Shown here in pieces: positions 1 through 64,000 of a DNA stretch of 64,000 nucleotides. Origin of the DNA: Promethearchaeota archaeon. Lineage in GTDB: Archaea; Asgardarchaeota; Lokiarchaeia; Sigyniarchaeales; SOKP01. The DNA is taken from the NCBI GenBank assembly GCA_016839765.1, contig JAEOTP010000015.1, forward strand, positions 93,474-157,473. The letters run 5' to 3'. Each line of letters opens with the position of its first letter. The first letter of the stretch is position 1. Both the position numbers and the translations under genes were made by a program. The notes under the pieces were generated by a model. The model made no database searches and had not been told where the DNA came from. It worked only from the letters and a program-made list of their open reading frames with translations.

Positions 1-272
1 TTGAAAAAGAAATTTGAAGACCAAAAATTTAGAAAATGTATATCAACGAAATTGGCATTCGCCTTATTTCCATATAATTGAATTTGAAGATTTATTGGAC
101 CAATCCAAGCCGGCCAAAACCAGAAAATAGTTAAAGCTATTAAAATTCCTACAATTAAGAGAGAAGCTATTAATATTTTTTTTATTTTTGGTTTTTTTTT
201 GAAGGGGCGATACTTAAATCTAATATGATTATCATCAAAATTATCTTCTAAACGTGAGGGAAAAAATCCCAT
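1..272 (-). CDS. Partial ORF (N-terminal part, runs off left edge): hypothetical membrane-anchored protein
   Basis: Own minus-strand translation from the ATG (complement of 270-272): MGFFPSRLEDNFDDNHIRFKYRPFKKKPKIKKILIASLLIVGILIALTIFWFWPAW... It stays open to base 1. A basic stretch is followed by one hydrophobic helix. Absent from the ORF track (no stop inside the window). Confidence 0.3.
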   Translation of the reverse strand, partial: MGFFPSRLEDNFDDNHIRFKYRPFKKKPKIKKILIASLLIVGILIALTIFWFWPAWIGPINLQIQLYGNKANANFVDIHFLNFWSSNFFF

Positions 273-405
273 AATATCACCAAATAGTTAGTACTTTATT
301 ACTTAAAATTAAAAATATAAATTTATTTTAGATTATAAAATGCTTTAATAATTAAGATAATTACCATTATTAAGGATTTTTGTTATAAGAAATGAAGTGA
401 ATTAA

Positions 406-801
406 ATGGGGAAAAAAAAGAAAATTCGCGAGGAATTTGACGAAATCTTTAAGAGTGGCAACGAAAAGGCTATCAAAAAAATGTTAGACAAATTTCCGTG
501 GTTACTCGATGAAGTATCTACTGAAATGAACAAATTAATGGAAGATCAACACCAAGTCATTTCTGCTTTAGGTGTAATGGAAGATGAGCTTGGTGGTTCG
601 GTCCCTATTGATGAAATCGTATTTTCTCTAAGAGTTGATTTTGATATTCGTATGTCTGAAGAAAATGTATTGAAAATTTTAACTGAAATTGAAGAGCTTG
701 GATTAGTAAAAAAAGATGTAAATGGTTGGTTATTAACAAATGAGGGAGGAAAAATTTGCGATGATTATCTTAATAAAAATATTCATAAATTAGAGCTCTA
801 A
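406..801 (+). CDS. Small hypothetical protein with C-terminal winged-helix-like segment
   Basis: 131-aa ORF. The C-terminal part (VPIDEIVFSLR...EENVLKILTEIEELGLVKKDVNGWLLTNEG) has the helix-turn-helix plus beta-wing pattern of wHTH domains. No family recognised. Confidence 0.55.
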   Translation: MGKKKKIREEFDEIFKSGNEKAIKKMLDKFPWLLDEVSTEMNKLMEDQHQVISALGVMEDELGGSVPIDEIVFSLRVDFDIRMSEENVLKILTEIEELGLVKKDVNGWLLTNEGGKICDDYLNKNIHKLEL

Positions 802-950
802 TGAAATTTGATATTTTCCTTAAGAAGAATAAATATAAATCTAATTTTAAAATGAGTTTTTAAATGGGTATTGAATTATATTATTTAATTTGGATATAAT
901 AATTATTTTATGAGAATTTTGCGATATTCTTTTCAAACAGATTTTTAAAT

Positions 951-3900
951 TTGATGGTTAACATGAATAATCAAAACAAAGATAAGGATTCAAAAGAAAA
1001 GCTTGATGCAAATGATGATGAAATTCGGGAAAGTGATTTTGATACATTTTTTGCTGATTTAGATAATATAGAAGAGGAAATATCATCTGAAGCATATGAA
1101 TTAGTAGTACACGCATTATCCTTAATTGAGGGGCATTACTATGACGATGCAATAGAAGTTTTACGTCAAGCAATTGGTTTATACAGTCAGATTAATAAAA
1201 ATGCTGAAATAGAAGCCCTCAATAAAAAAATTTCTGAGATATATGTATTAAAAGAGGAATATTTTCGGGAAACTGAGACGGAAACAATCATTGAAGTATT
1301 TGAAAAAGAGGATGATAAGAAAGAATTCTTCAATAAAGCTTATGAGATAATAGAAAAGGGTAAAGAGTTTATGAATCTGGAAAAATTTGAGGACGCACTT
1401 GACAAATATGATGAAGCAATTGAAATATTTCAAAAAATAAATAATAATGATGAAATTGAGAAGGTAAATAAATTCATTGAGGAATGCTACAATAAAAAAG
1501 CTGAATATCTTAAAAGGTCTAAAAAAGAACCCGTCCTTATACAAGAAACTATAAGAATCAAAGCCCAAACTGAATTGAGTGAAGAAGAATTAAAGCAACA
1601 AAGAATTATGGCATTTGAAGAAGCTAAAAGACGAGAAGAAGAAATATCGAATAAAGCCTTCGAAATACTAGGTAAAGCTTCTGAACTTGCTAAAATCCAC
1701 CAATACGATCAAGCAATTAACTTATATTTACGAGGTTCGACATTATTTGAGGATATTAGCTGGTTAAATGAATCTAAAAAGGTAAGAAATACAATTGAAC
1801 AATTAGAAAAACAAAAAGCTAAATTTAATGCAGAAATGGAAGTAAGAAAAGCCCAAGAAGAGAAAATACTTGAAGAACAAAAAGCAGCAGAAATGATTGA
1901 AAAAGCTCAAATTGAAGAACAAATCAGATTTCAAGCTCAAGCAGAAAAATTAGCAGATATAGAAAAAAGGAAAAGGGAAGAGGAACTATTTAAAAATCAG
2001 ATTACGGAAATGATCGATAATGCGGAGAATTTAGCTAGAGAATATGATTTAGCAATGAAGAAAGCAATTAAAAAAGGTTATTTATTAGAAAATTGCGTGT
2101 ATCCAGAGGTTATGGCTATCTATGAAGAAGTAAAGAAAAAGGTAGCCGAGAAGGGTTGGATAGATCAGATAAAAATTTATACTAATCAAATAAGACACTA
2201 CGAAGACTTATTAGATAAAGATAAAAAATTACGTCAAATTGAGGCTCAGAAACTTGAAAAACAAAGGCAATATGAAGATTTACACAAAATTAAAAAAGAA
2301 GAAAGAATTTCAGACTTAGATAATGATAGATTAAAAATATTAGAACAACAACGACGATTGGAAGATGAAGAAGAAGAATTTAGAAAAATGGTTGATCAAA
2401 TGATCAATAATGCGGAAAAGTTAGCGCGGGAATATGATATTAGCTTTAAAAAAGGTATAAAGAAAGGGAATTTAAATTTTGAGTCAAAATATCCCGAGAT
2501 TATAGAAAACTATACCCAAGCTAGAAATTTAGTCTTAGAGAAAGGATTAGATAGAGAAGGAGCTATCTATTCGAACCAAATCCGTAAATATTCAGATTTA
2601 TTTGAAAAAGAGAAGAATGTACGAGAATTAGAAGCCCAAAAAGCTAAAAAACAATTAGAATTTGAAGAAATGAAAAAAGTAAAAAAAGAGGGTGAGATTC
2701 TTGGAACAGATACTCAAAAAATTAAACAAATTGAAGCAAAAAAGAAATTAGAACAAGCTGAAGAAATCTTTGAAACTGAAATTGATCAAATGATAGATGT
2801 TGCAGAAAAAGAAGCACGAGAATATGAACTTGCTATTAAACGCGGTAAATTTGAAAATGAATGCCCCTATCCTAAAATTATTGAAATTTATAAAAATATT
2901 AGAGAAAGAGTCTATGCAAAAGGTTGGACTGAGGAAGCAAAACTCTATACTAATCAAATTATACTTCATCAAGAAAAATTAAAAAAAGATAAAAATTTGC
3001 GTGAATTAGAAGTAGAAAAAGTAAGAAAACAGCAAGAATTTAAAGAATCATTTAAGAAACCTAAAATGGTTAAACTACCAAAAATGGCTAAATTAGAAGA
3101 AATTGAAAAGAGAGATACGCAGGATGAACAGTTGCTAGATGAAGCAATGATTCTTATAAATGAGGCTGAGAATGAGGTAAAAAGTTATGAATTAAGCTTG
3201 AAAAAAGACATTCTTATTTACCAAAGTCCTTATGATAAAGCTATTTCTAATTATAAAAGAGCAAGAAATCTATTTAAACAAGTAGGATGGTCAGAAGAAG
3301 CACATAGATTACTTAACACCATCAACTTTTACAAAGAGAAGAAAGCAAGAGATGATAATTTAAGAGAAATTGAAAAACAAAAATTAAAAAAAGTAAAATT
3401 AGAGGAAGCAAGAGCTAAATATATACCTGAACAAGAACCATTTGCTAGAGAGCAAAAAATTATCGATCTTGAAAAGTTTAAGAAAGAGAAGACTAAAGAT
3501 TCTGAAGCTATATTTAATTTAATCAATAAAGCTGAGAGATTGGCTCAAGAATATGAAGTTAAAAAGAAGGATGGAATTTTAAATATTGATTCTCCATTTC
3601 AAGAAATAATTAATATTTATAAAGATGCGAAAGAACGGTTTGTAGTAATAGGATGGAATGAACAAGCAGGGCAATTAACTAATTCAATTAATTATTATAA
3701 AGAAAAATTAGAAGCAGATAACAGATTGAGAGCTTTAGAAACTCAAAAGTTAGAGCAAGAAAAGAAAAAAGAAACAAAAAGAAAGTTAGAAACACAATTA
3801 GCACGAGAAGCTGAAGCTGAGTTATTGAAGCAAAAAACACAATCGCTCGATTTAAAAAGAAAGCAAGCTTTAGAGTATGAAGCAAAAAAAGAGCAAGCTT

Positions 3901-5084
3901 TCAATTTCATGGATCTAGCAAAAAAAGAAATGAAGCATAATAAATTTGAGAAAGCTATAAGATTTTATAAAGATAGTGAAAAAATCTTTGCTGAAATCAA
4001 TTGGCCAGAAGGAATACGGATGGTAAACGAGTCTATAAAAGTAATAAAAAAGAAAGAGGAAGCTATTGAAAGAGATAAGAAGATTTTAAGACAAAAAGAA
4101 GAGGTGAAGTTGAAGATGGAAGCCCAATTGGAGGAACAAATTACCAAAGCTCAAGATCTTAAAGATTTGCAAGAAAAAAAACGAAGAAAAGAGATATTAG
4201 CAATACAACAACAGCAAGAATATGAAAAAGGAGTATCAGAACAAGCATATAGGTTATTAGAAGATGGAACTGCATTAAAAAAGATAAAGAAATTTGAGGA
4301 AGCTTATGAAAAATATATTATGGGAAGAAATCTCTTTGAAAAAATTGGTTGGGTCCATGAGGTTAGTCGTATTAACAATGATCTTTTATTTATTCTTAAA
4401 AAGGAGATGAAACAAACAGAAAAAATCAGAGCCATGCAAAAACGGAAACTAGAAGAAGAAAAAGAGCTTGAAGTTCTATTAAAGGAGGCTGAAGAAAAAC
4501 GTAAAGAACTTGAAAAAGTTAAAAAAGAAGAAAAAAGAAAGCAGAGAGAATTAATTATACAAGAAAAACTAGATGAGGCAAATAATATTATAAAAGATTT
4601 GAAATATAACGAAGCAATCTTAAAATTCAAAAAGGTTATTAGAAAATTGGAAAAAATCGGTCAAAAAAAACAAATAAAACAAATAAATAAACAAATTGAG
4701 GTATTAAAGAATGCTAGTCAAGTCCCTTTAATTACTGTGGATGATGTTGAGAGTAATGAAAATATGGGTAAATTTAAAATTACTTATGAGGCTTTAGATA
4801 GAGCACAGATATCTTTATCGGGAAATCAATTTATGAAAGCTATCTCAGAACTAAACGAAGCTAACTTCAATTTAAAAGAGACGATCATTGGAACAAAATA
4901 TATTCCGATAATTAAAGAGAAAATTAATGCTTTTAAGAAAGAATTAGGTATTAAAGTAGAAACAGAAGAGAAGGTGAAAATTGAAAAAGCTGAGGATGAA
5001 GAAGATTTTCTGAGAGTAAAAATCGCTGCTCGAAGAGCCGAACGTAGAAAAAGAATAAAAGATTTGTTAGAAAAAAAGGAATAA
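951..5084 (+). CDS. Giant K/E-rich repeat protein with about 12 three-helix TPR/MIT-like modules joined by charged coiled-coil linkers
   Basis: Uninterrupted 1377-aa ORF (TTG at 951, ATG at 954). Recurrent modules, e.g. FFNKAYEIIEKGKEFMNLEKFEDALDKYDEAIEIFQKINNNDEIEKVNKFIEECYNKKAEYLKR. Five longer units share [IL]I[DN]xAExxAREY[DE] ... YPxII..Y ... GW..EA..YTNQI..Y...L.KDKNLRELE.QK. Confidence 0.85.
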   Translation: MMVNMNNQNKDKDSKEKLDANDDEIRESDFDTFFADLDNIEEEISSEAYELVVHALSLIEGHYYDDAIEVLRQAIGLYSQINKNAEIEALNKKISEIYVLKEEYFRETETETIIEVFEKEDDKKEFFNKAYEIIEKGKEFMNLEKFEDALDKYDEAIEIFQKINNNDEIEKVNKFIEECYNKKAEYLKRSKKEPVLIQETIRIKAQTELSEEELKQQRIMAFEEAKRREEEISNKAFEILGKASELAKIHQYDQAINLYLRGSTLFEDISWLNESKKVRNTIEQLEKQKAKFNAEMEVRKAQEEKILEEQKAAEMIEKAQIEEQIRFQAQAEKLADIEKRKREEELFKNQITEMIDNAENLAREYDLAMKKAIKKGYLLENCVYPEVMAIYEEVKKKVAEKGWIDQIKIYTNQIRHYEDLLDKDKKLRQIEAQKLEKQRQYEDLHKIKKEERISDLDNDRLKILEQQRRLEDEEEEFRKMVDQMINNAEKLAREYDISFKKGIKKGNLNFESKYPEIIENYTQARNLVLEKGLDREGAIYSNQIRKYSDLFEKEKNVRELEAQKAKKQLEFEEMKKVKKEGEILGTDTQKIKQIEAKKKLEQAEEIFETEIDQMIDVAEKEAREYELAIKRGKFENECPYPKIIEIYKNIRERVYAKGWTEEAKLYTNQIILHQEKLKKDKNLRELEVEKVRKQQEFKESFKKPKMVKLPKMAKLEEIEKRDTQDEQLLDEAMILINEAENEVKSYELSLKKDILIYQSPYDKAISNYKRARNLFKQVGWSEEAHRLLNTINFYKEKKARDDNLREIEKQKLKKVKLEEARAKYIPEQEPFAREQKIIDLEKFKKEKTKDSEAIFNLINKAERLAQEYEVKKKDGILNIDSPFQEIINIYKDAKERFVVIGWNEQAGQLTNSINYYKEKLEADNRLRALETQKLEQEKKKETKRKLETQLAREAEAELLKQKTQSLDLKRKQALEYEAKKEQAFNFMDLAKKEMKHNKFEKAIRFYKDSEKIFAEINWPEGIRMVNESIKVIKKKEEAIERDKKILRQKEEVKLKMEAQLEEQITKAQDLKDLQEKKRRKEILAIQQQQEYEKGVSEQAYRLLEDGTALKKIKKFEEAYEKYIMGRNLFEKIGWVHEVSRINNDLLFILKKEMKQTEKIRAMQKRKLEEEKELEVLLKEAEEKRKELEKVKKEEKRKQRELIIQEKLDEANNIIKDLKYNEAILKFKKVIRKLEKIGQKKQIKQINKQIEVLKNASQVPLITVDDVESNENMGKFKITYEALDRAQISLSGNQFMKAISELNEANFNLKETIIGTKYIPIIKEKINAFKKELGIKVETEEKVKIEKAEDEEDFLRVKIAARRAERRKRIKDLLEKKE
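1983..3740 (+). repeat. Five tandem in-frame coding repeats (units of about 122-131 aa, about 366-393 nt) inside the giant ORF
   Basis: Units start at aa 345, 476, 605, 727 and 852 of the 951..5084 product. Each has an AREY[DE]/AQEYE helix, a YP/SP loop, a GW motif, an NQI/NTI/NSI helix and an LR.[IL]E.QK linker. Confidence 0.75.
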
Positions 5085-5130
5085 TTAGTTCTTTATTTAA
5101 TTGAATCATAAGAAGAAAAAAAGAAAAAAA

Positions 5131-5346
5131 TTATATTAATTCTTGAATTTGGTTTTCTATATCTGTTTGGATAATACTAGGATTGAGATTCCTTTTTACA
5201 GATTCTTCTATTAGATATTCTGTTTTTATTAAATCTCTAATCCCCACTCGTATAGCTTCTGAGCGATTTGGGAACTTACCTTCTGCAACTAGTATCTCTA
5301 AAACTTTTAAATATGATTCTGGCAAATTAACTGAGATTAACCTCAT
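5131..5346 (-). CDS. Ribbon-helix-helix (CopG/NikR-N-type) DNA-binding protein
   Basis: 71 aa. N-terminal beta strand plus two helices (RLISVNLPESYLKVLEILVAEGKFPNRSEAIRVGIRDLI) is the classic RHH signature. Confidence 0.7.
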   Translation of the reverse strand: MRLISVNLPESYLKVLEILVAEGKFPNRSEAIRVGIRDLIKTEYLIEESVKRNLNPSIIQTDIENQIQELI

Positions 5347-5632
5347 ATACTTTCACACTAGTATATCTGTTTATTTATATTTGATATTACTGACGTATTA
5401 TATTATTATCACGCTCATATATAAAGTTTTCAATGGAAAACGACCCCCAGAAATCCGACAAAAAAAACCTCACTATTTAAAATGAAGTTTACTTAAATTT
5501 GGTTAATAATTTTCTTATTTTAAACCAAGAAATTGAAATATTTAAATATTTTTTTATAGAATTAGAAAAATATATATATATGATATTATATGTAACATGT
5601 AACATAATATAAATTATAAGGAAAAGATAAAA

Positions 5633-5956
5633 ATGTCAAGTATTCAAAATCAATTAAAAGATCATTTAGCTAAAGGCGCCGATTGGGAAAAGATGGAAAC
5701 CCCAGTTCCAGGAGTATATGTAGTTAAAGTCCCTGCAACTAAAACAAGACCAGCATTATTATTTTTAGAGGTTAATCCATTAAAAGATGACGGATCACCT
5801 ATGAAACGTAAAGGATTATTTGTAGGATCTAAAGAAATGTTGATTAAATTCGGTGAAGCTTTAAATGATGATAAGGTTTTTCAATTAATTGGAGAAGTTG
5901 AAAAAGTTAATCCTAAAGAAACAAAAGTTAATTCTACTAAGAAGCTTGAAATGTAA
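5633..5956 (+). CDS. Hypothetical protein
   Basis: 107-aa ORF with normal amino-acid composition. AT-rich promoter-like region upstream. No family recognised. Confidence 0.55.
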   Translation: MSSIQNQLKDHLAKGADWEKMETPVPGVYVVKVPATKTRPALLFLEVNPLKDDGSPMKRKGLFVGSKEMLIKFGEALNDDKVFQLIGEVEKVNPKETKVNSTKKLEM

Positions 5957-6093
5957 TTTCATTTATTTGTAAATTATTTTCTATTTTATTTCAAATTAAT
6001 TATGTAAATCATTTAATTTTAAAAGATATGCTCTATTAATAATTTAAAGAACAGTTATTATTAATACGTATTTAATAAAAGCGAGGAGAAAAA

Positions 6094-6375
6094 ATGACCG
6101 AGGATTTTGATGGAAAACACTGCCAGCAGTGCGGTAGTGAATCATTTCGGCTCGTACATGACGAGTGGATGGCCAGAGCATTTCGATTTGTTGAAAAAGG
6201 ACAATTAAAAATGTGTGATAGCTGTGGTGCAAAATATTTGATTTGTCAACAATGTGGATCATTATTTACACGGGTACATCCAGCCTTAGAAGCATGGGAG
6301 GTCAACCAAAAGTGCGCAGTATGTGGTTATGAGGATCCTGAAGTAAAAGCTTGGGATGGCGTATCTGCTCGCTGA
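6094..6375 (+). CDS. Small zinc-ribbon protein with four CxxC motifs
   Basis: 93 aa containing CQQCGS, CDSCGA, CQQCGS and CAVCGY, i.e. two predicted Zn ribbons. GAGGAG motif a few nt upstream of the ATG. Visibly more GC-rich than its flanks. Confidence 0.65.
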   Translation: MTEDFDGKHCQQCGSESFRLVHDEWMARAFRFVEKGQLKMCDSCGAKYLICQQCGSLFTRVHPALEAWEVNQKCAVCGYEDPEVKAWDGVSAR

Positions 6376-6591
6376 ATGGTTAATCCAAAATTATTGCATT
6401 ACTAGTTATTTTCTTTTTCTTATTTTCTATTAACTTTTTGAATGGGTTATTAAATTTGATATAAATTGATTAACTGAAAAAATTAAAATTTATAAAAGAT
6501 TAGGAAATAAGTAATTAATTAAAGGTCAAGTAAATTTAAATTTTGAAGGAGTATATAATATTTTATTATCCATAAAAGAAAAGAAAAAAAA

Positions 6592-7065
6592 ATGTCAATA
6601 AAAATAGATCTTGCCAGTCCTGAACAAATTGATGCCTTAAGAAAACTTACTAGGCAGCTTGTGGAAGGGTTGGGCCAAGAATTTGATCATAAAAGATTTG
6701 ATTGGGGCATCTCTAGGAGAATTTATGATAAATTGCAAAGGCATGGAATATTAATTGCTATTGATGAGGATAAAGACGATGAAGTAATAGGTATGATTGT
6801 GGCTGAATTGCGAATTGATCCTTTTGGAACCTCTGAAGGATATATTAAACAAGTATTTCTTAAGGAGGATTATCGGGGAAAAGGTATTGGAGAATTGCTT
6901 ATAAAAAAAGCCATTGAACATTTACAAAAAATCAAAGTTGAGAAAGTAAAGGTAAATATTAAAGAGAAAGCAAAAGTAGCAGCCAACCTCTATTCTAAAA
7001 TGCATTTCAAAAAGGTTTATGAAGTTTTAGAATTGGATTTATCAAAAGAAAGATTTGACGATTAA
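6592..7065 (+). CDS. GNAT-family N-acetyltransferase
   Basis: 157 aa. Acetyl-CoA-binding motif A: YRGKGIGELLIKKAIEHL (R/Q-x-x-G-x-G/A). Confidence 0.8.
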   Translation: MSIKIDLASPEQIDALRKLTRQLVEGLGQEFDHKRFDWGISRRIYDKLQRHGILIAIDEDKDDEVIGMIVAELRIDPFGTSEGYIKQVFLKEDYRGKGIGELLIKKAIEHLQKIKVEKVKVNIKEKAKVAANLYSKMHFKKVYEVLELDLSKERFDD

Positions 7066-7091
7066 ATAAATAATATTAAAAAGTTATAATT

Positions 7092-8069
7092 TTGAATAAA
7101 TTAGAAAAACCCTGGGTAGAAAAGTACAGACCAAGGAAATTCGATGAAATTGTTAGTCAAAGCATAGCAGTAAATAATTTACGTAAGTTTACTAATTCTG
7201 GAAATATGCCTCACTTGATTTTTTCTGGACCGGCTGGCACTGGAAAAACAAGCACTGCATTAATTATTGCAAGGGAGATGATTAAAGGGGAGAAGTATAT
7301 TAGAAATGTGCTTGAATTAAACGCTTCAGATACAGTTAGAATGGACTATGTTAGGAGCGTAATTAAGGATTTTGTAAGTCAAAAAATGATAATAGAGGAA
7401 AATTCTTTAAAATTTATAATCCTAGATGAGGCAGACAATATTCCAGGGCAAGTTCAGCAGGCTCTTAGGAGAATAATAGAACAAGCGTCTAGCAATGTTA
7501 AATTTATATTATTGTGTAATTATATTAATCGAATTATTGATCCGATTGTTTCTAGATGTGCTGTATTTAGATTTGTTAATCTGCCTGAAAGTGAAATAAC
7601 TGAAAGATTGAAATATATTACTAAACAAGAGAAAATTAAATTTCCACAGGATAAGCAGGAAATCTTCTATAAAATGCTTTTCTTTATATCTGGTGGTGAT
7701 CTAAGGAGAGCAATTAATACTCTACAAATGTCTGTAGCACTTGAATTAATAGAGAATTTAGATCTGAATGAAATTTTAAGAATATCAGGTTTCTTAGATA
7801 ATACAACTTTAGATAAATTAATTAACACAATTAAAACTAAAGATTTTAAAGCTTCTAAACAAATTATTGAGGGTGTAGGTAATTTTGATAGTCGCAATTT
7901 CATAAAACAGCTAATAAACGTCCTTCCCAAACTTAACATTAATCATCAAAATTTGAATTCGATATTATCATATATTGGTACTATTGATTATCGAGTAAAT
8001 CAAGGTGGAGATAAAAATATTCAATTAACCTCTCTTATTGCTGAAATAATTAAAAGTATTAATAATTAG
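7092..8069 (+). CDS. rfcS: Replication factor C small subunit
   Basis: All RFC boxes present: KPWVEKYRP, Walker A GPAGTGKTS, LELNASD, Walker B IILDEADN, SRC arginine-finger motif, GDLRRAIN. TTG start. Confidence 0.9.
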   Translation: MNKLEKPWVEKYRPRKFDEIVSQSIAVNNLRKFTNSGNMPHLIFSGPAGTGKTSTALIIAREMIKGEKYIRNVLELNASDTVRMDYVRSVIKDFVSQKMIIEENSLKFIILDEADNIPGQVQQALRRIIEQASSNVKFILLCNYINRIIDPIVSRCAVFRFVNLPESEITERLKYITKQEKIKFPQDKQEIFYKMLFFISGGDLRRAINTLQMSVALELIENLDLNEILRISGFLDNTTLDKLINTIKTKDFKASKQIIEGVGNFDSRNFIKQLINVLPKLNINHQNLNSILSYIGTIDYRVNQGGDKNIQLTSLIAEIIKSINN

Positions 8070-8087
8070 CCTTTTATAGTGTTTTAA

Positions 8088-9134
8088 TTGAGTAAAGAAA
8101 TTCCGATTTGGCGAGTTAAATATTTTCCAAACACATTAGAACAAATATGTGGAAGGGAGAAATTAAAAGGAAGGTTAAATAGTTTTATTAAATCAAACAA
8201 CTTTCCTCACCTATTACTAGCTGGTCCAGAGGGTATTGGAAAAACCACTATAGCTACATTATTTTCAAAAGCATTTTTAGGTGATTTATTTAATCCAAAT
8301 TTCAGGATAGTATACGCAGATATACCTCTGACAAGCGAAGAAAGGAAACAAGCTCGGACTGAAGCATATGTTTCAAAAAGCAAAATTGGGAGCTTAGCAG
8401 GAAGGACAATTACTACTCCCGCATTTTTACAATTGAAAATTAAACCATTTATCCAATTAAAAGTATTTGGAGGTGCTTCGTTTAAAATCTTAATTATAAA
8501 AAATTTTGAAGCGTTGGGTTCAAATCAGCAAGGATTTCGACGTTTAATGGAGAGTTATGGGACTAATTGTCGTATGATTTTAATCACAACTAACATTTCA
8601 AGTATTATTGACCCTATTATCAGTCGTTGCCAACTTTTAATAATTTCTGCAGCCGATTATACCTCGTTTAAAAATCTAATTCTTGATATTGCTAATAAGG
8701 AATCATTAATCGTTAAGAATAAAACGATTGAATTGCTTTATAGAATAACCGAGGGTAAAATATCTAATGCTATTGATTTATTGCAACTAAGCAGCATAAA
8801 TAGTAAAAATGTTGATCTAAATAAACTATATGATAATTTAATTAGCTCACAAAACGAATTAATTAGAAGTTTATTATTATTATCCTTTAAGGGAGATTTT
8901 TCAAAAGCAAGAGAATTATCTCGTAATATTCAAGCTAGTTACAGATATACAGCTCATGAAATTTTTAAATTATTACTCAATGAGTTATTAAAGCTACCAC
9001 TTAGTACGTTTAGCAAGTGTAAATTAATTGATTTAATTGCAAACGCAGATTTTAGAGCAATTGATGGTTTAGATTCAGATATTCAAGTCTCTAATCTAAT
9101 AGCTAAAATTTGTTATTTTTCAGAATTTATATAG
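8088..9134 (+). CDS. Divergent RFC small-subunit paralogue with degenerate Walker B
   Basis: Retained: Walker A GPEGIGKTT and SRCQLL. Degenerate: box II (WRVKYFP), DEAD replaced by KNFE (nt 8499-8510), no LELNASD box. The Walker A to Walker B spacing is roughly 25 residues longer than in the upstream gene. Confidence 0.75.
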   Translation: MSKEIPIWRVKYFPNTLEQICGREKLKGRLNSFIKSNNFPHLLLAGPEGIGKTTIATLFSKAFLGDLFNPNFRIVYADIPLTSEERKQARTEAYVSKSKIGSLAGRTITTPAFLQLKIKPFIQLKVFGGASFKILIIKNFEALGSNQQGFRRLMESYGTNCRMILITTNISSIIDPIISRCQLLIISAADYTSFKNLILDIANKESLIVKNKTIELLYRITEGKISNAIDLLQLSSINSKNVDLNKLYDNLISSQNELIRSLLLLSFKGDFSKARELSRNIQASYRYTAHEIFKLLLNELLKLPLSTFSKCKLIDLIANADFRAIDGLDSDIQVSNLIAKICYFSEFI

Positions 9135-9142
9135 GTGATTTA

Positions 9143-10504
9143 GTGCCAAGTAAGCTTAAAAAAAATATTCCTTGGGTAGAAAAATACCGTCCTCAATCTA
9201 TTAATGATATGGCTTTACCGACAGCTAAAATTAAAGGGCATAAAGTAAAACTAAATGAAGATTTAAAAAATTTCATCGAGTATTTCTTCAAAGAAATAGA
9301 GCAAATTAATATTAAGAATAGAAAAATTAGGCAATTTAATCGAACTCATCTGGAAAAAGAGCAAAAAGAGGTATTAAAAATTGCCCCAGAAAAAGCCGCA
9401 ATCCTTCTTGAGGGGCCTCCAGGAGTCGGTAAAACTTCTATAGTGTATGCTTTGGCCAATGATTTAAATATGCAGGTCATCGAAACTAATGCCTCTGATA
9501 CTAGGACAAAAGCTAACTTAGAAGCTAAGTTAAAAGAAACTGTAAAAACTAGAGGAATAATGGATTATATTATGGAAAGTAAACGTAAATTAATACTTAT
9601 TGATGAGGTTGATGGTATTTATGGAGTTTCTGATCGAGGAGCATTACCTACTATTTTAAATTTAATTGAAAGCACTCAGTTTCCAATAATTTTATGTTCA
9701 AATGAATATAAACAGAATTTACAACCAATATATAATAAAATTAAAAAGTATGAGATTAATCCTCTTCCAGATCAAGAAATTTTAAGAGTTGCGAAAAGAA
9801 TACTTAAAGAAGAAAAGATTTCTGATTTAAGTGAGGAGGATTTACATTTAATTATTGAAAAAAATAATGGAGATCTTAGAGGAACCATTAATGATATACA
9901 AGCATTAAGTCAGGGGGTTATGGATAAAGAATATAAAGATTTAATATTGAAATTACACAGAGATAGTTATGAAGAGATTTTTAAATTAATAAGAGATTTA
10001 TTTCAAAAAGTAAGAACCCTTAAGGAAGCTCGCGGTTTAACTGATAAATCTGATGTTGATTATAACTTTCTTTATAAATGGGTGAATGAAAATCTACCTA
10101 ATTTTATTAATCTTAAGAATGAAATTACCAATGCATATGATAATCTATCAATTGCAGATGAAATTTTTGGGAGAATAAGGAGAAATCAATATTGGTCACT
10201 TTTACCTTATTTCTACGATCTTTTTGCTGGGGGTGTTGCTTTATCCAAGTCTGATAAATCTTCCAAACCCGGATTTCGAAGAGTTTCCTTTCCTCGATAT
10301 AGAACCTCTGGGTTTTTCGCAGTAACAGCCACTGAAAAATTATTTACTGAAAAAATACAAGAAAAATATAATATTTCTGAGAGGGAAATAATTCAGGATT
10401 TTCTCCCATTTTTAAGGACACTTTGTAGAAGCTCAAGAAGACAGTTAAAAGAGATAGCAGAATGGCTAGAATTAGACGCAAAAGAGAAAAAATTATTAAA
10501 ATAA
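9143..10504 (+). CDS. rfcL: Replication factor C large subunit
   Basis: IPWVEKYRPQ, Walker A GPPGVGKTS, ETNASD, Walker B LILIDEVDG, GDLRGTIND. I prefer the GTG at 9143, preceded by GGTGA at 9134-9138 and lying just after the upstream stop. The track ORF opens at 9110. Confidence 0.85.
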   Translation: MPSKLKKNIPWVEKYRPQSINDMALPTAKIKGHKVKLNEDLKNFIEYFFKEIEQINIKNRKIRQFNRTHLEKEQKEVLKIAPEKAAILLEGPPGVGKTSIVYALANDLNMQVIETNASDTRTKANLEAKLKETVKTRGIMDYIMESKRKLILIDEVDGIYGVSDRGALPTILNLIESTQFPIILCSNEYKQNLQPIYNKIKKYEINPLPDQEILRVAKRILKEEKISDLSEEDLHLIIEKNNGDLRGTINDIQALSQGVMDKEYKDLILKLHRDSYEEIFKLIRDLFQKVRTLKEARGLTDKSDVDYNFLYKWVNENLPNFINLKNEITNAYDNLSIADEIFGRIRRNQYWSLLPYFYDLFAGGVALSKSDKSSKPGFRRVSFPRYRTSGFFAVTATEKLFTEKIQEKYNISEREIIQDFLPFLRTLCRSSRRQLKEIAEWLELDAKEKKLLK

Positions 10505-10770
10505 AGAAGAGTAATTTTTGAATTTAATTATCTCTCCATTTATGAGTAGATGCAAATTTATATTTTATTGCTGAAATAATTATAAAGAATAAATATTTCA
10601 ACACTTTCAATTAAATATATGCCCTTATTATAGATAATATAAAAATATTCAATAGATTTTTAATTTAAAATCTTTTCGAGAATATAATTAAAAAGTTTTA
10701 ACTACCCAAATTTTTTTAAATATTGTATTTATAACTTCAATTAATACAAATCAATTTTCTTAAGCTTAAA

Positions 10771-11448
10771 ATGCAAGTTAAAATAAAAGAAACCAAAGAA
10801 AAAGAGGCTAAGAGATCGATTAGGTCTCAAACTACTTTGCAAATTTCCGGAGCCGCCTTATTTGGTGCTCTTTCAATTGTTGTTGGAGCATTAATAACTC
10901 CAACTTTGACTGAATTACTAAGAGTTCCAGGTTGGCATATTGCAATCATTGATTTAATATCTTTAATATGGGTTACATGTTTCTTTTTATTTGGGGAAAA
11001 AGCAGGATTATTATGTTGTGTAATTGGTGCATTAGGATTAATGCCATTTGATACTACAGCACCTATAGGGCCTTTAATGAAGCTAGCAGCTACTGTTTCT
11101 TTAATAATTGTCCCAATTTTGTTTTTAAAATTGTATAGAAAGGAAGAAGGAATAAGAAAAAGTCAAAAATTGAAAAATCCCCGAAATATTATTATTTATG
11201 GATTATTAGGTACAGCACTTCGAATTATTATTATGCTCTTATTAAACATTTTAATAGGTTTGACAATTTATTCAATGTTTCTTGATTCTATCACACTTGA
11301 GTTTATGGGCTTACCAGGAATTACTGGCATAACGGCAATTATTATTGGAGCTCCGATAATTAATGCTTGGCAAAGTGGCTTAGATTTAATTATTCCTTAT
11401 ATAATTGTATTTGGGACTAAACTTGATCAAAAGTACGAAATTTGGTAA
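10771..11448 (+). CDS. Polytopic membrane protein, unknown function
   Basis: 225 aa with about 6 hydrophobic helices. No family recognised with confidence. Confidence 0.6.
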   Translation: MQVKIKETKEKEAKRSIRSQTTLQISGAALFGALSIVVGALITPTLTELLRVPGWHIAIIDLISLIWVTCFFLFGEKAGLLCCVIGALGLMPFDTTAPIGPLMKLAATVSLIIVPILFLKLYRKEEGIRKSQKLKNPRNIIIYGLLGTALRIIIMLLLNILIGLTIYSMFLDSITLEFMGLPGITGITAIIIGAPIINAWQSGLDLIIPYIIVFGTKLDQKYEIW

Positions 11449-11642
11449 TCTATTCCTTAAATTCTCTCTTTTTTTCTTCTATCATATTATTAAATCAATT
11501 TTTTATTTCGATTATATTTAAAAAATATTAGAACTCATGATTTTGGGGATGGTGAGAAATCATTTTTAAAAAAAGAGAACCCAAATTTAAAGGAAGAAAG
11601 AAAATTTATTAATAATATCTTTAAAACTAAGAATGATTTATA

Positions 11643-12905
11643 ATGATTGTATCAAAAGAAATTCAAGATTTTTTATTAAATGATGCATTAGAAAGATTTT
11701 TAAGATATGTTAAGGTATGGACAACCTCGGATGAGAGCTCTACTTCTTTGCCATCGACAAATAATCAATTAGAACTTGCAAAAAAGTTAGTAGAAGAATT
11801 AAAACAACTTGGTTTAGAAGATGTTATTCTAGATGAGTTGGGATTTGTTTATGCTTATCTTCCACCAAATCAAGGTTTTGAACACGCTAAGCCTATAGGT
11901 TTTTTAGCACACTTAGATACCGCCTCTAGCGTAAGTGGTAAAGACGTAAAACCTGTTATACATAGAAATTATAATGGAAGTGAAATTAAATTTGCTGCTG
12001 ATAAGGAGTTACTCTTAACTACTAATGATTCACCTCAATTAAAGGAATATATTGGTCTAGATATAATTACCACACAAGGAGATACTCTGTTAGGAGCTGA
12101 TGATAAAGCTGGAATTGCTGAAATTATAGCCGCGTGTTCCGCTTGGAAAAAATTCCCAGAATTAAAGCATGGTCCAATAATTATATGCTTTACTCCTGAT
12201 GAGGAAATTGGCAAAGGTATTGATAATATCAATGAGAAAAAATTAGCTAAAATTTGTTATACAATAGATGGAGGAGAAATGGGAGAATTAGTATTTGAAT
12301 GTTTTGATGCATGGCTCGCTACTATTAAATTTAAAGGTTTAAGTGTTCATCCGGGGTATGCTAAAAGTTTGATGATTAATACAATCCAAATTGCTAGTAG
12401 ATTTTTTAGTGAACTTCCTGAATCTGAATCACCTGAGCATACAGAAAATAGAGAAGGTTATTTTTATTTAACAAGATTGCAAGGAACAACTGAGGAATCA
12501 AATGCGCGGTTATTAATTAGAGATTTTGAACAAAAAAATAACCAGAGACGAGTTGATTATCTAAAAAATTTAAAAAAGACTTATGAAATACGCTATCCTG
12601 GTTTAGTTATCGAAATAGATTTTCTTCATCAATATGAAAATATGTTAAAATTTATAGAAAAGAAACCAATTATTGTTAATTTAGCTAAAAAAGCAATTGA
12701 AAAAACAGGGTTAAAAGTAAAACTTCAACCAATAAGAGGAGGAACAGATGGAGCTCGATTGAGTGCAAAAGGAATTCTTACGCCAAACATTTTTACAGGA
12801 GGATTATTTGCTCACTCCAGAAAAGAATATATACCAACTCTAGCCTTACAGAAAACTGCTGAAGTTATACTTTATTTAGCTGAATTATGGACTGAAGATC
12901 AATGA
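11643..12905 (+). CDS. pepT: Peptidase T (M20B tripeptide aminopeptidase)
   Basis: ERFLRYVKVWTTSDESS N-terminus, metal ligands in HLDT, GADDKAGIAEI and DEEIGKG, and C-terminal IRGGTDGARLS...TGG..HS..E. Confidence 0.85.
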   Translation: MIVSKEIQDFLLNDALERFLRYVKVWTTSDESSTSLPSTNNQLELAKKLVEELKQLGLEDVILDELGFVYAYLPPNQGFEHAKPIGFLAHLDTASSVSGKDVKPVIHRNYNGSEIKFAADKELLLTTNDSPQLKEYIGLDIITTQGDTLLGADDKAGIAEIIAACSAWKKFPELKHGPIIICFTPDEEIGKGIDNINEKKLAKICYTIDGGEMGELVFECFDAWLATIKFKGLSVHPGYAKSLMINTIQIASRFFSELPESESPEHTENREGYFYLTRLQGTTEESNARLLIRDFEQKNNQRRVDYLKNLKKTYEIRYPGLVIEIDFLHQYENMLKFIEKKPIIVNLAKKAIEKTGLKVKLQPIRGGTDGARLSAKGILTPNIFTGGLFAHSRKEYIPTLALQKTAEVILYLAELWTEDQ

Positions 12906-12925
12906 AAATAGAAAAAATTATTTTA

Positions 12926-14149
12926 TTATTCTCCTTTCTTAATAATTTTAGAGAAATCTGTAAGGACAAATATTATAATACAGATAAATAATAGAATTGA
13001 TATATATATAAATGCCCATGTAAAAGAAAATATATCATAAATTAAGCCAAAAATTAGAGATTCTGCCAAAGATATAAGGCCTACTGAGAGATAATAATAT
13101 CCATAAGCACGTCCCCTTTTTTTCTTACCTGATAAATCTGCAATATAAGCTCTTGAAATTGGATCTACAGAGGCTAAATAATATCCGTATACAATGAAAA
13201 TGATAAATATCAATATTATTGAAAGAAAAGAAATTTCAATAGGAAAAGCCAAAAGAATACAGGAGATTAATAATACCGACAAACCAATTATAATAATTGG
13301 TTTACGACCAATTTTATCAGAAAAAGTTCCGGTTATAGGAGAAAAGAATGCATAAACAACATTGCTAATTAAGTATAAGATAGGAATAAAAGAAATTCCT
13401 GGGATGTAATTTAAAGCTCTGATTTGGAGGAATGCGATATCTAAGCTAGCAAATTCAATAACTCCTAAAACAATAATTAATTTAATAAAATTTCTATCAA
13501 TTTTTTCATCTTTAGGTTTTTCTTCCTTAAAACCTAAAATTTTATCAATTTCATTAGGATCGACATCTTTTACTGTAAATATCAAAGCAATTGCCAGAAC
13601 ACCCGGTACGATTGAAAAATATATAATTTGTGAAAGTGACCATGTTAAATATATGAAAATAAATGCTAAAAGTGAACCTATTACTGCGCCTAATGTATCC
13701 ATTGCCCTATGTAAACCAAATGTTTTACCCCTATCAATAGCATAGTAAGATATGAGGGTGTCTCTTGAAGAAGTTCTGATTCCCTTTCCAAAACGATCAA
13801 TAGATTTTAATCCTAACACAAATTCCCATGATGGACTCAAACCGATAAGAGGTTTGGATAAATTAGAGAGGGTATACCCGGCAACAACAAAAGGTTTCCT
13901 TCTATTTATCTTGTCACTTAACCACCCTGTAATACCTTTTAAAATATTTGAAATGGCAATAGTAACACCTGAAATTAAGCCAATAATTACAACAGTCCCC
14001 CCAATTTCCCGAATAAATAATGGCAGGATACTTTGGATCATTTCACTTGAAATATCTGTGAATAAAGACACCAATCCCATGATAAATACTTGAACAGAGA
14101 CTCCCAGAATTAACTTTTGTGAACGATGAGAATTATTCCCTTGTGCCAT
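12926..14149 (-). CDS. MFS-type transporter
   Basis: 407 aa, about 12 TM helices. Loop motif GWLSDKINRRKP between TM2 and TM3 (MFS signature G-x-x-x-D-[RK]-x-G-R-[RK]-like), repeated in the second half (FSDKIGRKP). Confidence 0.8.
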   Translation of the reverse strand: MAQGNNSHRSQKLILGVSVQVFIMGLVSLFTDISSEMIQSILPLFIREIGGTVVIIGLISGVTIAISNILKGITGWLSDKINRRKPFVVAGYTLSNLSKPLIGLSPSWEFVLGLKSIDRFGKGIRTSSRDTLISYYAIDRGKTFGLHRAMDTLGAVIGSLLAFIFIYLTWSLSQIIYFSIVPGVLAIALIFTVKDVDPNEIDKILGFKEEKPKDEKIDRNFIKLIIVLGVIEFASLDIAFLQIRALNYIPGISFIPILYLISNVVYAFFSPITGTFSDKIGRKPIIIIGLSVLLISCILLAFPIEISFLSIILIFIIFIVYGYYLASVDPISRAYIADLSGKKKRGRAYGYYYLSVGLISLAESLIFGLIYDIFSFTWAFIYISILLFICIIIFVLTDFSKIIKKGE

Positions 14150-14207
14150 TTTTAGTAACTTTTTTTATTAGAATAAATATATTAAAAATAATTGAAAAAA
14201 AAAAATT

Positions 14208-14843
14208 ATGATTCCAATGTCTGAAAAAAATACTTTAATGATTATTGATGGAACGCTTAAAAGTGTAGAAGACAATTTTAAACAATTTATTGATGTTTTG
14301 GAAACCGCAAAGAATGAGTTAATTAATTTTGAAGAGGCTACTAAACTGCTAGAAACTGAAAAGCTAGCACTGGAGCGAGAAAAAGCAGAATTAGAACTAG
14401 AAAAGCAAAAGTTAGAAGCTGAAAAGGCAGAAAAAGAACAAAAAATAGGGGAATTAACGAGTGAACAGTTACGATTATTAGATGAATATAAGAATTTAAA
14501 AATTGAATTAAAAAAATTTATGAAAATTGCTCAGGATCAAGAAGAATCTGAATATAATTTTGATAGAATTAAAGCTTTATTATCCATTACTATGTTACTA
14601 ATACAGGAAATATGGCAGGGCCAGCCTCATTATAGAATTCTATTGACACTCCATGGTGATAAAGAAGAAATGACACGCGAAGAAATAAAAAATACTACTG
14701 GGATTTCTGGAGCAATGGTTCTAAGGGCTGTTCATGAATTAGCAAATATAGATGTATTGCAATACGATGAGGAAAAATCTCTCGTTAAATTGAAAAGAAG
14801 ACTATTTGCAAAAAAAGCTTTAGAAAAAAAACCAGAACAATAA
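14208..14843 (+). CDS. Coiled-coil protein with C-terminal wHTH
   Basis: 211 aa. E/K heptad region (LALEREKAELELEKQKLEAEKAEKEQK), then an HTH-like ILLTLHGDKEEMTREEIKNTTGISGAMVLRAVHELANIDVLQY. Confidence 0.6.
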   Translation: MIPMSEKNTLMIIDGTLKSVEDNFKQFIDVLETAKNELINFEEATKLLETEKLALEREKAELELEKQKLEAEKAEKEQKIGELTSEQLRLLDEYKNLKIELKKFMKIAQDQEESEYNFDRIKALLSITMLLIQEIWQGQPHYRILLTLHGDKEEMTREEIKNTTGISGAMVLRAVHELANIDVLQYDEEKSLVKLKRRLFAKKALEKKPEQ

Positions 14844-14872
14844 AAAATTTCTTTCTTTTATTTAAGGATTTA

Positions 14873-15937
14873 TTATTTTACTATTACCATCTCATGCAAG
14901 GTATTTCCCTGTTCTTTGTAACGCGTACCATTATGAGTCAATTTTATCTCAAAATCTGAATTGAATCTGAAATATCCTGGGTTTAGTTTTAAAATATTTT
15001 TTGCTAAAAACCGTAATATAGGATTAAATTCGGAAAGTAAATGATCAGCATCAATAATTTCATTAACATTGAGAATAATTTCATTTTGTTCAGAAAGTTT
15101 GAACTTTAAAGTTTTGGGATAATTATTTCTTGCTTTTTCATTATATTGAAAATTTTCTTCTATCAATTCATATTCACCTGTGCTAAGAAGGATATCCTCA
15201 TTTTTTGCGAGCATAAAAACTTTAATAGCATAGTCATCCATTTTCTTATTACATTTAATATGTGCATATATGATAGTAAAATTTTCTGAATAAACACGCC
15301 CCCAATGCCAATAATCAACAACTTTAATAAGATTAAAATTAATCCAGTTGTGGTCGTGGTACCCAATCCCTTTCACTGATATTGTCTTACTATGTATTTT
15401 AATTGTTCCTTCTACTCTTGCTCTTGGTAAAGGTATAACCCATCCAAATTCACCTAAAGTACCAAATAGAGTATATCCACTACCAGGCATCCATCCAGGA
15501 ACTTGAGCAGTGTATTTTAAATGCAAACCAAATTCACCTTCATCTATAAGTATTTCATAAGCAGGGAATTTCTCATTTGAATAATCAACTTTTATATAAT
15601 TATTTCCAATTCGCACATCTGCGATTTCACGAGACACTTTCAAATCAGAACGGCTATAATTGTATACATTTTGTATTTTTTCTCCATTGGGTTTATAGAT
15701 TGTGATTTCTACCCCAGTTTTCCCTGTACGTTCATGTTTTGCTCGAAAAAACCCAACCACAGTATAGCCTCCTTCAAGTCGAGCATCAAAATACCACCAT
15801 TCAGTATTCCCTCTTTTTTTCATATTAATATGCAAAGCATCAAATTCGGGTTTAAAGACAGCTATACTTTTGTCTTTTCTTCCTGGTCCAGACCATGCTT
15901 CAAGTACTTTAGGCTTATTATTTTTCTTTTTTCCCAA
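14873..15937 (-). CDS. CrtC/AttH-like (hydroxyneurosporene-synthase-type, lipocalin-like) protein
   Basis: 354 aa. N-terminal NTEWWYFDARLEGGY resembles the EWWY signature of the CrtC/AttH family. Mostly beta composition. Confidence 0.5.
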   Translation of the reverse strand: MGKKKNNKPKVLEAWSGPGRKDKSIAVFKPEFDALHINMKKRGNTEWWYFDARLEGGYTVVGFFRAKHERTGKTGVEITIYKPNGEKIQNVYNYSRSDLKVSREIADVRIGNNYIKVDYSNEKFPAYEILIDEGEFGLHLKYTAQVPGWMPGSGYTLFGTLGEFGWVIPLPRARVEGTIKIHSKTISVKGIGYHDHNWINFNLIKVVDYWHWGRVYSENFTIIYAHIKCNKKMDDYAIKVFMLAKNEDILLSTGEYELIEENFQYNEKARNNYPKTLKFKLSEQNEIILNVNEIIDADHLLSEFNPILRFLAKNILKLNPGYFRFNSDFEIKLTHNGTRYKEQGNTLHEMVIVK

Positions 15938-15976
15938 TTTTTATACACCTTTAGTTATTATTTAATTAAAAAAATC

Positions 15977-16393
15977 TTACTTTTTTATAAGTTCAAAAAT
16001 TTTTAGTAGAGAGAGTAATTTCAAAATCCCCTTCATTTTCACTTTTCCTAATAACCAGCTACTTACTATATTTAATAAGGAAATTCTATCCATTGCTAGC
16101 GCGAGAAATATTTGTGAGTCCATAGAGATAAAACCATCCCATCCAATAATTTTCTTCTTCAAATTAGATTTGGGTTTATTTGGAATACTTTCAACCTTTA
16201 GACGCCCCTCATTGATAGTTACTAGTGCGGCATGATTTAAATTAGAAGCATTGATTAGATATTTTTTCTTAACATTTTTGAACTTTTTTTGGAATTCTCG
16301 ATTCTCATTTAGAGGTTCCATTATATTTTTTATAAGTCCTGCAAATCCTCTTGCTTCTGGATTAATTAATTCATTTTTATTCATTTGTTTCAC
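15977..16393 (-). CDS. SCP2 sterol/lipid-carrier-like domain protein
   Basis: 138 aa. The C-terminus LLGKVKMKGILKLLSLLKIFE matches the G-K-[LV]-K-[IM]-x-G amphipathic end of SCP2 domains. Confidence 0.6.
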   Translation of the reverse strand: MKQMNKNELINPEARGFAGLIKNIMEPLNENREFQKKFKNVKKKYLINASNLNHAALVTINEGRLKVESIPNKPKSNLKKKIIGWDGFISMDSQIFLALAMDRISLLNIVSSWLLGKVKMKGILKLLSLLKIFELIKK

Positions 16394-16412
16394 TTACTTT
16401 ATATTTTACTTT

Positions 16413-17972
16413 TTATTTTGCAGAAATATAAAATCCCGAATCGGCAATTCCATTCGGATCAAAAGCTTTCTTTATTTTTCTTAACCATTTATGATAATCC
16501 ATCATATGTGGACCAAACTTATCATGCATCCTATCACCTTCTACGAAAAATGGAGCTCCAAGATGTTTGATTAAATCAAATTGATAGTTTTCTTCCATAT
16601 TTTCAGCCATTCCCTTAACGCTTTTCTCAGTGGTTTGATCAAACAATGTAGGAGATTCAACATGGAAATAATGTCCTGATTCGTAGGAAGTCATCCATAC
16701 ACCCTCTCCAAAATCATTTGCAATTACTCCTTTCTTTATATATTTCTTTTTTAAAGGGATACTCATTTTGGTAGTATTTAAACACAATGGTGCTGAGTCG
16801 CATTGACCCTTCGAGGATTGAAAACCTCCTGTTGCGATAAATCCGTGAAGACCTAAATTTGAACGTAATGCTTCTGCATAAAATAAGGAATTGGGAGTAT
16901 ATTTAGTTCCAATTATATTTTCTAATTTAAATTCTGCCATTATCTTATTCATTACTTTTTGCTTATATTCAAATTCACGACTAGTTCTTGCTGCTATGAC
17001 TATTACCAAGGGTGCGTGGGTACTAGCGATTGGGATTTTATCCATTAATGATTCAATACTATTAGAAAATATTGCTCCTAAACCATAACCTGATAAATGA
17101 CTACAAATGAATGAGATTTCCTCCTCTTCAACCGCTAAAAAGACTTTTTCAAGATATTTATAGTTTTTACAATCCATAACGTATAATTTCATAAAATCAG
17201 GAATTTCAAATTCATAATTAGGAGAAATTCCTTTTAATTTAAACTTGGTACTGCATGGATACGGAAAGAGTTTAAAAGCAACCTTTGTAAACACACCTAT
17301 ACCTGATTTTGCTCCCGCCCAACCACGCATAATTCCTCGCAAACTTGGTCCCGGCCCGTCTCCACTAAACCAATCGGGATGGTTTTTAAGGCCAGTAGAC
17401 CCTAACCTTAAGATTTCTCCATCAGGTAATACCCATTCAACACCTAAAACATTTCGAGCACTGTGTCCTGTGTGAGGAGAGGTAAATCCTGGTCCATTCA
17501 TGCTAGTAGCGCTAGCTAAGGGTGAAACTTGAGGTCCTGCTCCCGGCATATGAACAGTTAAATCATATTTCATAGTTTCTGCTTGTAATTGTGCGCCACT
17601 TACATACGGCTCAACAACAGCATAAAGATTTTTATCATCAATTTTTACAATCTTATTCATTCTTCGTAAATCAAGAATAATGCAATTTTCTGATGATGGT
17701 TGATTCCATGGACCGAGTCCAGTAGATTGAGCTTTAAATTGAATATGATATTTATTACAGAGTTTAACAATTTGTTGAACTTCTTCTACACTAGAAGGTA
17801 ATATTATGGCTTTTGGAATAGGAGAAAAAGGAATAGGCTCTTTTTCTTCCATACAATTTACTAATTCCATACACCAATTATATGCATATGCATTTGTCAT
17901 TACTTCACTATCATCTATGTTTTCTGGACCAACTAAGTTTTGAAATTGTTCTAATATCTGTTTTTTTAACAT
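16413..17972 (-). CDS. FAD-binding (PCMH-type) oxidase subunit, GlcD/FAD-linked oxidase family
   Basis: 519 aa. N-terminal FAD_binding_4-like layout (IILPSSVEEVQQIVKLCNKY...ILDLRRMNKIVKIDDKNLYAVVEPYVSG) and family-typical C-terminus KIKKAFDPNGIADSG. Confidence 0.75.
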   Translation of the reverse strand: MLKKQILEQFQNLVGPENIDDSEVMTNAYAYNWCMELVNCMEEKEPIPFSPIPKAIILPSSVEEVQQIVKLCNKYHIQFKAQSTGLGPWNQPSSENCIILDLRRMNKIVKIDDKNLYAVVEPYVSGAQLQAETMKYDLTVHMPGAGPQVSPLASATSMNGPGFTSPHTGHSARNVLGVEWVLPDGEILRLGSTGLKNHPDWFSGDGPGPSLRGIMRGWAGAKSGIGVFTKVAFKLFPYPCSTKFKLKGISPNYEFEIPDFMKLYVMDCKNYKYLEKVFLAVEEEEISFICSHLSGYGLGAIFSNSIESLMDKIPIASTHAPLVIVIAARTSREFEYKQKVMNKIMAEFKLENIIGTKYTPNSLFYAEALRSNLGLHGFIATGGFQSSKGQCDSAPLCLNTTKMSIPLKKKYIKKGVIANDFGEGVWMTSYESGHYFHVESPTLFDQTTEKSVKGMAENMEENYQFDLIKHLGAPFFVEGDRMHDKFGPHMMDYHKWLRKIKKAFDPNGIADSGFYISAK

Positions 17973-17974
17973 GA

Positions 17975-19294
17975 TTATGCTACCTCTGCTAATACGTGTT
18001 TCAATTTTTCAGGTTCTAAGCCCAAGGCCATTAATATTAATTCACTAATATCATAATATTTTAATTTTGAACCGCTCTCACTTATTCCATCTTGTAAATT
18101 TGTAGAGCAAAATGGACAAGCAGATAATATAACATCAGCTCCAGTATCTTCCGCCTCTTCTATTCTTATTTTTGCGGTATTAAGTGCCATTTCAGGAAAT
18201 GCGGATTTTACGCCTGCTCCAGCTCCACAACAGTAAGCATATTCTCTAATTCTTTCCATTTCTATAAATTTTAATCCAGGAATTTTTTTTAGGATGTTTC
18301 TAGGAGGATCGTAGATACCAGCTTTACCAGTACGTTTGGGTTTAGGAGGTATGTTAATAGATATTAAAGGTATTAATTTAACCTCTTCTCCATCCCATTG
18401 TTCATATCTCTCTGCATTCCTTCCTAAATGGCAGGGATCATGATAAGTTGCTGATATTGGTATTTCTTTAGTTAACTTTAATTTACCCGCTTCAAGTAAC
18501 TCATTAAAGAATTCTACAGTATGACACACTTTAAAATCATAATCTCGATATAAGGGATAATCAACCTTGAAAGTATCGTAACATCCTGCACAGCTGAATA
18601 CAACTGTTTCTATTCCTTTTGATTCAATGATATCGACATTCTTATTTAGAAACTCTTGAAAAGTATGGATTTCACCGGTTCTTAATATTGGACTACCGCA
18701 GCAATATTCTTCGTCTTGTAAAATACGAAATGCTACTCCTGCTGCGTTCATTATTCTAGCTGCAGCTATTGCCATTTCTTTTCTCCTATATGATGATGTA
18801 CATCCAATGTAATAGAGTAATTTGGCATTAGGATCAATTTTAATATCATCAGGGAGCCACTTCATTCTATTTTCATGCGGTTCGCTATATGGATTGTTAA
18901 CATTTTTAACTGCGTCGGTATAGGCTTTCTGTTTTGGCATTGGACCACAACCAGCTTCAACTAATTTCTCCCTTAGTCTCATTATTATTTCAAGTGGTTC
19001 TAATGTATTAAGAAATTTACAAGCAATAGCACAATTACCACATTCAGTACATTTATATACGATATCACGTAGTTCCTCAGAGGGTTTAATTCTGCCCATT
19101 TCTAACGCTAGAGCTAAAATAATCTTTCCACCTCCACTATAAGGATGATAATTATAAAGATCAATAGCAGGGCAAGCTGTTGCATACTTTTGACTCTTAA
19201 TTTGGACTTGAGGAATCCATTTACAAATAGAACAGCGCAAACAACGTTTTATCATTTTTTGATATTCTTTTTCATCCATCTTTATCCTATTCAT
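17975..19294 (-). CDS. Fe-S subunit with two CCG domains (GlcF/HdrD-like)
   Basis: 439 aa. Ferredoxin-like clusters CLRCSICKW and CTECGNCAIAC, plus two cysteine-rich CCG motifs (YCCGSP, YCCGAGAG). Start lies 2 nt before the next gene. Confidence 0.8.
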   Translation of the reverse strand: MNRIKMDEKEYQKMIKRCLRCSICKWIPQVQIKSQKYATACPAIDLYNYHPYSGGGKIILALALEMGRIKPSEELRDIVYKCTECGNCAIACKFLNTLEPLEIIMRLREKLVEAGCGPMPKQKAYTDAVKNVNNPYSEPHENRMKWLPDDIKIDPNAKLLYYIGCTSSYRRKEMAIAAARIMNAAGVAFRILQDEEYCCGSPILRTGEIHTFQEFLNKNVDIIESKGIETVVFSCAGCYDTFKVDYPLYRDYDFKVCHTVEFFNELLEAGKLKLTKEIPISATYHDPCHLGRNAERYEQWDGEEVKLIPLISINIPPKPKRTGKAGIYDPPRNILKKIPGLKFIEMERIREYAYCCGAGAGVKSAFPEMALNTAKIRIEEAEDTGADVILSACPFCSTNLQDGISESGSKLKYYDISELILMALGLEPEKLKHVLAEVA

Positions 19295-19321
19295 TTTCTT
19301 TTTTTTTGATAAAATCTAGAA

Positions 19322-20791
19322 TTAATCATCAAAACAGAGAACCCCGGGATTTAAAACATTATTTGGGTCAAAAATACGTTTAATTTTTTTTAAAGCTATC
19401 GATGTTTGTTCAATATGTCTTGAATACATTTCTTTTGCCCAATAACCATATGGGCGATTAAAGAACGCTCCAGAATCCATTAAATCAATGCTAATTTCTG
19501 AGAATTTCCTTTTGATTTCATTTAATTTAATATCATTGTTTGGATCGTAAAAATAATCAAATTCACAATGGTATGAAGTCCCTTGATTAATAGGTTGAAT
19601 ATATATACCTAAATCTTCAGAGTAATTAGATTCTACCATCAAGATATAATTAGAGATATTCTCAAAATTACTAAGAAAGAAAAGATCTTGATAATAACCT
19701 TTATATCTCGTTCTCCATGGTTTTGAAGTAGATTCATTTACACACCTTAAAATAACGTCGGAATTAATTAGATCAGATTTCTCTAAATGGACCAAATTAG
19801 ATTCTCTTATAAGATCATTAATATCTCCTTCAAGATAATCCAATTTATCCTCAGCCAAATCTCCTCTCCCAGATATTATAAAAATCATATTCCATTTTAA
19901 AAGAGATTTGGCTAAATTTTCTATTTCTTCACTTGTGTTTCTAACTAAACTTGCTAAATTTAAATTATTTAAAATAAAAGTTTCATCACATAATCTATAC
20001 TTTGCTAGTTGTTTTTGAAAATTTAATAATTCTTCAATATTATTCGATTGATAATGGAATACTTTTTGGATTGTAGGAATTAATTCTAATTTCAAAGTAG
20101 CCCATGTGACAACTCCTAAACTACCTTGTGCTCCTTGTATCACTCTAAAGGGGCTAAATTGTGTAGGTCCCATAGGATTCAATTGAGCTTGCCCAGCTTT
20201 TCGTTGCTGAGAGATTGTTCCTGGTCCTGCAGCTGTTCCCGTTCTAAACAAATCTCCTGTGCCAAAAACGACTTCCGTACACAACAATGGATCTGAGCTA
20301 TCCCAATGATAACGAGGGATAACGATAGGTTCCCTTTCTAGTGCGCTTGTAAGTACTGATTTTGTTCCAGTAGGATAGAGCGGTAATAATAATCTCAAAC
20401 CTTTTTGCTTAAGTTTAGGGATTAGATCTCTAAAAGTAACGCCTGGTTCAATCATAACAACACGATTTTTCTTATCAAGGGAAATTATTTTATTCATCTT
20501 AGATAAATTAATAATAACACAATTATCTTTCCTAGGAACTGTATCTCCATGTTGCTTAAGTTTAGAGCTTGAGCTTACAGGAATGATATAAAAATTCATT
20601 TGATTGGCTAATTTTAAAATTTTTAATATTTCTTGCGTTTTAGACGGCCAAATAACAAATTTTGGCACTTCTCCCATAAAAAAACTCATATCTGTAGAAT
20701 ATTCCTTTAAAATCTCTGGATTATTTGTAATTTTTTTAGAACCGCAGATTTTAGCTAATTGTTGAGATAAAATAAGCTCGCTTATCTTCAT
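19322..20791 (-). CDS. Second FAD-binding (PCMH-type) oxidase subunit (GlcE/GlcD-like)
   Basis: VIWPSKTQEILKILKLANQMNFYIIPVSSSS...INLSKMNKIISLDKKNRVVMIEPGVTF and C-terminal KIKRIFDPNNVLNPGV. ATG at 20791 is preferred because AGGGGAT lies a few nt upstream. The track ORF opens at 20812. Confidence 0.75.
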   Translation of the reverse strand: MKISELILSQQLAKICGSKKITNNPEILKEYSTDMSFFMGEVPKFVIWPSKTQEILKILKLANQMNFYIIPVSSSSKLKQHGDTVPRKDNCVIINLSKMNKIISLDKKNRVVMIEPGVTFRDLIPKLKQKGLRLLLPLYPTGTKSVLTSALEREPIVIPRYHWDSSDPLLCTEVVFGTGDLFRTGTAAGPGTISQQRKAGQAQLNPMGPTQFSPFRVIQGAQGSLGVVTWATLKLELIPTIQKVFHYQSNNIEELLNFQKQLAKYRLCDETFILNNLNLASLVRNTSEEIENLAKSLLKWNMIFIISGRGDLAEDKLDYLEGDINDLIRESNLVHLEKSDLINSDVILRCVNESTSKPWRTRYKGYYQDLFFLSNFENISNYILMVESNYSEDLGIYIQPINQGTSYHCEFDYFYDPNNDIKLNEIKRKFSEISIDLMDSGAFFNRPYGYWAKEMYSRHIEQTSIALKKIKRIFDPNNVLNPGVLCFDD

Positions 20792-20927
20792 AACATCCCC
20801 TTTAAAGTGCAATAACTAACAACATTTTTTAATCAATAAAGATGTTTTGATTACTATAATTAAGTGAATTTTATATATAGATTAAATCTAATTCTTTTTA
20901 TACTAAAAAAATGTGGGTGGAAAATGA

Positions 20928-22334
20928 TTGAAAACTTATGACTTAATTATTGTTGGTGCTGGACCTGGTGGTTCTATGGCAGCTAAAACTGCTGCTGAAA
21001 ATGGGCTTAAAACAATATTTTTTGAAAGAGGTAGAAAGCCTGGTGAAAAGAATTCTTCTGGTTGTGGATTAGGACCACGTATGTGGAAACAATTCCCATC
21101 CATGATGAAAGATTTAACTCCAGAAAAATGTCCTTCTCTGAGAGCAGGAGCAGCGGCTAGAAATTATTTCATTAATGAAGAAGGCATAGTTGTTGGCTAT
21201 GTTATGACGCGTCCAACTGAATCAGTATCTTATGAACCGGCCAAAAGCTGGATTACAATGAATTGTTATAGAAGCGAATTTGACCCATGGATTGCTGAAT
21301 TTGCTACTTATGCAGGTGCTGAGTTAAAAAATTCAACTCTAATTGTGAATCTCTTAAAAAAAGATGGAAACATTTGTGGGGTGGTTGATGAACACGGAGA
21401 AAAATATAAAGCACCTATTGTTATTGGAGCAGATGGTGCTGTTTCAATGGTTGCGAAACAGAGCGGTTTAAGGACAAGATGGGCTCAGGATCAAATTACA
21501 GTTACTCCCCAATATGATTTTTTTGCTCCCCCAAATAAAATTGATGATATTATGGGAGATGAAGCACTTGCTGTTTGGTGGTCTGCAATATTCCCCGCAT
21601 CATATCAAGTTTTCTTTCATGATGGTTTTCATCAAGGTTTAGGAAATTGGTTGAATAAATGGGATAAGAATCCGTTATTTTATCTAAATCGTGTTATAAA
21701 CCTGAAATATTATCAAAGATTATTAAAAATTCTAGATGCTAAACCAAGAGAACTACAATCGCATCTTCTTCCTTGGTTAAAATATCCCTACAACACACAC
21801 ACCGATGGTGTTATTTTAATTGGAGATGCTGGCGGATTTCCTTGCCCTCTCGAAGCTGAAGGAATTTATCCTGCAATGGTGACAGGAAAAATTGCAGCAG
21901 AAGTTGCTGCTGAAGCAATTACATCTGAAGATATCTCAAAAAGTGCCCTCTCCAAATTTGATGAAATGTGGAAAAAAACAAGTGTTGGGGAAGAATTTGA
22001 AGCGGGAGAGGAATTATATAATATCTGGAAAGCATTGCCCTTTAGTCCTAAGGAGACGATGAGTTGGTTTGTACCGATGTTCATGGAAGTAATGGGAGGG
22101 ATTTATGATTGGTCCCAGCCACACGCGAAGCGGGTTCGCCAGATTGCTGCTCATGTCAAATCATATATGCCAAAAGCTTTACCGTTCATTATGAAATATG
22201 TATTTCCTCTAGTGGCAAAAATATTTGAGAATGATCTTGATAAAATAATGGACCCCCAGAAGTTAATGTCTGTAATTCCAAAAATTATGGATTTGCTCCC
22301 GAAAAAGAAAAAGCAAAGGAGGGAAAAATTATGA
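20928..22334 (+). CDS. FixC-like / geranylgeranyl-reductase-family flavoprotein
   Basis: N-terminal dinucleotide fold YDLIIVGAGPGGSMAAKTAAENGLK, then GEKNSSGCGLG and IGDAGGF. TTG start. Its stop overlaps the next gene's start (ATGA). Confidence 0.7.
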   Translation: MKTYDLIIVGAGPGGSMAAKTAAENGLKTIFFERGRKPGEKNSSGCGLGPRMWKQFPSMMKDLTPEKCPSLRAGAAARNYFINEEGIVVGYVMTRPTESVSYEPAKSWITMNCYRSEFDPWIAEFATYAGAELKNSTLIVNLLKKDGNICGVVDEHGEKYKAPIVIGADGAVSMVAKQSGLRTRWAQDQITVTPQYDFFAPPNKIDDIMGDEALAVWWSAIFPASYQVFFHDGFHQGLGNWLNKWDKNPLFYLNRVINLKYYQRLLKILDAKPRELQSHLLPWLKYPYNTHTDGVILIGDAGGFPCPLEAEGIYPAMVTGKIAAEVAAEAITSEDISKSALSKFDEMWKKTSVGEEFEAGEELYNIWKALPFSPKETMSWFVPMFMEVMGGIYDWSQPHAKRVRQIAAHVKSYMPKALPFIMKYVFPLVAKIFENDLDKIMDPQKLMSVIPKIMDLLPKKKKQRREKL

Positions 22335-22600
22335 AGATTGAAATTGATGGATTAACGAAACATATTCTAGGAACTGGTGATTTTATTTCAATCGATATTA
22401 GTAAATGTAATAATTGCGGTAGTTGTATTCTTGTTTGTCTGGTAAATTTATGGGGTAGAAAAGATAATAGGATATATATTTCAGAGGATTATAAAGAGAA
22501 ATGTTTAGAATGCGCTGCTTGTTATCAGGTTTGCGATGCTGGTGCTATAAGTTTCCAGTATCCAGCGGGTGGTACAGGAGTGATTTATGAAAAAGGCTAA
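22331..22600 (+). CDS. FixX-like ferredoxin
   Basis: 89 aa. CNNCGSCILVC and CLECAACYQVC clusters. The C-terminus ISFQYPAGGTGVIYEKG resembles the FixX ending (W/F-x-Y-P-x-G-G-x-G-V-x-[FY]). Confidence 0.7.
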   Translation: MKIEIDGLTKHILGTGDFISIDISKCNNCGSCILVCLVNLWGRKDNRIYISEDYKEKCLECAACYQVCDAGAISFQYPAGGTGVIYEKG

Positions 22601-22707
22601 TTTCCTTTTTAACTCTATTTTTTTACAAGAATCTAATTTTAAAATAAACAATTAAATAAGATATTAATTAATTTAAATTAATTTAAAACCAAATTAATGG
22701 GGATTTT

Positions 22708-23088
22708 ATGAATAAAAAATTGTACTACAAATATTTGTTTATTGTTGCTGCCCTTTATAACATAGTGAATTCAGTGATTTTTATATTTATTTCTATTTTT
22801 GCTACTGAGCTCTTTCCTCTATTTGGAGTAGCTCTTCCACCTAGTATGATCTGGTTGCAATTATCTCTGATTTTAATTTTAATTTTTGGAATAGGGTATT
22901 TTATAGTAAGTAGAGATTTAGAGAAGAATCATGGACTTGTTCTTATTGGTGCTTTTGCTAAACTAATGTTTTTCATCTTAACATTAATGTATTTCATATT
23001 GGGAGATGTAAATATTCTAATTGTTTTATTAGGTGGTATTGATTTAATAATGGTATGTTTATTTATTGAATTTCTATTGAAATTTTGA
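22708..23088 (+). CDS. Small membrane protein (4 TM), unknown function
   Basis: 126 aa, four hydrophobic helices. Confidence 0.55.
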   Translation: MNKKLYYKYLFIVAALYNIVNSVIFIFISIFATELFPLFGVALPPSMIWLQLSLILILIFGIGYFIVSRDLEKNHGLVLIGAFAKLMFFILTLMYFILGDVNILIVLLGGIDLIMVCLFIEFLLKF

Positions 23089-23102
23089 AATTCTTGATTA
23101 CG

Positions 23103-23207
23103 ATGAATTATCCAAAAAACAAATTTAAACTTTTATTTTTTACTCCACATGCAGATGATATTGAGCTAGGCACACCTTTTATGTATTTAGATGCTTTAAG
23201 CTTCTAG
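23103..23207 (+). pseudogene. 34-codon remnant of a PIG-L/LmbE-family deacetylase N-terminus
   Basis: Own translation: MNYPKNKFKLLFFTPHADDIELGTPFMYLDALSF*. LLFFTPHADDIELG matches the family N-terminal motif [AP]H[PA]DD-x-E-[LI]-G. The frame stops after 34 codons and nothing follows before the convergent fba stop. Confidence 0.4.
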
Positions 23208-23258
23208 GATTATAATATTTAATAAAATAAAATTAATTTATTTTATATAAAAAATAAA

Positions 23259-24242
23259 TCAGCTTATATATTTTGCTTGTCCTGAAGAGCCTAAGACTTC
23301 TTTATTCTTTCTTATTATCATTTCAATTAATTCTTGACGCGCAGTTCCAAGATACAGTCTTGGATCAAAATGATCTACGTGTTCTTTAAAATATTTTCTT
23401 ATCATAGCTGTAAAAAGTATGCGGCTATCTGTAGCTACATTAATCTTACATACACCATGTTGCGTCGCTTTTCTTAATTGAGTTTCTGGCACTCCAAAAC
23501 TCTTTTTTAAGGATCCTCCATAATTATTAACTATGTCAACATATTTTTTTGGGACTGAGGATGCTCCATGAAGTACTATTGGAAATTTTCCTAATCTCTT
23601 TCTTATCTCTTGGAGAATATCAAATCTTAGTTCTGGTATATCTTCTGCTCTTTCTACCTTAAATTTATAGGCCCCATGAGATGTTCCTATAGCTATTGCC
23701 AAGGAATCACATCCCGTTCTATTTACAAAATCTTCCACTTGTTCGGGGTCGGTATATTGTTGAATTTCTACTTCTTTACCTTTATCTTCTCTGCCTATAA
23801 TCCCTAATTCTGCTTCTACATTAACGTTTCTTTGATGAGCATAATTTGCTACTCTTTTTGTTATCATAACGTTCTTCTGATATTCTAAATGACTTCCATC
23901 AAACATTACACTAGAAAAACCGATATCAATACATGCTTTACACGATTCAAAGGAACTTCCATGATCTAAATGTAGTGCAATTGGAATATCATACCCTAAA
24001 TCTTTTGACATTTTAACGCATCCTTCTCCCATATATCGAATCATTGTTTTATTTGCATACTTTAAGGAAGTTTGGGTAATCTGAATAATGACGGGTGAAT
24101 TTGAATCTCCACAACCAATAATAATTCCTTGTAATTGCTCAAGATTACTTGCATTATATCCAGGTATAGCGAATTTCCTTTCCAAAGCTACTTCAAACAT
24201 TTCTTTTGTATTTGAAAGCCCCAATTCTTCAAATGAAACCAT
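23259..24242 (-). CDS. fba: Class II (metal-dependent) fructose-bisphosphate aldolase
   Basis: IPIALHLDHG, EAELG, IAIGTSHGAYKF and PIVLHGASSVP match class II FBA metal and substrate motifs. ATG at 24242 preferred over the GTG at 24251. Confidence 0.85.
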   Translation of the reverse strand: MVSFEELGLSNTKEMFEVALERKFAIPGYNASNLEQLQGIIIGCGDSNSPVIIQITQTSLKYANKTMIRYMGEGCVKMSKDLGYDIPIALHLDHGSSFESCKACIDIGFSSVMFDGSHLEYQKNVMITKRVANYAHQRNVNVEAELGIIGREDKGKEVEIQQYTDPEQVEDFVNRTGCDSLAIAIGTSHGAYKFKVERAEDIPELRFDILQEIRKRLGKFPIVLHGASSVPKKYVDIVNNYGGSLKKSFGVPETQLRKATQHGVCKINVATDSRILFTAMIRKYFKEHVDHFDPRLYLGTARQELIEMIIRKNKEVLGSSGQAKYIS

Positions 24243-24343
24243 ATTTATCACTTTTTATATTGTTAAAATTAATTATATAATATCAGTATAAAAAAGCTTA
24301 AAAATTGAAGAGTTAAATTTAGATTAAGTATAATTTTGTAATT

Positions 24344-25273
24344 ATGATAAAACCACATCGAATTGATATTCATCATCATATTCTCCCTCCAGAATATTTA
24401 AAATCATTAGCTAATATTGGAATTACTACTGTCACTAATATATCTTTTCCTAAATGGGATCCAGAGCATAGCCTTGAGTTAATGGATCGCCAAGGTATTG
24501 CAATAACAATAACCTCCATATCTTCCCCAGGTATATATTTTGGAGATATTGAATTTACAAGAAATCTTGCGCGCATTTGTAATGAATATTCAGCCAACTT
24601 AATAAAAAAGTATCCAGAGCGTTTTGGGGGTTTTGCCACCTTACCTATTCCTGACTTTAAGGCTTCACTACGAGAGTTGGAGTATGCCTTAGATACATTA
24701 AACTTAGATGGGGTTGTACTACTCACAAATTTTAATGGCAAATATATTGGGGATCCTGAATTTGATGAGCTCTTTTTAGAGCTGAATCGGCGAAATACAG
24801 TAGTGTTTATTCATCCAGATATTCCCCCTAAAGAAAAATTACCTAATCTTAAATTACCATCCTCTGTTTTAGAATTTGTTTTTGATACAACACGAGCAAT
24901 TTCAAACCTTATGCATCAAGGTATTTTTAAAAAGTATCCTAAAATTAAATTTATTTTTGCCCATGCTGGAGGAACAGCGCCCTATATCGCATGGCGAATT
25001 ACCTTTGGAAATAAAAGATTAATTAAACAATTCAAGGAACTCTATTATGGTACAGCATTAACTGCAACAAGGAATGTTTTTCAATCTATCATCGAATTAG
25101 CGGATCCTTCTCATCTACTCTTTGGCAGTGATTTTCCATTTGTGCATGAAATAAAGATAAAAGAAATGATTCAAGGAATTAAAAACTATAGTGAATTTAA
25201 CGAGCAAACACGCCTAGCTATAGAACAAGAAAATGCATTATTACTTTTCCCTAGGCTTAAATCTTATCTCTAG
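24344..25273 (+). CDS. Amidohydrolase-2 family metal-dependent hydrolase/decarboxylase (ACMSD-like)
   Basis: 309 aa. N-terminal IDIHHHILPPEY metal-binding motif, then FIHP, FAHAGG and GSDFPF later. Confidence 0.8.
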   Translation: MIKPHRIDIHHHILPPEYLKSLANIGITTVTNISFPKWDPEHSLELMDRQGIAITITSISSPGIYFGDIEFTRNLARICNEYSANLIKKYPERFGGFATLPIPDFKASLRELEYALDTLNLDGVVLLTNFNGKYIGDPEFDELFLELNRRNTVVFIHPDIPPKEKLPNLKLPSSVLEFVFDTTRAISNLMHQGIFKKYPKIKFIFAHAGGTAPYIAWRITFGNKRLIKQFKELYYGTALTATRNVFQSIIELADPSHLLFGSDFPFVHEIKIKEMIQGIKNYSEFNEQTRLAIEQENALLLFPRLKSYL

Positions 25274-25342
25274 AAATTATACTAAAAATTATCTTGAGAT
25301 TTTGATAAAAACTCTCAATTAAAAAAAAGAAGATTGTAAATT

Positions 25343-26230
25343 TTACAGAGAAATATTAAGTTTTTGTCTTAATTCTTTATATCTTGAACGAAGTGTTACC
25401 TCAGTCACCCCAATTGAATCTGCGATTTGTTTCTGAGTATAACTTTTATTCTTTATTTTACATGCTAGATAAATAGCTCCACCAACTATCCCTTTCGGAT
25501 CTTTTCCACTACTAGAAAATTTGGAAATGAAAGTTTTTACTATTTTTGTAGCTAAATTTTCAACTTCTGAAGATAATCCTAATTCAGCAATATATCTTGG
25601 AATTAGAGCACTTGGTTTAGTATTTGGTGCTTTTAAATTTAATTCTCGAATTAAAACTCTATAACATCGTCTAACATCTTTATCCTTTTCAGCAGTTTCC
25701 TCTAAGATTTCGTGCAGAGTTCTAGACAACCTATATTTTCTAATTGCATAATATAAACACGCTGCAATCATAGAGTTTATTGATCTACCTCGAAGTAATT
25801 TTTGCTTGAATACCTCTCTATAAAGGCGCATTGCTTCTTCTTTTATATGATTTGGTAAATTCAAATTAGTACTAATTCTTTTGAGTTCTGTGGTGGCAAT
25901 TAGCATGTTTCGCTTTTTCCAAGGCATTCTAGTATCCCATTTTGCTGCTCTTTTTAAATCAGGATTATCTATTTTTTTTTTATCTATTGTAGTAGTTAAT
26001 CCAATATCTGGGACAAGACTTGAAATGGGTGACCCGGTTCTTTCCCTTTTGGATTTTTCCTCATTACTATAAGCTCTTCTCCCACTATGAGAGAAGTCAA
26101 CATTTCTTTCTTGCAAAACTAAACCACATTGATTACAAACAACATCTCCAGTTTCCTGGAGTGAAATAATATTACCCCCACATTCTGGGCATAAATTGAT
26201 GGTTTTATTCAAATTATAAACAACATTCAT
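25343..26230 (-). CDS. tfb: Transcription initiation factor B (TFIIB homologue)
   Basis: N-terminal Zn ribbon CPECGG...CNQCGLV, B-linker, two cyclin-fold repeats, and an HTH end (QKQIADSIGVTEVTLRSRYKEL). Confidence 0.9.
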   Translation of the reverse strand: MNVVYNLNKTINLCPECGGNIISLQETGDVVCNQCGLVLQERNVDFSHSGRRAYSNEEKSKRERTGSPISSLVPDIGLTTTIDKKKIDNPDLKRAAKWDTRMPWKKRNMLIATTELKRISTNLNLPNHIKEEAMRLYREVFKQKLLRGRSINSMIAACLYYAIRKYRLSRTLHEILEETAEKDKDVRRCYRVLIRELNLKAPNTKPSALIPRYIAELGLSSEVENLATKIVKTFISKFSSSGKDPKGIVGGAIYLACKIKNKSYTQKQIADSIGVTEVTLRSRYKELRQKLNISL

Positions 26231-26291
26231 TTCAACATCACTTTAATTATTTTATAAAAAAAATTATAAAAAACAACAAAAAAAATTAAAT

Positions 26292-28913
26292 TTATAATGA
26301 TAAATCCCTCGAAATTTTACCTATTTTTTCAAAAACAAAAGCTCCATGTTTATTTAAATCGACTTTAATAAGATCTTCGTCATCTATATCTCCTTCTAAA
26401 ATCTTGAGTGATAATGGATTTTGAATTAAATTTTGAATTGCTCTTTTTAGAGGCCTTGCTCCATAATCAGGATCAAAACCTTTTTTAGCGAGCACCCCTT
26501 TTGCTGCATCTGATAATTCTATTTGAATCTTTTGTTCTGAAAGAATTTTATTTAAATTCTTGATTTGTATATCTACAATAAACTTAATTTGTTCTTCTTC
26601 TAAAAAGTTAAATATGACAATCTCATCAACTCGATTCAAGAATTCTGGTCTGAAGTAATTTTTTAGAGTATTTAATATCAATTCTTTGTTCTGATCTTTA
26701 TCCTCCTTCCTTGATTCGAGGATGTATTGACTACCGATATTACTAGTCATAATAATTATTGTATTCTTAAAATCTACAGTCTTTCCATGTCCATCTGTCA
26801 ATCTTCCATCATCCATAATTTGTAGAAGAATGTTAAAAACTTCAAGATGTGCTTTTTCAATTTCATCAAATAAAATTACTGAGTAAGGTCTCCTTCTAAC
26901 TGCTTCTGTTAAATATCCTCCTTCTTCAAATCCCACATAACCAGGAGGAGCTCCTATTAATCTAGCTACACTATGTTTTTCCATAAATTCTGACATATCA
27001 ACTCTTACCATGGCATTTTCATCATCAAATAAAAATTCGGCTAATGCTTTTGCGGTCTCGGTCTTCCCTACTCCAGTAGGACCCATAAAAATAAATGTCC
27101 CAATTGGTCTATTTGGGTCTTGAATCCCAGCTCTTGCTCTTCTAATAGCATTTGAAATTATGCTCAATGCTTCATCTTGACCAATTACTCTTTTTCTTAA
27201 ACGATCCTCCATTTTTAATAATTTATCACGCTCACCTTCTAACATTCTTGAAACAGGAATTCCTGTCCATTGCGAAACAATTTTTGCGATGTCTTCCTCA
27301 TCAACTTCTTGCTTTAACATTACTTTATTTTCTTGAATCTCGTTTAATTTAGAATTAGATTGCTCTAAATCTTTTTTTAGTTGGTTTAAAACTCCATAGG
27401 TTAATTCCGCAGCTTTTTCAAGATCCCCTCTTTTTTCAGCTCTTTCAGCCTCAATCTTAGTCTCTTCCATTTTCTTTTTAATTTCATTGATTTTTGATAT
27501 GAAATTTTTTTCATTATTCCATTGAATCTTTAGCTTATCACTTTCTTCTCGAAGATTATGTAGTTCCTCATCCAATTTCTTCATCTTTTCTTTTACTGAT
27601 TTGTCGCTCTCTTTTTTTAAAGCTTCTTTTTGAATTTCTAATTGAATTATTTTTCGCTCTATTTCATCTATCTCCGTTGGCATACTATCAATCTCAATTC
27701 GCAATCTTGATGCGGCCTCATCCATTAAGTCAATAGCTTTATCTGGTAAAAAGCGATCAGCAATATACCTATGTGATAACATAACAGCTGCTATAATTGC
27801 TGAATCAGTTATTCTTACTCCATGATGGATTTCATACTTCTCTTTTAATCCCCTCAAAATAGCTATTGAATCTTCTACATTAGGTTCTTCTACAAACACA
27901 GTCTGAAATCTTCGTGTTAATGCGGCATCTTTCTCAATATACTTCCTATATTCATCTATAGTAGTTGCTCCTATTGCCCGTAATTCTCCTCTTGCTAATG
28001 CCGGTTTTAACATGTTTGATGCATCAATAGCCCCTTGAGCAGCACCTGCTCCGATTAAAGTATGCAATTCATCAATAAATAATATATATTTTCCTGCTCC
28101 CTTTTCTACTTCTTTAATAAATGCTTTTAACCGATCTTCAAATTCTCCGCGATACTTAGCGCCCGCAACCATCGCTGCTAAATCCATCGCAATTATATCT
28201 TTATTCTTTAAAGATTCTGGAATATCATTATTAGCAATGCGTTGGGCTAATCCTTCTACAATTGCAGTTTTTCCTACACCAGCTTCTCCTATTAAAACGG
28301 GATTATTTTTGGTTCTTCTTGAAAGTATATGCATTACTCTTCTTATTTCATCATCTCTTCCAATAACAGGATCAATTTTCCCTCTTTTCGCTAAATCCGT
28401 GAGATTGCGACTATATTTTTCAATTGCTTGATACTTCCCTTCTGGATCTTGATCATTGATAGTTTGGCTTCCTCGTATAGAAGTTAATGCTTGTAAAATC
28501 CTACCGTTAGTTATTCCAAACTTTTTTAAAATGGAGTATATAGGTAAAGATTGGTCTTTAGACATAGCTATTAATAAATGTTCTGTGCTTAGATATTGAT
28601 CTTTCATAGATTCAGCTTCTTTCCAAGCATTATCAAATAATTTTCCAGAATTTCGTGATAAAACTACATCAGTTGCTCCTGATCCAGTAACTTTCGGTAA
28701 TTTCTCTAAATCTTTATTCAAATCGTGCAATAATTGTGATATATTAATTCCTAGTTTCTGTAATAAGGGAGTTGTGATACCATCTTTTTGTTCTATTAAG
28801 GAGATTAATAAATGAATTGGTTCAATTTGCTGATTATCATTAGTTTGAGCTAATAATCTTGCAGCCATAAGAGCTTCTTGTACTTTTATCGTAAATTTAT
28901 CAAATTTCATCAT
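26292..28913 (-). CDS. clpB: ClpB/Hsp104-type AAA+ disaggregase
   Basis: Two AAA+ modules (GEAGVGKTA with FIDELH; GPTGVGKTE with ILFDEIEKA), a long coiled-coil middle domain and a Clp N-domain. ATG at 28913 preferred because AGGTGA lies upstream. The track ORF opens at the GTG at 28925. Confidence 0.9.
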
Positions 28914-28929
28914 TTTTTTTATCACCTAT

Positions 28930-29943
28930 TTATAATCCCGCTGCTTTTAATTGTTCAATTATTTGTTTTTGAGTTTTATTTAATCTTTCAGGAACTTGAA
29001 TTTTTATTCTAATTAATAAATTCCCTCTTTCATTTGAATTAATTTTGAAAAATCCTTGATTTTTTAATCTTAATGTGGATGAATCGCTTGTTCCAGGAGG
29101 TACTGTTACATTTAACGTTTTTTCAATACCAGGAACTTGAATTTTCCCTCCCAAACTTGCAACTGAGAAAGGAATTTTATGTTCTATAGAAAGGTCATCA
29201 CCTCTTCTTTCAAAAAGAGAGTGATTCTTTATGTGAACTGCAATATACAAATCTCCAGGAAAACCTCCATTTTCTCCTGGCATTCCCTTTCCCTTTAATC
29301 GTAATTTTTGGTCATCCCTAATACCTTTAGGTATATTAACTGTTAAGTTCTTCATTTGACCAGATAATGGATCTTTATATTGAATCTTCTTTTTTCCACC
29401 ATAGAACGCATCCATAAAATCAATCTCCATATCATATCGTAAATCATCTCCTTCTCTTGGATAATTATATGATGGGGAACGAGCTCTCGTACTACCAGTG
29501 CCTCTTTTCGTAAAAACATCAAAAATATCTCCCAAATCGTTGAAAAAATCAGAACCTCCAAATCCCCCTCTTGAAGTTTTATTATTTCCAAAAATTTCAC
29601 TAAAATTAAATCCTCCTGGGTTACCAGCGGTTGAATAGTAATACGTTGTACTTCCATTTGGACTTCTATTTGTTCTTCCGCTCCCAGGAAACCCCTGCGC
29701 CCATTGTTGATATGTTGATGGATCCCCATCTACTACGCCAAATTTATCATACATTTCTCTCTTTTTATCATCACTTAAAATACTATAAGCCTCGTTTATT
29801 TCTTTAAAAGTTTCACCTGATTTTAGTTCATCTGGATTTACATCTGGGTGATATTTCCGAGCCATTTTTCGAAATGCTCTTTTTATTTCTTCTTTTGTAG
29901 CATTTTTTGGGATCCCTAAAATTTTATAATAATCTTTAGCCAT
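28930..29943 (-). CDS. dnaJ: J-domain co-chaperone, class B (CbpA-like; no Zn-finger domain)
   Basis: J domain [34 protein letters not shown]-rich linker and C-terminal substrate-binding domains. No CxxCxGxG repeats anywhere in the 337 aa. Confidence 0.85.
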
Positions 29944-30023
29944 TTTTAACCCCTTTATTTAATAATTATCATAATAATCGTGAATTAATATAAAATAAAA
30001 AAATAAAATTAAAAAAAATGGAA

Positions 30024-31910
30024 TTATTCATATTCTGCATCTACAACGTTATCTTGACCAGTAGCACGTCTAAATTGCTCTTCTTCAATTTCATCTTGAG
30101 ATTTTCCTTGATGTTTTGGACTTGTTCCACCCATACCTCCAGGTGGGACTCCCTGATGTGCAGTTTGCTGTTGTCCATAAATCCGAGCTGAAACTTCATG
30201 TAATGAACTTTGCAAAGCTTCTGTTGCGCTTTTAATCCTGGAGACATCATCTGATTCCATAGCACTTCGCAAATCTGAAATTTTCTCGAGAATCCTTGAT
30301 TTCAAATCTCCGATTACAGCCTCGTTTTCTTTAATAAGTTTCTCCGTTTGATATATCAGAGCTTCTGCTTGGTTTTTAGCTTCTGTTAGTTCTTTGAACT
30401 TCCTATCTTCTTCAGCATTTCGCTCCGCTTCTCTTACTTTTTGTTCGATATCATCTTCAGACATTTTTGTTGAGGCTGTAATAGTTATACTTTGACTTTT
30501 TCCCGTTCCTTTATCTTTTGCAGATACATTTAAGATACCATTTTGATCTATATCAAAAGTAACTTCGATTTGAGGCATGCCCCTTGGTGCTGGAGGAATA
30601 CCGGTCAAATGAAACTTACCTAATGTTATGTTATCTGCAGCTCTAGGTCTCTCTCCCTGTAAGACATGAATTTCTACTGCAGGTTGATTATCAGCAGCTG
30701 TACTAAAAATTTCAGTTTTTTTAGTTGGAATGGTAGTATTTCTTTCAATCAATTTAGTAAAAACTCCTCCTAATGTTTCAACTCCTAATGATAATGGAGT
30801 AACATCTAAAAGTAGCAAATCTTTGACTTCACCAGTTAAAACTCCACCCTGAATTGAAGCACCAATAGCAACACATTCCATAGGATCGATACTTCTTTCC
30901 GGTTTTCTACCTAAGAATTTCTCAAACTTCTCTTGAATACTTGGCATTCTTGTGGGTCCACCTACTAATATTACTTTATCAACTTCACCTTTCTTCAGAT
31001 TTGCATCGTCCAGAGCTTTAATAATTGGAGCCTCTAATCTTTTCAAAACAGTTTCAATCAATTGTTCTAATTTTGCTCTTGTAATTGACATATTAAGATG
31101 TTTAGGCCCTGAATCTGTGGCTGTAATGTATGGTAGATTTATATCAGTTGTAATTGAAGTTGATAACTCAATTTTAGCTTGTTCCGCAGCTTCTCGTATT
31201 CTTTGCATTGCCATTGAATCTTTTCTCAACTCAATACCTTCTTTAGCTTTAAACTCATCAATTATGTAGTCAACAAGAATTCTATCCATGTCTGTGCCAC
31301 CAAGTTGAGTATCTCCAGCCGTGGAAATAACTTCGAATACTTGATTATCCATTTCCATTATAGTGACATCAAAAGTACCGCCACCAAGATCTAAAACAGC
31401 AATTTTTAGCCGAGCGTCTTTCTTATCTAATCCATAAGCGACGGCGGCGGCAGTAGGTTCGTTGATTAAACGCTTAACGTTCAATCCCGCGATCCTTCCC
31501 GCATCTTTCGTAGCTTGTCTTTGATTATCATTAAAGTAAGCTGGAACAGTAATTATTGCCTCAGTAACTTCTTCACCTAGGTAAGCGCTAGCATCCTCTT
31601 TGATCTTTCTTAAAATCATTGCTGAAATTTCTTGTGGTGTATAATCCTTTCTATCAATTGTTACCTTGTAAGAAGTGCCCATTTTACGTTTAATAGCTGT
31701 TATAGTGCGATCTGGATTTGAAATAGCTTGTCTTCGTGCGGGTTCACCAACTAATCTCTGTCCATCTTTCGTAAATGCTACAACTGAGGGAAATGCCTTA
31801 CCTCCTAATGTATTACCTTCTGCACTAGGAATAATGGTTGGTTTACCACCAATCAATACGGCAGCAGCAGAATTTGAAGTTCCTAAATCGATACCAATTA
31901 TTTTTCCCAT
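30024..31910 (-). CDS. dnaK: Hsp70 chaperone DnaK
   Basis: [29 protein letters not shown] and the rest of the canonical Hsp70 signatures across 628 aa. Confidence 0.95.
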
Positions 31911-31940
31911 ATTTCTTCACTTTTTTCTTTTTTTTCGTTT

Positions 31941-32624
31941 TTAATTTTTTATATTAAATTTTAATTTTGATACTTTAACCCCTGCGGGTTTCAATATAGC
32001 GTTATTAAAATAATAACCTTTATCTAATTCTTCAATAATAGTATTTTCAGGGAGATTGTCGTTCGCTTCAACCATAAGAGCTTCATGTTTATAAGGATCA
32101 AATTTTTGTCCTTCACATTTCATCTCTCTTACTCCCTCTACTTCGAGAAATTTTTCAAAGTTCTTCATAATCATCTCAAACCCTTTTTTTACTTGCTCAC
32201 TATTTTCTAAGGTTTCTAAGATTTTTAATGCCCGTTGTAAATCTTCATAATGTTTAATCAATTTTTTTAGTATTTCTTCCTTTATTCTCATCTTGTACCT
32301 TTCATTTTCACGATGATTTGATTTCTTATAATTTTCGAAATCAGCTTGTACTCTTACGAGTGAATTTAAATATTTTTCTGTCTTCTCCTCTAAATCTTTA
32401 AGCTTTCTACCATCATCTCTCATTTCCTCAAGTTGTCTGTGTAATTCTGATTTTTTAGCTTCGATGTCTTTAAATTTCTTAACTAAAGTCCCATATTTTT
32501 CAGCAATTTCTCTCAATTGCCTATATTGGTTTTTAGATATTGTAATCTTGCTATAAGGGTCCTCTAATGACCTCCGAGCATTGGAAAATTCATCATAAAA
32601 GTCTTCAAATACCATTTTTTTCAA
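31941..32624 (-). CDS. grpE: Nucleotide exchange factor GrpE
   Basis: Long N-terminal coiled coil, RVQADFENYKKS (GrpE R-x-x-A-[DE]-F-x-N-[YF]-[RK]-K-R-like) and a C-terminal beta domain (FDPYKHEAL). TTG at 32624; alternative ATG at 32615. Confidence 0.85.
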   Translation of the reverse strand: MKKMVFEDFYDEFSNARRSLEDPYSKITISKNQYRQLREIAEKYGTLVKKFKDIEAKKSELHRQLEEMRDDGRKLKDLEEKTEKYLNSLVRVQADFENYKKSNHRENERYKMRIKEEILKKLIKHYEDLQRALKILETLENSEQVKKGFEMIMKNFEKFLEVEGVREMKCEGQKFDPYKHEALMVEANDNLPENTIIEELDKGYYFNNAILKPAGVKVSKLKFNIKN

Positions 32625-32631
32625 TTTATTT

Positions 32632-32670
32632 TTGTCAATTAACTTTTATTGTCAATTCATGGTTGACAAT
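32632..32670. promoter_or_regulatory. Candidate operator: three TTGTCAA/TTGACAA boxes, including an 8-bp perfect inverted repeat
   Basis: TTGTCAA at 32632-32638 and 32649-32655; TTGACAA at 32663-32669. ATTGTCAA (32648-32655) and TTGACAAT (32663-32670) form a perfect inverted repeat with a 7-nt spacer. The boxes lie between the putative TATA box and the grpE start. Confidence 0.4.
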
Positions 32671-32689
32671 TAATGTATGTTGAAATAAG

Positions 32690-32704
32690 TATTTAAAGGT
32701 TTCG
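32690..32704 (-). promoter_or_regulatory. Putative BRE/TATA promoter of the grpE-dnaK-dnaJ-clpB operon
   Basis: Minus strand reads CGAAACC-TTTAAATA (purine-rich BRE-like element plus consensus archaeal TATA TTTAWATA), about 66 nt upstream of the grpE TTG. Confidence 0.4.
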
Positions 32705-33015
32705 ATTTTAAAAAATAATGCGTAAAAAGTTGCTTTTTGATTAAGATTAATACGTTTTTGAATATATCTTAAAAGATATTATTTAAAATTTTAAAATGTA
32801 TTTTATATATTAAAATTAATAAACTTTTAATCGATTAATGTTTTCAATTAAACAGTAAGAAAAACGAAGTAGTTTGATTCCTCTTTTTGATTATTATTTT
32901 GGAATTATAATTTATGGTAAAAATATAATAGAACTTTTAAGTTTTTACAATTTTTATAGATTTAATAATATAGTTATATAATATAAGATAATGATTAGGA
33001 AAAAAGAGAAGAAAA

Positions 33016-33186
33016 ATGAAGGTTAAATGGAAAACATTTAGGAAATCATATCCATATATTTGTACTAATTGCGGAGAGTTTTCTAATATGGAAAGAGAAT
33101 ATTGTGAAAACTGCGGTCAAAAAGATTGTCTTAGGGATACCAATAAAGAAGATTATGAGAAGCATCTAGGGATAATAAAAGAGTAA
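33016..33186 (+). CDS. Small (56 aa) zinc-ribbon protein, below the ORF-track length cut-off
   Basis: Own translation: MKVKWKTFRKSYPYICTNCGEFSNMEREYCENCGQKDCLRDTNKEDYEKHLGIIKE*. Two CxxC pairs. AGGAAAAAAGAGAAG purine tract upstream. Confidence 0.35.
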   Translation: MKVKWKTFRKSYPYICTNCGEFSNMEREYCENCGQKDCLRDTNKEDYEKHLGIIKE

Positions 33187-33422
33187 ATCATTAAAACTAT
33201 GAATATGATTATAATTTACTTCTAATTTATATTTTTATGGAAATCTTTTTGTCAATTTCAGGTCTATGTTTTTTTTTCCCACGAATTTTAGAAAAACGCT
33301 TATATCTTCAGTTCTACTAATTGGTGGATAAAAGTTATCCCAATGTATAAGAATCACTTTTTTAGAAAATAAAAATTATTATTAGTAATTGGTGAAATTA
33401 TAATAGTCTTGTATACTTTCGT

Positions 33423-34256
33423 TTAATCAACCCAAAAATGTCTCGCTAAACTTCTTCTTTTTTCCCATAATTCATTTTTTTTAGAGAAAGCTATAATCCC
33501 TAACCCTTGATCTGCATCTTTTATTTTCCACATACCGCTTACAGCACCAGTAAGACCTGCTGATAAAACTTCAAATCCTTGAGCAGTATAAAGATCACAC
33601 TCAACTCCACGGTTTATTATGAACTTTAATTGTCTTAAACCCTGTTGATTTTTAGATTTAAGCACTTCTAGTAATTTATTTACTTCAGCATCAATTTTAT
33701 CATTTGGAACTATTCGATTCCAGAGATTCCATTCTACAGCACATTTTGCAGTATGTAAAGCACCAATAAGGTTTATTTCTTTTGCTCTACGTCTTCCGAT
33801 TAAACGTGCAAGTCTAGTAGTGCCACCCCAACCTGGAGTGATTCCTACATCTACCTCAGGCATTCCCCATTTAGCTCGCTCTGTGGCAATAACAAAATCA
33901 CATGCCATAGTTATTTCTAAACCACCGCCAACAGCATATCCATCTACAGCAGCAATTGTTATTTTATCTAATTCTTCAAGTTGGTTGGCCATATTTTGAT
34001 AATACCTAGCTCTTCTAGTAATATCGTTCGCATCACCCCAGTTTATCATTTCAGTAATGTCATCACCTACACAGAAATTATTTCCAGCTCCTTTAATCAC
34101 TAAAAATTTTATTTTGGTAGATTGTCGTACTAATTCTATTGCGCTTACAATTTCGTCAGAAAGTTTCATACTTAAGGCATTTAAAACTTTAGGGCGATTT
34201 AGGGTTATATATGCTACTTGTTCTTTTTCTTCATAAATTAATTGTTCAAAATTCAT
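33423..34256 (-). CDS. Enoyl-CoA hydratase/isomerase (crotonase) family protein
   Basis: ITLNRPKVLNAL, FCVGDDI, AAVDGYAVGGGLEITMACDF, and the oxyanion-hole/catalytic region GMPEVDVGITPGWGGT. Confidence 0.85.
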   Translation of the reverse strand: MNFEQLIYEEKEQVAYITLNRPKVLNALSMKLSDEIVSAIELVRQSTKIKFLVIKGAGNNFCVGDDITEMINWGDANDITRRARYYQNMANQLEELDKITIAAVDGYAVGGGLEITMACDFVIATERAKWGMPEVDVGITPGWGGTTRLARLIGRRRAKEINLIGALHTAKCAVEWNLWNRIVPNDKIDAEVNKLLEVLKSKNQQGLRQLKFIINRGVECDLYTAQGFEVLSAGLTGAVSGMWKIKDADQGLGIIAFSKKNELWEKRRSLARHFWVD

Positions 34257-34342
34257 GAAATAAAATTGAATTCATATAAATATAAGCCTTTCTTTATTCA
34301 GAACAATTATAGTTAAAAAAAAAAAGTTTTAAAAAAAGTTTA

Positions 34343-34792
34343 CTATTCTTTTTTCCAATTATACTTCTTTGGACCAGCAAACAATAGCAAGAATGCTGGA
34401 ACTAAAATAAGTATACCTGCCCATCCCCACATACCAAATATAGTGATAATAACGCCCCAAACTAACATCCATGGCATTCTAAGTTTCCCAAGATTTAGTA
34501 CCCAATCATATAAAGCATCCCAATCTTTCGCAGCACATTTGTTTGAAAACTTTGGTTTTATGATTGCAACTGCTATAATGATTATTACTACTCCCCAAAT
34601 CATACTCCAAACTGGGAAAAATAGTGGCCTCCGAAGATATGATGGCATGGTCGCATTCCATGCTATATTAACAAATAAAACCCATGTATAATAACTCACA
34701 TCTATTATTCCGTTTATAAGTACAACAATCCACGCCCATTTACCCATACCAGAGGCAAGTGATTCATGTTTCCAACCAGTTGATTCTCCCAT
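34343..34792 (-). CDS. Small W-rich membrane protein (4 TM), unknown function
   Basis: 149 aa with four hydrophobic helices. Confidence 0.55.
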   Translation of the reverse strand: MGESTGWKHESLASGMGKWAWIVVLINGIIDVSYYTWVLFVNIAWNATMPSYLRRPLFFPVWSMIWGVVIIIIAVAIIKPKFSNKCAAKDWDALYDWVLNLGKLRMPWMLVWGVIITIFGMWGWAGILILVPAFLLLFAGPKKYNWKKE

Positions 34793-34968
34793 ATCTCTTA
34801 TTACCTCAATCCTTCATTTTCGATTTTAAATTAATTTTATATAATATTTAGGTTTTTTATATTTTAAATTTTCACTTATACTTAAAGTGTTAATTTATTT
34901 GGGAGAAAAAGTATAATACGTCAATGAAATCAAATAAAAGGAATTATAAATAGAATTATGTAATGTTT

Positions 34969-36435
34969 TTAATCTGAGTTTGGTTCAAGAATTTCTCCTA
35001 TATAATAAAGACCTACTAAATTTCCCCTCTTTTGAAATTTTCTTGAAACTAATAAGATAATGACATGTTCATTTTCGTCTAAGTTTCCAGTTTCAACTCC
35101 ATACTTAACAGATTGTTCTATTAAGCTTTCTACATCTAAATTGAAGAAATCTATATTTTCAATATGGATTGGTTGGACTCCCCACACTAAATGTAATTCT
35201 CTAGCAGTTTTTATAAATGGTGTCATAGCGATTATCGGTAATGGTGGACGGAATTTTGAAATCATACGTGCACCATAACCTTGTCGAGTTATCACTAAGA
35301 TTTTTCCTCGAAAATTTAATTCTTCCATTTCTTTAGCTAAGGCATGGATTGCATGGCCAAGAGTTTGAGTATGCGTTAATCGATCAGAGTCATAATCATC
35401 TGGTGATCTTAAAGGAGTATGTTGGCTAGCTGTAGTAGCGATTTTATTCATATATTCGACAGAGTTTATAGGAAACTTACCAACAGCAGTCTCAGCAGAG
35501 AGCATTACCGCATCAGTTCCATCTATTACAGCATTAAATATGTCATTAGCCTCCGCGCGAGTTGGAACAGGAGTGTTTGTCATCGATTCTAACATTTGTG
35601 TAGCTACAATAACAGGCTTTCCCTCTTTATTACACTTATAAATAAGCTCTTTTTGTTTAACAGGGACTTGATCTGGAGATATTTCTACTCCTAGATCTCC
35701 TCTAGCTACCATTATTCCATCAGAAACTTCTAAGATTTGATCAAAATTATCTAATGCAATTGATCGTTCAATTTTTGAAATTAATTTTATTTTATTATTA
35801 CCATAATTTTCAAGAAGTTTCTTTACTGTTAGTACATCATCTCCTCCAGAAACAAAAGAAATTGCCACAAATTCAGGATTTAGTTGAGAAATAAATTCAA
35901 GATCTTTTATATCCTTTTCAGTGGGAACTCTCATTTCTAATTCACCACGGGGTATATTTACTCCTTTATTGTTACTTATTAACCCACCTGCAATTATTTC
36001 ACCTATGAAATGATCCTTTTCTTTACTTTTTACTTTGATCTTAATAATCCCATCATTAACATAAAAAAAGTCTCCTTTCTTCATGGATTTTAGAAATCCG
36101 ACTAAGGGCACGGAAAACTGAGTTTGGTCTCCTCCACCATCTATTTCGTTCTCATAAATTTTTACTTCTTGACCTACATTTAAATTATATGCCTCATCAT
36201 TTTTGAATTTGCCAACCCTTATTTTTGGTCCTTGAATATCTGCTAAAATTCCCATATAATTATCAATTTCCCTAATTCTTTCAACTAATTCTCTTTTTTC
36301 ATCATGTGTTCCATGAGAAAAATTTAATCTGAATATATCTACACCAGCGTCTATTAAACTTTTAATCATATTTTTGGAATTTGAAGCTGGACCTAAAGTA
36401 GCTATTATTTTAATAGTATTTTCACGAAAAGACAT
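34969..36435 (-). CDS. pyk: Pyruvate kinase
   Basis: TKIIATLGPAS, NFSHG, ISKIE, MVARGDLGVEI and ATQMLESM motifs, plus a C-terminal regulatory domain. Confidence 0.9.
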   Translation of the reverse strand: MSFRENTIKIIATLGPASNSKNMIKSLIDAGVDIFRLNFSHGTHDEKRELVERIREIDNYMGILADIQGPKIRVGKFKNDEAYNLNVGQEVKIYENEIDGGGDQTQFSVPLVGFLKSMKKGDFFYVNDGIIKIKVKSKEKDHFIGEIIAGGLISNNKGVNIPRGELEMRVPTEKDIKDLEFISQLNPEFVAISFVSGGDDVLTVKKLLENYGNNKIKLISKIERSIALDNFDQILEVSDGIMVARGDLGVEISPDQVPVKQKELIYKCNKEGKPVIVATQMLESMTNTPVPTRAEANDIFNAVIDGTDAVMLSAETAVGKFPINSVEYMNKIATTASQHTPLRSPDDYDSDRLTHTQTLGHAIHALAKEMEELNFRGKILVITRQGYGARMISKFRPPLPIIAMTPFIKTARELHLVWGVQPIHIENIDFFNLDVESLIEQSVKYGVETGNLDENEHVIILLVSRKFQKRGNLVGLYYIGEILEPNSD

Positions 36436-36482
36436 CTAAATCAATTTAATATTATTTCTTTTTTCTTTAAAAATTATTTATT

Positions 36483-36956
36483 TTATATTAGATTTTTTAT
36501 TTTATCTAATTTTTTTTTAAAGTTTATCCTTAAATCTTTCAAGATTTTAACTGATTTCAAAAAATCTTCCTTATCTCGAATTTCTTTCAAGGATAATAAA
36601 CTTATTCTAAAGTTTTTAGGATAGATTGAGAATTGAATTAATTTTATATTACTAATCTCTTTTATTGGCTCTTTCGCAATTGATACTAAAAAATCAGAGC
36701 TTTGAGATGCTAAAATTATTGCTAGAAAATGTCTAAATTTTGGTTCGTTGTTATAATTTTTGACTTTAATAAGATAGTAGTTTTTAAATTCTTCTTTCAT
36801 TTCATAAAAATTTTTAATTTTTAAAATTCTTGGAGTTCCTTCTACGATTTCTGAAATAGAGGGATATCTACCTTTTAATTCCATAGCTTTTTTAATTATT
36901 TCAGTTTTAAGAAATGATTCCAAAGATTCTCTACTAGTTGATGTCATGTCTTTCAA
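36483..36956 (-). CDS. Hypothetical protein
   Basis: 157-aa ORF between aor and pyk, same strand. No family recognised. Confidence 0.45.
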   Translation of the reverse strand: MKDMTSTSRESLESFLKTEIIKKAMELKGRYPSISEIVEGTPRILKIKNFYEMKEEFKNYYLIKVKNYNNEPKFRHFLAIILASQSSDFLVSIAKEPIKEISNIKLIQFSIYPKNFRISLLSLKEIRDKEDFLKSVKILKDLRINFKKKLDKIKNLI

Positions 36957-37014
36957 GTTAATTTAACTCTATAGTTATTTTTTTAATGAATATTAATAAT
37001 AGAAAAATTAATAT

Positions 37015-38979
37015 TTAATATAAATCCTTGATAACAAAATTCAAATCAAGATCTTTTAGAGTTTTTTCCAATGGATACCCATTTTCTGGATTCCATCCCA
37101 TTTCAGTACAATATCCTTTATAGAAATCTTTATACTCAACAGATATACCTTTAGCAGGCCCTTTTTGATCAGGTGGATGTCCAGTAATTCTACCGGGCAA
37201 TTCATTTCTACTGATTTCTACACCCTCTCGTAACGTAAATGATTGCCTCAAAGTTTGAATTCTCTGTCCTATTTCAATAATATCATCCATATTGAGATTC
37301 CAACCTGTCAAAGAATTGATAAGATCCATAAATGGATATGGTCCAAATAGAGTTGAAAACATACATAAACCTGCACTGCATAAAGTTTGATGGAAACACG
37401 TTGTTAGTTTCTGGGCTTTTTGTTTAATCTTATCGCTTTTGTTCCAACCTTTCGGTAGTTTAAATGTTTTTTGGAATTTATCAATCGGGCCAATATCAAT
37501 AAAATCTACACTTGCTGCTGTATGCCTACCAGGAGTGGGATCAAAGTTATATGTAAATGCTAAGGAACGAAACGTTCTTGGATTATGCATAGCAACTTCA
37601 GAACCAAGGGATGTCATAGCATATTTTTGGCTATCCTTTCCTATTTTATTTGCTGCAATATTACAACCATCAGCTAAAAGATTACCTATTCCTTCTCGAT
37701 TAATTATTTTTTTTACTAACTCAACTATAGCTTTTGAGTTTCCCCATGTTAATTCTAAACCATTAGTATCTTCTAAGCTTAAAATACCATTTTCAAAACA
37801 TTCAATAGCAAAAGCAACTGTAGCTCCTGTTGAAATAGTATCAATTGCTGCACGGTTGCACAAATCATTAATCTCCAATATTGATATTAAGTTATCATTT
37901 AACAAAAGCGTTCCAAATGAGCAGCAGGTCTCATACTCAGGTAGAAATGTTTCTTCTAAATTTAGTTCTGGAACTTTTAAAATTGCTCCACACTGAATGG
38001 GACAACTAAAACACCCATAATCTCTAACCTTATAATCATGGATGAGAAGTGTAGAAATATTTTTTGATTTTGAGAATGGAAAATCATACATACCAATTCC
38101 AGACCAATTTTTAACAGGAGAATCGCCTGTTTCTGCAGCAAGAGTGTTTCCAATACTAGTTCCAAATTTTCGATAGATATGTCTAATCATTCCTGCAGGA
38201 CCTGAAAACTTTATTCTAAATCTCCGTATTAATTTTGCAAAATTAGGAACTTTATTTAAAACAGATTTAATCAGTTTTCCTGGTTCCTTTTTTACTCCCA
38301 TTCTATTATAATTTTTAACTAAATTCATGAAGTGCTCTTTATTATAGATATTTAAGTTCTGATTTCCTTTTAAAACAAGTGCTTTAAGGTTTTTCGATCC
38401 CATTATCGCCCCTAAACCTGATCTGGCAGCAATTCGGCCCTTATCATTTGCAATTCCAGACATTTTAGATAATTTTTCACCTGCTTGTCCTATTCCTGCT
38501 ATTTTAGCAGATTTCCCATATCTTTCTTTTAAAAGTTGTTCTGTCTTGACAAAATCTAGTCCCCACAAATCTGAAGCATCTGAAATTTCTTTATTGCCAT
38601 TAAAAATTGATATATATACTGGATTTTGTACAATTCCTTTTACCAAAATCGCATCATAACCACATTTCTTTATCTCAGGTCCAAATGTTCCACCACTATT
38701 AGCATCCCCCCAAGTTCCAGTTAAAGGAGATTTTCCTACAATCATATATCTTCCAGATAAAGGAGCGGTTGTGCTAGTAAGTATTCCTGGGAAAAATCCC
38801 AGAATTGATTCAGAGCTTAGAGGATCAATTCGAGGTTCCATATTATCATATAATATTTTACAGCCTAAACCATACCCCCCCAAATACTGATGATACAATT
38901 TATCTGGTAAGTTGACTTCTTCAAATTTACCATTTGATAAATCAAACCATAATATTTTACCAAAAAATCCGTAAGACAT
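37015..38979 (-). CDS. aor: Tungsten-type aldehyde:ferredoxin oxidoreductase family protein
   Basis: N-terminal MSYGFFGKILWFDLSNGKF...YLGGYGLG is the typical AOR start. 654 aa with pterin and 4Fe-4S ligand regions (CFSCPIQC). Confidence 0.9.
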   Translation of the reverse strand: MSYGFFGKILWFDLSNGKFEEVNLPDKLYHQYLGGYGLGCKILYDNMEPRIDPLSSESILGFFPGILTSTTAPLSGRYMIVGKSPLTGTWGDANSGGTFGPEIKKCGYDAILVKGIVQNPVYISIFNGNKEISDASDLWGLDFVKTEQLLKERYGKSAKIAGIGQAGEKLSKMSGIANDKGRIAARSGLGAIMGSKNLKALVLKGNQNLNIYNKEHFMNLVKNYNRMGVKKEPGKLIKSVLNKVPNFAKLIRRFRIKFSGPAGMIRHIYRKFGTSIGNTLAAETGDSPVKNWSGIGMYDFPFSKSKNISTLLIHDYKVRDYGCFSCPIQCGAILKVPELNLEETFLPEYETCCSFGTLLLNDNLISILEINDLCNRAAIDTISTGATVAFAIECFENGILSLEDTNGLELTWGNSKAIVELVKKIINREGIGNLLADGCNIAANKIGKDSQKYAMTSLGSEVAMHNPRTFRSLAFTYNFDPTPGRHTAASVDFIDIGPIDKFQKTFKLPKGWNKSDKIKQKAQKLTTCFHQTLCSAGLCMFSTLFGPYPFMDLINSLTGWNLNMDDIIEIGQRIQTLRQSFTLREGVEISRNELPGRITGHPPDQKGPAKGISVEYKDFYKGYCTEMGWNPENGYPLEKTLKDLDLNFVIKDLY

Positions 38980-39146
38980 CGTTTATTTTTGAATTTTATT
39001 TAGATTTTTAATTTAAAATTAAAAAATATTGGTTTAAATATTTCATAAAAAAGAAATGAAGTTAGAGAAAAAAACTTTTCATAAATTCTTAGATTTTAAG
39101 ATTGAACTAATATTAATTGAATTAAATATTATGCGATGTTATTTTT

Positions 39147-40244
39147 ATGTCACCAGAAATCTACCATGAAAATGATGGAAATTTATCATTCTTAGACGGA
39201 AAACTTATAGGAATGATTGGATATGGAAATCAGGGAAGATCACAAGCATTGAACATGAGAGATGCTGGATTGAAAGTAATTGTTGGTAATAGAGATGATG
39301 ATTATAAGAAAAGAGCAGAAGATGATGAATTTGATACCTATTCAATTGCAGAAACTGTAAAGCTTGCAGATTACTTATTTCTTCTAATCCCTGATGAAAT
39401 TATGAAAGATGTCTATAAAAGTGAAATGCTCTCAAATCTTAAAGAAAAGCAAGCAATAATTTTTGCAAGTGGTTATAATATTGCTTTTGACTTGTTAGAG
39501 CCTCCAGAAAACATTGATGTTTTATTAATTGCTCCAAGAATGATAGGGATCGGGGTTAGAGAACGGTTTTTAAATAAAAAAGGATATTTTAGCTTTATAG
39601 GAGTGCATCAAGATGCTTCAGGTAAGGCAAAAGAAATTTTATTAGCTTTAGCAAAAGCAGTTGGTGCTCTTAGTAAAGCAGGAATTGAAACTAGTTTTAA
39701 ACAAGAAGCAGTTCTCGATCTTTTTACAGAACAAGCATTTGGTCCCGGTTTTGGTCAAATTTTAATGAATTCTATTAATACGCTAGTAGGAAAAGGATAT
39801 CCCCCAGAGGCAGTTTTTGTAGAGTTAGTTTACTCTGGAGAAATGAGTTATACATATGAAAAAATGACGGAAGTTGGTTTGATAAATCAAATGAATTACC
39901 ATTCTCAAACATCCCAATATGGATCAATAAGCCGTGCGATTAAATTTCGAAAAGTATCTAAAGATATAAAAGAACTGCAACAAGATGTACTTGAAAACAT
40001 TGAAAGTGGTGAGTTTGCTAAAGAATGGGAGGGTAAATTAAGTAAAATTAAATTTAAGTTATATAAATTCTTCAGAACTAAAATTCCATTTGCTAAATTA
40101 GAAAATAAAGCACGAAAGAACCTTGATCTTCCCATAGTCGATCTATTTGAGGATATACCTTATCCTAAAGAAGAAGTGATTAAAGAATTTGAGGAAATAG
40201 AAAAAGAAATCGAAGATTTTAAGGAATTTTACAAAGATTTTTAA
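39147..40244 (+). CDS. ilvC: Ketol-acid reductoisomerase (class I)
   Basis: GMIGYGNQGRSQALNMRDAGLKVIVG Rossmann/NADPH motif and a knotted C-terminal domain. No other ilv genes are adjacent. Confidence 0.85.
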   Translation: MSPEIYHENDGNLSFLDGKLIGMIGYGNQGRSQALNMRDAGLKVIVGNRDDDYKKRAEDDEFDTYSIAETVKLADYLFLLIPDEIMKDVYKSEMLSNLKEKQAIIFASGYNIAFDLLEPPENIDVLLIAPRMIGIGVRERFLNKKGYFSFIGVHQDASGKAKEILLALAKAVGALSKAGIETSFKQEAVLDLFTEQAFGPGFGQILMNSINTLVGKGYPPEAVFVELVYSGEMSYTYEKMTEVGLINQMNYHSQTSQYGSISRAIKFRKVSKDIKELQQDVLENIESGEFAKEWEGKLSKIKFKLYKFFRTKIPFAKLENKARKNLDLPIVDLFEDIPYPKEEVIKEFEEIEKEIEDFKEFYKDF

Positions 40245-40528
40245 TTTTTATAAATTAGTTTTTAAAATTTTCTTCTTATAATTCCTTTTCTATTGTTTTA
40301 AATTAAAAATATGGCTTTTATTTAACAACTCTTTTAATCAAACGGTCGAAACTTATAAATATGTCGTTTTTTATATTATAATCGATTAGAGATTTATCAG
40401 AGATTTTTAGTTAATGCCATTAGTTTATTAGGATTTAATGGTTTAAGGGTAATCTTCGGAGAAATCGATCAAAAGCAAAAAATTGATAAAATTAAATCAT
40501 ATTTTCAAGAATATTTTGGAGGTATGAA

Positions 40529-40744
40529 ATGTCTTTATTCGCAACTACAAAAAAGGATGAGTTAATGCTAAGTAAATTTATTGATTGGGACAAGTTTGAA
40601 AATTGCTTTTACAATAATATCTATTTAGATGATTATAAGATTGTAGTTAAAATGCCTTTAATTCCAAGAAAAAATTCTAAAAAAGATATAAAAATTAAGA
40701 AATTTGATTTAACTAAATATATTTACCTTGTTTCTTATGATTAG
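40529..40744 (+). CDS. Hypothetical small protein
   Basis: 71-aa ORF preceded by GGAGG about 7 nt upstream. No family recognised. Confidence 0.3.
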   Translation: MSLFATTKKDELMLSKFIDWDKFENCFYNNIYLDDYKIVVKMPLIPRKNSKKDIKIKKFDLTKYIYLVSYD

Positions 40745-40790
40745 TATATATTTAGAACCCAATCTTATTAAGAAGAAATTTTGAGTTAAA

Positions 40791-40919
40791 TTAGTTAATT
40801 AGTTTTTTCTCTCTAAGATATTTATTCCAACATGAAAAGCAGATATAATCTCCGCCCTCATATTTAACTAAATCTTTAGTAGATCTAATCATTCCGCACT
40901 TTTTGCATTTCTTTTTCAT
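40791..40919 (-). CDS. Small (42 aa) zinc-ribbon protein, below the ORF-track length cut-off
   Basis: Own translation of the minus strand: MKKKCKKCGMIRSTKDLVKYEGGDYICFSCWNKYLREKKLIN*. Contains CxxC...CxxC. Confidence 0.35.
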   Translation of the reverse strand: MKKKCKKCGMIRSTKDLVKYEGGDYICFSCWNKYLREKKLIN

Positions 40920-41033
40920 AAATAAAATGAATCTTATTTTTAAATTAACTCTAAGATATCTAATATCTTACATTTTTTAATTTTTCTGGAATTATATTTG
41001 TATGAATCTTAAGTTTTATAAAAAAAAGCGTAA

Positions 41034-41134
41034 GGATCCATAGTTCGAGCAAAAATTATAAGGTTTAGAAATAATTAAGCATTTCTGCTTAATAGAGGGC
41101 GAAATCCAATGTTTAGCTCGAGTTAATGGAATCC
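41034..41134. other. Imperfect long inverted repeat enclosing a perfect hairpin: candidate structured RNA or miniature element
   Basis: GGATCCATAGTTCGAGC (41034-41050) pairs with GCTCGAGTTAATGGAATCC (41116-41134), giving about 16 pairs, two 1-nt bulges and two G-T wobbles. The inner hairpin is TTAAGCA-tttc-TGCTTAA (41075-41092). The region is non-coding and locally more GC-rich. Confidence 0.25.
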
Positions 41135-41342
41135 TTCCGTTTCTTAATTAGATCTCTGTTTGTATATTGTTAAAGTTTATTTAAAAAAAATATTTTACGT
41201 GATGATAGAACGGAATATTAGTTCCTTGCGACAAAAATCTCAAAACAGCTTCAATTTTGGCAAAGAGCAGAATTGTATGATAAATGAAAATGAATAATGT
41301 AATCTTTTTTAGGTGAACCTAGATTTTTTTTAAATATATATA

Positions 41343-41906
41343 TTGATCACAGGTCATATTAGTTTGAATGTAGATGAGTGGTTGAATAAAAAAGCTGAAC
41401 TTATTTTAAAAGAAATTGGAATTAAAGCAGGCTTTAAAGTATTAGATTTTGGCTGTGGTTCAGGTATTTATACTACGATTATTTCCAATATTGTAGGAAA
41501 TAAAGGTAAAGTCTATGCTCTTGATTATGCTGATGATAAACTGCAAGAATTAAATTCTAAGATTAAATCCTATAAACTGGAAAACATTGAAATAATTAAA
41601 ACCTCAAGAGAAATATCTTTTCCTTTTCAAGATAGCTATTTGGATGTAATATTACTTTATGACGTATGGCATCTTTTAAGCGATAATGAGCGATTAGAGT
41701 TTTTGAAAGAAACTAAACGTGCTTTAAAAAAAGGAGGATTTGTCTCTTATTTAGCTACTCATTTGCATGATCCTAATGTAAGCGTGGAAAAAGTTCATAA
41801 TTTAATGAAAGAAAATGATTTAATATTGTTAGAAAAATTCAATAAACCAATGTTTCATTGGAGTTGGATTGAAGAATATCAAATTTTTAATTATTATAAA
41901 AAGTGA
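41343..41906 (+). CDS. Class I SAM-dependent methyltransferase
   Basis: Motif I VLDFGCGSGIYT, post-I VYALDY, motif II-like ILLYDVWH. TTG start. Confidence 0.75.
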   Translation: MITGHISLNVDEWLNKKAELILKEIGIKAGFKVLDFGCGSGIYTTIISNIVGNKGKVYALDYADDKLQELNSKIKSYKLENIEIIKTSREISFPFQDSYLDVILLYDVWHLLSDNERLEFLKETKRALKKGGFVSYLATHLHDPNVSVEKVHNLMKENDLILLEKFNKPMFHWSWIEEYQIFNYYKK

Positions 41907-42107
41907 TATATTAATTTTATTTCTTTTTAGTTTTGTTACTTCTCCTAGTCTTTCTAACTCATTTAAGATTTTTAGATTTAACATCATTTCTGATGCTTCA
42001 ACGATAACTATTGCATCAAGAAATTCAATCCTATGAAGATACTTTTCAAATGTTTTAATATATTCTTTAAATGTTTCTTCAATAATGATCAAATTGAATA
42101 TAGTCAA
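41829..42107 (-). CDS. Questionable small ORF
   Basis: 92-aa ORF. The first ~67 codons lie in the otherwise empty 355-nt spacer and the 3' end overlaps the convergent methyltransferase by 78 nt. No family recognised. Confidence 0.25.
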   Translation of the reverse strand: MTIFNLIIIEETFKEYIKTFEKYLHRIEFLDAIVIVEASEMMLNLKILNELERLGEVTKLKRNKINISLFIIIKNLIFFNPTPMKHWFIEFF

Positions 42108-42270
42108 TGTTTAATCGATCTTAATGATTCTTCCATAAATTGGACAATAGAATTATTTGAATGGTATTGGAAGAGAGAAAAAATCTGAAAGCTTTTATTA
42201 AGAGAGAACTTTAATCCGTTAATTAAAACGATTTTGACTATTCTGAATTAATAAAAATAAATTGGTTCTT

Positions 42271-42807
42271 ATGCCTAAAAATAAAAAAAAAATTTTAAAA
42301 AAGATAATAAGAATCGAGCTTGAAATGTTTGAAAATGTTAGAACTAGTCAACCCTCTTTATGTCAAGAAAACCCTGTGACATTTAAGTTAATGAGGGAAA
42401 TGAATCATAGTGCCTTATCTTATAGCGTACTTAAATCATATCTTGAAGATTTAAAAACTGCAAAGTTAATAGGAAGGAACTTAATGACTGAAAAATATGC
42501 TCGCATGAATAATATTATCCCCCCACTTAAAGTTAATCCATTAATCCAAAAAATTGTTTCTGTAGAATCAGATTGGATGAATGAGTTATCAAATCGATAT
42601 CCATTAAGTATAAATCATAAACCAGAATATTTTAATAGATATCTCTCATGTGAGTTAGAAACTTATTCTGATAGATCAATTGAATTATATGAAAATAATA
42701 TTGAATTAGCAAAAAAAAGTGGCATAAGTTTAGCAAAAGTAAGATTTGATTATCTTATTAAAAAATTGGGGTATTGCTCTTTAGAAGAATTCGAATCCAA
42801 AAGATAA
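42271..42807 (+). CDS. Hypothetical protein
   Basis: About 178 aa from the ATG at 42271 (track ORF opens at the TTG at 42262). Helical composition. No family recognised with confidence. Confidence 0.55.
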   Translation: MPKNKKKILKKIIRIELEMFENVRTSQPSLCQENPVTFKLMREMNHSALSYSVLKSYLEDLKTAKLIGRNLMTEKYARMNNIIPPLKVNPLIQKIVSVESDWMNELSNRYPLSINHKPEYFNRYLSCELETYSDRSIELYENNIELAKKSGISLAKVRFDYLIKKLGYCSLEEFESKR

Positions 42808-42983
42808 TTAAAGACATAGGTTAATTAATCTTTTACTTTTTATTTATCGAATAAATATCAAAACAACTTTTAAAAAACTACTGAAATACATTTGATTGTT
42901 ATGATTTATTAAACCTACTTTTATTATTCCTATTCTATCAGTATAATTAAATGATTTTAATTTAATTTATGTTTTGATGAGTT

Positions 42984-43583
42984 ATGTTTGAAACAGATAT
43001 GGTAAAAAAGAGTTATAATAAAATTGCTGCGTCTTATTATTCACATAGAGATTTAAACAAGTTTAATGGTGAATTGGATAAATTTATTGATCTTTTACCT
43101 AAGAATGGGCATGTATTAGATGTTGGATGCGGTGCTGGAATCCCCACAGGAAAATATTTAGTAAGTAGAGGGTTAAAAGTGACTGGTATAGATATTTCAG
43201 ATACAATGCTTGAGATGGCTAGAAAAAATGTACCAGAAGGCAATTTTATTAATAAAGATATGAATAAACTTGATTTTAATGAAAATTCATTTGATGGCAT
43301 TATTTCTGTTTATGCCTTATTTCATGTTCCAAAAAAGAATCATCCGAATATTTTTAAACAATTTTTTAAAATACTAAAACCTGGTGGAATTTTGCTAATT
43401 AATACGGGAACTTCTGAGTCTGAAGGATTAAGTAAATTTTTTGGGGAATCTATGTTTTGGAGTAATTATGATCCTAAGAAGACATTGGAAATAGTTAAAT
43501 CAGTTGGATTTTCAATATTATTTGAAGGTGTTCTTGTTAGAGGTGGTGAATTCCAGTATTGGATTTTTGCCAAAAAACAATAA
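42984..43583 (+). CDS. Class I SAM-dependent methyltransferase
   Basis: Motif I VLDVGCGAGIPTG, then GIDISD, and FDGIISVYALFHV followed by LKPGGILLI. Confidence 0.8.
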   Translation: MFETDMVKKSYNKIAASYYSHRDLNKFNGELDKFIDLLPKNGHVLDVGCGAGIPTGKYLVSRGLKVTGIDISDTMLEMARKNVPEGNFINKDMNKLDFNENSFDGIISVYALFHVPKKNHPNIFKQFFKILKPGGILLINTGTSESEGLSKFFGESMFWSNYDPKKTLEIVKSVGFSILFEGVLVRGGEFQYWIFAKKQ

Positions 43584-43597
43584 GCTTTAAAAAAAAT

Positions 43598-44383
43598 CTA
43601 ATTTAACTTTAACAAGGCATCTTCAATCGCTTTTCTTAGTATACTTTTCTCTATTTCTGGGCCTATTTCTAGCATATTGCCATTCACATAGATTCTTCGA
43701 GAAATCCCATATTGCTCTAATATTGATTGGTCCACTGCCGAAAATTCATTAAGAATAACATTATTTCCAAATTCTGAAACAACTTCTCGCACTCTTTGTT
43801 CCTCAATGTCACTTGTTAAACAAAATCTATTCCAAAATAGATCTACAATAACTTTTCCTTTCTCTGGTTTAAATTTATATTTTTCTTCTCGGAAATGAGG
43901 AGGTTCAACTTTTTCATCAAATTTTTTCCAAAATATTGCTTCTTCGCCTCTTTTTTCTGCTACTTTAAAACCTAACTTTAGAAAAAAACTAGCTGGCATA
44001 AACCAGAAATCCCAAAAGTAACCAATTGTTGCAATTCCTCTTCGTTTTTGTTTATAAGTTTCTTCTTCTGCTGCCTTAATCAATGCTTTTCCTACACCTT
44101 TGTCAGAAAATTTCGAGTGCGCCACTAAGCATGGAAAAACCATTAAATCTTTACCTTGAATTTGCCAAGGATTAATTTCAATAGGCATAATATATAAAAA
44201 TCCTGCATGAAGATCACCTAAAAGAGCTACTTTAACTTTCAATCCATATTTTTCCATACTTCTAAGCCAAGATATACGGCGTGGAGCGGACTTTTCTCTT
44301 TCAATATTATTTTCATTTACATGAGTACAGGTACCAACGTAATACTCATCAACTTTAGTCATATCTCGAATAATGATTTGCAT
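43598..44383 (-). CDS. GNAT acetyltransferase domain fused to a C-terminal thioredoxin-like segment
   Basis: GNAT motif A-like DKGVGKALIKAAEEE. The C-terminal ~90 aa (KVIVDLFWNRFCLTSD...YGISRRIYVNG) resembles a glutaredoxin/thioredoxin-like fold. Confidence 0.6.
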   Translation of the reverse strand: MQIIIRDMTKVDEYYVGTCTHVNENNIEREKSAPRRISWLRSMEKYGLKVKVALLGDLHAGFLYIMPIEINPWQIQGKDLMVFPCLVAHSKFSDKGVGKALIKAAEEETYKQKRRGIATIGYFWDFWFMPASFFLKLGFKVAEKRGEEAIFWKKFDEKVEPPHFREEKYKFKPEKGKVIVDLFWNRFCLTSDIEEQRVREVVSEFGNNVILNEFSAVDQSILEQYGISRRIYVNGNMLEIGPEIEKSILRKAIEDALLKLN

Positions 44384-44426
44384 TTGGAATGATTCCTACA
44401 TTTATTTAAATTAGTTTAATGTTTCA

Positions 44427-45920
44427 TTATAGTTCTAATTTTGATAGAAATCTAGGCGGTTTACGTATCCTTGTTGCTTGTTCAAAAGAATACGCGATTT
44501 TAAGTAATTTTGGCTCCTGAAAAGCACCACCAAAAAATGAAATACCAACTGGTAAACCAAACACATAACCTACTGGAACTGTTATATTGGGATACCCCGC
44601 AACTGCTGCAGCAGAAGAGCTTCCTCCAGTGAAATGATCTCCATTAACATAATCGATTGGCCAGGCAGCTCCTCCACTTGGAGCTATAATAGCATCTAAT
44701 TGATACTCCTTTAAAACTGCATCAATTCCTTCATCTCGAGCTAAACGATGACATTTTTCTAACGCTTTTTTATACTCATCACTCGTTAGGGGGCCTTTTT
44801 CGCTTGCCATAATGAATATTTCTTGTCCAAAATAAGGCATAACATTCTCTTGATGTTCTTTGTTAAACTGGATAATATCATCTATATTCTTTATAGAATT
44901 AATTGGTCCATATTTGGCTAAATACTCATTCAAATCATGTTTAAAATCAAATAAAAGGAGTTCAAATTCGGGATCCTCTAAATCATCAATAGTTTTAATT
45001 TCGATTGGATCTATTATTTCTGCTCCGAGTTCCTTCATTTTCTTAATTGCTTCCTCTATAATCATATCTATACGATCATTTTTACCAAAATAATTTCGAG
45101 CAACGCCAATTCTTGCTCCATTCAAGCCATGAGGATCTAAAAATTTCGTATAGTCTGAAGGAATTTCTTTTTTATGCTTTATGGTGCTTAAATCATTAGG
45201 ATCAACCCCTGCTATTATACTCAATAAAATTGCAGCATCTCGAACGGTTCTTGCCATAGTTCCAGCGGCATCTTGATTATGTGAAATTGGAATAATTCCA
45301 GTTCGACTAACTAATCCGACAGTTGGTTTAATTCCTACAATTGAATTAACATGTGAAGGACAGATAATCGATCCATCAGTTTCAGTTCCTATGGCTACCG
45401 AACATAAATTCGATGCTACTGCAACAGCAGACCCAGAACTTGATCCACATGGGCTTCTATCCAATGAATAAGGATTAAGAGTCTGTCCTCCTCGACTACT
45501 CCAACCGCTAGTAGAGCGCGTTGAACGGAAATTTGCCCATTCACTTAAATTTGCTTTTGCGAGAATTATTGCCCCTGCTTCTCGTAATTTTTTAACAATA
45601 AACGCATCTTCTGAAGTATTATGGCCTTCAAAGGCTAATGACCCTGCAGTTGTTTGCATTTTATCTGCAGTGTTAATGTTATCTTTAATAATAACCGGAA
45701 TACCATGTAAAGGTCCACGGACTTTTTTATTTTTCCATTCCTTATCTAAATTTTCTGCAATTTCTAATGCTTCTGGATTAATTTCAATTATTGAATTTAA
45801 TTTGGGACCAGATTTATCAATTTCATGAATACGAGTTAAGTACATCTTAGTTAGTTTCCTAGCAGAGATTTTCCCTTTTTTCATTAAAGCTTGAATTTCA
45901 GTAATACTAAATTCCTTCAT
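44427..45920 (-). CDS. Amidase-signature family amidase
   Basis: GIPVIIKDNI and the AS signature GGSSSGSAVAVASNL...GTETDGSIICPS. Confidence 0.85.
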   Translation of the reverse strand: MKEFSITEIQALMKKGKISARKLTKMYLTRIHEIDKSGPKLNSIIEINPEALEIAENLDKEWKNKKVRGPLHGIPVIIKDNINTADKMQTTAGSLAFEGHNTSEDAFIVKKLREAGAIILAKANLSEWANFRSTRSTSGWSSRGGQTLNPYSLDRSPCGSSSGSAVAVASNLCSVAIGTETDGSIICPSHVNSIVGIKPTVGLVSRTGIIPISHNQDAAGTMARTVRDAAILLSIIAGVDPNDLSTIKHKKEIPSDYTKFLDPHGLNGARIGVARNYFGKNDRIDMIIEEAIKKMKELGAEIIDPIEIKTIDDLEDPEFELLLFDFKHDLNEYLAKYGPINSIKNIDDIIQFNKEHQENVMPYFGQEIFIMASEKGPLTSDEYKKALEKCHRLARDEGIDAVLKEYQLDAIIAPSGGAAWPIDYVNGDHFTGGSSSAAAVAGYPNITVPVGYVFGLPVGISFFGGAFQEPKLLKIAYSFEQATRIRKPPRFLSKLEL

Positions 45921-46087
45921 TTCTTTATATCCTTTTGAAAATAATCTTTTATTATCTCTATTTTAAAAAAAGTTAATGAAAATATGATAAATTTTAAAAA
46001 TCTCTTGAAATCTACAATAGTTTCCCACCTTGTTTCTGAATAAAAAGACTCCTATAAGATTTTACAAGAACTAATTCAATTATTTGT

Positions 46088-46549
46088 TTATTCCTTAATT
46101 CTATCCTTTAATTCTTCAAATGCTTTTTTCCAAGCGTTTTCAAAGAAATTTCGAGCTTCTTGCCATTCTTGTGTTTTTCTCCAGCCTGTATGAAAAAAAT
46201 GTATATTTGTGTTATTCGGGTTAAAATCGCTAACAGAAAAAAATACTATAACATGAGTTAACGGATCAGCAGAATTCATAAAGGATTTGAATTGTACAGG
46301 ACCTTTCCAATCAAATGAAATAAATTTATTTAACTCAATTCCAGTAACTTTACAACCGATAGTGCTATTATCTTGGGGATTGCTTGGGTCCCAAAAAAGC
46401 TCATATTTTCCTCTATTTTTTGGTTCTACATCAGCCTTCTCAGTCAACCAAGATTCCAATAAATTATTTTCTGTAAACATCTTAAATGCTGTATGGATAT
46501 CACAATTTAATTCTTCTTTAATCATAACGATATTTTCTATATCAAACAC
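46088..46549 (-). CDS. SRPBCC/AHSA1-like (START-fold) protein
   Basis: 153 aa. LESWLTEKADVEPKNRGKYELFW...VTGIELNKFISFDW is typical of the AHSA1/SRPBCC ligand-binding fold. Confidence 0.6.
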   Translation of the reverse strand: MFDIENIVMIKEELNCDIHTAFKMFTENNLLESWLTEKADVEPKNRGKYELFWDPSNPQDNSTIGCKVTGIELNKFISFDWKGPVQFKSFMNSADPLTHVIVFFSVSDFNPNNTNIHFFHTGWRKTQEWQEARNFFENAWKKAFEELKDRIKE

Positions 46550-46702
46550 CTATCAATTATTATTTGCATGTTTACATCTCTTTTAATAGGCTATATAAAT
46601 CTCAATAGTTAAAATATTTATTACATATTAGATTGATAGTCCATTAGTAATCTAAAAATCATTTTATTTATATCTTTAATTGAATTTTAGGTGTGAGTTC
46701 TT

Positions 46703-47494
46703 ATGAGTAACCAAGATCTTATTTTATATGAAATAAAAGGGCGTATTGCTACGATTACAATTAATAGGCCTGATAAGGCTAACTCGTGTAATTTTGCAAT
46801 GTTGAAAAAGATTCATGGGAGTTTAATTGATGCGGATAAAAATGAGAAAATTAAGTGTATATTAATTAAGAGTACAGGGGATAGGTTCTTTTCTGCGGGA
46901 TATGACCTAAAAGAAATTCAAGGATCTCCTGAAAATGCTAAAATGATCCAAGAATGGGGAAGAAAAGTTAATGAAGCGATTGTTCTATTAAAGAAGCCTG
47001 TGATTGTGCAAGTTCAAGGTATTGCCGTTGGTTTCGGAGTATTAATAACCTTGGCGTCAGACTTACGAGTGTTTGCGGATAGACCTAAGGACAAGTTGTA
47101 TTTAAGGCTTCCGGAAATAGCTATATCCGCCTTTCCACAAACTGGAGCTACCTTCCTTCCTTTAATAGCATTTGGATTAACTTACGCAAAAAATCTTCTA
47201 TTCACTACTGATAAAGTAGGGATACAAGAATTGCAAAATATTAATTTTCCAACCCGAGTGTTTCCACCAGAAAAACTTGAAGAAGAAACTCTTACTTTTG
47301 TAAAGCAATTAACTAAATATCAAACAGAATTCTTATTTTTTATAAAATCGATGTTAGCAATCATGAATAAAAGATATATTAAATCATTTTTCGATTTAGA
47401 AGATGAATGTGGGAAAGTTGCTTATGATACAGAAAAAAAATCCATGAAGGAACTTGATGACTTTATAAAGGGTTTACATGAAAAATATTCATAA
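46703..47494 (+). CDS. Enoyl-CoA hydratase/isomerase (crotonase) family protein
   Basis: ITINRPDKANS, FSAGYDLKE, VQGIAVGFGVLITLASDLR. Confidence 0.8.
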   Translation: MSNQDLILYEIKGRIATITINRPDKANSCNFAMLKKIHGSLIDADKNEKIKCILIKSTGDRFFSAGYDLKEIQGSPENAKMIQEWGRKVNEAIVLLKKPVIVQVQGIAVGFGVLITLASDLRVFADRPKDKLYLRLPEIAISAFPQTGATFLPLIAFGLTYAKNLLFTTDKVGIQELQNINFPTRVFPPEKLEEETLTFVKQLTKYQTEFLFFIKSMLAIMNKRYIKSFFDLEDECGKVAYDTEKKSMKELDDFIKGLHEKYS

Positions 47495-47666
47495 TCTTTT
47501 TTGAAGTAATTAATAAAAAACTTTTTTTATTTTTTTTATCAGATTTTTTTTATCAGATTTTCTATCTTTTCAATAATCTAATATTGAAAATAAATTTGAT
47601 ATTATTTTTGGTGTTTAAATAACACTCTGTTTGTATTTAAAAAGGTTTAATTTAAAAAATTAATAA

Positions 47667-48551
47667 ATGCTAAATGGAAGAACCATAGAGGATTTTAATA
47701 AATTTAAATCTGTTTTTTATGAAAAGATATCTGAGATCTATGGTACACACGATTGGATTGCTGATAGAGCTATTTTTATTCTTTATAACCAATTTCCAAA
47801 TGACTTATTGATAAGCTCTATCCGTCATAATATAAATCACATGCGAGTGTATTATTTATATGGAACTGAATTACCTGATCATATGACAAATCCTTTTAAA
47901 TCTATTAAGATCACAACTGATTATGGAACTACATTAACAGAAGAAGATTTTTATAAGAGTCATAGTGTAATAATGCTTCCAAATGGTTGTATCAGTAAGA
48001 GAAGAAGAGGTTTGTTTAAGTCAGCTGAGTTGATTGAAAAAGTTTATAATAAAAATATTAATTTAAGAAAGGATTTTCAAGTTGCTTCCTTGTATCTAGG
48101 CTTTATTAGTCATTTAATTGGAGATGCTTGTTATATCCATCATGTCTATGAAGCTCCTGATGAATCAATAGGGCAACAAACTAAAGGTGAAATCTTAAAG
48201 AGAACTAGAAATACTCCAGAAGATATTTTGTGGCCTAATACAAAATCGATAAGAAATTATGAATTAGCTAAAAATGAATTTAATGGACAAATGTATTCAT
48301 TAGAAAAAATTCTTTTTTATTGTGTTTGGCATACTTTTTTTGGAAAACCACATAGATGTGGTGCATTCCAAAATATTATTATTCCTGATTGGAAATGGTA
48401 TTCTACTATTAAAATCCAAGAGGTAAATAAATTAAAAGATTCATTCTTATACAGAAAATGGTGGGAGGGTATTGAGATTCACCTCAACCTAGCTATTTTT
48501 TACACTGCTGCTGCAATAAATAGTTTAAGATGTTTAGAAAAAATTTCTTGA
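47667..48551 (+). CDS. Hypothetical protein, possibly zinc-dependent phospholipase C/P1-nuclease-like
   Basis: 294 aa. GTHDWIADRAIFIL near the N-terminus and ISHLIGDACYIHHV mid-protein loosely resemble His/Asp metal ligands of that fold. Weak assignment. Confidence 0.35.
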   Translation: MLNGRTIEDFNKFKSVFYEKISEIYGTHDWIADRAIFILYNQFPNDLLISSIRHNINHMRVYYLYGTELPDHMTNPFKSIKITTDYGTTLTEEDFYKSHSVIMLPNGCISKRRRGLFKSAELIEKVYNKNINLRKDFQVASLYLGFISHLIGDACYIHHVYEAPDESIGQQTKGEILKRTRNTPEDILWPNTKSIRNYELAKNEFNGQMYSLEKILFYCVWHTFFGKPHRCGAFQNIIIPDWKWYSTIKIQEVNKLKDSFLYRKWWEGIEIHLNLAIFYTAAAINSLRCLEKIS

Positions 48552-48584
48552 CTTTTTAAAATAAATTTTACAAAAATAGATATG

Positions 48585-48592
48585 TTTAAATA
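48585..48592 (+). promoter_or_regulatory. Putative TATA box of the PadR operon
   Basis: TTTAAATA, 75 nt upstream of the padR ATG. The palindrome lies about 30 nt downstream, where the transcription start would be expected. Confidence 0.35.
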
Positions 48593-48622
48593 TAAATTGA
48601 ACTTATATTCTCATATGGAATG

Positions 48623-48636
48623 GTCTCATATGAGAC
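48623..48636. promoter_or_regulatory. Perfect 14-bp palindrome GTCTCATATGAGAC; candidate PadR operator
   Basis: Read directly. An extra half-site, TCTCATATG, occurs 15 nt upstream (48609-48617). The palindrome ends 30 nt before the padR ATG (48667). Confidence 0.45.
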
Positions 48637-48666
48637 TATATTATTTAGTGATTTATTAATATAGAA

Positions 48667-49260
48667 ATGTCAACACAAGAAAAGAGTAATACTAAATTAT
48701 CTCTAAATCATGCAGAATTCATTGTTCTGGGATTGATAGCTGAATATTCTAGTCATGCGTATGATATCAACAAAAGAATTGAAGAACGTGGAATGAGAGA
48801 CTGGACTAATATAGGTAGATCTTCGATTTATCGAGTAATCAAGAGTTTAGAAAAAAAAGGATTAACAAATAAATGGATAGAAGAAGTTGATAATAGAACA
48901 CTAAAGGTTTATAATATAACAGAAAATGGTTCAAGAATTTTGAAGAAAAAGGTTTTTAATGTTATATCTGAATTCATGGGGAAAAAAGATGAGGATTTCT
49001 ATGTTGCCTTTTCAATGCTTCCATTATTAACACAAGAAGAACAAATCAAGGCAATTAACCATTCATTAGACAAAATAAAGAAACATAAGAAAGGATTAGA
49101 AAGGATGTTAAAGCAGAATTCTCATACACCATTAAATGTTAGAGGTCTTTTTGAACATCCTATTAGGATATTAGGAACTGATATTGAATTTTTGGAATGG
49201 GTTTTAGAAGAAATTAAGAAAGGAGGAGGTCAAATTGACCCAGAATCATATGGTAAATAA
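48667..49260 (+). CDS. PadR-family transcriptional regulator
   Basis: wHTH with the PadR pattern: FIVLGLIAEYSSHAYDINKRIEERGMRDWTNIGRSSIYRVIKSLEKKGLTNKWIEE...KVYNITENG. Long C-terminal helical domain. Confidence 0.8.
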   Translation: MSTQEKSNTKLSLNHAEFIVLGLIAEYSSHAYDINKRIEERGMRDWTNIGRSSIYRVIKSLEKKGLTNKWIEEVDNRTLKVYNITENGSRILKKKVFNVISEFMGKKDEDFYVAFSMLPLLTQEEQIKAINHSLDKIKKHKKGLERMLKQNSHTPLNVRGLFEHPIRILGTDIEFLEWVLEEIKKGGGQIDPESYGK

Positions 49261-50371
49261 CTTTATTCATAAGGTCGGCTCTCATTGTGAGTCTTCCGCA
49301 ATGAGAGATATGTTTGAATTTTACGGATTTCCCATGTCGGAACCCATGGCATTTGGACTTGATGGAACAATGGGATTCGCATATTTTGATAGCTCCACTA
49401 GAACAGCTGGATCAGAACCTTCAGATATGGCTATTTTTGTTGGTGGAAAACAAGATACAATCACACCAAATTCCTTAGCCTGTCGGCTTTTAGGCATTAC
49501 TTTAAGAAAGCAATCATTTACAAGTGCAGATAAAGCATGGGAGGAATCTAAAAAGTTACTCTTGCAAGGTATTCCATTATTAATTCAAGTTGATTTGGGC
49601 TTCTTGACTTATTTTGAAGAAGAGGAAGAAATACATTTTGGGGGGCATGCAATAACTCTTGCTGGATATGATGAAGAAAAAGGTATTGCGTACGTAGGAG
49701 ATACCGAATTTAAAGGCTTTCAAGAAGTATTAATTGAAGATTTGAAAAAAGCACGAAGTTCTAAACATGGTCCAAAATATTTACACCCAAACAATACCCA
49801 ATATTCAATGCAACGTCGTGTGGACGGAAAACATCCTCCATTTGCCGCGGGAGTAAAGTTAGCAATCCAAAAAGTTGTAGATCATATGTTAAGACCATCA
49901 ATGAATAACATTGGAATTCAAGGATTCAAACGGTTTGCAAATGCAATATTAAACTGGAATGAGACACTAATGGGTCAAATTATTAACCCTTATAATGGAA
50001 AAGAAGAGTCATCTGCTAGATTAACCTTTGAATTAATACATGGTTATATTGAAACTTGGGGTACTGGGGGTGCAAGTTTTCGAAATTTGTATAAATCCTT
50101 TCTCGAAGAACTCTTAGATCACCCGGAGTTAAAAGTGGGTCAAAGAGCATGGAAAACTGATGAATTGAACATTTTAAAGGACTCTATTCCACACATATCG
50201 GCATCTGCCCAAAAATGGACATTATTAGCAGAAACTTTAAAGAATGCTGCTGATGAATACAAAAGCGAATGTTTAAAGTATGTAAATCTTGATGAATTAC
50301 ATAATCTTACTTTAGAAATGTTATCAGAAGAGGAACAACTCTTTAAGAAATTATCTAAAATTAAAATTTAA
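49235..50371 (+). CDS. BtrH_N-like (papain/C39-like fold) plus DUF4872-like protein, paralogue 1
   Basis: N-terminus FIHKVGSHCESSAMRDMFEFYGFPMSEPMAFGLDGTMGF has the candidate nucleophile in HCES. Candidate His in GGHAITLAGYDEEKGIAYVGD. GGAGGAGG lies 5 nt before the TTG at 49235. Overlaps the padR stop. Confidence 0.6.
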   Translation: MTQNHMVNNFIHKVGSHCESSAMRDMFEFYGFPMSEPMAFGLDGTMGFAYFDSSTRTAGSEPSDMAIFVGGKQDTITPNSLACRLLGITLRKQSFTSADKAWEESKKLLLQGIPLLIQVDLGFLTYFEEEEEIHFGGHAITLAGYDEEKGIAYVGDTEFKGFQEVLIEDLKKARSSKHGPKYLHPNNTQYSMQRRVDGKHPPFAAGVKLAIQKVVDHMLRPSMNNIGIQGFKRFANAILNWNETLMGQIINPYNGKEESSARLTFELIHGYIETWGTGGASFRNLYKSFLEELLDHPELKVGQRAWKTDELNILKDSIPHISASAQKWTLLAETLKNAADEYKSECLKYVNLDELHNLTLEMLSEEEQLFKKLSKIKI

Positions 50372-50391
50372 TTTATGGAGGTCAAATAACA

Positions 50392-51408
50392 GTGAAAAAA
50401 TGGAAATCATATTTGAACTCAGATCCAATTGATTGGTTATTAGAAGAAAATAATCCTTCAGTTCGATACTTTACGCTAACAGATATTTTAGATAAGGATC
50501 AGAACGATGATGAGGTTAAAGAAGCACAAGAAAAAATTATGGCTGAAGGTATTGTTCCCAAAATTTTAAACAAGCAAAAAACTGGGGGATATTGGGAAAC
50601 TGCCGAAAATTTTTATATTAGAACAAAATATAAAGGAACAATATGGCAGTTCATAGTATTATCTGAACTTCATGCTGATAGTAATGATGAAAAGATTCAG
50701 AAAACTTGTGAATTTATCCTTCAGAATTCTCAAGATAAGTTAAGTGGAGCATTTGCTTATTATAGTGGAGAAAATGGTGGTGATCATAATAAAGTATTAG
50801 CTTGTTTAACCGGTAATATGCTCTGGAGTTTGATTAGATTTGGATATTTGGGGGATTCTAGAATTCAAAAAGGGATAGACTGGATTACTAAATATCAACG
50901 CTTCGATGATGGTGGAAAAAGGCCTCCAGAAGAATGGCCTTATAATGTAGGCTCTAAGAAAGGTGAAGCTTGTTGGGGAACACACACATGTCATATGGCG
51001 GTTGTAAAAAATCTAAAGGCACTAGCGGAGATACCCCCAGATAAAAGATCATATGACCTAAGAGGTACAATTAATAAAGCTGCTGAATACATGCTTAATC
51101 ATCATGTTTATAAGCAAAGTCATAATTTGGATGCTGTTGCGAAGCAGCAATGGGTTCAATTTGGTTTTCCTTTATTTTGGAAAATCGATGCTTTAGAAGT
51201 TTTAGATATCTTAACAAAAATAGGATTTAAAGATGATAGAATGAAAGAAGCCATTGATTTAATTGTATCTAAGCAAAATGAGAATAGTCGATGGATATTA
51301 GAGAAATCTTTTAATGGACGAATGCAAGCAAATATCGAACAAAAAGGAAAGGAAAGTAAATGGATTACACTTTTTGCCTTAAGAGTTTTAAAACGATTTT
51401 ATAGTTGA
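50392..51408 (+). CDS. Alpha/alpha-toroid-like (prenyltransferase/terpene-cyclase-repeat-like) protein
   Basis: 338 aa, helical. Recurrent aromatic/Gly turns (TGGYWET, GDSRIQKGIDWITKYQ, QNENSRWILE) and a Cys/His patch, EACWGTHTCHM. GTG start 10 nt after GGAGG. Weak assignment. Confidence 0.4.
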   Translation: MKKWKSYLNSDPIDWLLEENNPSVRYFTLTDILDKDQNDDEVKEAQEKIMAEGIVPKILNKQKTGGYWETAENFYIRTKYKGTIWQFIVLSELHADSNDEKIQKTCEFILQNSQDKLSGAFAYYSGENGGDHNKVLACLTGNMLWSLIRFGYLGDSRIQKGIDWITKYQRFDDGGKRPPEEWPYNVGSKKGEACWGTHTCHMAVVKNLKALAEIPPDKRSYDLRGTINKAAEYMLNHHVYKQSHNLDAVAKQQWVQFGFPLFWKIDALEVLDILTKIGFKDDRMKEAIDLIVSKQNENSRWILEKSFNGRMQANIEQKGKESKWITLFALRVLKRFYS

Positions 51409-51446
51409 AATAAATTTTTAAAAACAAAAGGATAAGTGGAGATAAA

Positions 51447-51875
51447 ATGGTTGATAATAATTTAGCAGCGCCCTGCGGTATATTTTGCGGTGCTTGCAGG
51501 CAATACCTCCTCTGGAAAAAAGACTTATTAGAAGAAAGAGGGTATAAAATAGGTTGTAAAGGGTGTCGAATAAGGAATAAAAATTGTGTTTTTATAAGAA
51601 AAGATTGTTCTGCATTAAGAAAAAAAGAATTAGAATTTTGTTATGAATGTGATAGCTTTCCTTGTCAAAAGTTACAAAAAATGGATAATCTTTATCAAGA
51701 AAGGTATTCTGTCAATATGGTTAATAATTTAAAAAGGATTGAAGAAATTGGAGTCGAATTGTGGCTCCAAGAGCAAGAAAAACTCTATTCATGCCCAAAA
51801 TGTAAGGGCGAAATTTGCATTCATGATGCGGAATGCTATGATTGTGGTAATAAAATTAATCCAAATATAAAGTAG
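51447..51875 (+). CDS. Cys-rich DUF3795-like protein
   Basis: 142 aa. APCGIFCGACRQY, CKGCR, CVFIRKDC, FCYECDSFPCQKL, then CPKCKG...CYDCG. The first part matches the pattern I associate with DUF3795. Confidence 0.55.
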   Translation: MVDNNLAAPCGIFCGACRQYLLWKKDLLEERGYKIGCKGCRIRNKNCVFIRKDCSALRKKELEFCYECDSFPCQKLQKMDNLYQERYSVNMVNNLKRIEEIGVELWLQEQEKLYSCPKCKGEICIHDAECYDCGNKINPNIK

Positions 51876-51886
51876 AAGGGAAAAAA

Positions 51887-53056
51887 ATGGTTAGATTAGT
51901 AATAGATGATTTTAAACATATGGCCGGTGCAAATTGCCAGACTTCAAGTTTAAGAAAATTACTTGCGTATTATGGCATTGAGCTTTCCGAACCAATGATA
52001 ATTGGATTGTGTTCGGGGTTGGGTTTTTTCTATTTTTACATGAAAAGAATGCCCTTTCCAATGGTGTTAGGATTGGCAGTTAAGAAAACCGAGGTTTTTG
52101 AAAGAGTTTTAAGCATTCTGGGAGGAAGTGTAAAAGTTACAGAAACAGCATCTGAAAATGCTGCCCATAATAATTTAATTGCATTATTAGAGAAAGGTCA
52201 ACCCGCTATAACATTTGTTGATTTTGCATACTTACCTTTCTTTTTTGCAGAGGGCACTCCCATCCCTAATGAACAATCGGGTCATTTTGGTGCCCATACA
52301 TTTGTAACATATGGAATTGATGAGGAAAAAAATGAAGCTTATATCTCCGATCGATATGCTAATCCTCATATAATGTCCTATGAGCAATTAAAGGCAGCAA
52401 GGGGTAGCAAATACGCACCTTTTCCAGCCAAGAATAAATTAGTTGAGTTAAGCTTACCAAAAAAAGTTAAGAATTTAAAAGAAATTATTCACACTGCTAT
52501 AAAGGCTAATGTGAATTATATGTACAATCCTCCAATCCGTAATATGGGATTGACTGGTTTTGAGAAATGGAGAAAGATGCTTCCGACTTGGGCTACCGAC
52601 TTTAACGATGATAATCTATTGTTTGGTCTAATTTCTGTGTTTATTTACATGGAGACCGGAGGGACTGGTGGTGCAATGTTTCGAATTTTATATCGGGATT
52701 TCTTAAAAGAAGCAGGAAATTTATTGAATAATAATGGGCTTCTTAAAGCTTCAGATATGTTTGATGAAATTGTTTATAAAATTCGAGAATTAGAAACTAT
52801 AATCTTGCCGGATGACCTTCCTAACCTTGGAAAATTAAGAGAATTATTCCTAAAAAGTAATGAGATTACGGAAAAAGGAGCAAGCGATTATCAAAAGCAA
52901 TTGAAAAAGCTTGATGATGAATTTGAAAAGGTTACAAATGGAGCCAAAAAGGAAATAGATTCATGGAGAGACCGTATCCCCCATATAGATAAGGGAATTC
53001 ATGAATGGGCAGAATTAGAAACTAATGCATGGGAAACAATAAAAAAATCAATATAA
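51887..53056 (+). CDS. BtrH_N-like plus DUF4872-like protein, paralogue 2
   Basis: Same architecture as 49235..50371: FKHMAGANCQTSSLRKLLAYYGIELSEPMIIGLCSGLGFFYF, GAHTFVTYGIDEEKNEAYISD and a shared C-terminal ETGGTGGAMFR / ETWGTGGASFR motif. Confidence 0.6.
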   Translation: MVRLVIDDFKHMAGANCQTSSLRKLLAYYGIELSEPMIIGLCSGLGFFYFYMKRMPFPMVLGLAVKKTEVFERVLSILGGSVKVTETASENAAHNNLIALLEKGQPAITFVDFAYLPFFFAEGTPIPNEQSGHFGAHTFVTYGIDEEKNEAYISDRYANPHIMSYEQLKAARGSKYAPFPAKNKLVELSLPKKVKNLKEIIHTAIKANVNYMYNPPIRNMGLTGFEKWRKMLPTWATDFNDDNLLFGLISVFIYMETGGTGGAMFRILYRDFLKEAGNLLNNNGLLKASDMFDEIVYKIRELETIILPDDLPNLGKLRELFLKSNEITEKGASDYQKQLKKLDDEFEKVTNGAKKEIDSWRDRIPHIDKGIHEWAELETNAWETIKKSI

Positions 53057-53075
53057 GAAGAGAAAATGTGTTAAG

Positions 53076-53747
53076 ATGTCACTAGATATTTTGAAAGAAT
53101 TGGATGTTGAAAAAATGCGAGAGGTCTTTCTAAAATATACAAGAAAAGCATTTGAAATGCTTCCCGTGATGAAAAATCTAAGTATTTTAGATATAGGTTG
53201 TGGGTCCGGTACTCCAACAATCGAATTAGCAAGGCTTAGCGATGGAAAGATTACTGGAATCGATATTGATCAAGCTGCTTTAGATAGATTCAAATCAAAA
53301 GTCGAAAAAGAAGGTCTCTCAAGTCGTATAAAAATACTAAATCGTTCCATATATAATACAAACTTTTCAGCGGAGAGTTTTAATCTTATTTGGGATGAAG
53401 GAGTATTACATATCCTAAATACCAAGAAGAGTTTAGTGGAATGTAATCGAATATTAAAGCTAAATGGATTTTTGGTCGTAGGGGAAGTAATAAAATGGAT
53501 TAGTAATAACTTAGAAGTCTTTCCTAAATGTGGTTTTAATCTCATGAATAAGTTTTTATTACCAGAGGAATGTTGGTGGAGAGAATATTATTTACCAATG
53601 GAAATAAAGATCAAGGAATTACGTTCTAAATTTAAAAAATCTAAAGAGCTAGAAAAATTGAAACCCTATGAAAGTGAAATTAACATGGTTAAGAAAAATC
53701 CTAAAGAATTTGATGGTGCATTCTACATTTTTCAAAAAGTAAACTAA
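53076..53747 (+). CDS. Class I SAM-dependent methyltransferase
   Basis: Motif I ILDIGCGSGTPTIELA, then GIDIDQ, FNLIWDEGVLHIL, LKLNGFLVV. Confidence 0.8.
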   Translation: MSLDILKELDVEKMREVFLKYTRKAFEMLPVMKNLSILDIGCGSGTPTIELARLSDGKITGIDIDQAALDRFKSKVEKEGLSSRIKILNRSIYNTNFSAESFNLIWDEGVLHILNTKKSLVECNRILKLNGFLVVGEVIKWISNNLEVFPKCGFNLMNKFLLPEECWWREYYLPMEIKIKELRSKFKKSKELEKLKPYESEINMVKKNPKEFDGAFYIFQKVN

Positions 53748-53767
53748 AAAAAGGGATGAGTTAGAAT

Positions 53768-56272
53768 ATGGATGAGATAAAAGTTGTTGGAGCAAGAATC
53801 CATAATTTGAAAAACATAAATGTTAATATCCCGAAGGGAAAGATGATTCTTATTACGGGAGTCTCAGGCTCAGGTAAATCAAGCTTGGCATTTGATATCA
53901 TATTTGATGAGGGAATGAATCGATATCTTCAATCTATCGGCTTTCCACCTAAGTTTGAAGATGAGAAGCCTTTTGATTTAATTGAAGGTCTAAGTCCCAC
54001 GATAGCAGTGGAACAAAGAACTACACGTGTATTTAATCCACGCTCTACTGTTGGAACTAAAACAGGAATTTATGGTTTACTCAGAATGCTTTATGCTACT
54101 GAAGGTATTTTGATATGCCCTATTTGTAAGGAACCAGTTAATAATAATCTAGAATGCGATTTGTGTGGGATGGTCGTAGAAAGGAAGCAAATTAAACATT
54201 TTTCGTTTAATGAACCCTCTGGTATGTGCCTATCATGTAAAGGTAGGGGGTATACTATGCATATTACGGAGGATTTAATCGTTCAAGATAATAATAGAAA
54301 CTTAATTCAAATAACAAAAGCAGGTTCAGCTGTTTTTGCTGATCAAATTCGCTTTGTTGAACAATTACCAAGATTTTACGATTTTGACATTAAGACACCG
54401 TATAAAGATTTACCAGATAATATAAAACAGGTGTTTTTATATGGTAGTGGTAAAAAATTACCTTTTGAGTGGGACTCAAAGACATTTACAGGAATATTAG
54501 AAAGAGTGTTTGAAGGAATTATTCCGCATGTAAAGCGTGCTCTCGCAGAGTCAAAAAGTGCATATAGAAGACATAAAATTCATGAAAATTTCATGTCAAT
54601 GAAAAAATGTGAAGAATGTGATGGTTATCGAATAAATGAACAAGCTAGAGAGGTTAAAATCGCAGGAAAACATGTTGGTGAGCTAGCTATGATGACTATG
54701 GATGAATTGATAGTATTTTTGGAAAGCATTAGTGAAGAACATGTGAGAAGTCCACAAGGTGAATCAATGTTAGATAGTTTATTAGAGGGTTTAAAACGTA
54801 TGATTAATGTTGGTCTCTCATACCTACATTTAAATCGTTCTTTACCTACATTAAGTGGTGGTGAACTACAACGATTATCTCTTATGACTCATTTAGATGC
54901 TGGTCTTGATTCTCTTATTTATATATTAGATGAACCCAGCATGAGTTTACATGAAAAAGAGAAGGAATCATTAATTGATATATTAAAAGAATTGAAAGAT
55001 TTAGGAAATACGGTAATCATTGTTGAGCATGATAAACGTTTTATAGATATTGCTGATGAAATAATAGATATTGGTCCAGGAGCGGGTGTTAATGGGGGTG
55101 AGATAGTTTATCAAGGCTCGATTGATGGAATAATAGAAGTTGAAAATTCTTACACTGGTCAATTTTTAGCTGGTAATATTAAATTACCTGAAAAACCCAT
55201 AGAAGAACGTAAGATTATTAACACAAACACAAAATTTCTTACAATTAGAAATGTAAAAACAAACAACCTAAAAGATATTTCAGTTAAAATTCCATTGGGA
55301 ATGATGGTAGGTATTGCTGGGGTTTCAGGATCTGGGAAAAGTTCTCTAATATTGGATACACTAGTACCACTGATAAAACCATTTTTCAAAAGAGGTGCTG
55401 AAATAAAGCAAATGAAAAAGGAGAATAATAATGAAAACGAGGAAAATGATAAAGACCTTTTAGAATATTCTGGAATTATAGAAGGATGGGAAAATGTAGA
55501 TGAAGTCATTGTTGTCAACCAAAAGCCAATTTCAAGGGTAAGAACCTCGACACCTTGCTCTTTTATCGGGATTTGGGAAAAAATTAGAAATATATTTGCT
55601 AAAACTCCTGAGGCAAAAAGGAGAAAATATAAAGCGGGACATTTTTCTTATAATTCTGATAACGGAAGATGTCCTGTTTGCCGAGGTAATGGTGTTCAAG
55701 ATTTACAAATATCATTTCTTAGTAGCTTCACAATCCCATGTAAGGAATGTAAAGGTATGAGATATAAGCCGGAAATCTTAGAAGTTAAATATAAAGAAAA
55801 GACGATTTCAGAGGTGTTGGACATGACAGTAAGTGAGGCATTAGAACTTTTTAGATCCCAAACAAATATTTCCAATATATTAAAAATCCTTGATAGTATT
55901 GGTATGGGTTATATCACACTTGGACAACCAGCTCCAACATTAAGTGGGGGTGAGGCTCAGCGTATCAAACTAGCGAAAGAATTAGGAAAAGCACGTAAAG
56001 GTAATTCATTGTATATATTAGATGAACCTACAGTTGGTTTATCATTCTATGATGCTGTAAAGTTAATGGAATTACTCGAACAGCTTGTTAAAGAGGGAAA
56101 TAGTGTCATTATAATAGAGCATGATCCTCAAATCCTTGCTTATACTGACTATATTATTGAATTAGGACCTGAAGGAGGACCAAAAGGTGGAAAAGTTATT
56201 GCTAAAGGTAATCCAGAAGAAATAAAAAAATCTAAAGAATCTATAACAGCTGCTTATCTAAGTATAAGTTAG
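53768..56272 (+). CDS. UvrA-like ABC ATPase lacking the UvrB-binding domain (class II UvrA paralogue)
   Basis: 834 aa. UvrA N-terminus VVGARIHNLKNINVNIPKGKMILITGVSGSGKSSLAFD, two ABC modules (LSGGELQRL, ILDEPS; GVSGSGKSSL, LSGGEAQRIKLA, ILDEPT) and Zn modules. Only about 25 aa separate CPIC...CDLC from FSFNEPSGMCLSCKGRG (nt 54116-54247). Confidence 0.85.
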   Translation: MDEIKVVGARIHNLKNINVNIPKGKMILITGVSGSGKSSLAFDIIFDEGMNRYLQSIGFPPKFEDEKPFDLIEGLSPTIAVEQRTTRVFNPRSTVGTKTGIYGLLRMLYATEGILICPICKEPVNNNLECDLCGMVVERKQIKHFSFNEPSGMCLSCKGRGYTMHITEDLIVQDNNRNLIQITKAGSAVFADQIRFVEQLPRFYDFDIKTPYKDLPDNIKQVFLYGSGKKLPFEWDSKTFTGILERVFEGIIPHVKRALAESKSAYRRHKIHENFMSMKKCEECDGYRINEQAREVKIAGKHVGELAMMTMDELIVFLESISEEHVRSPQGESMLDSLLEGLKRMINVGLSYLHLNRSLPTLSGGELQRLSLMTHLDAGLDSLIYILDEPSMSLHEKEKESLIDILKELKDLGNTVIIVEHDKRFIDIADEIIDIGPGAGVNGGEIVYQGSIDGIIEVENSYTGQFLAGNIKLPEKPIEERKIINTNTKFLTIRNVKTNNLKDISVKIPLGMMVGIAGVSGSGKSSLILDTLVPLIKPFFKRGAEIKQMKKENNNENEENDKDLLEYSGIIEGWENVDEVIVVNQKPISRVRTSTPCSFIGIWEKIRNIFAKTPEAKRRKYKAGHFSYNSDNGRCPVCRGNGVQDLQISFLSSFTIPCKECKGMRYKPEILEVKYKEKTISEVLDMTVSEALELFRSQTNISNILKILDSIGMGYITLGQPAPTLSGGEAQRIKLAKELGKARKGNSLYILDEPTVGLSFYDAVKLMELLEQLVKEGNSVIIIEHDPQILAYTDYIIELGPEGGPKGGKVIAKGNPEEIKKSKESITAAYLSIS

Positions 56273-56408
56273 ACATATCATTCTTTTTTACAAATCTGTT
56301 TAATAATGCGCCTTAAGTCCAATTTGATTCAACAATTGAGATAATAATTTAAAAAGCCTCCAGTATATAAGAGATTAACATAAATTGTTCTTAATCAGGG
56401 AATATTTT

Positions 56409-57533
56409 ATGAAATTTAATAGAATAATATTATTTATTTTAGTTTTTTCTTGTCTATTCACAAAAATCAGTATTACTAACGGTGTTAGTACCCATTCCCC
56501 TAATCCTGTTCCTCAATCCTGTACAATATTTACAGCTACAGTAGGGGATAAGGTCTTTTTTGGAAATAGTGAAGATTACGATATGGAAGGAGTATATATA
56601 TGGCTTATTCCAAGTCAGGAAATTGACCCAGGAACCCCTGAGGGAAAGCAGCTAATGCATGGAGCAATATTTTTTGGATTTTATAATAATTCTTTTATAG
56701 GTGATGGAGTACCGCAGGGTGGGATGAATGATCAAGGTTTGTGTTATGATGCAAATGGACTACCAATCGCTCCCCTGAATGACCACCCCGAGCGAAATGA
56801 TACATACCCAGAAATACACGTTGGGTTTCAATGGTTATGGGAATTAACTACTGGTGAGGATGCTATTGAATTTTTTGAAAATTATTATTTTGGTACAGCC
56901 ATTGCAGCTCAGACTCACTTTGCTGATGCTACAGGGGATGCAGTAGTTGTGAGTGCAGGAACTGATGGAGAATTCGCCTATACGCGTATAAATGATTCAA
57001 ATTATTTGGTTTCAACTAATTTTAACTTAGCAAATCCATCAAATGGATGGTATCCTTGCGAGCGCTATGATACAGCATGTTCTATACTTGATGATATTAA
57101 CTCCGAAGAGGATCTCACTATTGACATTTGTCGGGATGTTTTAAATTCTGTAGCTATGTATCAAACCTGGTATAGCAATATTTTCGATCCTGTTAATCGT
57201 GATGTTTATCTTTATTATCATCACGATTTTACTAAAGTTGTTAAACTGAATTTAGATGATGAATTAGCCAAGATTGTCCCTGGGGCTCCTGAAGTTCAAT
57301 ATTTCGGATTTACACATGGTAGAATCTATCCCAGTGGGAATAAAAGTGGAATTATTGGTAAAATGATTCCAATTGCTGACTTATTTAAACCCGAGCCAAT
57401 TTACAGAATCATTATCGATGAAGAGACCATCTTAATAATCTCTTTGGTCGCAATTGGAATTGTTGGTGCAAGTTCATTAATAGTCTGGGTATTTGTTGAT
57501 GAAAAAAAGAAAGCGCGTGATAAAAGAAAGTGA
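56409..57533 (+). CDS. Secreted, C-terminally membrane-anchored Ntn-hydrolase-like protein (choloylglycine hydrolase / linear amide C-N hydrolase-like)
   Basis: Signal peptide MKFNRIILFILVFSCLF, candidate N-terminal nucleophile in SCTIFTATVGDKVFFGNSEDY, and a C-terminal TM helix plus basic tail (LVAIGIVGASSLIVWVFVDEKKKARDKRK). ATG at 56409 preferred over the TTG at 56385. Confidence 0.5.
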   Translation: MKFNRIILFILVFSCLFTKISITNGVSTHSPNPVPQSCTIFTATVGDKVFFGNSEDYDMEGVYIWLIPSQEIDPGTPEGKQLMHGAIFFGFYNNSFIGDGVPQGGMNDQGLCYDANGLPIAPLNDHPERNDTYPEIHVGFQWLWELTTGEDAIEFFENYYFGTAIAAQTHFADATGDAVVVSAGTDGEFAYTRINDSNYLVSTNFNLANPSNGWYPCERYDTACSILDDINSEEDLTIDICRDVLNSVAMYQTWYSNIFDPVNRDVYLYYHHDFTKVVKLNLDDELAKIVPGAPEVQYFGFTHGRIYPSGNKSGIIGKMIPIADLFKPEPIYRIIIDEETILIISLVAIGIVGASSLIVWVFVDEKKKARDKRK

Positions 57534-57607
57534 AACTCTAAGTATATCTATTCTTAACTTTTTTTTATTTCCTTTTATAAAAATTAAATTAAATGTTGTG
57601 ATAAAAT

Positions 57608-58222
57608 ATGCAAAATCTAAATAAGAAAGAATTTGAACCTGAAAGCCTTATTAATAAAGCAATAGAAGATCCTAACATATTAGCTGAATTGATAAATAAT
57701 CTTGTAGCTAAAGATGAAACTATTCGATATAATAGCCATAAAGTCTTATTAATTATAAGCCAGAATAAACCTAAAGTTCTTTATCCCCATTGGGATTTTT
57801 TTTCTGATTTGTTAAAAAGTCAAAACAATTTTCATAAAGTCATTGGAATTCAAATTCTCGCAAACCTTGCCAAAATTGACACTAAAAACAAGTTTGAAGA
57901 TATTTTTGATATTTATTGTAATTTACTTGACGCTAAAAGTGTAATGACAGCTGGTCATCTAGCAGCGAATTTAGGCATTATTGCTAAAGTAAAACCGAAC
58001 CTGAGAGATAAGTTAACTAATGTATTATTAAACATAGACAAGACACATCACGAATTAGGCCGCAAGGATTTAATAAAAGCATATATTATTGAATCTTTCT
58101 ATGAATACTTTAATGAAATCGAAGATAAGGGAGAAGTAATTGAATTTGTAAAAGCTCAATTAGATAGTAAAAGTCCTAAAACTAGAAAAGCAGCTGAAAA
58201 ATTTCTTAAAAAATATAACTAA
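57608..58222 (+). CDS. HEAT/ARM-like alpha-solenoid protein
   Basis: 204 aa, all-helical with repeated about 35-40 aa helix pairs. No specific family recognised. Confidence 0.5.
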   Translation: MQNLNKKEFEPESLINKAIEDPNILAELINNLVAKDETIRYNSHKVLLIISQNKPKVLYPHWDFFSDLLKSQNNFHKVIGIQILANLAKIDTKNKFEDIFDIYCNLLDAKSVMTAGHLAANLGIIAKVKPNLRDKLTNVLLNIDKTHHELGRKDLIKAYIIESFYEYFNEIEDKGEVIEFVKAQLDSKSPKTRKAAEKFLKKYN

Positions 58223-58247
58223 ACTTTATTTTTGAATAAGTATTCAT

Positions 58248-58267
58248 TTGTCGCATCACTGCGACAA
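58248..58267. terminator. Perfect 8-bp stem / 4-nt loop hairpin TTGTCGCA-TCAC-TGCGACAA between the HEAT gene and actin
   Basis: Read directly. Lies 26 nt after the 57608..58222 stop. Followed by TTGTGACAAC and TTTAAATA (58281-58288). It could equally be a protein-binding palindrome. Confidence 0.3.
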
Positions 58268-58460
58268 TCTTGTGACAACATTTAAATAGTCAAATTTATT
58301 TTATTATATTAAAATTATATGCTGTAATTAATCAATAGATGTTAAAGTAGTTCCTGGATTTAACAATAATTCAATTCTTATTAATAATTCAATATTTTAA
58401 GTTTCTATTGTGAAGAATTAGCATATAAGTTTGATATAATAATTCGTGGAGGAATAAATT

Positions 58461-59597
58461 ATGGAAGAATTGAAATTTAATAGGGCTATTATTTTAGATA
58501 ATGGAACAGGAATTTCTAAAAATGGTTATGGAGGAGAAGATCAACCGCGCTCGGTTTTTCCTACCATGATTGGAACCCCAAAATATGGAACTGTGATGCC
58601 TGATGTAAAACACTTTTCTAGAGAATATTATATTGGAGAAGAGGCAATGGAACTTAGAGGACTTTTGAATCTTAAATTTCCGATCGAACATGGTATTGTA
58701 GAAGATTGGCCTGCTATGGAAAAATTATGGCACTATACATATTATACTGACCTAAGAATTGATCCTTCAGAACATCCTATACTCCTTACAGAAGCACCAT
58801 TGAATCCAAGACAGAATAGAGAAAAAATAGCTGAAATCATGTTTGAGACATTTAATGTACCTGCATTGTACATTGCAATGCAAGCGGTGTTATCTTTATA
58901 TGCTTCAGGAAGAACAACAGGAACCGTGATAGATATTGGCGATGGAGTGTCTCATATTGTTCCAATTTATGAAGGATTTGCATTAAGCCATGCTATACAA
59001 AGAATAGATCTAGCCGGAAGAGACGTAACAAAATATTTGAAAAGGTTGTTAAGACAAAAAGGTTACTCATTTACCTCAAGTGCTGAAACTGAAATTGTAA
59101 GAGATATTAAAGAAAAGCTATGTTACGTGGCAATAGATCCAGAAAAAGAATTACTACTCTCTAAGAAAGTTGCTGGAATGGAAAAATTATATATGCTCCC
59201 GGATGGAGAAACAGTTAGTTTAGGAATAGAGAGATTTTTAGCTCCTGAATGTTTTTTCAATCCATCAGTGATAGGGAAAGAGTTAGACCCAATTGATGAT
59301 CTTATTGTAAGCGCTATATCTGAATGTGATGTTGACCTTCGAAGAGATCTTTATAGCAATATCGTATTATCTGGTGGTTCTACTATGTTTCCAGGTATTA
59401 AGGAAAGGTTAACAAAAGAAATAAAGGAAATGATTTCTGAATCCGTGGAAGTAAGAATTGTTAGTCCCCCAGAACGTATGTATTCAGTATGGATTGGAGG
59501 TTCAATTTTGGGCTCATTAAAGACATTTCATAGGATGTGGATTACGCGACGTGAATATAAAGAATTTGGTCCTACAATAATACACAGGTGTTTTTAA
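58461..59597 (+). CDS. Eukaryote-like actin (Asgard 'lokiactin'-type)
   Basis: 378 aa, collinear with eukaryotic actin: [87 protein letters not shown] and C-terminal [24 protein letters not shown] lies 8 nt upstream of the ATG. Confidence 0.92.
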
Positions 59598-59620
59598 TGA
59601 TATGGTTCAATATTTTTAAT

Positions 59621-59645
59621 TTTTATTTTATTTTATTTTATTTTA
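59621..59645 (+). repeat. (TTTTA)x5 microsatellite / oligo-T tracts; likely termination signal after actin
   Basis: Five perfect TTTTA units read directly, 24 nt after the actin stop and just before the GGAGG of the next gene. Confidence 0.8.
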
Positions 59646-59665
59646 AAAAAGGAGGTTAAGTAGAA

Positions 59666-60871
59666 TTGGAAAAAATTATCAACAGATTAGATAAATTTCT
59701 TACACCTGAATCTAGAATAATCTCAACGATCATTGTTGAAGGGAAGAAAAAAATTTGTTATTCATCTGATAATTGGGATATTACTGATGATATAGAAGAA
59801 ATTAATTCTTTATGGGATTCAAAAAAACTCGGAGAACTTTTTATTGATAATATTAAATACAAAATTATACAAGTCTCATCTGAAAGACTTGTTGCTATGA
59901 ATTTAGAGAAAAAGGGTAGTATCATTGGATTTAAGGATGATGAGAGGAGAATTATCTCTAGAATAGAACCTGGAGAAACTTTATTCTTAGGTTTAAGGGA
60001 TGCTTCAAGAACTTTAGGAGAGCTACGTAAAAAAGACCCTTATTTAGATCCGCATACAATTCTAGGCAAAATTAAAGAGATTAAATGGGCTACTCCAAAA
60101 GTCTTACTCAATGACACTCAAAACTTACAAAGATTAGGTTTATTGAAGGTTGGTTTAACACTTGAAGAGGCAAAAGTATATTTGGCTCTACTTCAGATTG
60201 GTGAAAAAGGAGAAAAGGTCGGAAATCTTAATAAAAAGCTGAATATTAAGAGAACGACAATTTATAGAATCATTGAACGCTTAATTAATAAAAGATGGGT
60301 TGATAAAGTCATGGAACGCCCAACAGGGACAACGATTTATGTTGCTAGACCTCTCAATGAGGTTATTGATAATATAATTAGTGAAAGGGAAGATGAGTTA
60401 AATATTCTTAAATCTTTTAGATATATAATGGGAGAGAGCTCAGAAAATGGCTGGATTGATGTTTCAAAAGAGTATAATACTTTAGGAATAATTGGAGTGG
60501 ATAAAGATTGTGGACTTATTATATTTGAATATGATAAAGCTGTGAAAGAAGAAGTCATCATTCAAGCAGCTTTACAACTATCATATGAGAAACTAAAAGG
60601 ACATTTACAGCCTGATTCTGAAAAAGAAGAATTTTCAAATGCGGATTTGAAGGATATCAAAATCACTCAAGTTACAATTGATAATTACTTTGGTGCAATT
60701 ATGTATTTAAAATTTAAAGAGGGTTCTAAAACAGCAAACAATATCGGAACTGATTGGATTGTAGCGGCAAAACACCTTGCAATACCTCTAGAAGATAAAA
60801 TTTATGTAATTTGGGGTTCAGAAGAAAAATTTCCAATATTATTGAGTATAATCTTAGTGAAACTAAGATGA
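59666..60871 (+). CDS. TrmB-type wHTH regulator with a profilin-like/roadblock-like N-terminal domain and an uncharacterised C-terminal domain
   Basis: TTG start 10 nt after GGAGG. aa ~158-235, LGLLKVGLTLEEAKVYLALLQIGEKGEKVGNLNKKLNIKRTTIYRIIERLINKRWV...YVARPLNEVIDNII, is a TrmB-family HTH. aa 1-~125 form an alpha/beta domain containing STIIVEGKKKICYSS...DNIKYKIIQVSSERLVAMNLEKKGSIIGF. Confidence 0.7.
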   Translation: MEKIINRLDKFLTPESRIISTIIVEGKKKICYSSDNWDITDDIEEINSLWDSKKLGELFIDNIKYKIIQVSSERLVAMNLEKKGSIIGFKDDERRIISRIEPGETLFLGLRDASRTLGELRKKDPYLDPHTILGKIKEIKWATPKVLLNDTQNLQRLGLLKVGLTLEEAKVYLALLQIGEKGEKVGNLNKKLNIKRTTIYRIIERLINKRWVDKVMERPTGTTIYVARPLNEVIDNIISEREDELNILKSFRYIMGESSENGWIDVSKEYNTLGIIGVDKDCGLIIFEYDKAVKEEVIIQAALQLSYEKLKGHLQPDSEKEEFSNADLKDIKITQVTIDNYFGAIMYLKFKEGSKTANNIGTDWIVAAKHLAIPLEDKIYVIWGSEEKFPILLSIILVKLR

Positions 60872-60902
60872 TTTAAAAAGAAAAGATTTTTAAGAATTTT
60901 TC

Positions 60903-61367
60903 TTAAAAATGAGGAATTTCGGGATGTTTCTTTGCCTCCTCATAAATAGGACCTTTAGCAATGAAACCAAGTGCCAAGCCACTGCCTCTTCCAACTAGTA
61001 AATTGTCATTTATTTTAATTTTAAAAGCTATTAAAGTTTTTTGTGGAATTTTTATAATTCCCCTCTTGTAGATTCTAATCCAACAGTAATTTTTTTCTTT
61101 TATTTTAAATAATTTTCCTTCTTCTAATCGGTGATTTATTAATTCAGGGAATCCTTCTAACATTTTTCCAATTGGACTACTTCTTAATAGACGACTTGAA
61201 CTTAATCCAAAACCACCTGAACGTTTACTTCCAGACATTAAGATACCTTTTTCGTCTTCATTAAATTTATACTCAAAATAAGCTTCTTCTGGTATTATTA
61301 TTTTACCATTTTCCCCTACTTTTGACCATCCAAATATATATTTCCCACCTTTTACTAGTTGAGGCAT
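60903..61367 (-). CDS. Hypothetical protein, possibly a duplicated AbrB/SpoVT-like swapped-hairpin domain
   Basis: 154 aa. Two segments (ENGKIIIPEEAYFEYKF..EKGILM and KRGIIKIPQKTLIAFKIKINDNLLV) resemble the G-x-[IV]-x-IP...L motif of AbrB-like domains. Weak assignment. Confidence 0.35.
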   Translation of the reverse strand: MPQLVKGGKYIFGWSKVGENGKIIIPEEAYFEYKFNEDEKGILMSGSKRSGGFGLSSSRLLRSSPIGKMLEGFPELINHRLEEGKLFKIKEKNYCWIRIYKRGIIKIPQKTLIAFKIKINDNLLVGRGSGLALGFIAKGPIYEEAKKHPEIPHF

Positions 61368-61381
61368 GTAATCCTTCGTTT

Positions 61382-61951
61382 TTATTTTTCTCTGATGATA
61401 CTTTTATAAAAAATAGATATTAATCTTTCACGTTCATTAGCAATTTTCTTTGAGACATCTAAATACATTTTATTTCTCAATTTCATTATTTTATTTTCCA
61501 AATGCTCAATGACTTGATCAACTCCCCCCCTACTTTTAACCGTAAATCCTATTGTACGATATAAACCAATAGCTCCTAATGCATCTAATTTATCAGCATC
61601 AGATAAAATTTTTGCTTCCAGAGTTTTAGGTTTTATCTCGTTTGAAAAAGAATGAGCCCTTATACAATGAATAATATTCTCAATATCCTCTTTAGGGAGA
61701 TCAAAAGTAGCTAAAAAATTATTTGCTAGCTCTGCAGAAATTTCAGCATGATTTCTTTTAAAAGCTTTTACTCCTTCTTTATTTCTTCCAACATCATGAA
61801 GTAATGCCGCGATTTTCAGTATTTTAATATCCGCATCAAATTTTTTTCCTATTTTAAGAGATAAATCATATACTCTTTCAACATGAGGAAATCCATGAAT
61901 ATCATCAGATTCGGAGTTTTCTCTCGCAAACTTACGAATTGTTTCCAACAT
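61382..61951 (-). CDS. HD-domain metal-dependent phosphohydrolase
   Basis: HGFPHVERV, AALLHDVGR and SDADKLDALG are the H...HD...D motifs. Confidence 0.8.
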   Translation of the reverse strand: MLETIRKFARENSESDDIHGFPHVERVYDLSLKIGKKFDADIKILKIAALLHDVGRNKEGVKAFKRNHAEISAELANNFLATFDLPKEDIENIIHCIRAHSFSNEIKPKTLEAKILSDADKLDALGAIGLYRTIGFTVKSRGGVDQVIEHLENKIMKLRNKMYLDVSKKIANERERLISIFYKSIIREK

Positions 61952-62054
61952 ACCTTATTTTACCATCAAAAGTCAAAATTATAAAATAATAAATTTCTAT
62001 AAAGAGAAAAAGAATAAAAAAGAGTTGATTAAAAATTAATAGTTTTCGAGGAGA

Positions 62055-63743
62055 TTAAACTTCTTCTCCCCTTCTTTTTGCTTCAATATCTTTCAATTCT
62101 TTCCTTTGAACCTTACCAACTAAGGTTTCTGGAAGTTCTTTTCTAAATTCAATGAATTTTGGAACTTTATATGCAGCAACATTTTGTCTGCAGAATTCCT
62201 TAATTTCACTTTTAATTTCTTCACTTTCTTGATATCCATCTTTTAATACAACATATGCTTTTACTTTTTCGCTGCCGCGGAGATCTGGGTCAGGAATTCC
62301 TATTATAGCAACATTTTCTATTGCTTCATGTTCAAACAAAACATCCTCAAGTTCTCGAGGGTAAACCTTAAAACCACTTACATTTATCATATCTTTCTTT
62401 CGATCAACAATGTAAAAATAGCCATCCTCATCCATTTTTCCTATATCTCCAGTTAGTACCCACTCACCTTTCAATTGATTGGCTGTTTCCTCTGGCTTAT
62501 TCCAATAACCTTTCATTACTTGTGGTCCTTTTATCATTATTTCTCCTGCCTCTCCAAGAGGAACTATTTTTGTATAATCCTCAATATCGACTATTTTTAC
62601 TTCGGTGTCAGGTATTGGCATTCCCACAGAGCCGATCTTTCTTTCTCCACCTATAGGATTACTGTGGGTTACTGGCGAAGTTTCTGTCATTCCGTATCCT
62701 TCTATTACTTTTCCACCAGTTCTTTCTTCAAATTCCTTAATAACTTCAGGAGGCATTGGTGCTGCACCTGTATTGCAAATTCTTATTGATTTAAGATCTT
62801 TAGCATAATCTTCTAAATCATCTCTTTCTAGTAAACGCATATACATTGTGGGAACTCCTGGAAACATTGAAGGTTGTGTTGATTTAATTATTTCAAATAA
62901 CGATTTTTGGTCTCGAGGATCTGGATTTAAAGCAATTGTTGAGGCGTTATATATATGTATATTCATGCAGACTGTTTGACCATAGATATGAAAAAGTGGT
63001 AAATTTGTTAGGATAGTTTCTTTACCTCTGCTTGAATCTTGACCAATCCAAGCAAGTGTTGCAAGAGAATTTGAAACTAGATTATAATGAGTTAACATAG
63101 CGCCTTTAGGCACTCCAGTTGTACCTCCTGTGAATTGAAGACTTGCAATATCTTCTTTTGCGTTAGTTTCAAATTTAGGAGGATTTGGTTTTGTATCTTC
63201 AATTAGATTGAGGAATTGTTTAGTTCCTGATATTTCAGCAGGATTTCGTGGAGCCATTGGAGAATAATCTAAAACATTTGTAATTATAACATGTCTTAGA
63301 CGTGTTCTATCCCTAACCTTATTAATTTTATCTACTTGGTTATCCCAAGCAATAATTATTTCTGCTCCAGAATCATTTAATTGATAAGCTAACTCATGTT
63401 CAGTGTGGAGAGTGCTCACACAAGTAGCTATTCCACCAGCTTTTAATATTCCATAATAACTCATTATAAATTGAGGAAAATTTGGAATCATTATCGCAAC
63501 AATATCACCTTTTTTAACACCTAAATTAATAAGAGCTGTTGCTAGTCTATCAGCTATATCTTTCAACTTTTTATAAGAAATCTTATTTTTCATAAACCAT
63601 ATTGCTGTACGACTACTAAAATCTTTTGCCGCATTATCTAAAAACTCATAGAGATTTATTTCAGGATAATCTATATGAGCTGGAACGCCCTCGTCGTAGT
63701 TCTTTACCCAAGGCTTTGAAGCATATGGATTTTCTTCACTCAT
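62055..63743 (-). CDS. fadD: Long-chain/medium-chain acyl-CoA ligase (AMP-forming, FadD-like)
   Basis: AMP-binding motif FTGGTTGVPKGAMLTH, then GYGMTE, TGDIGKMDEDGYFYIVDRKKD, and C-terminal lysine motif LVGKVQRKEL. Confidence 0.9.
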   Translation of the reverse strand: MSEENPYASKPWVKNYDEGVPAHIDYPEINLYEFLDNAAKDFSSRTAIWFMKNKISYKKLKDIADRLATALINLGVKKGDIVAIMIPNFPQFIMSYYGILKAGGIATCVSTLHTEHELAYQLNDSGAEIIIAWDNQVDKINKVRDRTRLRHVIITNVLDYSPMAPRNPAEISGTKQFLNLIEDTKPNPPKFETNAKEDIASLQFTGGTTGVPKGAMLTHYNLVSNSLATLAWIGQDSSRGKETILTNLPLFHIYGQTVCMNIHIYNASTIALNPDPRDQKSLFEIIKSTQPSMFPGVPTMYMRLLERDDLEDYAKDLKSIRICNTGAAPMPPEVIKEFEERTGGKVIEGYGMTETSPVTHSNPIGGERKIGSVGMPIPDTEVKIVDIEDYTKIVPLGEAGEIMIKGPQVMKGYWNKPEETANQLKGEWVLTGDIGKMDEDGYFYIVDRKKDMINVSGFKVYPRELEDVLFEHEAIENVAIIGIPDPDLRGSEKVKAYVVLKDGYQESEEIKSEIKEFCRQNVAAYKVPKFIEFRKELPETLVGKVQRKELKDIEAKRRGEEV

Positions 63744-63828
63744 TTTTAATAAATACCTCTAAATTTTGTTATTTATATTAATTCAAATGATTCAATATAA
63801 TTTAAAAAGATTTTGAAAATTAATTATA

Positions 63829-64000
63829 TTACTCTTCTGTTAAGCTGTCCAAAGTAAGTATAGCGGATTCACATACATAATCGCATTCGTCATGAATTAG
63901 ATTTTTTAAACTTGAAATGACTTCTGGTGTATTTAAACCTATTTTTCCTAACGCTTCAGTAGATCTCCATCTAACATCTGGGTGCTTATCATTTAAAGCA
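63829..64000 (-). CDS. Partial ORF (C-terminal end, runs off right edge): HEAT (PBS-lyase-type) repeat protein
   Basis: Own translation of the minus strand: ...ALNDKHPDVRWRSTEALGKIGLNTPEVISSLKNLIHDECDYVCESAILTLDSLTEE*. D-x-x-VR-x-x-[AS]-x-x-ALG-x-IG is the HEAT_2/PBS-lyase repeat signature. Confidence 0.5.
   Translation of the reverse strand, partial: ALNDKHPDVRWRSTEALGKIGLNTPEVISSLKNLIHDECDYVCESAILTLDSLTEE

Follow-up and report, generated by a model that had tools for sequence, protein, structure and literature searches.

A giant Asgard archaeal protein with about twelve MIT/TPR-like three-helix modules: a possible multivalent scaffold

The MIT domain (PF04212), a three-helix bundle of ~65-70 residues that belongs to the TPR clan and is exemplified by human VPS4A (1yxr, 2jq9), is the standard receptor for ESCRT-III tails, and Asgard archaea possess a eukaryote-like ESCRT machinery. 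To our knowledge, eukaryotic proteins carry at most two MIT domains each. A gene in the window analysed here, a stretch of 64,000 nucleotides from a Promethearchaeota archaeon, raises the question of what a much longer array of such modules would be for: a preliminary description had read in it a charged protein of 1377 residues, composed of about twelve MIT- or TPR-like three-helix modules separated by K/E/Q-rich heptad linkers, and a possible scaffold for ESCRT-III-like or other helical ligands.

The reading frame (951-5084, plus strand) is uninterrupted and comprises 1377 codons counted from TTG 951, which is the origin of the residue numbering used throughout. Since the orthologues open with MVNMN..., the true start is probably ATG 954, and the protein would then have 1376 residues instead of the 1377 first proposed. 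Its charged character stands, K and E together accounting for 33% of the residues, and the net charge of the whole protein is approximately neutral. No NCBIfam model covers the protein, profile searches found in it no recognised DNA-binding domain, phmmer with the whole protein against the PDB returned a chance match only (SUS1, E 0.032), and literature searches found no published account of the family or of such an array of bundles. The best reading is that of a cytoplasmic, soluble and elongated protein.

The internal repeats are real. Self-comparison aligns the units at 343-450 and 473-580 with 49% identity (E 1e-33) and finds that those near 601, 724 and 844 are akin to them; furthermore, an HMM iterated within the protein, seeded with module 2 alone and extended only at domain E <= 1e-3, recovered eleven modules, starting at 47, 129, 235, ~352, ~482, ~611, ~733, ~857, 982, 1098 and 1207. 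The twelfth, at aa ~1272-1332, is weak in self-similarity and is modelled by AlphaFold2 as three helices, so that both the number of modules and the starts originally listed hold to within a few residues. The near-regular tandem array ascribed to the five central units is likewise recovered, their starts (345, 475, 605, 726 and 848) lying 130, 130, 121 and 122 residues apart. Compared with hhalign, the short modules N1, N2 and N3 (the first three) match one another at 97-98% and N3 matches the central modules at 95%, the reversed controls staying below 1%; at the level of profiles, N3 is the link between the short and the central modules. The central modules have a longer helix 1, and every one of them bears the signature AEKxAREYE...PYxEIIxIY...GW...YxNQIxxYxEKLEKDxKLRxIE. 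Helix 2 of N1 (YYDDxIExLRQAIGLYxQI) is almost invariant, with polar residues that are invariant in 70 orthologues. Conservation extends to the segments outside the modules: an aromatic motif in the N-terminal region, which reads SDFDTFFADL in this protein and DPTKEAFFSDL in the majority of orthologues, a non-helical motif, SQVPLIT, just after module 11, and a C-terminal helix with the family consensus LrxrIAaRReERRKkvldLl, whose Arg/Lys-rich character is shared by the tails of orthologues from the neighbouring family (Table 1).

Table 1. Features of the giant gene and its neighbours, in window coordinates.
Feature	Position	Strand	Basis
131-aa gene directly upstream, C-terminal half winged-helix-like	406-801	+	Conserved synteny; weak S19e/winged-helix matches
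Gene of the 1376-aa protein (probable start)	954-5084	+	ORF reading, orthologue starts
Acidic N-terminal region, aa 1-46	951-1088	+	Orthologue N-termini read directly
Module N1, aa 47-104; most conserved module	1089-1262	+	HMM iteration, AlphaFold2
Module N2, aa 129-186; best MIT-like	1335-1508	+	Pfam MIT, hhalign, AlphaFold2
Module N3, aa 235-292; MIT-like	1653-1826	+	Pfam MIT, 1yxr match, hhalign
Central tandem array of five modules (aa 345-436, 475-566, 605-692, 726-813, 848-935) with linkers	1983-3755	+	Self-similarity, signature; AlphaFold2 (fifth unit)
Module 9, aa 982-1037, short type	3894-4061	+	HMM iteration, AlphaFold2
Module 10, aa 1098-1152, short type	4242-4406	+	HMM iteration, AlphaFold2
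Module 11, aa 1207-1254	4569-4712	+	HMM iteration, AlphaFold2
Module 12, aa ~1272-1332	4764-4946	+	AlphaFold2; weak self-similarity
C-terminal basic helix, aa 1347-1376, ending ...EDFLRVKIAARRAERRKRIKDLLEKKE	4989-5078	+	AlphaFold2, orthologue comparison
RHH gene	5131-5346	-	Gene neighbourhood

Two multi-module AlphaFold2 models (pLDDT 85.7 and 80.5; modules mostly 86-98) predict a helix-turn-helix-turn-helix arrangement in every module modelled, as the three-helix description required, with helices of ~18-24, 17 and 22-26 residues joined by turns of 2-3 residues, in line with an isolated, antiparallel bundle of ~70 residues such as MIT. Helix 3 can run on into the next module, as in two single helices of ~93 residues at aa 903-995, the tail of which is helix 1 of module 9, and at aa 1019-1111; a stretch of low confidence (aa 1145-1163) follows module 10. 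The pTM is 0.33-0.35, and therefore the placement of the modules relative to each other is not predicted. A Foldseek search with the two models listed no MIT domain and no spectrin among the top 50 matches, only TPR proteins, at E 2.6e-3 or weaker and TM ~0.2, which is not significant. The linkers between modules measure 22-63 residues; those of the central array (54-63 residues) consist to 54-70% of D/E/K/R/Q, in keeping with their first description, but the term heptad was an overstatement, conserved hydrophobic positions being sparse rather than forming the continuous heptad that would define a coiled coil. A single alpha-helix (SAH) was defined by more than 75% E/K/R and dense i/i+4 pairs; the density of i/i+4 salt bridges is 0.13-0.24 per residue, that is, moderate. 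The linkers share a conserved DxKLRxIExxK motif, and several contain prolines (aa ~703-712, ~826-832), so that the molecule cannot form one rigid rod.

The likeness to MIT is unevenly distributed among the modules. The Pfam MIT profile, whose gathering cut-off is 30 bits, matches N2 at 28.5 bits (E 1.7e-6, positions 2-65 of 66) and N3 at 24.8 bits, the whole protein giving 25.5 bits; none of the ten modules scanned singly (1-4, 6, 7 and 9-12) reaches the cut-off, and the eight modules scanned besides N2 and N3 have no direct MIT match. TPR_1 and TPR_2 score only 18-19 bits, both below threshold and on N2 alone (TPR_1 at 18.8 bits). Against 27 Asgard Vps4 MIT domains, hhalign gave 88.7% for N2 (E 2.6e-6, 65 columns) and 85.9% for N3 (32 columns), with reversed-sequence controls at 2.5% or less (for N2, 1% or less), while N1 (7.7%) and the central modules (2.5%) were unmatched. 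The N3 profile finds the MIT domain of VPS4A (1yxr) in the PDB at E 1e-6, and in 15 of 16 orthologues N3 has an MIT match (E 1e-3 or better; best 1.5e-8) and none to a TPR family; N2 matches MIT in 7 of 23 and TPR_1 in 7 of 23, and its profile has marginal TPR matches only in the PDB. N2 and N3, which are the best preserved of the bundles, are in their sequences recognisably MIT-like, and the short module that had been quoted as an example of the Vps4-type pattern (N2, aa 126-190) is the one with the best MIT match. For the central modules profile searches returned no direct MIT or TPR match, and their tie to MIT appears to run through N3 only. The poly-MIT interpretation is thus sustained in part, for N2 and N3 at scores below the Pfam cut-off, but not directly for N1 and the five central modules.

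The winged-helix gene directly upstream adjoins the giant gene in 80 of 80 loci and is also found without it in other families of the class; its product may act as partner or regulator. An assignment of this neighbour as an ESCRT-II-like protein was dropped, its matches being to generic winged-helix and S19e families only. Downstream lie RFC genes, and the conserved block ends with the RFC operon; because synteny across the clade takes in the entire block, this adjacency is little informative, and it was discarded as functional context. The genome encodes Vps4 and two Snf7-family genes, on contigs (C33, C57) other than that of the giant gene (C64); the genes of its two ESCRT-III proteins occupy C33:84096-84725 and C57:49557-50018. 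Vps4 occurs in 52 of the 61 sampled genomes of the phylum, and co-occurrence with it is therefore uninformative. In six of the 11 genomes that are informative, a 13-module paralogue adjoins the genes for ubiquitin E1 and E2, a hint from context of a tie to the ubiquitin/ESCRT world.

The gene is under purifying selection, with a dN/dS of 0.19-0.28 over its whole length, 0.11-0.18 in the modules and 0.34-0.44 in the linkers. An intact orthologue or a fragment is found in 89 species genomes, the family does not extend beyond a single Asgard order (Loki-type), and the superfamily comprises 291 of 1.84 billion representative proteins. The modules, regularly spaced at 116-131 residues, number 9-18 as detected in 31 relatives and 8-25 in the syntenic orthologues. 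Their number changes via tandem duplication, one orthologue containing 6.7 copies of a 381-nt unit with 95% identity; DNA-level repeats are absent from the window gene, and its copies are therefore old and maintained. Proteins of the family have masses of ~160-320 kDa. The preliminary description had named a lineage-restricted ORF without constraint as one outcome that would speak against it: the restriction to one order is confirmed, the lack of constraint is not. An ORF without function, or a low-complexity expansion free of constraint, would agree with the K/E-rich composition, the narrow distribution and the variable copy number, but the low dN/dS, the 89 genomes, the invariant polar residues, the conserved synteny and the age of the copies leave this explanation effectively refuted.

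The interpretation that we put forward, and which in our judgement could fall either way, is that of a soluble, elongated, multivalent scaffold in which charged helical connectors carry twelve small three-helix bundles belonging to the TPR/MIT clan. By analogy with MIT and TPR units, every bundle would be a putative site at which a short helical or peptide motif docks, and where helix 3 is predicted to pass without a break into helix 1 of the following module, the spacing of these sites would be ~11 nm. The protein might act as a rod or tether of ~0.1 micrometre that engages numerous copies of a partner which is itself repetitive or polymeric, its reach being tuned by the number of modules (8-25 in the relatives); candidate ligands would be the tails of ESCRT-III, the conserved motifs at the protein's own termini and the winged-helix protein encoded beside it. 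A more specific version, which we hold to be quite improbable, is a clade-specific cytoskeletal ruler or template along an ESCRT-III or Lokiactin polymer, whose MIT-like bundles would grip one subunit tail per ~11 nm and whose repeat number, changing by tandem duplication, would set the length or curvature of the assembly.

Several features would also suit a structural rod or a self-assembling cytoskeletal element of spectrin- or coiled-coil-like type, in which the bundles are folding knots or self-association points: a helix 3 that, spectrin-like, continues into the helix 1 that follows, the regular spacing and the conservation of both termini, since the FF motif at the N-terminus and the basic helix at the C-terminus might bind to bundles of neighbouring molecules. 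We consider this unlikely, though far from negligible, as a spectrin repeat is far longer than these bundles, a continuous heptad seems to be missing from the linkers, and spectrin is absent from the Foldseek top 50, the only Pfam match of this kind being Spectrin_SYNE1 on N2 (E 0.018). The C-terminal tail begins with acidic-L-R-x-(K/R)-(I/L), as the MIM1 pattern does, and this too would fit docking between molecules; however, Arg occupies the site of the third Leu and the likeness fades in orthologues of the neighbouring family, so that the helix was set aside as a MIM1 motif and is a weak lead at most. A scaffold dedicated to ESCRT-III, whose modules would bind MIM-type tails and so template, bundle or measure polymers or compete with Vps4, is distinctly unlikely. 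The gene is unlinked to the ESCRT cluster; Vps4 is nearly universal and the family confined to one order, and therefore ESCRT works without the giant protein; and the modules other than N2 and N3 lack direct MIT similarity, the central five having their own conserved signature. Set against this are the resemblance of N2 and N3 to Vps4 MIT, the Vps4 and Snf7-family genes of the same genome, the paralogue beside E1 and E2, and the MIM1/MIM2-like tails that Asgard ESCRT-III proteins bear (PMC7240154). A nucleic-acid or chromatin scaffold, acting through the basic C-terminal helix and the winged-helix protein within a conserved block closed by the RFC operon, is suggested by the Arg/Lys-rich tail, the constant winged-helix neighbour, the RHH gene and the RFC genes downstream; it is very improbable, given the clade-wide synteny of the block, the occurrence of the winged-helix gene without the giant gene, the neutral overall charge and the absence of a recognised DNA-binding domain.

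If the multivalent scaffold is the correct reading, a protein exclusive to Asgard archaea in which 8-25 MIT-derived bundles follow one another at fixed spacing would represent a new use of the module and, should the bundles bind a polymer, a new accessory of the cytoskeleton or of membrane remodelling in the lineage closest to eukaryotes; were the ruler version true, the closest prokaryotic kin of eukaryotes would possess a counterpart of nebulin-type rulers built on MIT. Whether or not ESCRT-III proves to be the ligand, this is a well-defined and strongly conserved family. Closed genomes from the order also contain orthologues, and one or more of these genomes may come from a cultured strain, which makes bench testing feasible.

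Known systems resemble this architecture in part. ER/K SAH spacers, as in myosin VI and X, and nebulin rulers have charged helical connectors or a length given by the repeat number, and both traits recur here; differences are the DxKLRxIExxK motif of the connectors, their moderate i/i+4 density and the prolines in some of them. The helix-turn-helix hairpin and the A..L..A...Y..A motif are those of TPR proteins such as LGN/Pins, alpha-SNAP and kinesin light chain, but TPR units stack directly as a superhelix, whereas these modules are predicted to be isolated three-helix bundles (TM ~0.2), with linkers of 22-63 residues where three or more contiguous 34-residue hairpins would be expected. Like spectrin, the protein has three-helix units the last helix of which continues into the first of the next unit; a spectrin repeat, however, spans ~106 residues against a period of 116-130 here, where each bundle helix has ~17-25 residues and ~45-50 connector residues lie outside the bundle, and neither profiles, Spectrin_SYNE1 apart, nor Foldseek recognised one. 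With the MIT domain of Vps4/CdvC the modules share the predicted three-helix bundle, and N2 and N3 match its profile at E 1e-6 to 1e-5; their helix 2 is ~4 residues shorter, and unlike Vps4, which has one MIT, this giant protein has twelve bundles, ten of them matching MIT indirectly only, and no AAA ATPase or other catalytic domain. Calpain-7 and Vta1/LIP5 contain MIT domains in tandem, as does ULK3 (PMC4475061). Having more than one MIT-type bundle per chain is taken to confer avidity or selectivity towards the tails of ESCRT-III. Such eukaryotic proteins place two adjacent MITs on an enzyme or adaptor domain, whereas here 8-25 bundles, set apart by helical connectors of ~55-60 residues, have nothing else attached to them.

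The giant gene lies in an AT-rich window (GC 25-36%) and has an uninterrupted reading frame of 1377 codons counted from a TTG (ORF 951-5084, + strand); since its orthologues begin MVNMN..., the start is likely the ATG at 954, giving a protein of 1376 aa, and residues are numbered here from nt 951. The protein is near charge-neutral (Glu 16.6%, Lys 16.0%) and contains strong internal repeats, residues 343-450 matching 473-580 at 49% identity (E 1e-33) in a sliding-window self-BLAST. A within-protein iterated HMM, seeded by module 2 alone and detecting each module prior to its inclusion in the model, found 11 modules at 47, 129, 235, ~352, ~482, ~611, ~733, ~857, 982, 1098 and 1207, a central-unit profile put the five central units at aa 345, 475, 605, 726 and 848, and a twelfth unit (~1272-1332) is visible in the AlphaFold2 structure model. 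Because HMM, profile and model place the modules where the preliminary description had put them, its coordinates are correct.

AlphaFold2 was run on two alignments of orthologous segments drawn from genome loci, covering residues 36-310 (70 sequences, pLDDT 85.7) and 840-1377 (50 sequences, pLDDT 80.5). Every module in these models is a helix-turn-helix-turn-helix with turns of 2-3 residues, bearing out the three-helix units first proposed; with a pTM of only 0.33-0.35, the models do not predict how the modules are placed relative to one another. In the fifth central module, helix 3 carries on unbroken for 93 residues (aa 903-995) to become helix 1 of module 9, aa 1019-1111 likewise form a continuous helix into module 10, and low-confidence breaks fall at aa 115-120, 192-208, 1145-1163 and 1337-1350. 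The linkers (54-63 residues, 54-70% charged residues plus Gln) start with a conserved DxKLRxIExxK motif; as their conserved hydrophobic positions are sparse, they do not read as a classical heptad coiled coil, and the heptads previously ascribed to them overstate the pattern. Prolines are present in two central linkers and the molecule is therefore segmented, not one rigid rod. By arithmetic, subtracting the back-tracking helix 2 from the continuous 93-residue helix, the repeat spacing would be ~11 nm and the overall length roughly 0.1 micrometre.

In Pfam, the whole protein matches MIT, the ESCRT-III tail-binding domain (PF04212), at 25.5 bits (E 1.4e-5), short of the 30-bit cut-off, and TPR families more weakly. 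When 10 of the 12 modules (1-4, 6, 7 and 9-12) were scanned singly, the N-terminal module N2 matched MIT with 28.5 bits (positions 2-65 of 66) and TPR_1 with 18.8 bits, N3 matched MIT with 24.8 bits, N1 gave a weak SNAP match and the remaining seven had no relevant Pfam match. Across orthologues, MIT was matched by N3 in 15 of 16, with a best E of 1.5e-8 and no TPR family in any of the 16; N2 matched MIT in 7/23 and TPR_1 in 7/23, and the central modules matched MIT or TPR in 0/25. Profile searches returned consensus TPR proteins, the VPS4A MIT domain (1yxr, E 1e-6; 2jq9), VPS4B, MITD1 and calpain-7 for N3, and marginal TPR matches only for N2. When 27 Vps4 MIT domains, taken from genomes throughout the phylum (Asgard archaea), were aligned and compared by hhalign, the scores were 88.7% for N2 (E 2.6e-6, 65 columns), 85.9% for N3 (32 columns), 7.7% for N1 and 2.5% for the central modules, with reversed-sequence controls at <=2.5%; N1, N2 and N3 are mutually related (97-98%), as are N3 and the central modules (95%). 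In Foldseek searches with multi-module models, the top 50 matches were TPR proteins only (LGN, alpha-SNAP, KLC; E 2.6e-3 or weaker, TM ~0.2), with neither MIT nor spectrin among them; since domains of 70 residues are outranked by long TPR targets, this does not bear on whether the modules belong to MIT. We conclude that each module is an isolated three-helix unit of the TPR/MIT clan; by sequence N2 and N3 are MIT-like, just below the family threshold, while the central ones form a derived subtype marked by a longer first helix and a signature of its own (AEKxAREYE, PYxEIIxIY, GW, YxNQIxxYxEKLEKDxKLRxIE). The Vps4-type pattern suggested earlier thus holds for N2 and N3 by hhalign, with Pfam scores under the cut-off, and fails by hhalign for N1 and the central modules.

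At least 290 relatives (800-2270 aa) came out of a word-indexed search, every one of them from an Asgard MAG and named 'hypothetical', and the N1 signature is encoded in 89 species genomes. Out of 400 genomes from the phylum, the N1 profile matches 106, which belong to a single GTDB family (f1, 11 of 85 genera), and the central-module profile matches 137, in f1 and the neighbouring family f3 with single weak matches in families f4 and f31. Among 1.84 billion representative proteins, only 291 reached E 1e-3 or better with a C-terminal 538-residue profile (HMMER), those named being all Loki/Promethearchaeota. One clear orthologue (locus L027) lies on contig DATKTW010000079.1, labelled 'Nanopelagicaceae bacterium' and probably mis-binned; others lie in MAGs labelled Odin-, Thor-, Hermod- or Hodarchaeota (loci L011, L013, L014, L028, L073), and these submitter labels look unreliable since the N1 signature is found in one GTDB family of the phylum only. 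HMM-detected modules number 9 to 18 per protein in 31 sampled relatives, some partial, and 8 to 25 in syntenic orthologues. In the L153 orthologue (contig G138:C1, a closed 6,035,313-bp genome), a 381-nt (127-aa) unit is repeated 6.7 times in tandem (L153 2378-4943) at 95% nucleotide identity, which indicates recent tandem amplification; a DNA-level repeat was looked for in the window's giant gene and none was found, and its module copies are old. In keyword searches of the ESCRT surveys PMC11188069, PMC8970359 and PMC7240154, and in wider literature searches, no description of the family was found.

The 131-aa gene precedes the giant gene in 80/80 loci, and the C-terminal half of its product gives weak winged-helix/S19e-type matches. 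Genera g2 and g6 of f1 and family f3, where the N1 signature is absent, keep a multi-module giant (1055-2434 aa) downstream of it, and in families f4 and f7 the downstream gene is not a giant multi-module protein; conservation of the pair thus extends to the level of the order. The 131-aa gene is the commoner (140/400 genomes, 29 genera across the class) and can exist alone, so that a functional link is no more than possible; the AT-rich spacer of 150 nt between the two could hold a separate promoter. Downstream lie the RHH gene, small ORFs, a GNAT gene and the RFC operon, which carry little information because all are syntenic across the whole clade.

The module HMM also finds several further proteins in the window's own genome (G000), several weaker matches among them. 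Adjacency of the paralogue on contig C23 to the E1 gene is found again in 6 of the 11 informative genomes, which represent three genera; this E1/E2 context, which concerns the C23 paralogue and not the window's giant gene, is the only hint from gene context of a tie between the module family and the ubiquitin/ESCRT system. Upstream of the 222-aa gene on C60, at a distance of 85 nt, lies an ORF that by eye resembles the C-terminal portion of a small Ras-like GTPase.

Features of the giant protein, its neighbourhood and its paralogues
Feature	Location	Strand	Remark
131-aa gene	window 406-801	+	directly upstream of giant gene, same strand
Ribbon-helix-helix (CopG-type) gene, 71 aa	window 5131-5346	-	convergent with giant gene; RHH_1 25.8 bits, above cut-off
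RFC small subunit, second small-subunit-like gene, RFC large subunit	window 7092-10504	+	contiguous; syntenic across clade
SQVPLIT motif	after module 11, before module 12		conserved, non-helical; structure model
C-terminal basic helix	aa 1347-1376, after module 12		structure model
1650-aa paralogue	G000 C23:14138-19090	-	13 short-type modules; module HMM
ThiF-type ubiquitin E1	G000 C23:12454-14028	-	203 bits; directly downstream of C23 paralogue
E2 (UQ_con)	G000 C23:9987-10508	+	88 bits; near C23 paralogue
222-aa protein	G000 C60:11515-12183	+	two central-type modules only; module HMM

Against two close orthologues, dN/dS of the giant gene is 0.28 and 0.19 overall, 0.18 and 0.11 in the modules and 0.44 and 0.34 in the linkers. 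The family is lineage-restricted, one half of what would have told against the reading in the preliminary description, yet clearly constrained, so the lack of constraint that made up the other half was not found; that the ORF is junk is scarcely credible. An ESCRT-III-specific scaffold, to which the MIT-like N2 and N3 would be suited, seems rather improbable: in G000 Vps4 and one ESCRT-III gene lie on contig C33, a second ESCRT-III gene on C57 and the giant gene on C64. Association of the scaffold with nucleic acids, for which the weak winged-helix matches of the upstream product could be invoked, is very improbable. A self-assembling structural rod, its bundles binding the protein's own termini, is unlikely, if the most serious of these alternatives. 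The likeness of the C-terminal helix to the MIM1 pattern is partial (Asgard MIMs as described in PMC7240154).

The best-supported reading, to which we give about an even chance, takes the giant protein for a multivalent scaffold or tether. Bundles of the MIT/TPR type serve to dock peptides, and in this protein they would recur as docking units at fixed spacing with conserved surface-type residues (R72/Q73 in N1 helix 2; AREYE and GW motifs in the central units), their number being adjusted via duplication. In the tandem-MIT proteins ULK3, calpain-7 and Vta1, the domains number two each.

Follow-up and report, generated by a model that had tools for sequence, protein, structure and literature searches.

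What does a flavoprotein/Fe-S operon oxidise when its core looks like glycolate oxidase and its remaining genes look like lipid-handling proteins? We address this question for a locus of a Promethearchaeota archaeon within a window of 64,000 nucleotides (GCA_016839765.1 JAEOTP010000015.1:93474-157473). The preliminary description of the locus reported five co-oriented minus-strand genes with gaps of 2-39 nt, and we recover its ORF coordinates exactly (Table 1), the gaps from FAD1 onward being 27, 2, 19 and 39 nt. Its domain labels stand as well: Pfam finds FAD_binding_4 in both the PCMH-type FAD subunit and the second FAD subunit, and PF02754 twice in the two-CCG Fe-S subunit; the EWWY motif of the last, CrtC/AttH-like gene is present, with PF07143 above its cut-off; and the label SCP2-like is right at the level of fold, as judged from an AlphaFold model and its PDB fold matches. 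Absent from that description is a divergent gene pair, encoding a geranylgeranyl-reductase (GGR)-family protein and a ferredoxin, which is part of the same conserved module and in which the ferredoxin start overlaps the GGR stop by 4 nt. The intergenic region between the two transcription units holds only weak inverted repeats, and no regulator site is established within it. Two of the called starts probably need revision: FAD1 likely begins at the ATG at 20791, which is preceded by a GGGGA motif and gives 489 aa, and the SCP2 gene at the ATG at 16384, giving 135 aa, since this is the length of most homologues.

Table 1. Features of the module, with positions counted from the first letter of the window.
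Feature	Coordinates	Strand	Description
CrtC/AttH/Svf1-superfamily two-lipocalin protein	14873..15937	-	354 aa; PF07143 + Svf1_C
SCP2-fold small protein	15977..16393	-	ORF as called 138 aa; predicted fold
FAD2	16413..17972	-	second VAO/PCMH-superfamily flavoprotein subunit, 519 aa
HdrD/GlcF/TfrB-type Fe-S subunit	17975..19294	-	N-terminal two-[4Fe-4S] ferredoxin domain + two CCG domains
FAD1	19322..20812	-	VAO/PCMH-superfamily flavoprotein subunit; ORF as called 496 aa
Divergent intergenic region, AT-rich	20813..20927	.	separates dehydrogenase operon from GGR-ferredoxin pair
Geranylgeranyl-reductase (GGR)-family flavoprotein paralogue	20928..22334	+	468 aa; TTG start after GGTGG motif
2x[4Fe-4S] ferredoxin	22331..22600	+	89 aa; Fer4 family matches

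The trio at the core of the operon shares the architecture of E. coli GlcDEF, pairing two FAD_binding_4 subunits with a GlcF-type subunit of two [4Fe-4S] and two CCG motifs; it differs in gene order (FAD-FeS-FAD, not D-E-F) and in that both flavoproteins are about 500 aa long. This common architecture argues for a conventional dehydrogenase of D-lactate, glycolate or another D-2-hydroxyacid, in the manner of GlcDEF or Dld-HdrD, feeding Hdr-like chemistry and flanked by lipid-type genes with which it has nothing to do. In its favour, homologues are labelled 'glycolate oxidase' by JGI; a deltaproteobacterial homologue adjoins EtfBA, as lactate dehydrogenases do; and FAD2, as modelled by AlphaFold (AF2; pLDDT 79.7), has the same overall two-domain fold as the D-2-hydroxyacid dehydrogenases LDHD, D2HGDH and YdiJ, its best structural Z score (30.8) being that to mouse LDHD. 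We nevertheless consider this reading quite unlikely. The Mn ligands H398, H405 and E442 and the catalytic H443 of mLDHD are the residues of the HxGDGNxH and GEHG motifs (PMC10589216). By motif scan, as distinct from structural superposition, neither motif occurs in FAD1, in FAD2 or in any homologue of loci L031-L077, whether from Asgard archaea, Bathyarchaeia or Thermodesulfobacteriota; the scan does retrieve them, identically spaced, from E. coli GlcD (HAGDGNMH, residue 386; GEHG, residue 429), and finds both in a GlcD-like control locus (L078).

Profile scores and phylogeny point the same way. The FAD_binding_4 domain (PF01565) is recognised in full in FAD2 (94.7 bits) and at 61.5 bits in FAD1; the FAD-oxidase_C cap (PF02913) has no match in FAD2 and, in FAD1, only one to a 30-residue C-terminal tail (19.7 bits, cut-off 21.2). 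Against the NCBIfam GlcD model TIGR00387 the two flavoproteins score 73.3 and 68.4 bits, far under its cut-off of 567.9, and their similarity to E. coli GlcD itself (19-24% identity) is restricted to the FAD domain. In a tree whose references are E. coli GlcD, GlcE and YdiJ, FAD1 and FAD2 fall outside all three as sister clades, FAD1 in a clade of its own with 100% support, so that the two read as ancient sister paralogues. FAD2 is the more conserved of them, with more than 120 clusters at 69% identity or above, all from Asgard MAGs. Placement of the FAD subunits squarely within characterised lactate and glycolate dehydrogenases had been named in the preliminary description as part of the outcome that would speak against it; scores, missing motifs and tree position all set them apart.

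Among structures in the PDB, both flavoproteins come closest in sequence to p-cresol methylhydroxylase (PCMH), eugenol oxidase and vanillyl-alcohol oxidase (VAO), followed in the case of FAD1 by alkyl-DHAP synthase, again over the FAD domain only. Furthermore, the top Foldseek match of FAD2 is PCMH 1dii, and its whole modelled fold superposes on eugenol oxidase and PCMH with Z of about 28.8, near enough to the LDHD score that the predicted fold is equidistant and cannot tell the hydroxyacid subfamily from the 4-phenol one. It is conceivable that the trio is an anaerobic counterpart of these enzymes acting on 4-alkyl or prenylated phenols or quinone-type compounds, with GGR, AttH and SCP2 proteins processing the prenyl chain and a PadR-type regulator sensing the phenolic. 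Indeed, PadR regulators precede the operon in one Asgard family (f7), and the Bathyarchaeial trio is followed by a gene of the peptidase-U32 family, which includes UbiU and UbiV; these two proteins handle polyprenyl-phenol intermediates in concert with UbiT, an SCP2 protein, and the reduction of quinone side chains is known from relatives of GGR, MenJ among them. We think this reading unlikely all the same: the sequence similarity to PCMH and VAO is confined to the FAD-binding domain in both flavoproteins, and the gene annotation of the window contains no aromatic-pathway genes nearby. The trio also differs from the 4-phenol oxidoreductases in having a CCG Fe-S protein as its electron partner, in place of their cytochrome c or O2.

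That Fe-S subunit carries PF02754 in two stretches (119.6 bits) and a Fer4_8 4Fe-4S dicluster domain, with CCG at residues 198 and 355, CxxCxxCxxxC at 82 and an N-terminal CxxCxxC variant. It thus has the domain layout and both CCG motifs of HdrD, TfrB, GlpC and GlcF; it differs from them in falling under every equivalog cut-off, including that of its best NCBIfam match, TfrB (210 bits, cut-off 385), and in having no membrane partner. From these domains, we assign the core as a heterotrimer-type dehydrogenase of two paralogous VAO/PCMH-fold flavoproteins and an HdrD/GlcF-type subunit, and, going by its motifs, as a member of a widespread uncharacterised family that lacks the Mn-site motifs of the D-2-hydroxyacid dehydrogenases and probably their carboxylate site.

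The gene at the end of the operon introduces the first of the lipid-type partners. Its product matches the CrtC N-terminal lipocalin family PF07143 (31.4 bits, cut-off 22.5) and, over its second half, Svf1_C (26.3, cut-off 25), in a two-barrel layout; EWWYFDA, GYHDHNW and YWxWGR are invariant, the sole PDB profile match is 7a0q (annotated 'CrtC domain-containing protein'), and all Atlas neighbours lie within the CrtC/DA_N/Svf1/AttH set. Orthology with CrtC itself, carotenoid 1,2-hydratase, was rejected, as the protein reaches 18.9 bits against a cut-off of 400 in the equivalog model NF045922 and is a member of the superfamily only. We describe it as a putative isoprenoid C=C hydratase or lipid binder. 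A relevant precedent is the Ted-Hgs system, in which hydroxy-GDGT arises when an AttH-like hydratase adds water to double bonds of archaeal lipid chains (Garcia, Chadwick, Nayak and Welander 2025; bioRxiv 10.1101/2025.10.20.683597). There, too, an AttH-like protein is coupled genomically to an enzyme that alters the saturation of isoprenoid chains, and there is an interplay with GGR-type saturation; the partner there, Ted, is a B12-radical-SAM desaturase, whereas here it is the flavoprotein/Fe-S trio, and among the Asgard loci examined none has a large radical-SAM gene next to its AttH-like gene. Hgs homologues are found almost only in Methanobacteriota and Bathyarchaeota, and Asgard archaea are described as without Hgs (bioRxiv 10.1101/2025.10.20.683597). 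The closest Bathyarchaeial AttH-like protein that we found is 29% identical and lies in an unrelated gene context, and a metagenome scan returned soil relatives only.

The small protein encoded between FAD2 and the AttH-like gene has no Pfam match even at E 10, hence none to PF02036, and no PDB sequence match. Its AlphaFold (AF2) model (pLDDT 87.6) is more informative: SCP2 or SCP2-like domains make up essentially all of its top ~45 PDB matches in Foldseek (E down to 2e-5, TM 0.55-0.69), led by AF1534, UbiJ-SCP2 and the SCP2 domains of alkylsulfatases. On the predicted model it is an SCP2 fold and a putative lipid carrier. Homologues of this protein fall into 153 clusters, and wherever a source is named it is an Asgard MAG. 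In two other genera, of another Asgard family, a canonical SCP2 protein (PF02036, 27-31 bits; loci L036 and L042) directly follows FAD2; no sequence similarity between it and the SCP2-fold protein is detectable, hhalign pairing only a GKVKMKG stretch. A like logic may be seen in UbiT-UbiU-UbiV, where soluble redox enzymes that need no O2 work on polyprenyl intermediates of the membrane with the help of an SCP2 protein. The parallel is one of analogy, as the window encodes no U32 protein, apart from the U32 gene that adjoins the trio in Bathyarchaeia.

The divergent pair brings in the remaining partners. Over the whole of the GGR model TIGR02032 (1-297) the GGR paralogue scores 128.8 bits, under the cut-off of 158.8, and it is one of at least nine GGR paralogues in the source genome, five others of which pass that cut-off. 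It has a GxGxxG motif and, within SSGCG, Cys46, which by its position and motif probably corresponds to Cys47 of the S. acidocaldarius enzyme; the exact YxWxFP is absent, the closest stretch being VWWSAIFP. A catalytic Cys and a PxxYxWxFP motif are hallmarks of GGRs, and archaeal GGR paralogues have been proposed to saturate other terpenoids (PMC10821996). The Cys of the present protein is probably one that it has in common with M. acetivorans GGR and the many uncharacterised archaeal paralogues. M. acetivorans GGR requires a ferredoxin encoded alongside it (PMC10821996); likewise, the flavoprotein here is translationally coupled to a small ferredoxin with two CxxCxxCxxxC motifs, which stays beside the GGR orthologue in 12/12 loci where that orthologue is adjacent. 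Besides its sub-cut-off score and imperfect motif, the paralogue differs from the M. acetivorans enzyme in a ~70-aa C-terminal extension.

Given the low score and the inexact YxWxFP, the GGR paralogue could instead be a FixC-type electron-transfer protein. Taken further, it would form a FixC/FixX-type pair with the ferredoxin, and the trio would be a generic ETF/ferredoxin/thiol-disulfide redox hub with no isoprenoid substrate at all. The FixC model PRK10157 does match the paralogue, and FixC-type domains are present in many of the archaeal GGR paralogues that have a ferredoxin or ETF gene nearby (PMC10821996); moreover, one deltaproteobacterium has an EtfBA pair behind its trio, and the source genome has two EtfAB pairs, on other contigs, and about 24 CCG proteins. 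However, the FixC match (78.9 bits, cut-off 610) covers only the N-terminal half, as opposed to the full-length GGR match; a Cys that is probably the GGR-typical one is present; and EtfAB lies near the module neither in the window nor in any of the 20 Asgard loci examined. As a redox hub would also leave the SCP2 and AttH-like partners unexplained, we regard it as rather improbable.

How consistently these partners travel together was assessed across 201 sampled Asgard genomes, of which 54, about a quarter, carry the trio. The trio is present in every one of the 37 genomes that encode the AttH-like orthologue and in 39 of the 42 that encode the GGR orthologue (at least 63% identity), and 17 of the 54 trio-bearing genomes are without the AttH-like gene. 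Such nesting of AttH-like and GGR genes in trio-bearing genomes is hard to credit to chance, a further point against a hydroxyacid dehydrogenase beside unrelated neighbours. Four Asgard families (f1, f7, f13 and f22) have the CrtC/AttH-like gene downstream of the trio. In f7 the genes form a single operon, PadR-GGR-Fd-FAD1-CCG-FAD2-AttH, and in f22 FAD1 and FAD2 are fused into one protein of 1071 aa, which supports a physical complex. Since gene order is kept among genomes whose proteins are only 40-50% identical, the arrangement is not one of chance. The trio itself stays together in 20/20 Asgard loci and in most of 20 non-Asgard loci. Outside Asgard archaea it occurs in Bathyarchaeia, Thermodesulfobacteriota and one cultured Allorhizobium. 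There the neighbours are others, namely ETF, aldehyde:ferredoxin-oxidoreductase-like, aldo-keto-reductase or peptidase-U32 genes, and no AttH or GGR gene lies beside these trios, which shows that the core is not in itself a lipid enzyme.

In Asgard archaea, by contrast, the core recurs in company with three kinds of partner: a carrier of SCP2 fold, a two-lipocalin protein of AttH/CrtC type, and a GGR paralogue that brings its own ferredoxin. Judging by sequence and by this company of a putative lipid carrier, a putative isoprenoid-type hydratase and a prenyl-reductase-like enzyme, the trio probably acts on an isoprenoid lipid and not on lactate or glycolate; the case for an isoprenoid is strengthened by the divergently encoded GGR paralogue. 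The preliminary description had favoured a hydrophobic substrate, isoprenoid or fatty-acyl-derived, and had counted a lack of SCP2/CrtC synteny elsewhere as part of the case against it. The CrtC-like linkage does recur; that to SCP2 recurs through the unrelated-looking canonical protein; and, with the FAD subunits outside the hydroxyacid enzymes and the GGR paralogue alongside, the proposal gains support. We hold it somewhat likelier than its converse that this is an accessory Asgard module through which a hydrophobic compound, most likely an isoprenoid, undergoes redox reactions and hydration.

How might such a module work? The SCP2-fold protein would draw a lipid from the membrane and make it accessible to the soluble enzymes; the GGR paralogue would saturate prenyl C=C bonds with electrons from its ferredoxin; and the AttH-like protein would hydrate a prenyl C=C bond, or perhaps merely hold the chain. 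One of the flavoproteins could oxidise a C-OH group or an activated C-H group on that molecule, for instance an allylic or primary prenyl alcohol; the electrons would leave FAD by way of the [4Fe-4S] clusters, reach the CCG site and end on a disulfide or on the ferredoxin. AttH-type hydration yields tertiary alcohols, which flavoproteins cannot oxidise, and the proposed order of steps is for this reason conjecture. Candidate roles include the remodelling of the cell's own lipids and the breakdown of sedimentary isoprenoids such as phytol-type alcohols. As the module is accessory (54/201 genomes), a connection with the core membrane-lipid biochemistry of Asgard archaea is a matter of speculation. 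We lean towards a conditional or catabolic role, owing to its patchy distribution within one genus, the PadR regulators in f7 and, in one genome, an acyl-CoA dehydrogenase gene beside the trio.

The window corresponds to contig C64 in an Asgard genome (G000) of 3.3 Mb and 96% completeness, and homologues bear Lokiarchaeota, Promethearchaeota, Thorarchaeota and Hermodarchaeota names. The five minus-strand genes of the preliminary description were recovered at the same coordinates, as co-oriented ORFs spaced by 27, 2, 19 and 39 nt: a trio comprising two flavoproteins (FAD1, FAD2) and the CCG-domain Fe-S subunit between them, a small SCP2-like protein and a CrtC/AttH/Svf1-type (AttH-like) protein. 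A geranylgeranyl-reductase-family (GGR) gene and a ferredoxin (Fd) gene complete the module. The top NCBIfam match of the CCG subunit is TfrB, under that model's cut-off; similarly, the GGR covers the whole of TIGR02032 at 128.8 bits against a cut-off of 158.8. Two starts were probably called too far upstream, judging from homologues: an ATG at 20791, behind GGGGA, suits FAD1 better than the called TTG at 20812, as does an ATG at 16384 the SCP2 gene (called GTG at 16393). When the spacer between the two divergent transcription units was scanned for a common operator, it showed just weak AT-rich inverted repeats. The three genes flanking the module keep their position within one Asgard family (f1, loci L039-L041), not in other families.

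Coordinates and domain content of the module, its flanks and compared loci
Feature	Location	Strand	Length	Domains or context
FAD1	window 19322-20812	-	496 aa	FAD_binding_4 (Pfam)
CCG Fe-S subunit	window 17975-19294	-	439 aa	two CCG domains, dicluster ferredoxin domain (Pfam/NCBIfam)
FAD2	window 16413-17972	-	519 aa	full FAD_binding_4 domain (Pfam)
SCP2-like protein	window 15977-16393	-	138 aa	
AttH-like protein	window 14873-15937	-	354 aa	CrtC N-terminal lipocalin and Svf1_C domains (Pfam)
GGR-family flavoprotein	window 20928-22334	+	468 aa	TIGR02032; divergent from operon across 115 nt
Ferredoxin	window 22331-22600	+	89 aa	2x[4Fe-4S]; start overlapped by GGR stop
MFS transporter, 211-aa coiled-coil protein, class II fructose-bisphosphate aldolase	window 12926-14843, 23259-24251			module flanks
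M20 peptidase	window 11643-12905			near operon
AttH-like gene, CCG gene, FAD1-FAD2 fusion	L047:8646-14201 (G130)		fusion 1071-1076 aa	one Asgard family; also in G062
Response-regulator receiver	L039:12180-13067 (G192)		295 aa	between FAD1 and CCG
TdeIII-type restriction endonuclease	L033:5888-6670; L034:8286-9038			f19; directly after FAD2
GGR or AttH-like fragments	G104:C1:78043-78378; G149:C45:1520-1804			trio-less genomes
Peptidase-U32 family gene and 265-aa gene	L059:13353-15136; L061:7118-8892			Bathyarchaeia; downstream of trio
Trio, small ferredoxin, AOR-like gene, second two-CCG protein	L064:10585-13613			bacterial layout
Trio of Allorhizobium ampelinum S4	L167:6195-10689			AVI_RS28390-28380

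By their sequences, FAD1 and FAD2 are not lactate or glycolate dehydrogenases. On the GlcD equivalog model they reach 73 and 68 bits, where the cut-off is 568, and their PDB sequence matches span the FAD domain only, with PCMH, eugenol oxidase and VAO leading the ranking, followed by alkyl-DHAP synthase, LDHD and glycolate oxidase; alkyl-DHAP synthase is the second-ranked group for FAD1 only and stands near the bottom of the FAD2 list. The FAD2 model (pLDDT 79.7) forms a complete VAO-type two-domain fold that matches mouse LDHD at Z 30.8 and eugenol oxidase and PCMH at Z ~28.8; PCMH comes first by Foldseek and LDHD by VIA-align, a difference of ~2 Z units, and since FAD2 is comparably near both, fold alone cannot tell whether it belongs to the hydroxyacid or the 4-phenol subfamily. 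In mLDHD, the defining residues of the hydroxyacid subfamily are the Mn ligands His398, His405 and Glu442 and the catalytic His443 (PMC10589216). Equivalents of these residues occur, with identical spacing, as HAGDGNMH and GEHG in E. coli GlcD; a motif scan found motifs of this type in neither FAD1, FAD2 nor any homologue in 47 related loci and, as a positive control, both in the one genuine GlcD-like gene that these loci include. Furthermore, in a 69-sequence maximum-likelihood tree that took E. coli GlcD, YdiJ and GlcE and the GlcD-like control as references, FAD1 and FAD2 form two fully supported sister clades whose internal orders match (Thermodesulfobacteriota, Hecatellales, Bathyarchaeia, Asgard), and all four references fall outside them. 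These results bear out the doubt already cast on glycolate and lactate as substrates.

The 138-aa protein has no Pfam or NCBIfam match, and its sequence profile returned chance-level ribosomal matches only from the PDB. Its AlphaFold model, made from 25 homologues (pLDDT 87.6), has an SCP2 fold: in a fold search, SCP2 proteins or SCP2-like domains make up essentially all of the top ~45 PDB matches, among them archaeal AF1534, UbiJ-SCP2 and the lipid-binding domain of alkylsulfatase. The identity was resolved by fold search alone, and at this level the original "SCP2-like" call holds. The family comprises 153 clusters, none with a Pfam domain, and all source names given are those of Asgard MAGs. 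In two genera of a second Asgard family (f7), a canonical SCP2 (PF02036, 27-31 bits) stands in place of the AttH-like gene. Comparison of the 138-aa protein with the canonical SCP2 of other loci by BLAST and hhalign gave nothing past a 9-residue stretch, suggesting either two separate recruitments of an SCP2-fold carrier or divergence too deep for sequence comparison to detect.

Across Asgard archaea, an FAD2 orthologue occurs in 54 of 201 genomes and in 9 of 15 from the window's own genus, in which several complete genomes are without it. All 37 Asgard genomes with an AttH-like orthologue are among the 54, and 39 of the 42 with a GGR orthologue (>=63% identity) hold the trio; the remaining three have completeness values of 83-86%, and one of them has the gene directly against a contig end. 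Gene order was compared across 20 loci. In f1, GGR-Fd is divergent from FAD1-CCG-FAD2-SCP2-AttH; a different f7 genus has a single PadR-GGR-Fd-FAD1-CCG-FAD2-AttH operon; f13 has FAD1-CCG-FAD2-AttH and f22 AttH followed by CCG and a FAD1/FAD2 fusion. The linkage of the CrtC-like gene to the oxidase genes thus recurs in other genomes, where it follows the trio in f1, f7 and f13; no AttH-like gene was found in f19. One f1 genome carries an acyl-CoA dehydrogenase gene after FAD2. Divergent to the fusion operon of L047 is an M20 peptidase gene, and another lies near the window operon, and the operon interrupted by a response-regulator gene in G192 is otherwise intact. A 122-aa gene after FAD2 (L043) and a 92-aa gene upstream of FAD1 (L031) have no family match. 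Two near-complete trio-less genomes (G104, G149) retain just the C-terminal part of the GGR orthologue (82% identity) or of the AttH-like gene (46% identity), and these look like remnants of module loss.

G000 encodes at least nine GGR-family paralogues, indicating that the module GGR is a specialised copy. Identification as the housekeeping DGGGP reductase was rejected on the same count, and because five paralogues outscore the module GGR and it co-varies with the trio. Archaeal GGR paralogues have been proposed to saturate other terpenoids, and the GGR of M. acetivorans depends on a ferredoxin encoded beside its gene (PMC10821996). The genome's set of Hdr-like and prenyl-reductase-like proteins is unusually large, with 46 CCG-domain matches in ~24 proteins. 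The GGR-like protein could instead be FixC-like, which would agree with these CCG proteins and with two EtfAB pairs encoded away from the module.

SCP2, hydratase and GGR-Fd are each linked to the trio by gene proximity and by nested phyletic distribution; along with the lack of a hydroxyacid site, these ties argue for a hydrophobic isoprenoid substrate, which is the best-supported reading of the module as predicted from its genes and lends support to the hydrophobic substrate proposed in the preliminary description. A phenol-oxidase function for the flavoproteins is a less probable rival. Hgs, an AttH-like hydratase whose action on archaeal membrane lipids was shown only recently, adds water to double bonds of the lipid chains and so yields hydroxy-GDGTs, and the Asgard lineage is reported to be without it (bioRxiv 10.1101/2025.10.20.683597). 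Together with the ferredoxin-dependent M. acetivorans GGR, Hgs makes roles for the module parts plausible: SCP2 would deliver the lipid, GGR with ferredoxin would saturate double bonds, the AttH-like protein would hydrate the chain or hold it, and one flavoprotein would dehydrogenate a C-OH or activated C-H group, with electrons exiting via the CCG subunit. The accessory distribution, the PadR regulators and the acyl-CoA dehydrogenase next to one trio make a conditional or catabolic role somewhat likelier than core membrane synthesis. It is also conceivable, if rather improbable, that the trio complex, GGR-Fd, the AttH-like protein and an SCP2 shuttling lipid to these soluble enzymes form a flavin-based, radical-SAM-independent route that sets double-bond position in the ether-lipid chains of some Asgard archaea and then hydrates the bonds, a functional analogue of Ted-Hgs; its products would be archaeol or GDGT in hydroxylated or partly unsaturated form.

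The core family is a wide one: searching its profile against 1.84 billion representatives gave 304 clusters (50% identity) at E <= 1e-30, with named members from Lokiarchaeia, Jordarchaeum and Bathyarchaeia. This is an entire uncharacterised enzyme family, present in anaerobic archaea and bacteria and wired in Asgard archaea to three kinds of lipid-handling protein; its members are routinely annotated "glycolate oxidase", probably wrongly, given that the hydroxyacid active site is absent. A scan of species-representative genomes found the FAD1-CCG-FAD2 trio in other lineages with other neighbours, so that the core counts as a general, uncharacterised dehydrogenase, with a substrate that probably varies by lineage. 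In Thermodesulfobacteriota and deltaproteobacteria (L064; L065, L068, L070 and L077 alike), the trio precedes a small ferredoxin gene, an aldehyde:ferredoxin-oxidoreductase-like (AOR-like) gene and one for a second two-CCG protein, which suggests an alcohol-to-aldehyde-to-acid route. Hecatellales trios neighbour a CoA ligase and a thiolase, and that of one deltaproteobacterium EtfBA and a CoA ligase; the trio occurs in Dehalococcoidia too. The AttH-like gene was found in none of five non-Asgard trio genomes examined and once across 251 Bathyarchaeia genomes, in an unrelated context; a metagenome scan gave 80 high-GC soil relatives, none linked to FAD, CCG or GGR. In Bathyarchaeia, an aldo-keto reductase fused to a 4Fe-4S domain precedes the trio (L059, L061), and the 265-aa gene downstream has no family match. 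U32 proteins, such as the one encoded there, include the O2-independent hydroxylases UbiU and UbiV. Plasmid pAtS4e of the cultured alphaproteobacterium Allorhizobium ampelinum S4 also encodes a trio, whose FAD2 is 41% identical to the window FAD2 over the N-terminal half, and this strain offers a tractable route to the chemistry of the core enzyme. The S4 trio adjoins HTH and MarR regulators, an MFS transporter and a porin.

Follow-up and report, generated by a model that had tools for sequence, protein, structure and literature searches.

The window analyzed here is a stretch of 64 kb of AT-rich DNA (G+C content, ~30%) from an archaeon of the Loki lineage. Within it, a lokiactin gene is followed on the same strand by a second open reading frame, whose predicted product we refer to as the regulator. 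The genes and the signals between them are as follows.

58461..59597, + strand: lokiactin gene, 378 aa (Pfam Actin, E = 1.2e-130)
59613..59645, + strand: T-rich tract 3' of the actin stop codon, possibly acting as a partial archaeal terminator
59650-59655: Shine-Dalgarno sequence AGGAGG, ~10 nt 5' of the TTG start codon of the regulator
59666..60871, + strand: regulator open reading frame, 401 aa, TTG start

The spacer between the two genes of the window measures 68 nt, which agrees with the original prediction of a reading frame on the same strand that begins 69 nt past the final base of the stop codon of actin. Neither a stand-alone profilin nor a paralog of the regulator was found in the 64-kb window, and a search of positions 58100-59750 against Rfam gave no match. 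Among the genomes that were fetched, the closest relative was a Promethearchaeia (Loki-lineage) MAG, in which the regulator was 95% and the actin 99% identical to those of the window. The identity of the window actin to the actins of the related genome loci ranged from 77 to 99%, with the exception of locus L044, at 60%, in which the gene has an internal gap.

Conservation of the actin-regulator pair

The protein database contained 167 homologues with the entire architecture of the regulator, which argues against a chance arrangement. Of these, 120 were listed, most of them full length (400 to 474 aa) and a few of them fragments, at identities of 45 to 95%; database names for the homologues were only "helix-turn-helix domain-containing," "TrmB," "MarR," or hypothetical. 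The family distribution is secure for the Loki lineage only (Promethearchaeota in NCBI's sense), and the names of the cultured strains MK-D1 and L. ossiferum were absent among the homologue matches listed. Homologues labeled as coming from the Odin, Hod, Hermod, or Thor phyla were either 80 to 83% identical to homologues labeled "Promethearchaeota" or accompanied by a UvrA that was 94 to 95% identical to that of the window. Because these phylum labels are inconsistent with the sequence identities, we did not trust them.

The gene neighborhood was surveyed using one genome per species, which provided 49 loci, 45 of them with a full-length homologue. Actin was located directly upstream of the regulator gene and on the same strand in 43 of these 45 loci, and the remaining 2 were at or near a contig end, where the neighborhood could not be judged. 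The linkage persisted at regulator identities of only 37 to 45%. Synteny with actin in other Asgard genomes, which had been proposed as a check, is therefore conserved. The length of the gap between actin and the regulator fell into two classes, 45 to 130 nt and 225 to 600 nt. A small conserved open reading frame of 59 to 77 aa was present within the longer gaps, in about half of the loci. The genes that flank the pair vary, with an HD-domain gene often following it on the opposite strand.

Domain architecture of the regulator

Sequence searches and structure prediction divided the regulator into the following parts.

59666..60031, + strand: predicted profilin domain, residues 1-122 (sequence searches, AlphaFold2 model, and Foldseek)
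60032..60115, + strand: linker, residues 123-150, of nearly invariant sequence and low model confidence
60116..60352, + strand: TrmB-type winged helix-turn-helix (wHTH), residues 151-229 (Pfam and model)
60353..60433, + strand: long helix, residues 230-256 (AlphaFold2 helix at 230-255)
60509..60868, + strand: C-terminal alpha/beta domain, residues 282-401 (conserved; modeled alone)

The N-terminal domain was initially compared to the sequences in the PDB. A phmmer search with the whole regulator gave four significant matches, every one of them an Asgard profilin (5zza from Odin, 5zzb and 5yed/5yee from Loki, and 7pbh from Thor; E values of 9e-6 to 9e-5), and these were confined to regulator residues 2 to 103. 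A profile made from the N-terminal domains of 21 family members matched the same proteins (5yed, 6e-16; 5zzb, 2e-14; 5zza, 3e-12; 7pbh, 2e-9) and, besides profilins, gave no significant match in the PDB. In the Pfam scan, the regulator of the window had no match to PF00235, and 6 of the 21 family N-terminal domains had subthreshold matches to it, the best with an E value of 5.9e-4, below the gathering score. Asgard profilins are reportedly weakly conserved in sequence (PMC8410842).

An AlphaFold2 model of the regulator, built on 28 homologues, had a pLDDT of ~80 across residues 15 to 120. The first half of the modeled N-terminal domain consists of a helix (residues 2-11), two strands (18-25 and 29-33), and a second helix (40-52), and the second half consists of five strands (57-60, 63-70, 74-78, 85-90, and 94-100) and a terminal helix (106-121). 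An additional N-terminal alpha/beta domain of ~125 aa with this order of helices and strands had been predicted from the sequence, and the model agrees with it for residues 1-125. When this part of the model was compared to the PDB using Foldseek, ranks 1 to 44 were profilins without exception, with Asgard profilins on top, followed by those of yeast, plants, and amoebae. The best match was 5zza_P, the Odin profilin from an actin complex (E = 5e-7, TM = 0.76). The fold comparison that had been suggested for the domain thus returned a profilin, and the profilin-like character originally proposed for it is upheld both by these 44 matches and by the profile E values of 6e-16 to 2e-9. The original prediction had held a Roadblock/LC7-type domain, which would link the regulator to small GTPases, to be equally possible. 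Roadblock and profilin do have a similar alpha/beta sandwich in common, and a 96-residue axonemal chain, which we take to be a roadblock light chain, was found at Foldseek rank 46 (E = 8e-3). We now give this reading almost no credence, as a match to PF03259 was absent from the window regulator and all 21 family members, 6 of which match PF00235, the sequence profile matched profilins only, and the roadblock-sized chain came after the top 44 fold matches, all of them profilins.

The most conserved positions of the N-terminal domain are Y32, N36, W37, W50, Y65, Q69, G88, F89, D91, and R94, and they include the canonical KYxxIQ signature of beta-4 and, from the beta-6/beta-7 hairpin, G88, F89, D91, and R94. 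The stretch K64-Y65-x-x-I68-Q69 of the regulator is the counterpart of KYxVIQ, a classical strand in the profilins of plants and yeast. In profilin-actin structures this strand presumably lies on the actin-binding face, and it may occupy the same place in the regulator. The tryptophan of the NW motif corresponds to the conserved profilin tryptophan, which is W53 in the Heimdall profilin and W32 in human profilin (PMC8410842). Taken together, sequence and predicted fold support the identification of the N-terminal domain as a genuine profilin.

A word-indexed homologue search with the N-terminal domain alone returned one fragment only, and it was replaced by an exhaustive profile search, which found only 136 cluster representatives. 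Their architectures included free profilin-sized proteins, the regulator fusion, Ras-GTPase fusions, an LRR fusion, a SIR2 fusion, and a multi-wHTH protein. The genes for the Ras GTPase, SIR2, and LRR fusions do not adjoin actin, which suggests that this domain could be a general adaptor or sensor module. Two divergent matches, P0145 and P0147, were rejected as members of the regulator family because they have other architectures and no actin nearby, P0147 being a SIR2 fusion.

The linker that follows the profilin domain contains conserved residues at P125, Y126, L133, G134, K135, K140, W141, T143, P144, and L147. A wHTH of the TrmB family had been placed at residues ~158 to 235, and the Pfam scan located TrmB (PF01978) at residues 160 to 229 with an E value of 1.2e-11 (44.8 bits versus a cutoff of 25.6). 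The recognition helix, KRTTIYRI, is invariant. The architecture of TrmB includes an amphipathic coiled-coil helix after the wHTH, and by analogy the long helix modeled in the regulator is probably a coiled-coil dimerization helix. A variable stretch lies between it and the C-terminal domain. This predicted helix at 230-255 and the conserved domain at ~282-401 had both been missed in the original prediction.

The C-terminal domain, when modeled alone, was compact, with a pLDDT of 81 and a pTM of 0.75. The Pfam scan of the regulator gave no match beyond the TrmB wHTH, a profile of the C-terminal domain had no significant match among PDB sequences, and Foldseek found nothing below an E value of 1e-3 for its model in the PDB. 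There were weak, mutually consistent Foldseek matches to sandwiches of the PsbP, DcrB, and EagT6 types (TM, 0.3 to 0.4). An internal duplication of the N-terminal domain was considered and rejected (hhalign probability, 0.2%). We regard the C-terminal domain as a candidate second effector or oligomerization domain. The full-length AlphaFold2 model had a pTM of 0.36, giving no confident prediction of the arrangement of the domains relative to one another.

Paralogs of 293 to 303 aa lack the profilin domain but have the wHTH, the helix, and the same C-terminal domain, and in seven loci they are encoded a few kilobases from the regulator. Because these paralogs share the remaining modules, the profilin domain is an addition to a regulator module that already existed.

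A candidate operator at the actin promoter

Upstream of the actin gene of the window, the following elements lie within about 40 nt of one another.

58248..58267, unstranded: 20-bp perfect palindrome TTGTCGCAtcacTGCGACAA, candidate operator, the window-clade variant of TTGTCAC-N6-GTGACAA
58270..58278, unstranded: 9-bp palindrome TTGTGACAA with the promoter-proximal GTGACAA half-site, over the expected BRE
58281..58288, + strand: TATA box of the actin promoter, the archaeal TTTAAATA, ~173 nt 5' of the actin ATG

Of 42 actin upstream regions, 40 have the candidate operator at the equivalent place in the promoter, and the TATA box beside it is conserved in nearly all actin loci. GTGACAA itself was found in 40 of the 42 regions, always 2 to 3 nt before a perfect TATA box, and in most loci its inverted partner, TTGTCAC, was found six bases further upstream. 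In the clade of the window, both half-sites have changed symmetrically, from CAC/GTG to CGC/GCG, yielding TTGTCGCAtcacTGCGACAA, and a relative, L006, retains GTGTCACAtcatTGTGACAG. We rejected the possibility that GTGACAA is a generic BRE, since it precedes none of the other 31 TTTAAATA sites of the window (0/31).

The window and the loci, 811 kb in all, were then scanned for the palindrome with one mismatch allowed per half-site. There were 40 matches, about one per locus, and these were almost always at the actin promoter. The matches away from actin were two weak ones elsewhere in the window and two just upstream of a profilin-less paralog. One weak match in the window lies before grpE and is an unrelated palindrome. 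The profilin-less paralogs have a palindrome of their own, TTGTCAA-N6-TTGACAA, ~50 to 100 nt upstream of the start codon, and this similarity suggests that the wHTH family reads such sites. A methyltransferase gene transcribed in the divergent direction lies opposite the profilin-less paralog.

We also scanned 241 million metagenome records for exact matches to TTGTCAC-N5/6-GTGACAA-N2/3-TTTAAATA and obtained 37 stretches. Actin followed in 34 of them, starting 71 to 220 nt downstream in the orientation of the TATA box, and the contigs of the other 3 end within 241 nt and were too short to judge. The regulator was encoded 3' of actin in 13 of the 13 contigs that were long enough; one further contig was chimeric. 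The candidate operator is thus found at the actin promoter and almost nowhere else. The location of the palindrome, 5' of the TATA box, makes an RNA element unlikely. A fitting palindrome is present next to the BRE and TATA box. We infer that it is the regulator that binds there, although another factor may recognize the site instead.

It is conceivable that the adjacency to actin is functionally meaningless and that the regulator controls unrelated genes. We consider this highly improbable, because the gene order is kept in 43 of 45 genome loci and in each of the 13 metagenome contigs that are informative, despite variation in the flanking genes.

Proposed function and comparison to known systems

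On balance, we think it somewhat probable that the regulator is a TrmB-like transcription factor dedicated to lokiactin, in which the profilin domain reports monomeric actin and so provides feedback. This model is built on the observed domain identities, gene order, and operator position and exclusivity. A palindrome nearly exclusive to the actin promoter strengthens the idea that the protein may act as a feedback regulator. A dimer of the regulator would bind the 20-bp palindrome that abuts the actin TATA box, and its two profilin domains, which presumably still bind actin, would bind monomeric lokiactin. Occupancy by actin would then alter either DNA binding or the access of TFB/TBP to the promoter, and the transcription of actin would thereby be tied to the free-monomer pool. 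In the clade of the window, the regulator itself would be made by read-through from the actin promoter and be under the same control, closing the loop. Read-through expression is suggested by the sequence of the T-rich 68-nt spacer, which contains a ribosome-binding site for the regulator. The net logic would be negative feedback, functionally analogous to the G-actin/MRTF/SRF system of eukaryotes.

The sign of the regulation at the actin promoter may be either positive or negative. In the TrmB family, sites upstream of the BRE/TATA activate and downstream ones repress. This precedent and the location of the candidate operator upstream of the TATA box suggest activation. Repression is suggested by the overlap of the site with the BRE, through which TFB could be excluded.

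An alternative that we consider unlikely, although well worth weighing, is that the regulator acts in a TrmB-like manner at the actin promoter but has a profilin-like domain that has lost its binding to actin. This domain would instead sense a phosphoinositide or a proline-rich or other protein partner, or it would serve only as an aid to oligomerization. Against a switch of this kind, the linkage of the regulator to the actin gene is exclusive and deep, the proteins nearest to the domain in both sequence and fold, which are Asgard profilins, were crystallized on actin, and the strands that we take to correspond to the canonical actin-contact face are conserved. For it, the domain is promiscuous, occurring with Ras-family GTPases, SIR2, and LRRs in proteins without actin nearby, the regulator of the window lacks a PF00235 match, and Asgard profilins have been reported to bind PIP2 and some of them polyproline (PMC8410842). 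If the profilin-like domain does sense a ligand other than actin, then actin expression would answer an external signal and not the actin pool.

A second alternative, which we regard as improbable, is that the protein is a DNA-actin adaptor, either instead of or in addition to being a transcription factor. Sitting on the palindrome, the protein would use its profilin domains to grip actin monomers or filaments by their barbed ends and would thereby link a site in the chromosome to the cytoskeleton. The gene order of ParMRC is parC-parM-parR, and the order of site, actin, and adaptor at the lokiactin locus equals it. In both systems, a DNA site in the promoter is followed by a gene for an actin or actin-like protein and then by a gene for a DNA-binding protein that contacts, or in the case of the regulator possibly contacts, that protein. 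Some loci also have extra upstream TTGTCAC half-sites. In Lokiarchaeum ossiferum, the product of GNAMCCOK_03344, a gene numbered next to Lokiactin whose membership in the family is putative, is abundant in the proteome, and its mean log2 value of 20.7, versus 21.7 for actin, would be high for a transcription factor if it is a family member. Conversely, ParR is a ribbon-helix-helix protein that sits on a repeat array and contacts ParM through a C-terminal peptide, whereas the DNA-binding domain here is a wHTH from a family of regulators, its site comprises one or two palindromes rather than an array of iterated repeats, and the would-be contact module is a profilin domain. The site also abuts the TATA box, which suits a regulatory site, and the identity of GNAMCCOK_03344 with the regulator family is itself only putative. 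In a milder form of the adaptor reading, the protein would be abundant and would sequester actin monomers, with its DNA binding serving as a readout of the actin pool. A true DNA-actin coupler would mean a ParMRC-like, actin-based positioning or segregation of DNA in Loki-type archaea.

Returning to the feedback model, each of its parts has a counterpart in a known family. The N-terminal domain is homologous to Asgard profilins, has the NW motif and the KY-x-x-I strand in common with them, and aligns end to end with the Odin profilin. The Asgard profilins are free proteins of ~120 to 145 aa, whereas in the regulator, a DNA-binding protein of 401 aa, the domain forms the N-terminal module. With the Loki profilins, the alignment extends to about residue 87 and does not reach the Loki loop. 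The regulator also differs from Asgard profilins in having an invariant FKDxER hairpin of its own, and its binding to actin is putative. ProGel proteins of Thor, Heimdall, and Odin archaea, which are the known profilin fusions, likewise join an Asgard profilin domain to a second module; the partner in ProGel is an actin-binding gelsolin domain and not a DNA-binding domain.

The regulator shares with TrmB and TrmBL1 of P. furiosus and with Tgr of T. kodakarensis the PF01978 wHTH, the long helix, and a C-terminal domain that does not bind DNA. The sugar-binding effector domain of TrmB is absent from the regulator (no Pfam match and no PDB match). The regulator further departs from the TrmB family in its additional N-terminal profilin domain and in its apparent target, a cytoskeletal gene rather than sugar metabolism. 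TGM, the motif bound by TrmBL1 and Tgr, is TATCAC-N5-GTGATA, and the candidate operator resembles it in its inverted halves, in their TCAC/GTGA core, and in its location next to the BRE/TATA. The two differ in their spacers, which are N5 in TGM and N6 at the candidate actin operator.

The proposed logic resembles that of MRTF (MAL)/SRF, in which a transcription regulator contains an actin-monomer-binding module and actin expression follows the G-actin pool. There is no homology between the two systems, and RPEL motifs, nuclear shuttling, and action through SRF belong to MRTF. The Pfam scan of the regulator at E values up to 1 found no RPEL motifs, and the resemblance is therefore functional only. 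Unlike MRTF, the regulator has a profilin fold fused directly to its DNA-binding domain, and the cell in which it would act lacks a nucleus.

The literature that we searched describes neither a profilin-wHTH fusion nor an operator at the actin promoter of Asgard archaea. The parts of the regulator come from known families, and what is new is their combination, their fixed place beside actin, and the dedicated candidate operator. Present annotations ("helix-turn-helix" and "TrmB sugar regulator") conceal a component of the cytoskeleton. The Asgard profilin fold emerges as a reusable module, fused also to Ras GTPases, SIR2, and LRR proteins. The regulator and its candidate operator would provide prokaryotes with a first candidate for feedback from the cytoskeleton to a gene and would achieve the same logic as MRTF/SRF from unrelated parts. 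Our results suggest, without proving it, that Loki-type archaea adjust the expression of their actin gene to the free actin pool.

Neighbourhood, labels and irregular loci

Close relatives keep the wider gene neighbourhood around the actin-regulator pair (window 53768-63743), and the putative HD-domain gene is retained in most loci. The genes flanking the pair are as follows.

Upstream: uvrA; an ORF of 382 aa that matches nothing in Pfam; a 204-aa HEAT-like protein
Downstream, minus strand: an ORF of 154 aa, likewise unmatched in Pfam
Downstream, 61382-61951, minus strand: a putative HD-domain ORF
Downstream, minus strand: a putative acyl-CoA synthetase ORF

Several of the loci (L003, L004, L005, L011, L023, L031, L040, and L047) come from MAGs that NCBI assigns to Hod-, Hermod-, Odin-, or Thorarchaeota. 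Judged by sequence identity, these phylum labels look unreliable, because the UvrA proteins of L003 and L005 are 94-95% identical to that of the window and other regulators under these labels are 80-83% identical to those of Promethearchaeota-labelled MAGs. Proteins P0019, P0027, P0041, P0044, and P0045 carry labels of this doubtful kind too.

In two MAG loci (L046 10001-10321 and L047 10001-10294), the regulator was reduced to its last ~100 residues, which abut the upstream genes, and the actin gene was absent at both sites; either deletion or misassembly would account for these remnants. L070 is a chimeric contig in which ~65 actin codons are followed, from about nt 430, by high-GC bacterial-type genes. 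In L044 (1583-2722), an internal gap interrupts the actin, whose reading frame stops early at 307 aa.

Lokiarchaeum ossiferum Lokiactin is listed as GNAMCCOK_03343 in the supplement to a preprint (bioRxiv 10.1101/2025.11.30.690169), whose whole-proteome data give GNAMCCOK_03344 a mean log2 value of 20.7, compared to 21.7 for actin. The GNAMCCOK_03344 protein, which follows Lokiactin in the gene numbering, is on that numbering a lead toward a possible ortholog of the regulator.

Linker and fusions of the profilin-like domain

The linker that joins the profilin domain of the regulator to its wHTH (residues 123-150, window 60032-60115) is near-invariant across the family, with the consensus PY...LGK...KW-TPK-L. 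Despite this conservation, it is disordered in the structure model (pLDDT <50), and it may act as a binding motif or as an element that folds upon binding. The Asgard profilin-like domain also occurs in fusions with further partners, including the following.

P0146, P0159, P0200, P0204: Ras-family small GTPases, profilin-like domain C-terminal
P0205: LRR protein
P0235: multi-wHTH protein, 734 aa
P0147 (L051 5001-6227): SIR2 domain

At L051, a ribosomal-protein operon is interrupted by a three-gene insert encoding SIR2, an unknown 494-aa protein, and the profilin-SIR2 fusion, which looks like a defence-type cassette.

Profilin-less paralogs and palindromes

A paralog family of 293-303 aa shares the wHTH, helix, and C-domain of the regulator and lacks the profilin domain. 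Ahead of the paralog gene lies a separate palindrome, TTGTCAA-N6-TTGACAA, and a class I methyltransferase gene is transcribed divergently from the paralog.

L037 12078-12959: paralog; palindrome at 12013-12032
L018 17733-18644: paralog
L046 15079-15098: palindrome of the paralog
Window 31941-32624, minus strand: grpE
Window 32649-32669: palindrome TTGTCAAttcatggTTGACAA, 25 nt upstream of grpE

The grpE palindrome, whose half-sites are similar to those of the paralog's operator, is probably an operator for a heat-shock regulator.

A small ORF between actin and regulator

Whenever the actin-regulator gap measures 225-600 nt, it holds a small conserved ORF of 59-77 aa, present in L012-L015, L017-L024, L027-L029, L032, L035, L038, L039, and L043-L045; the window's clade lacks it.

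L012 ~9750-9947: small ORF
L018 ~9755-9950: small ORF
L045 9466-9666 and 9676-9870: small ORFs

Searches against Pfam and PDB returned no match to the small ORF. Its N-terminus reads M-x-R/K-I-K-x-I-D-G-I-P-C-I-x-L-D-E-G, and its C-terminal helix ends in VL-D/E-E-L/I-KKKFGEK. By analogy, this "helix + LKKKF" ending recalls the WH2/thymosin actin-monomer motifs, and the small ORF could represent a third gene of the actin cluster.
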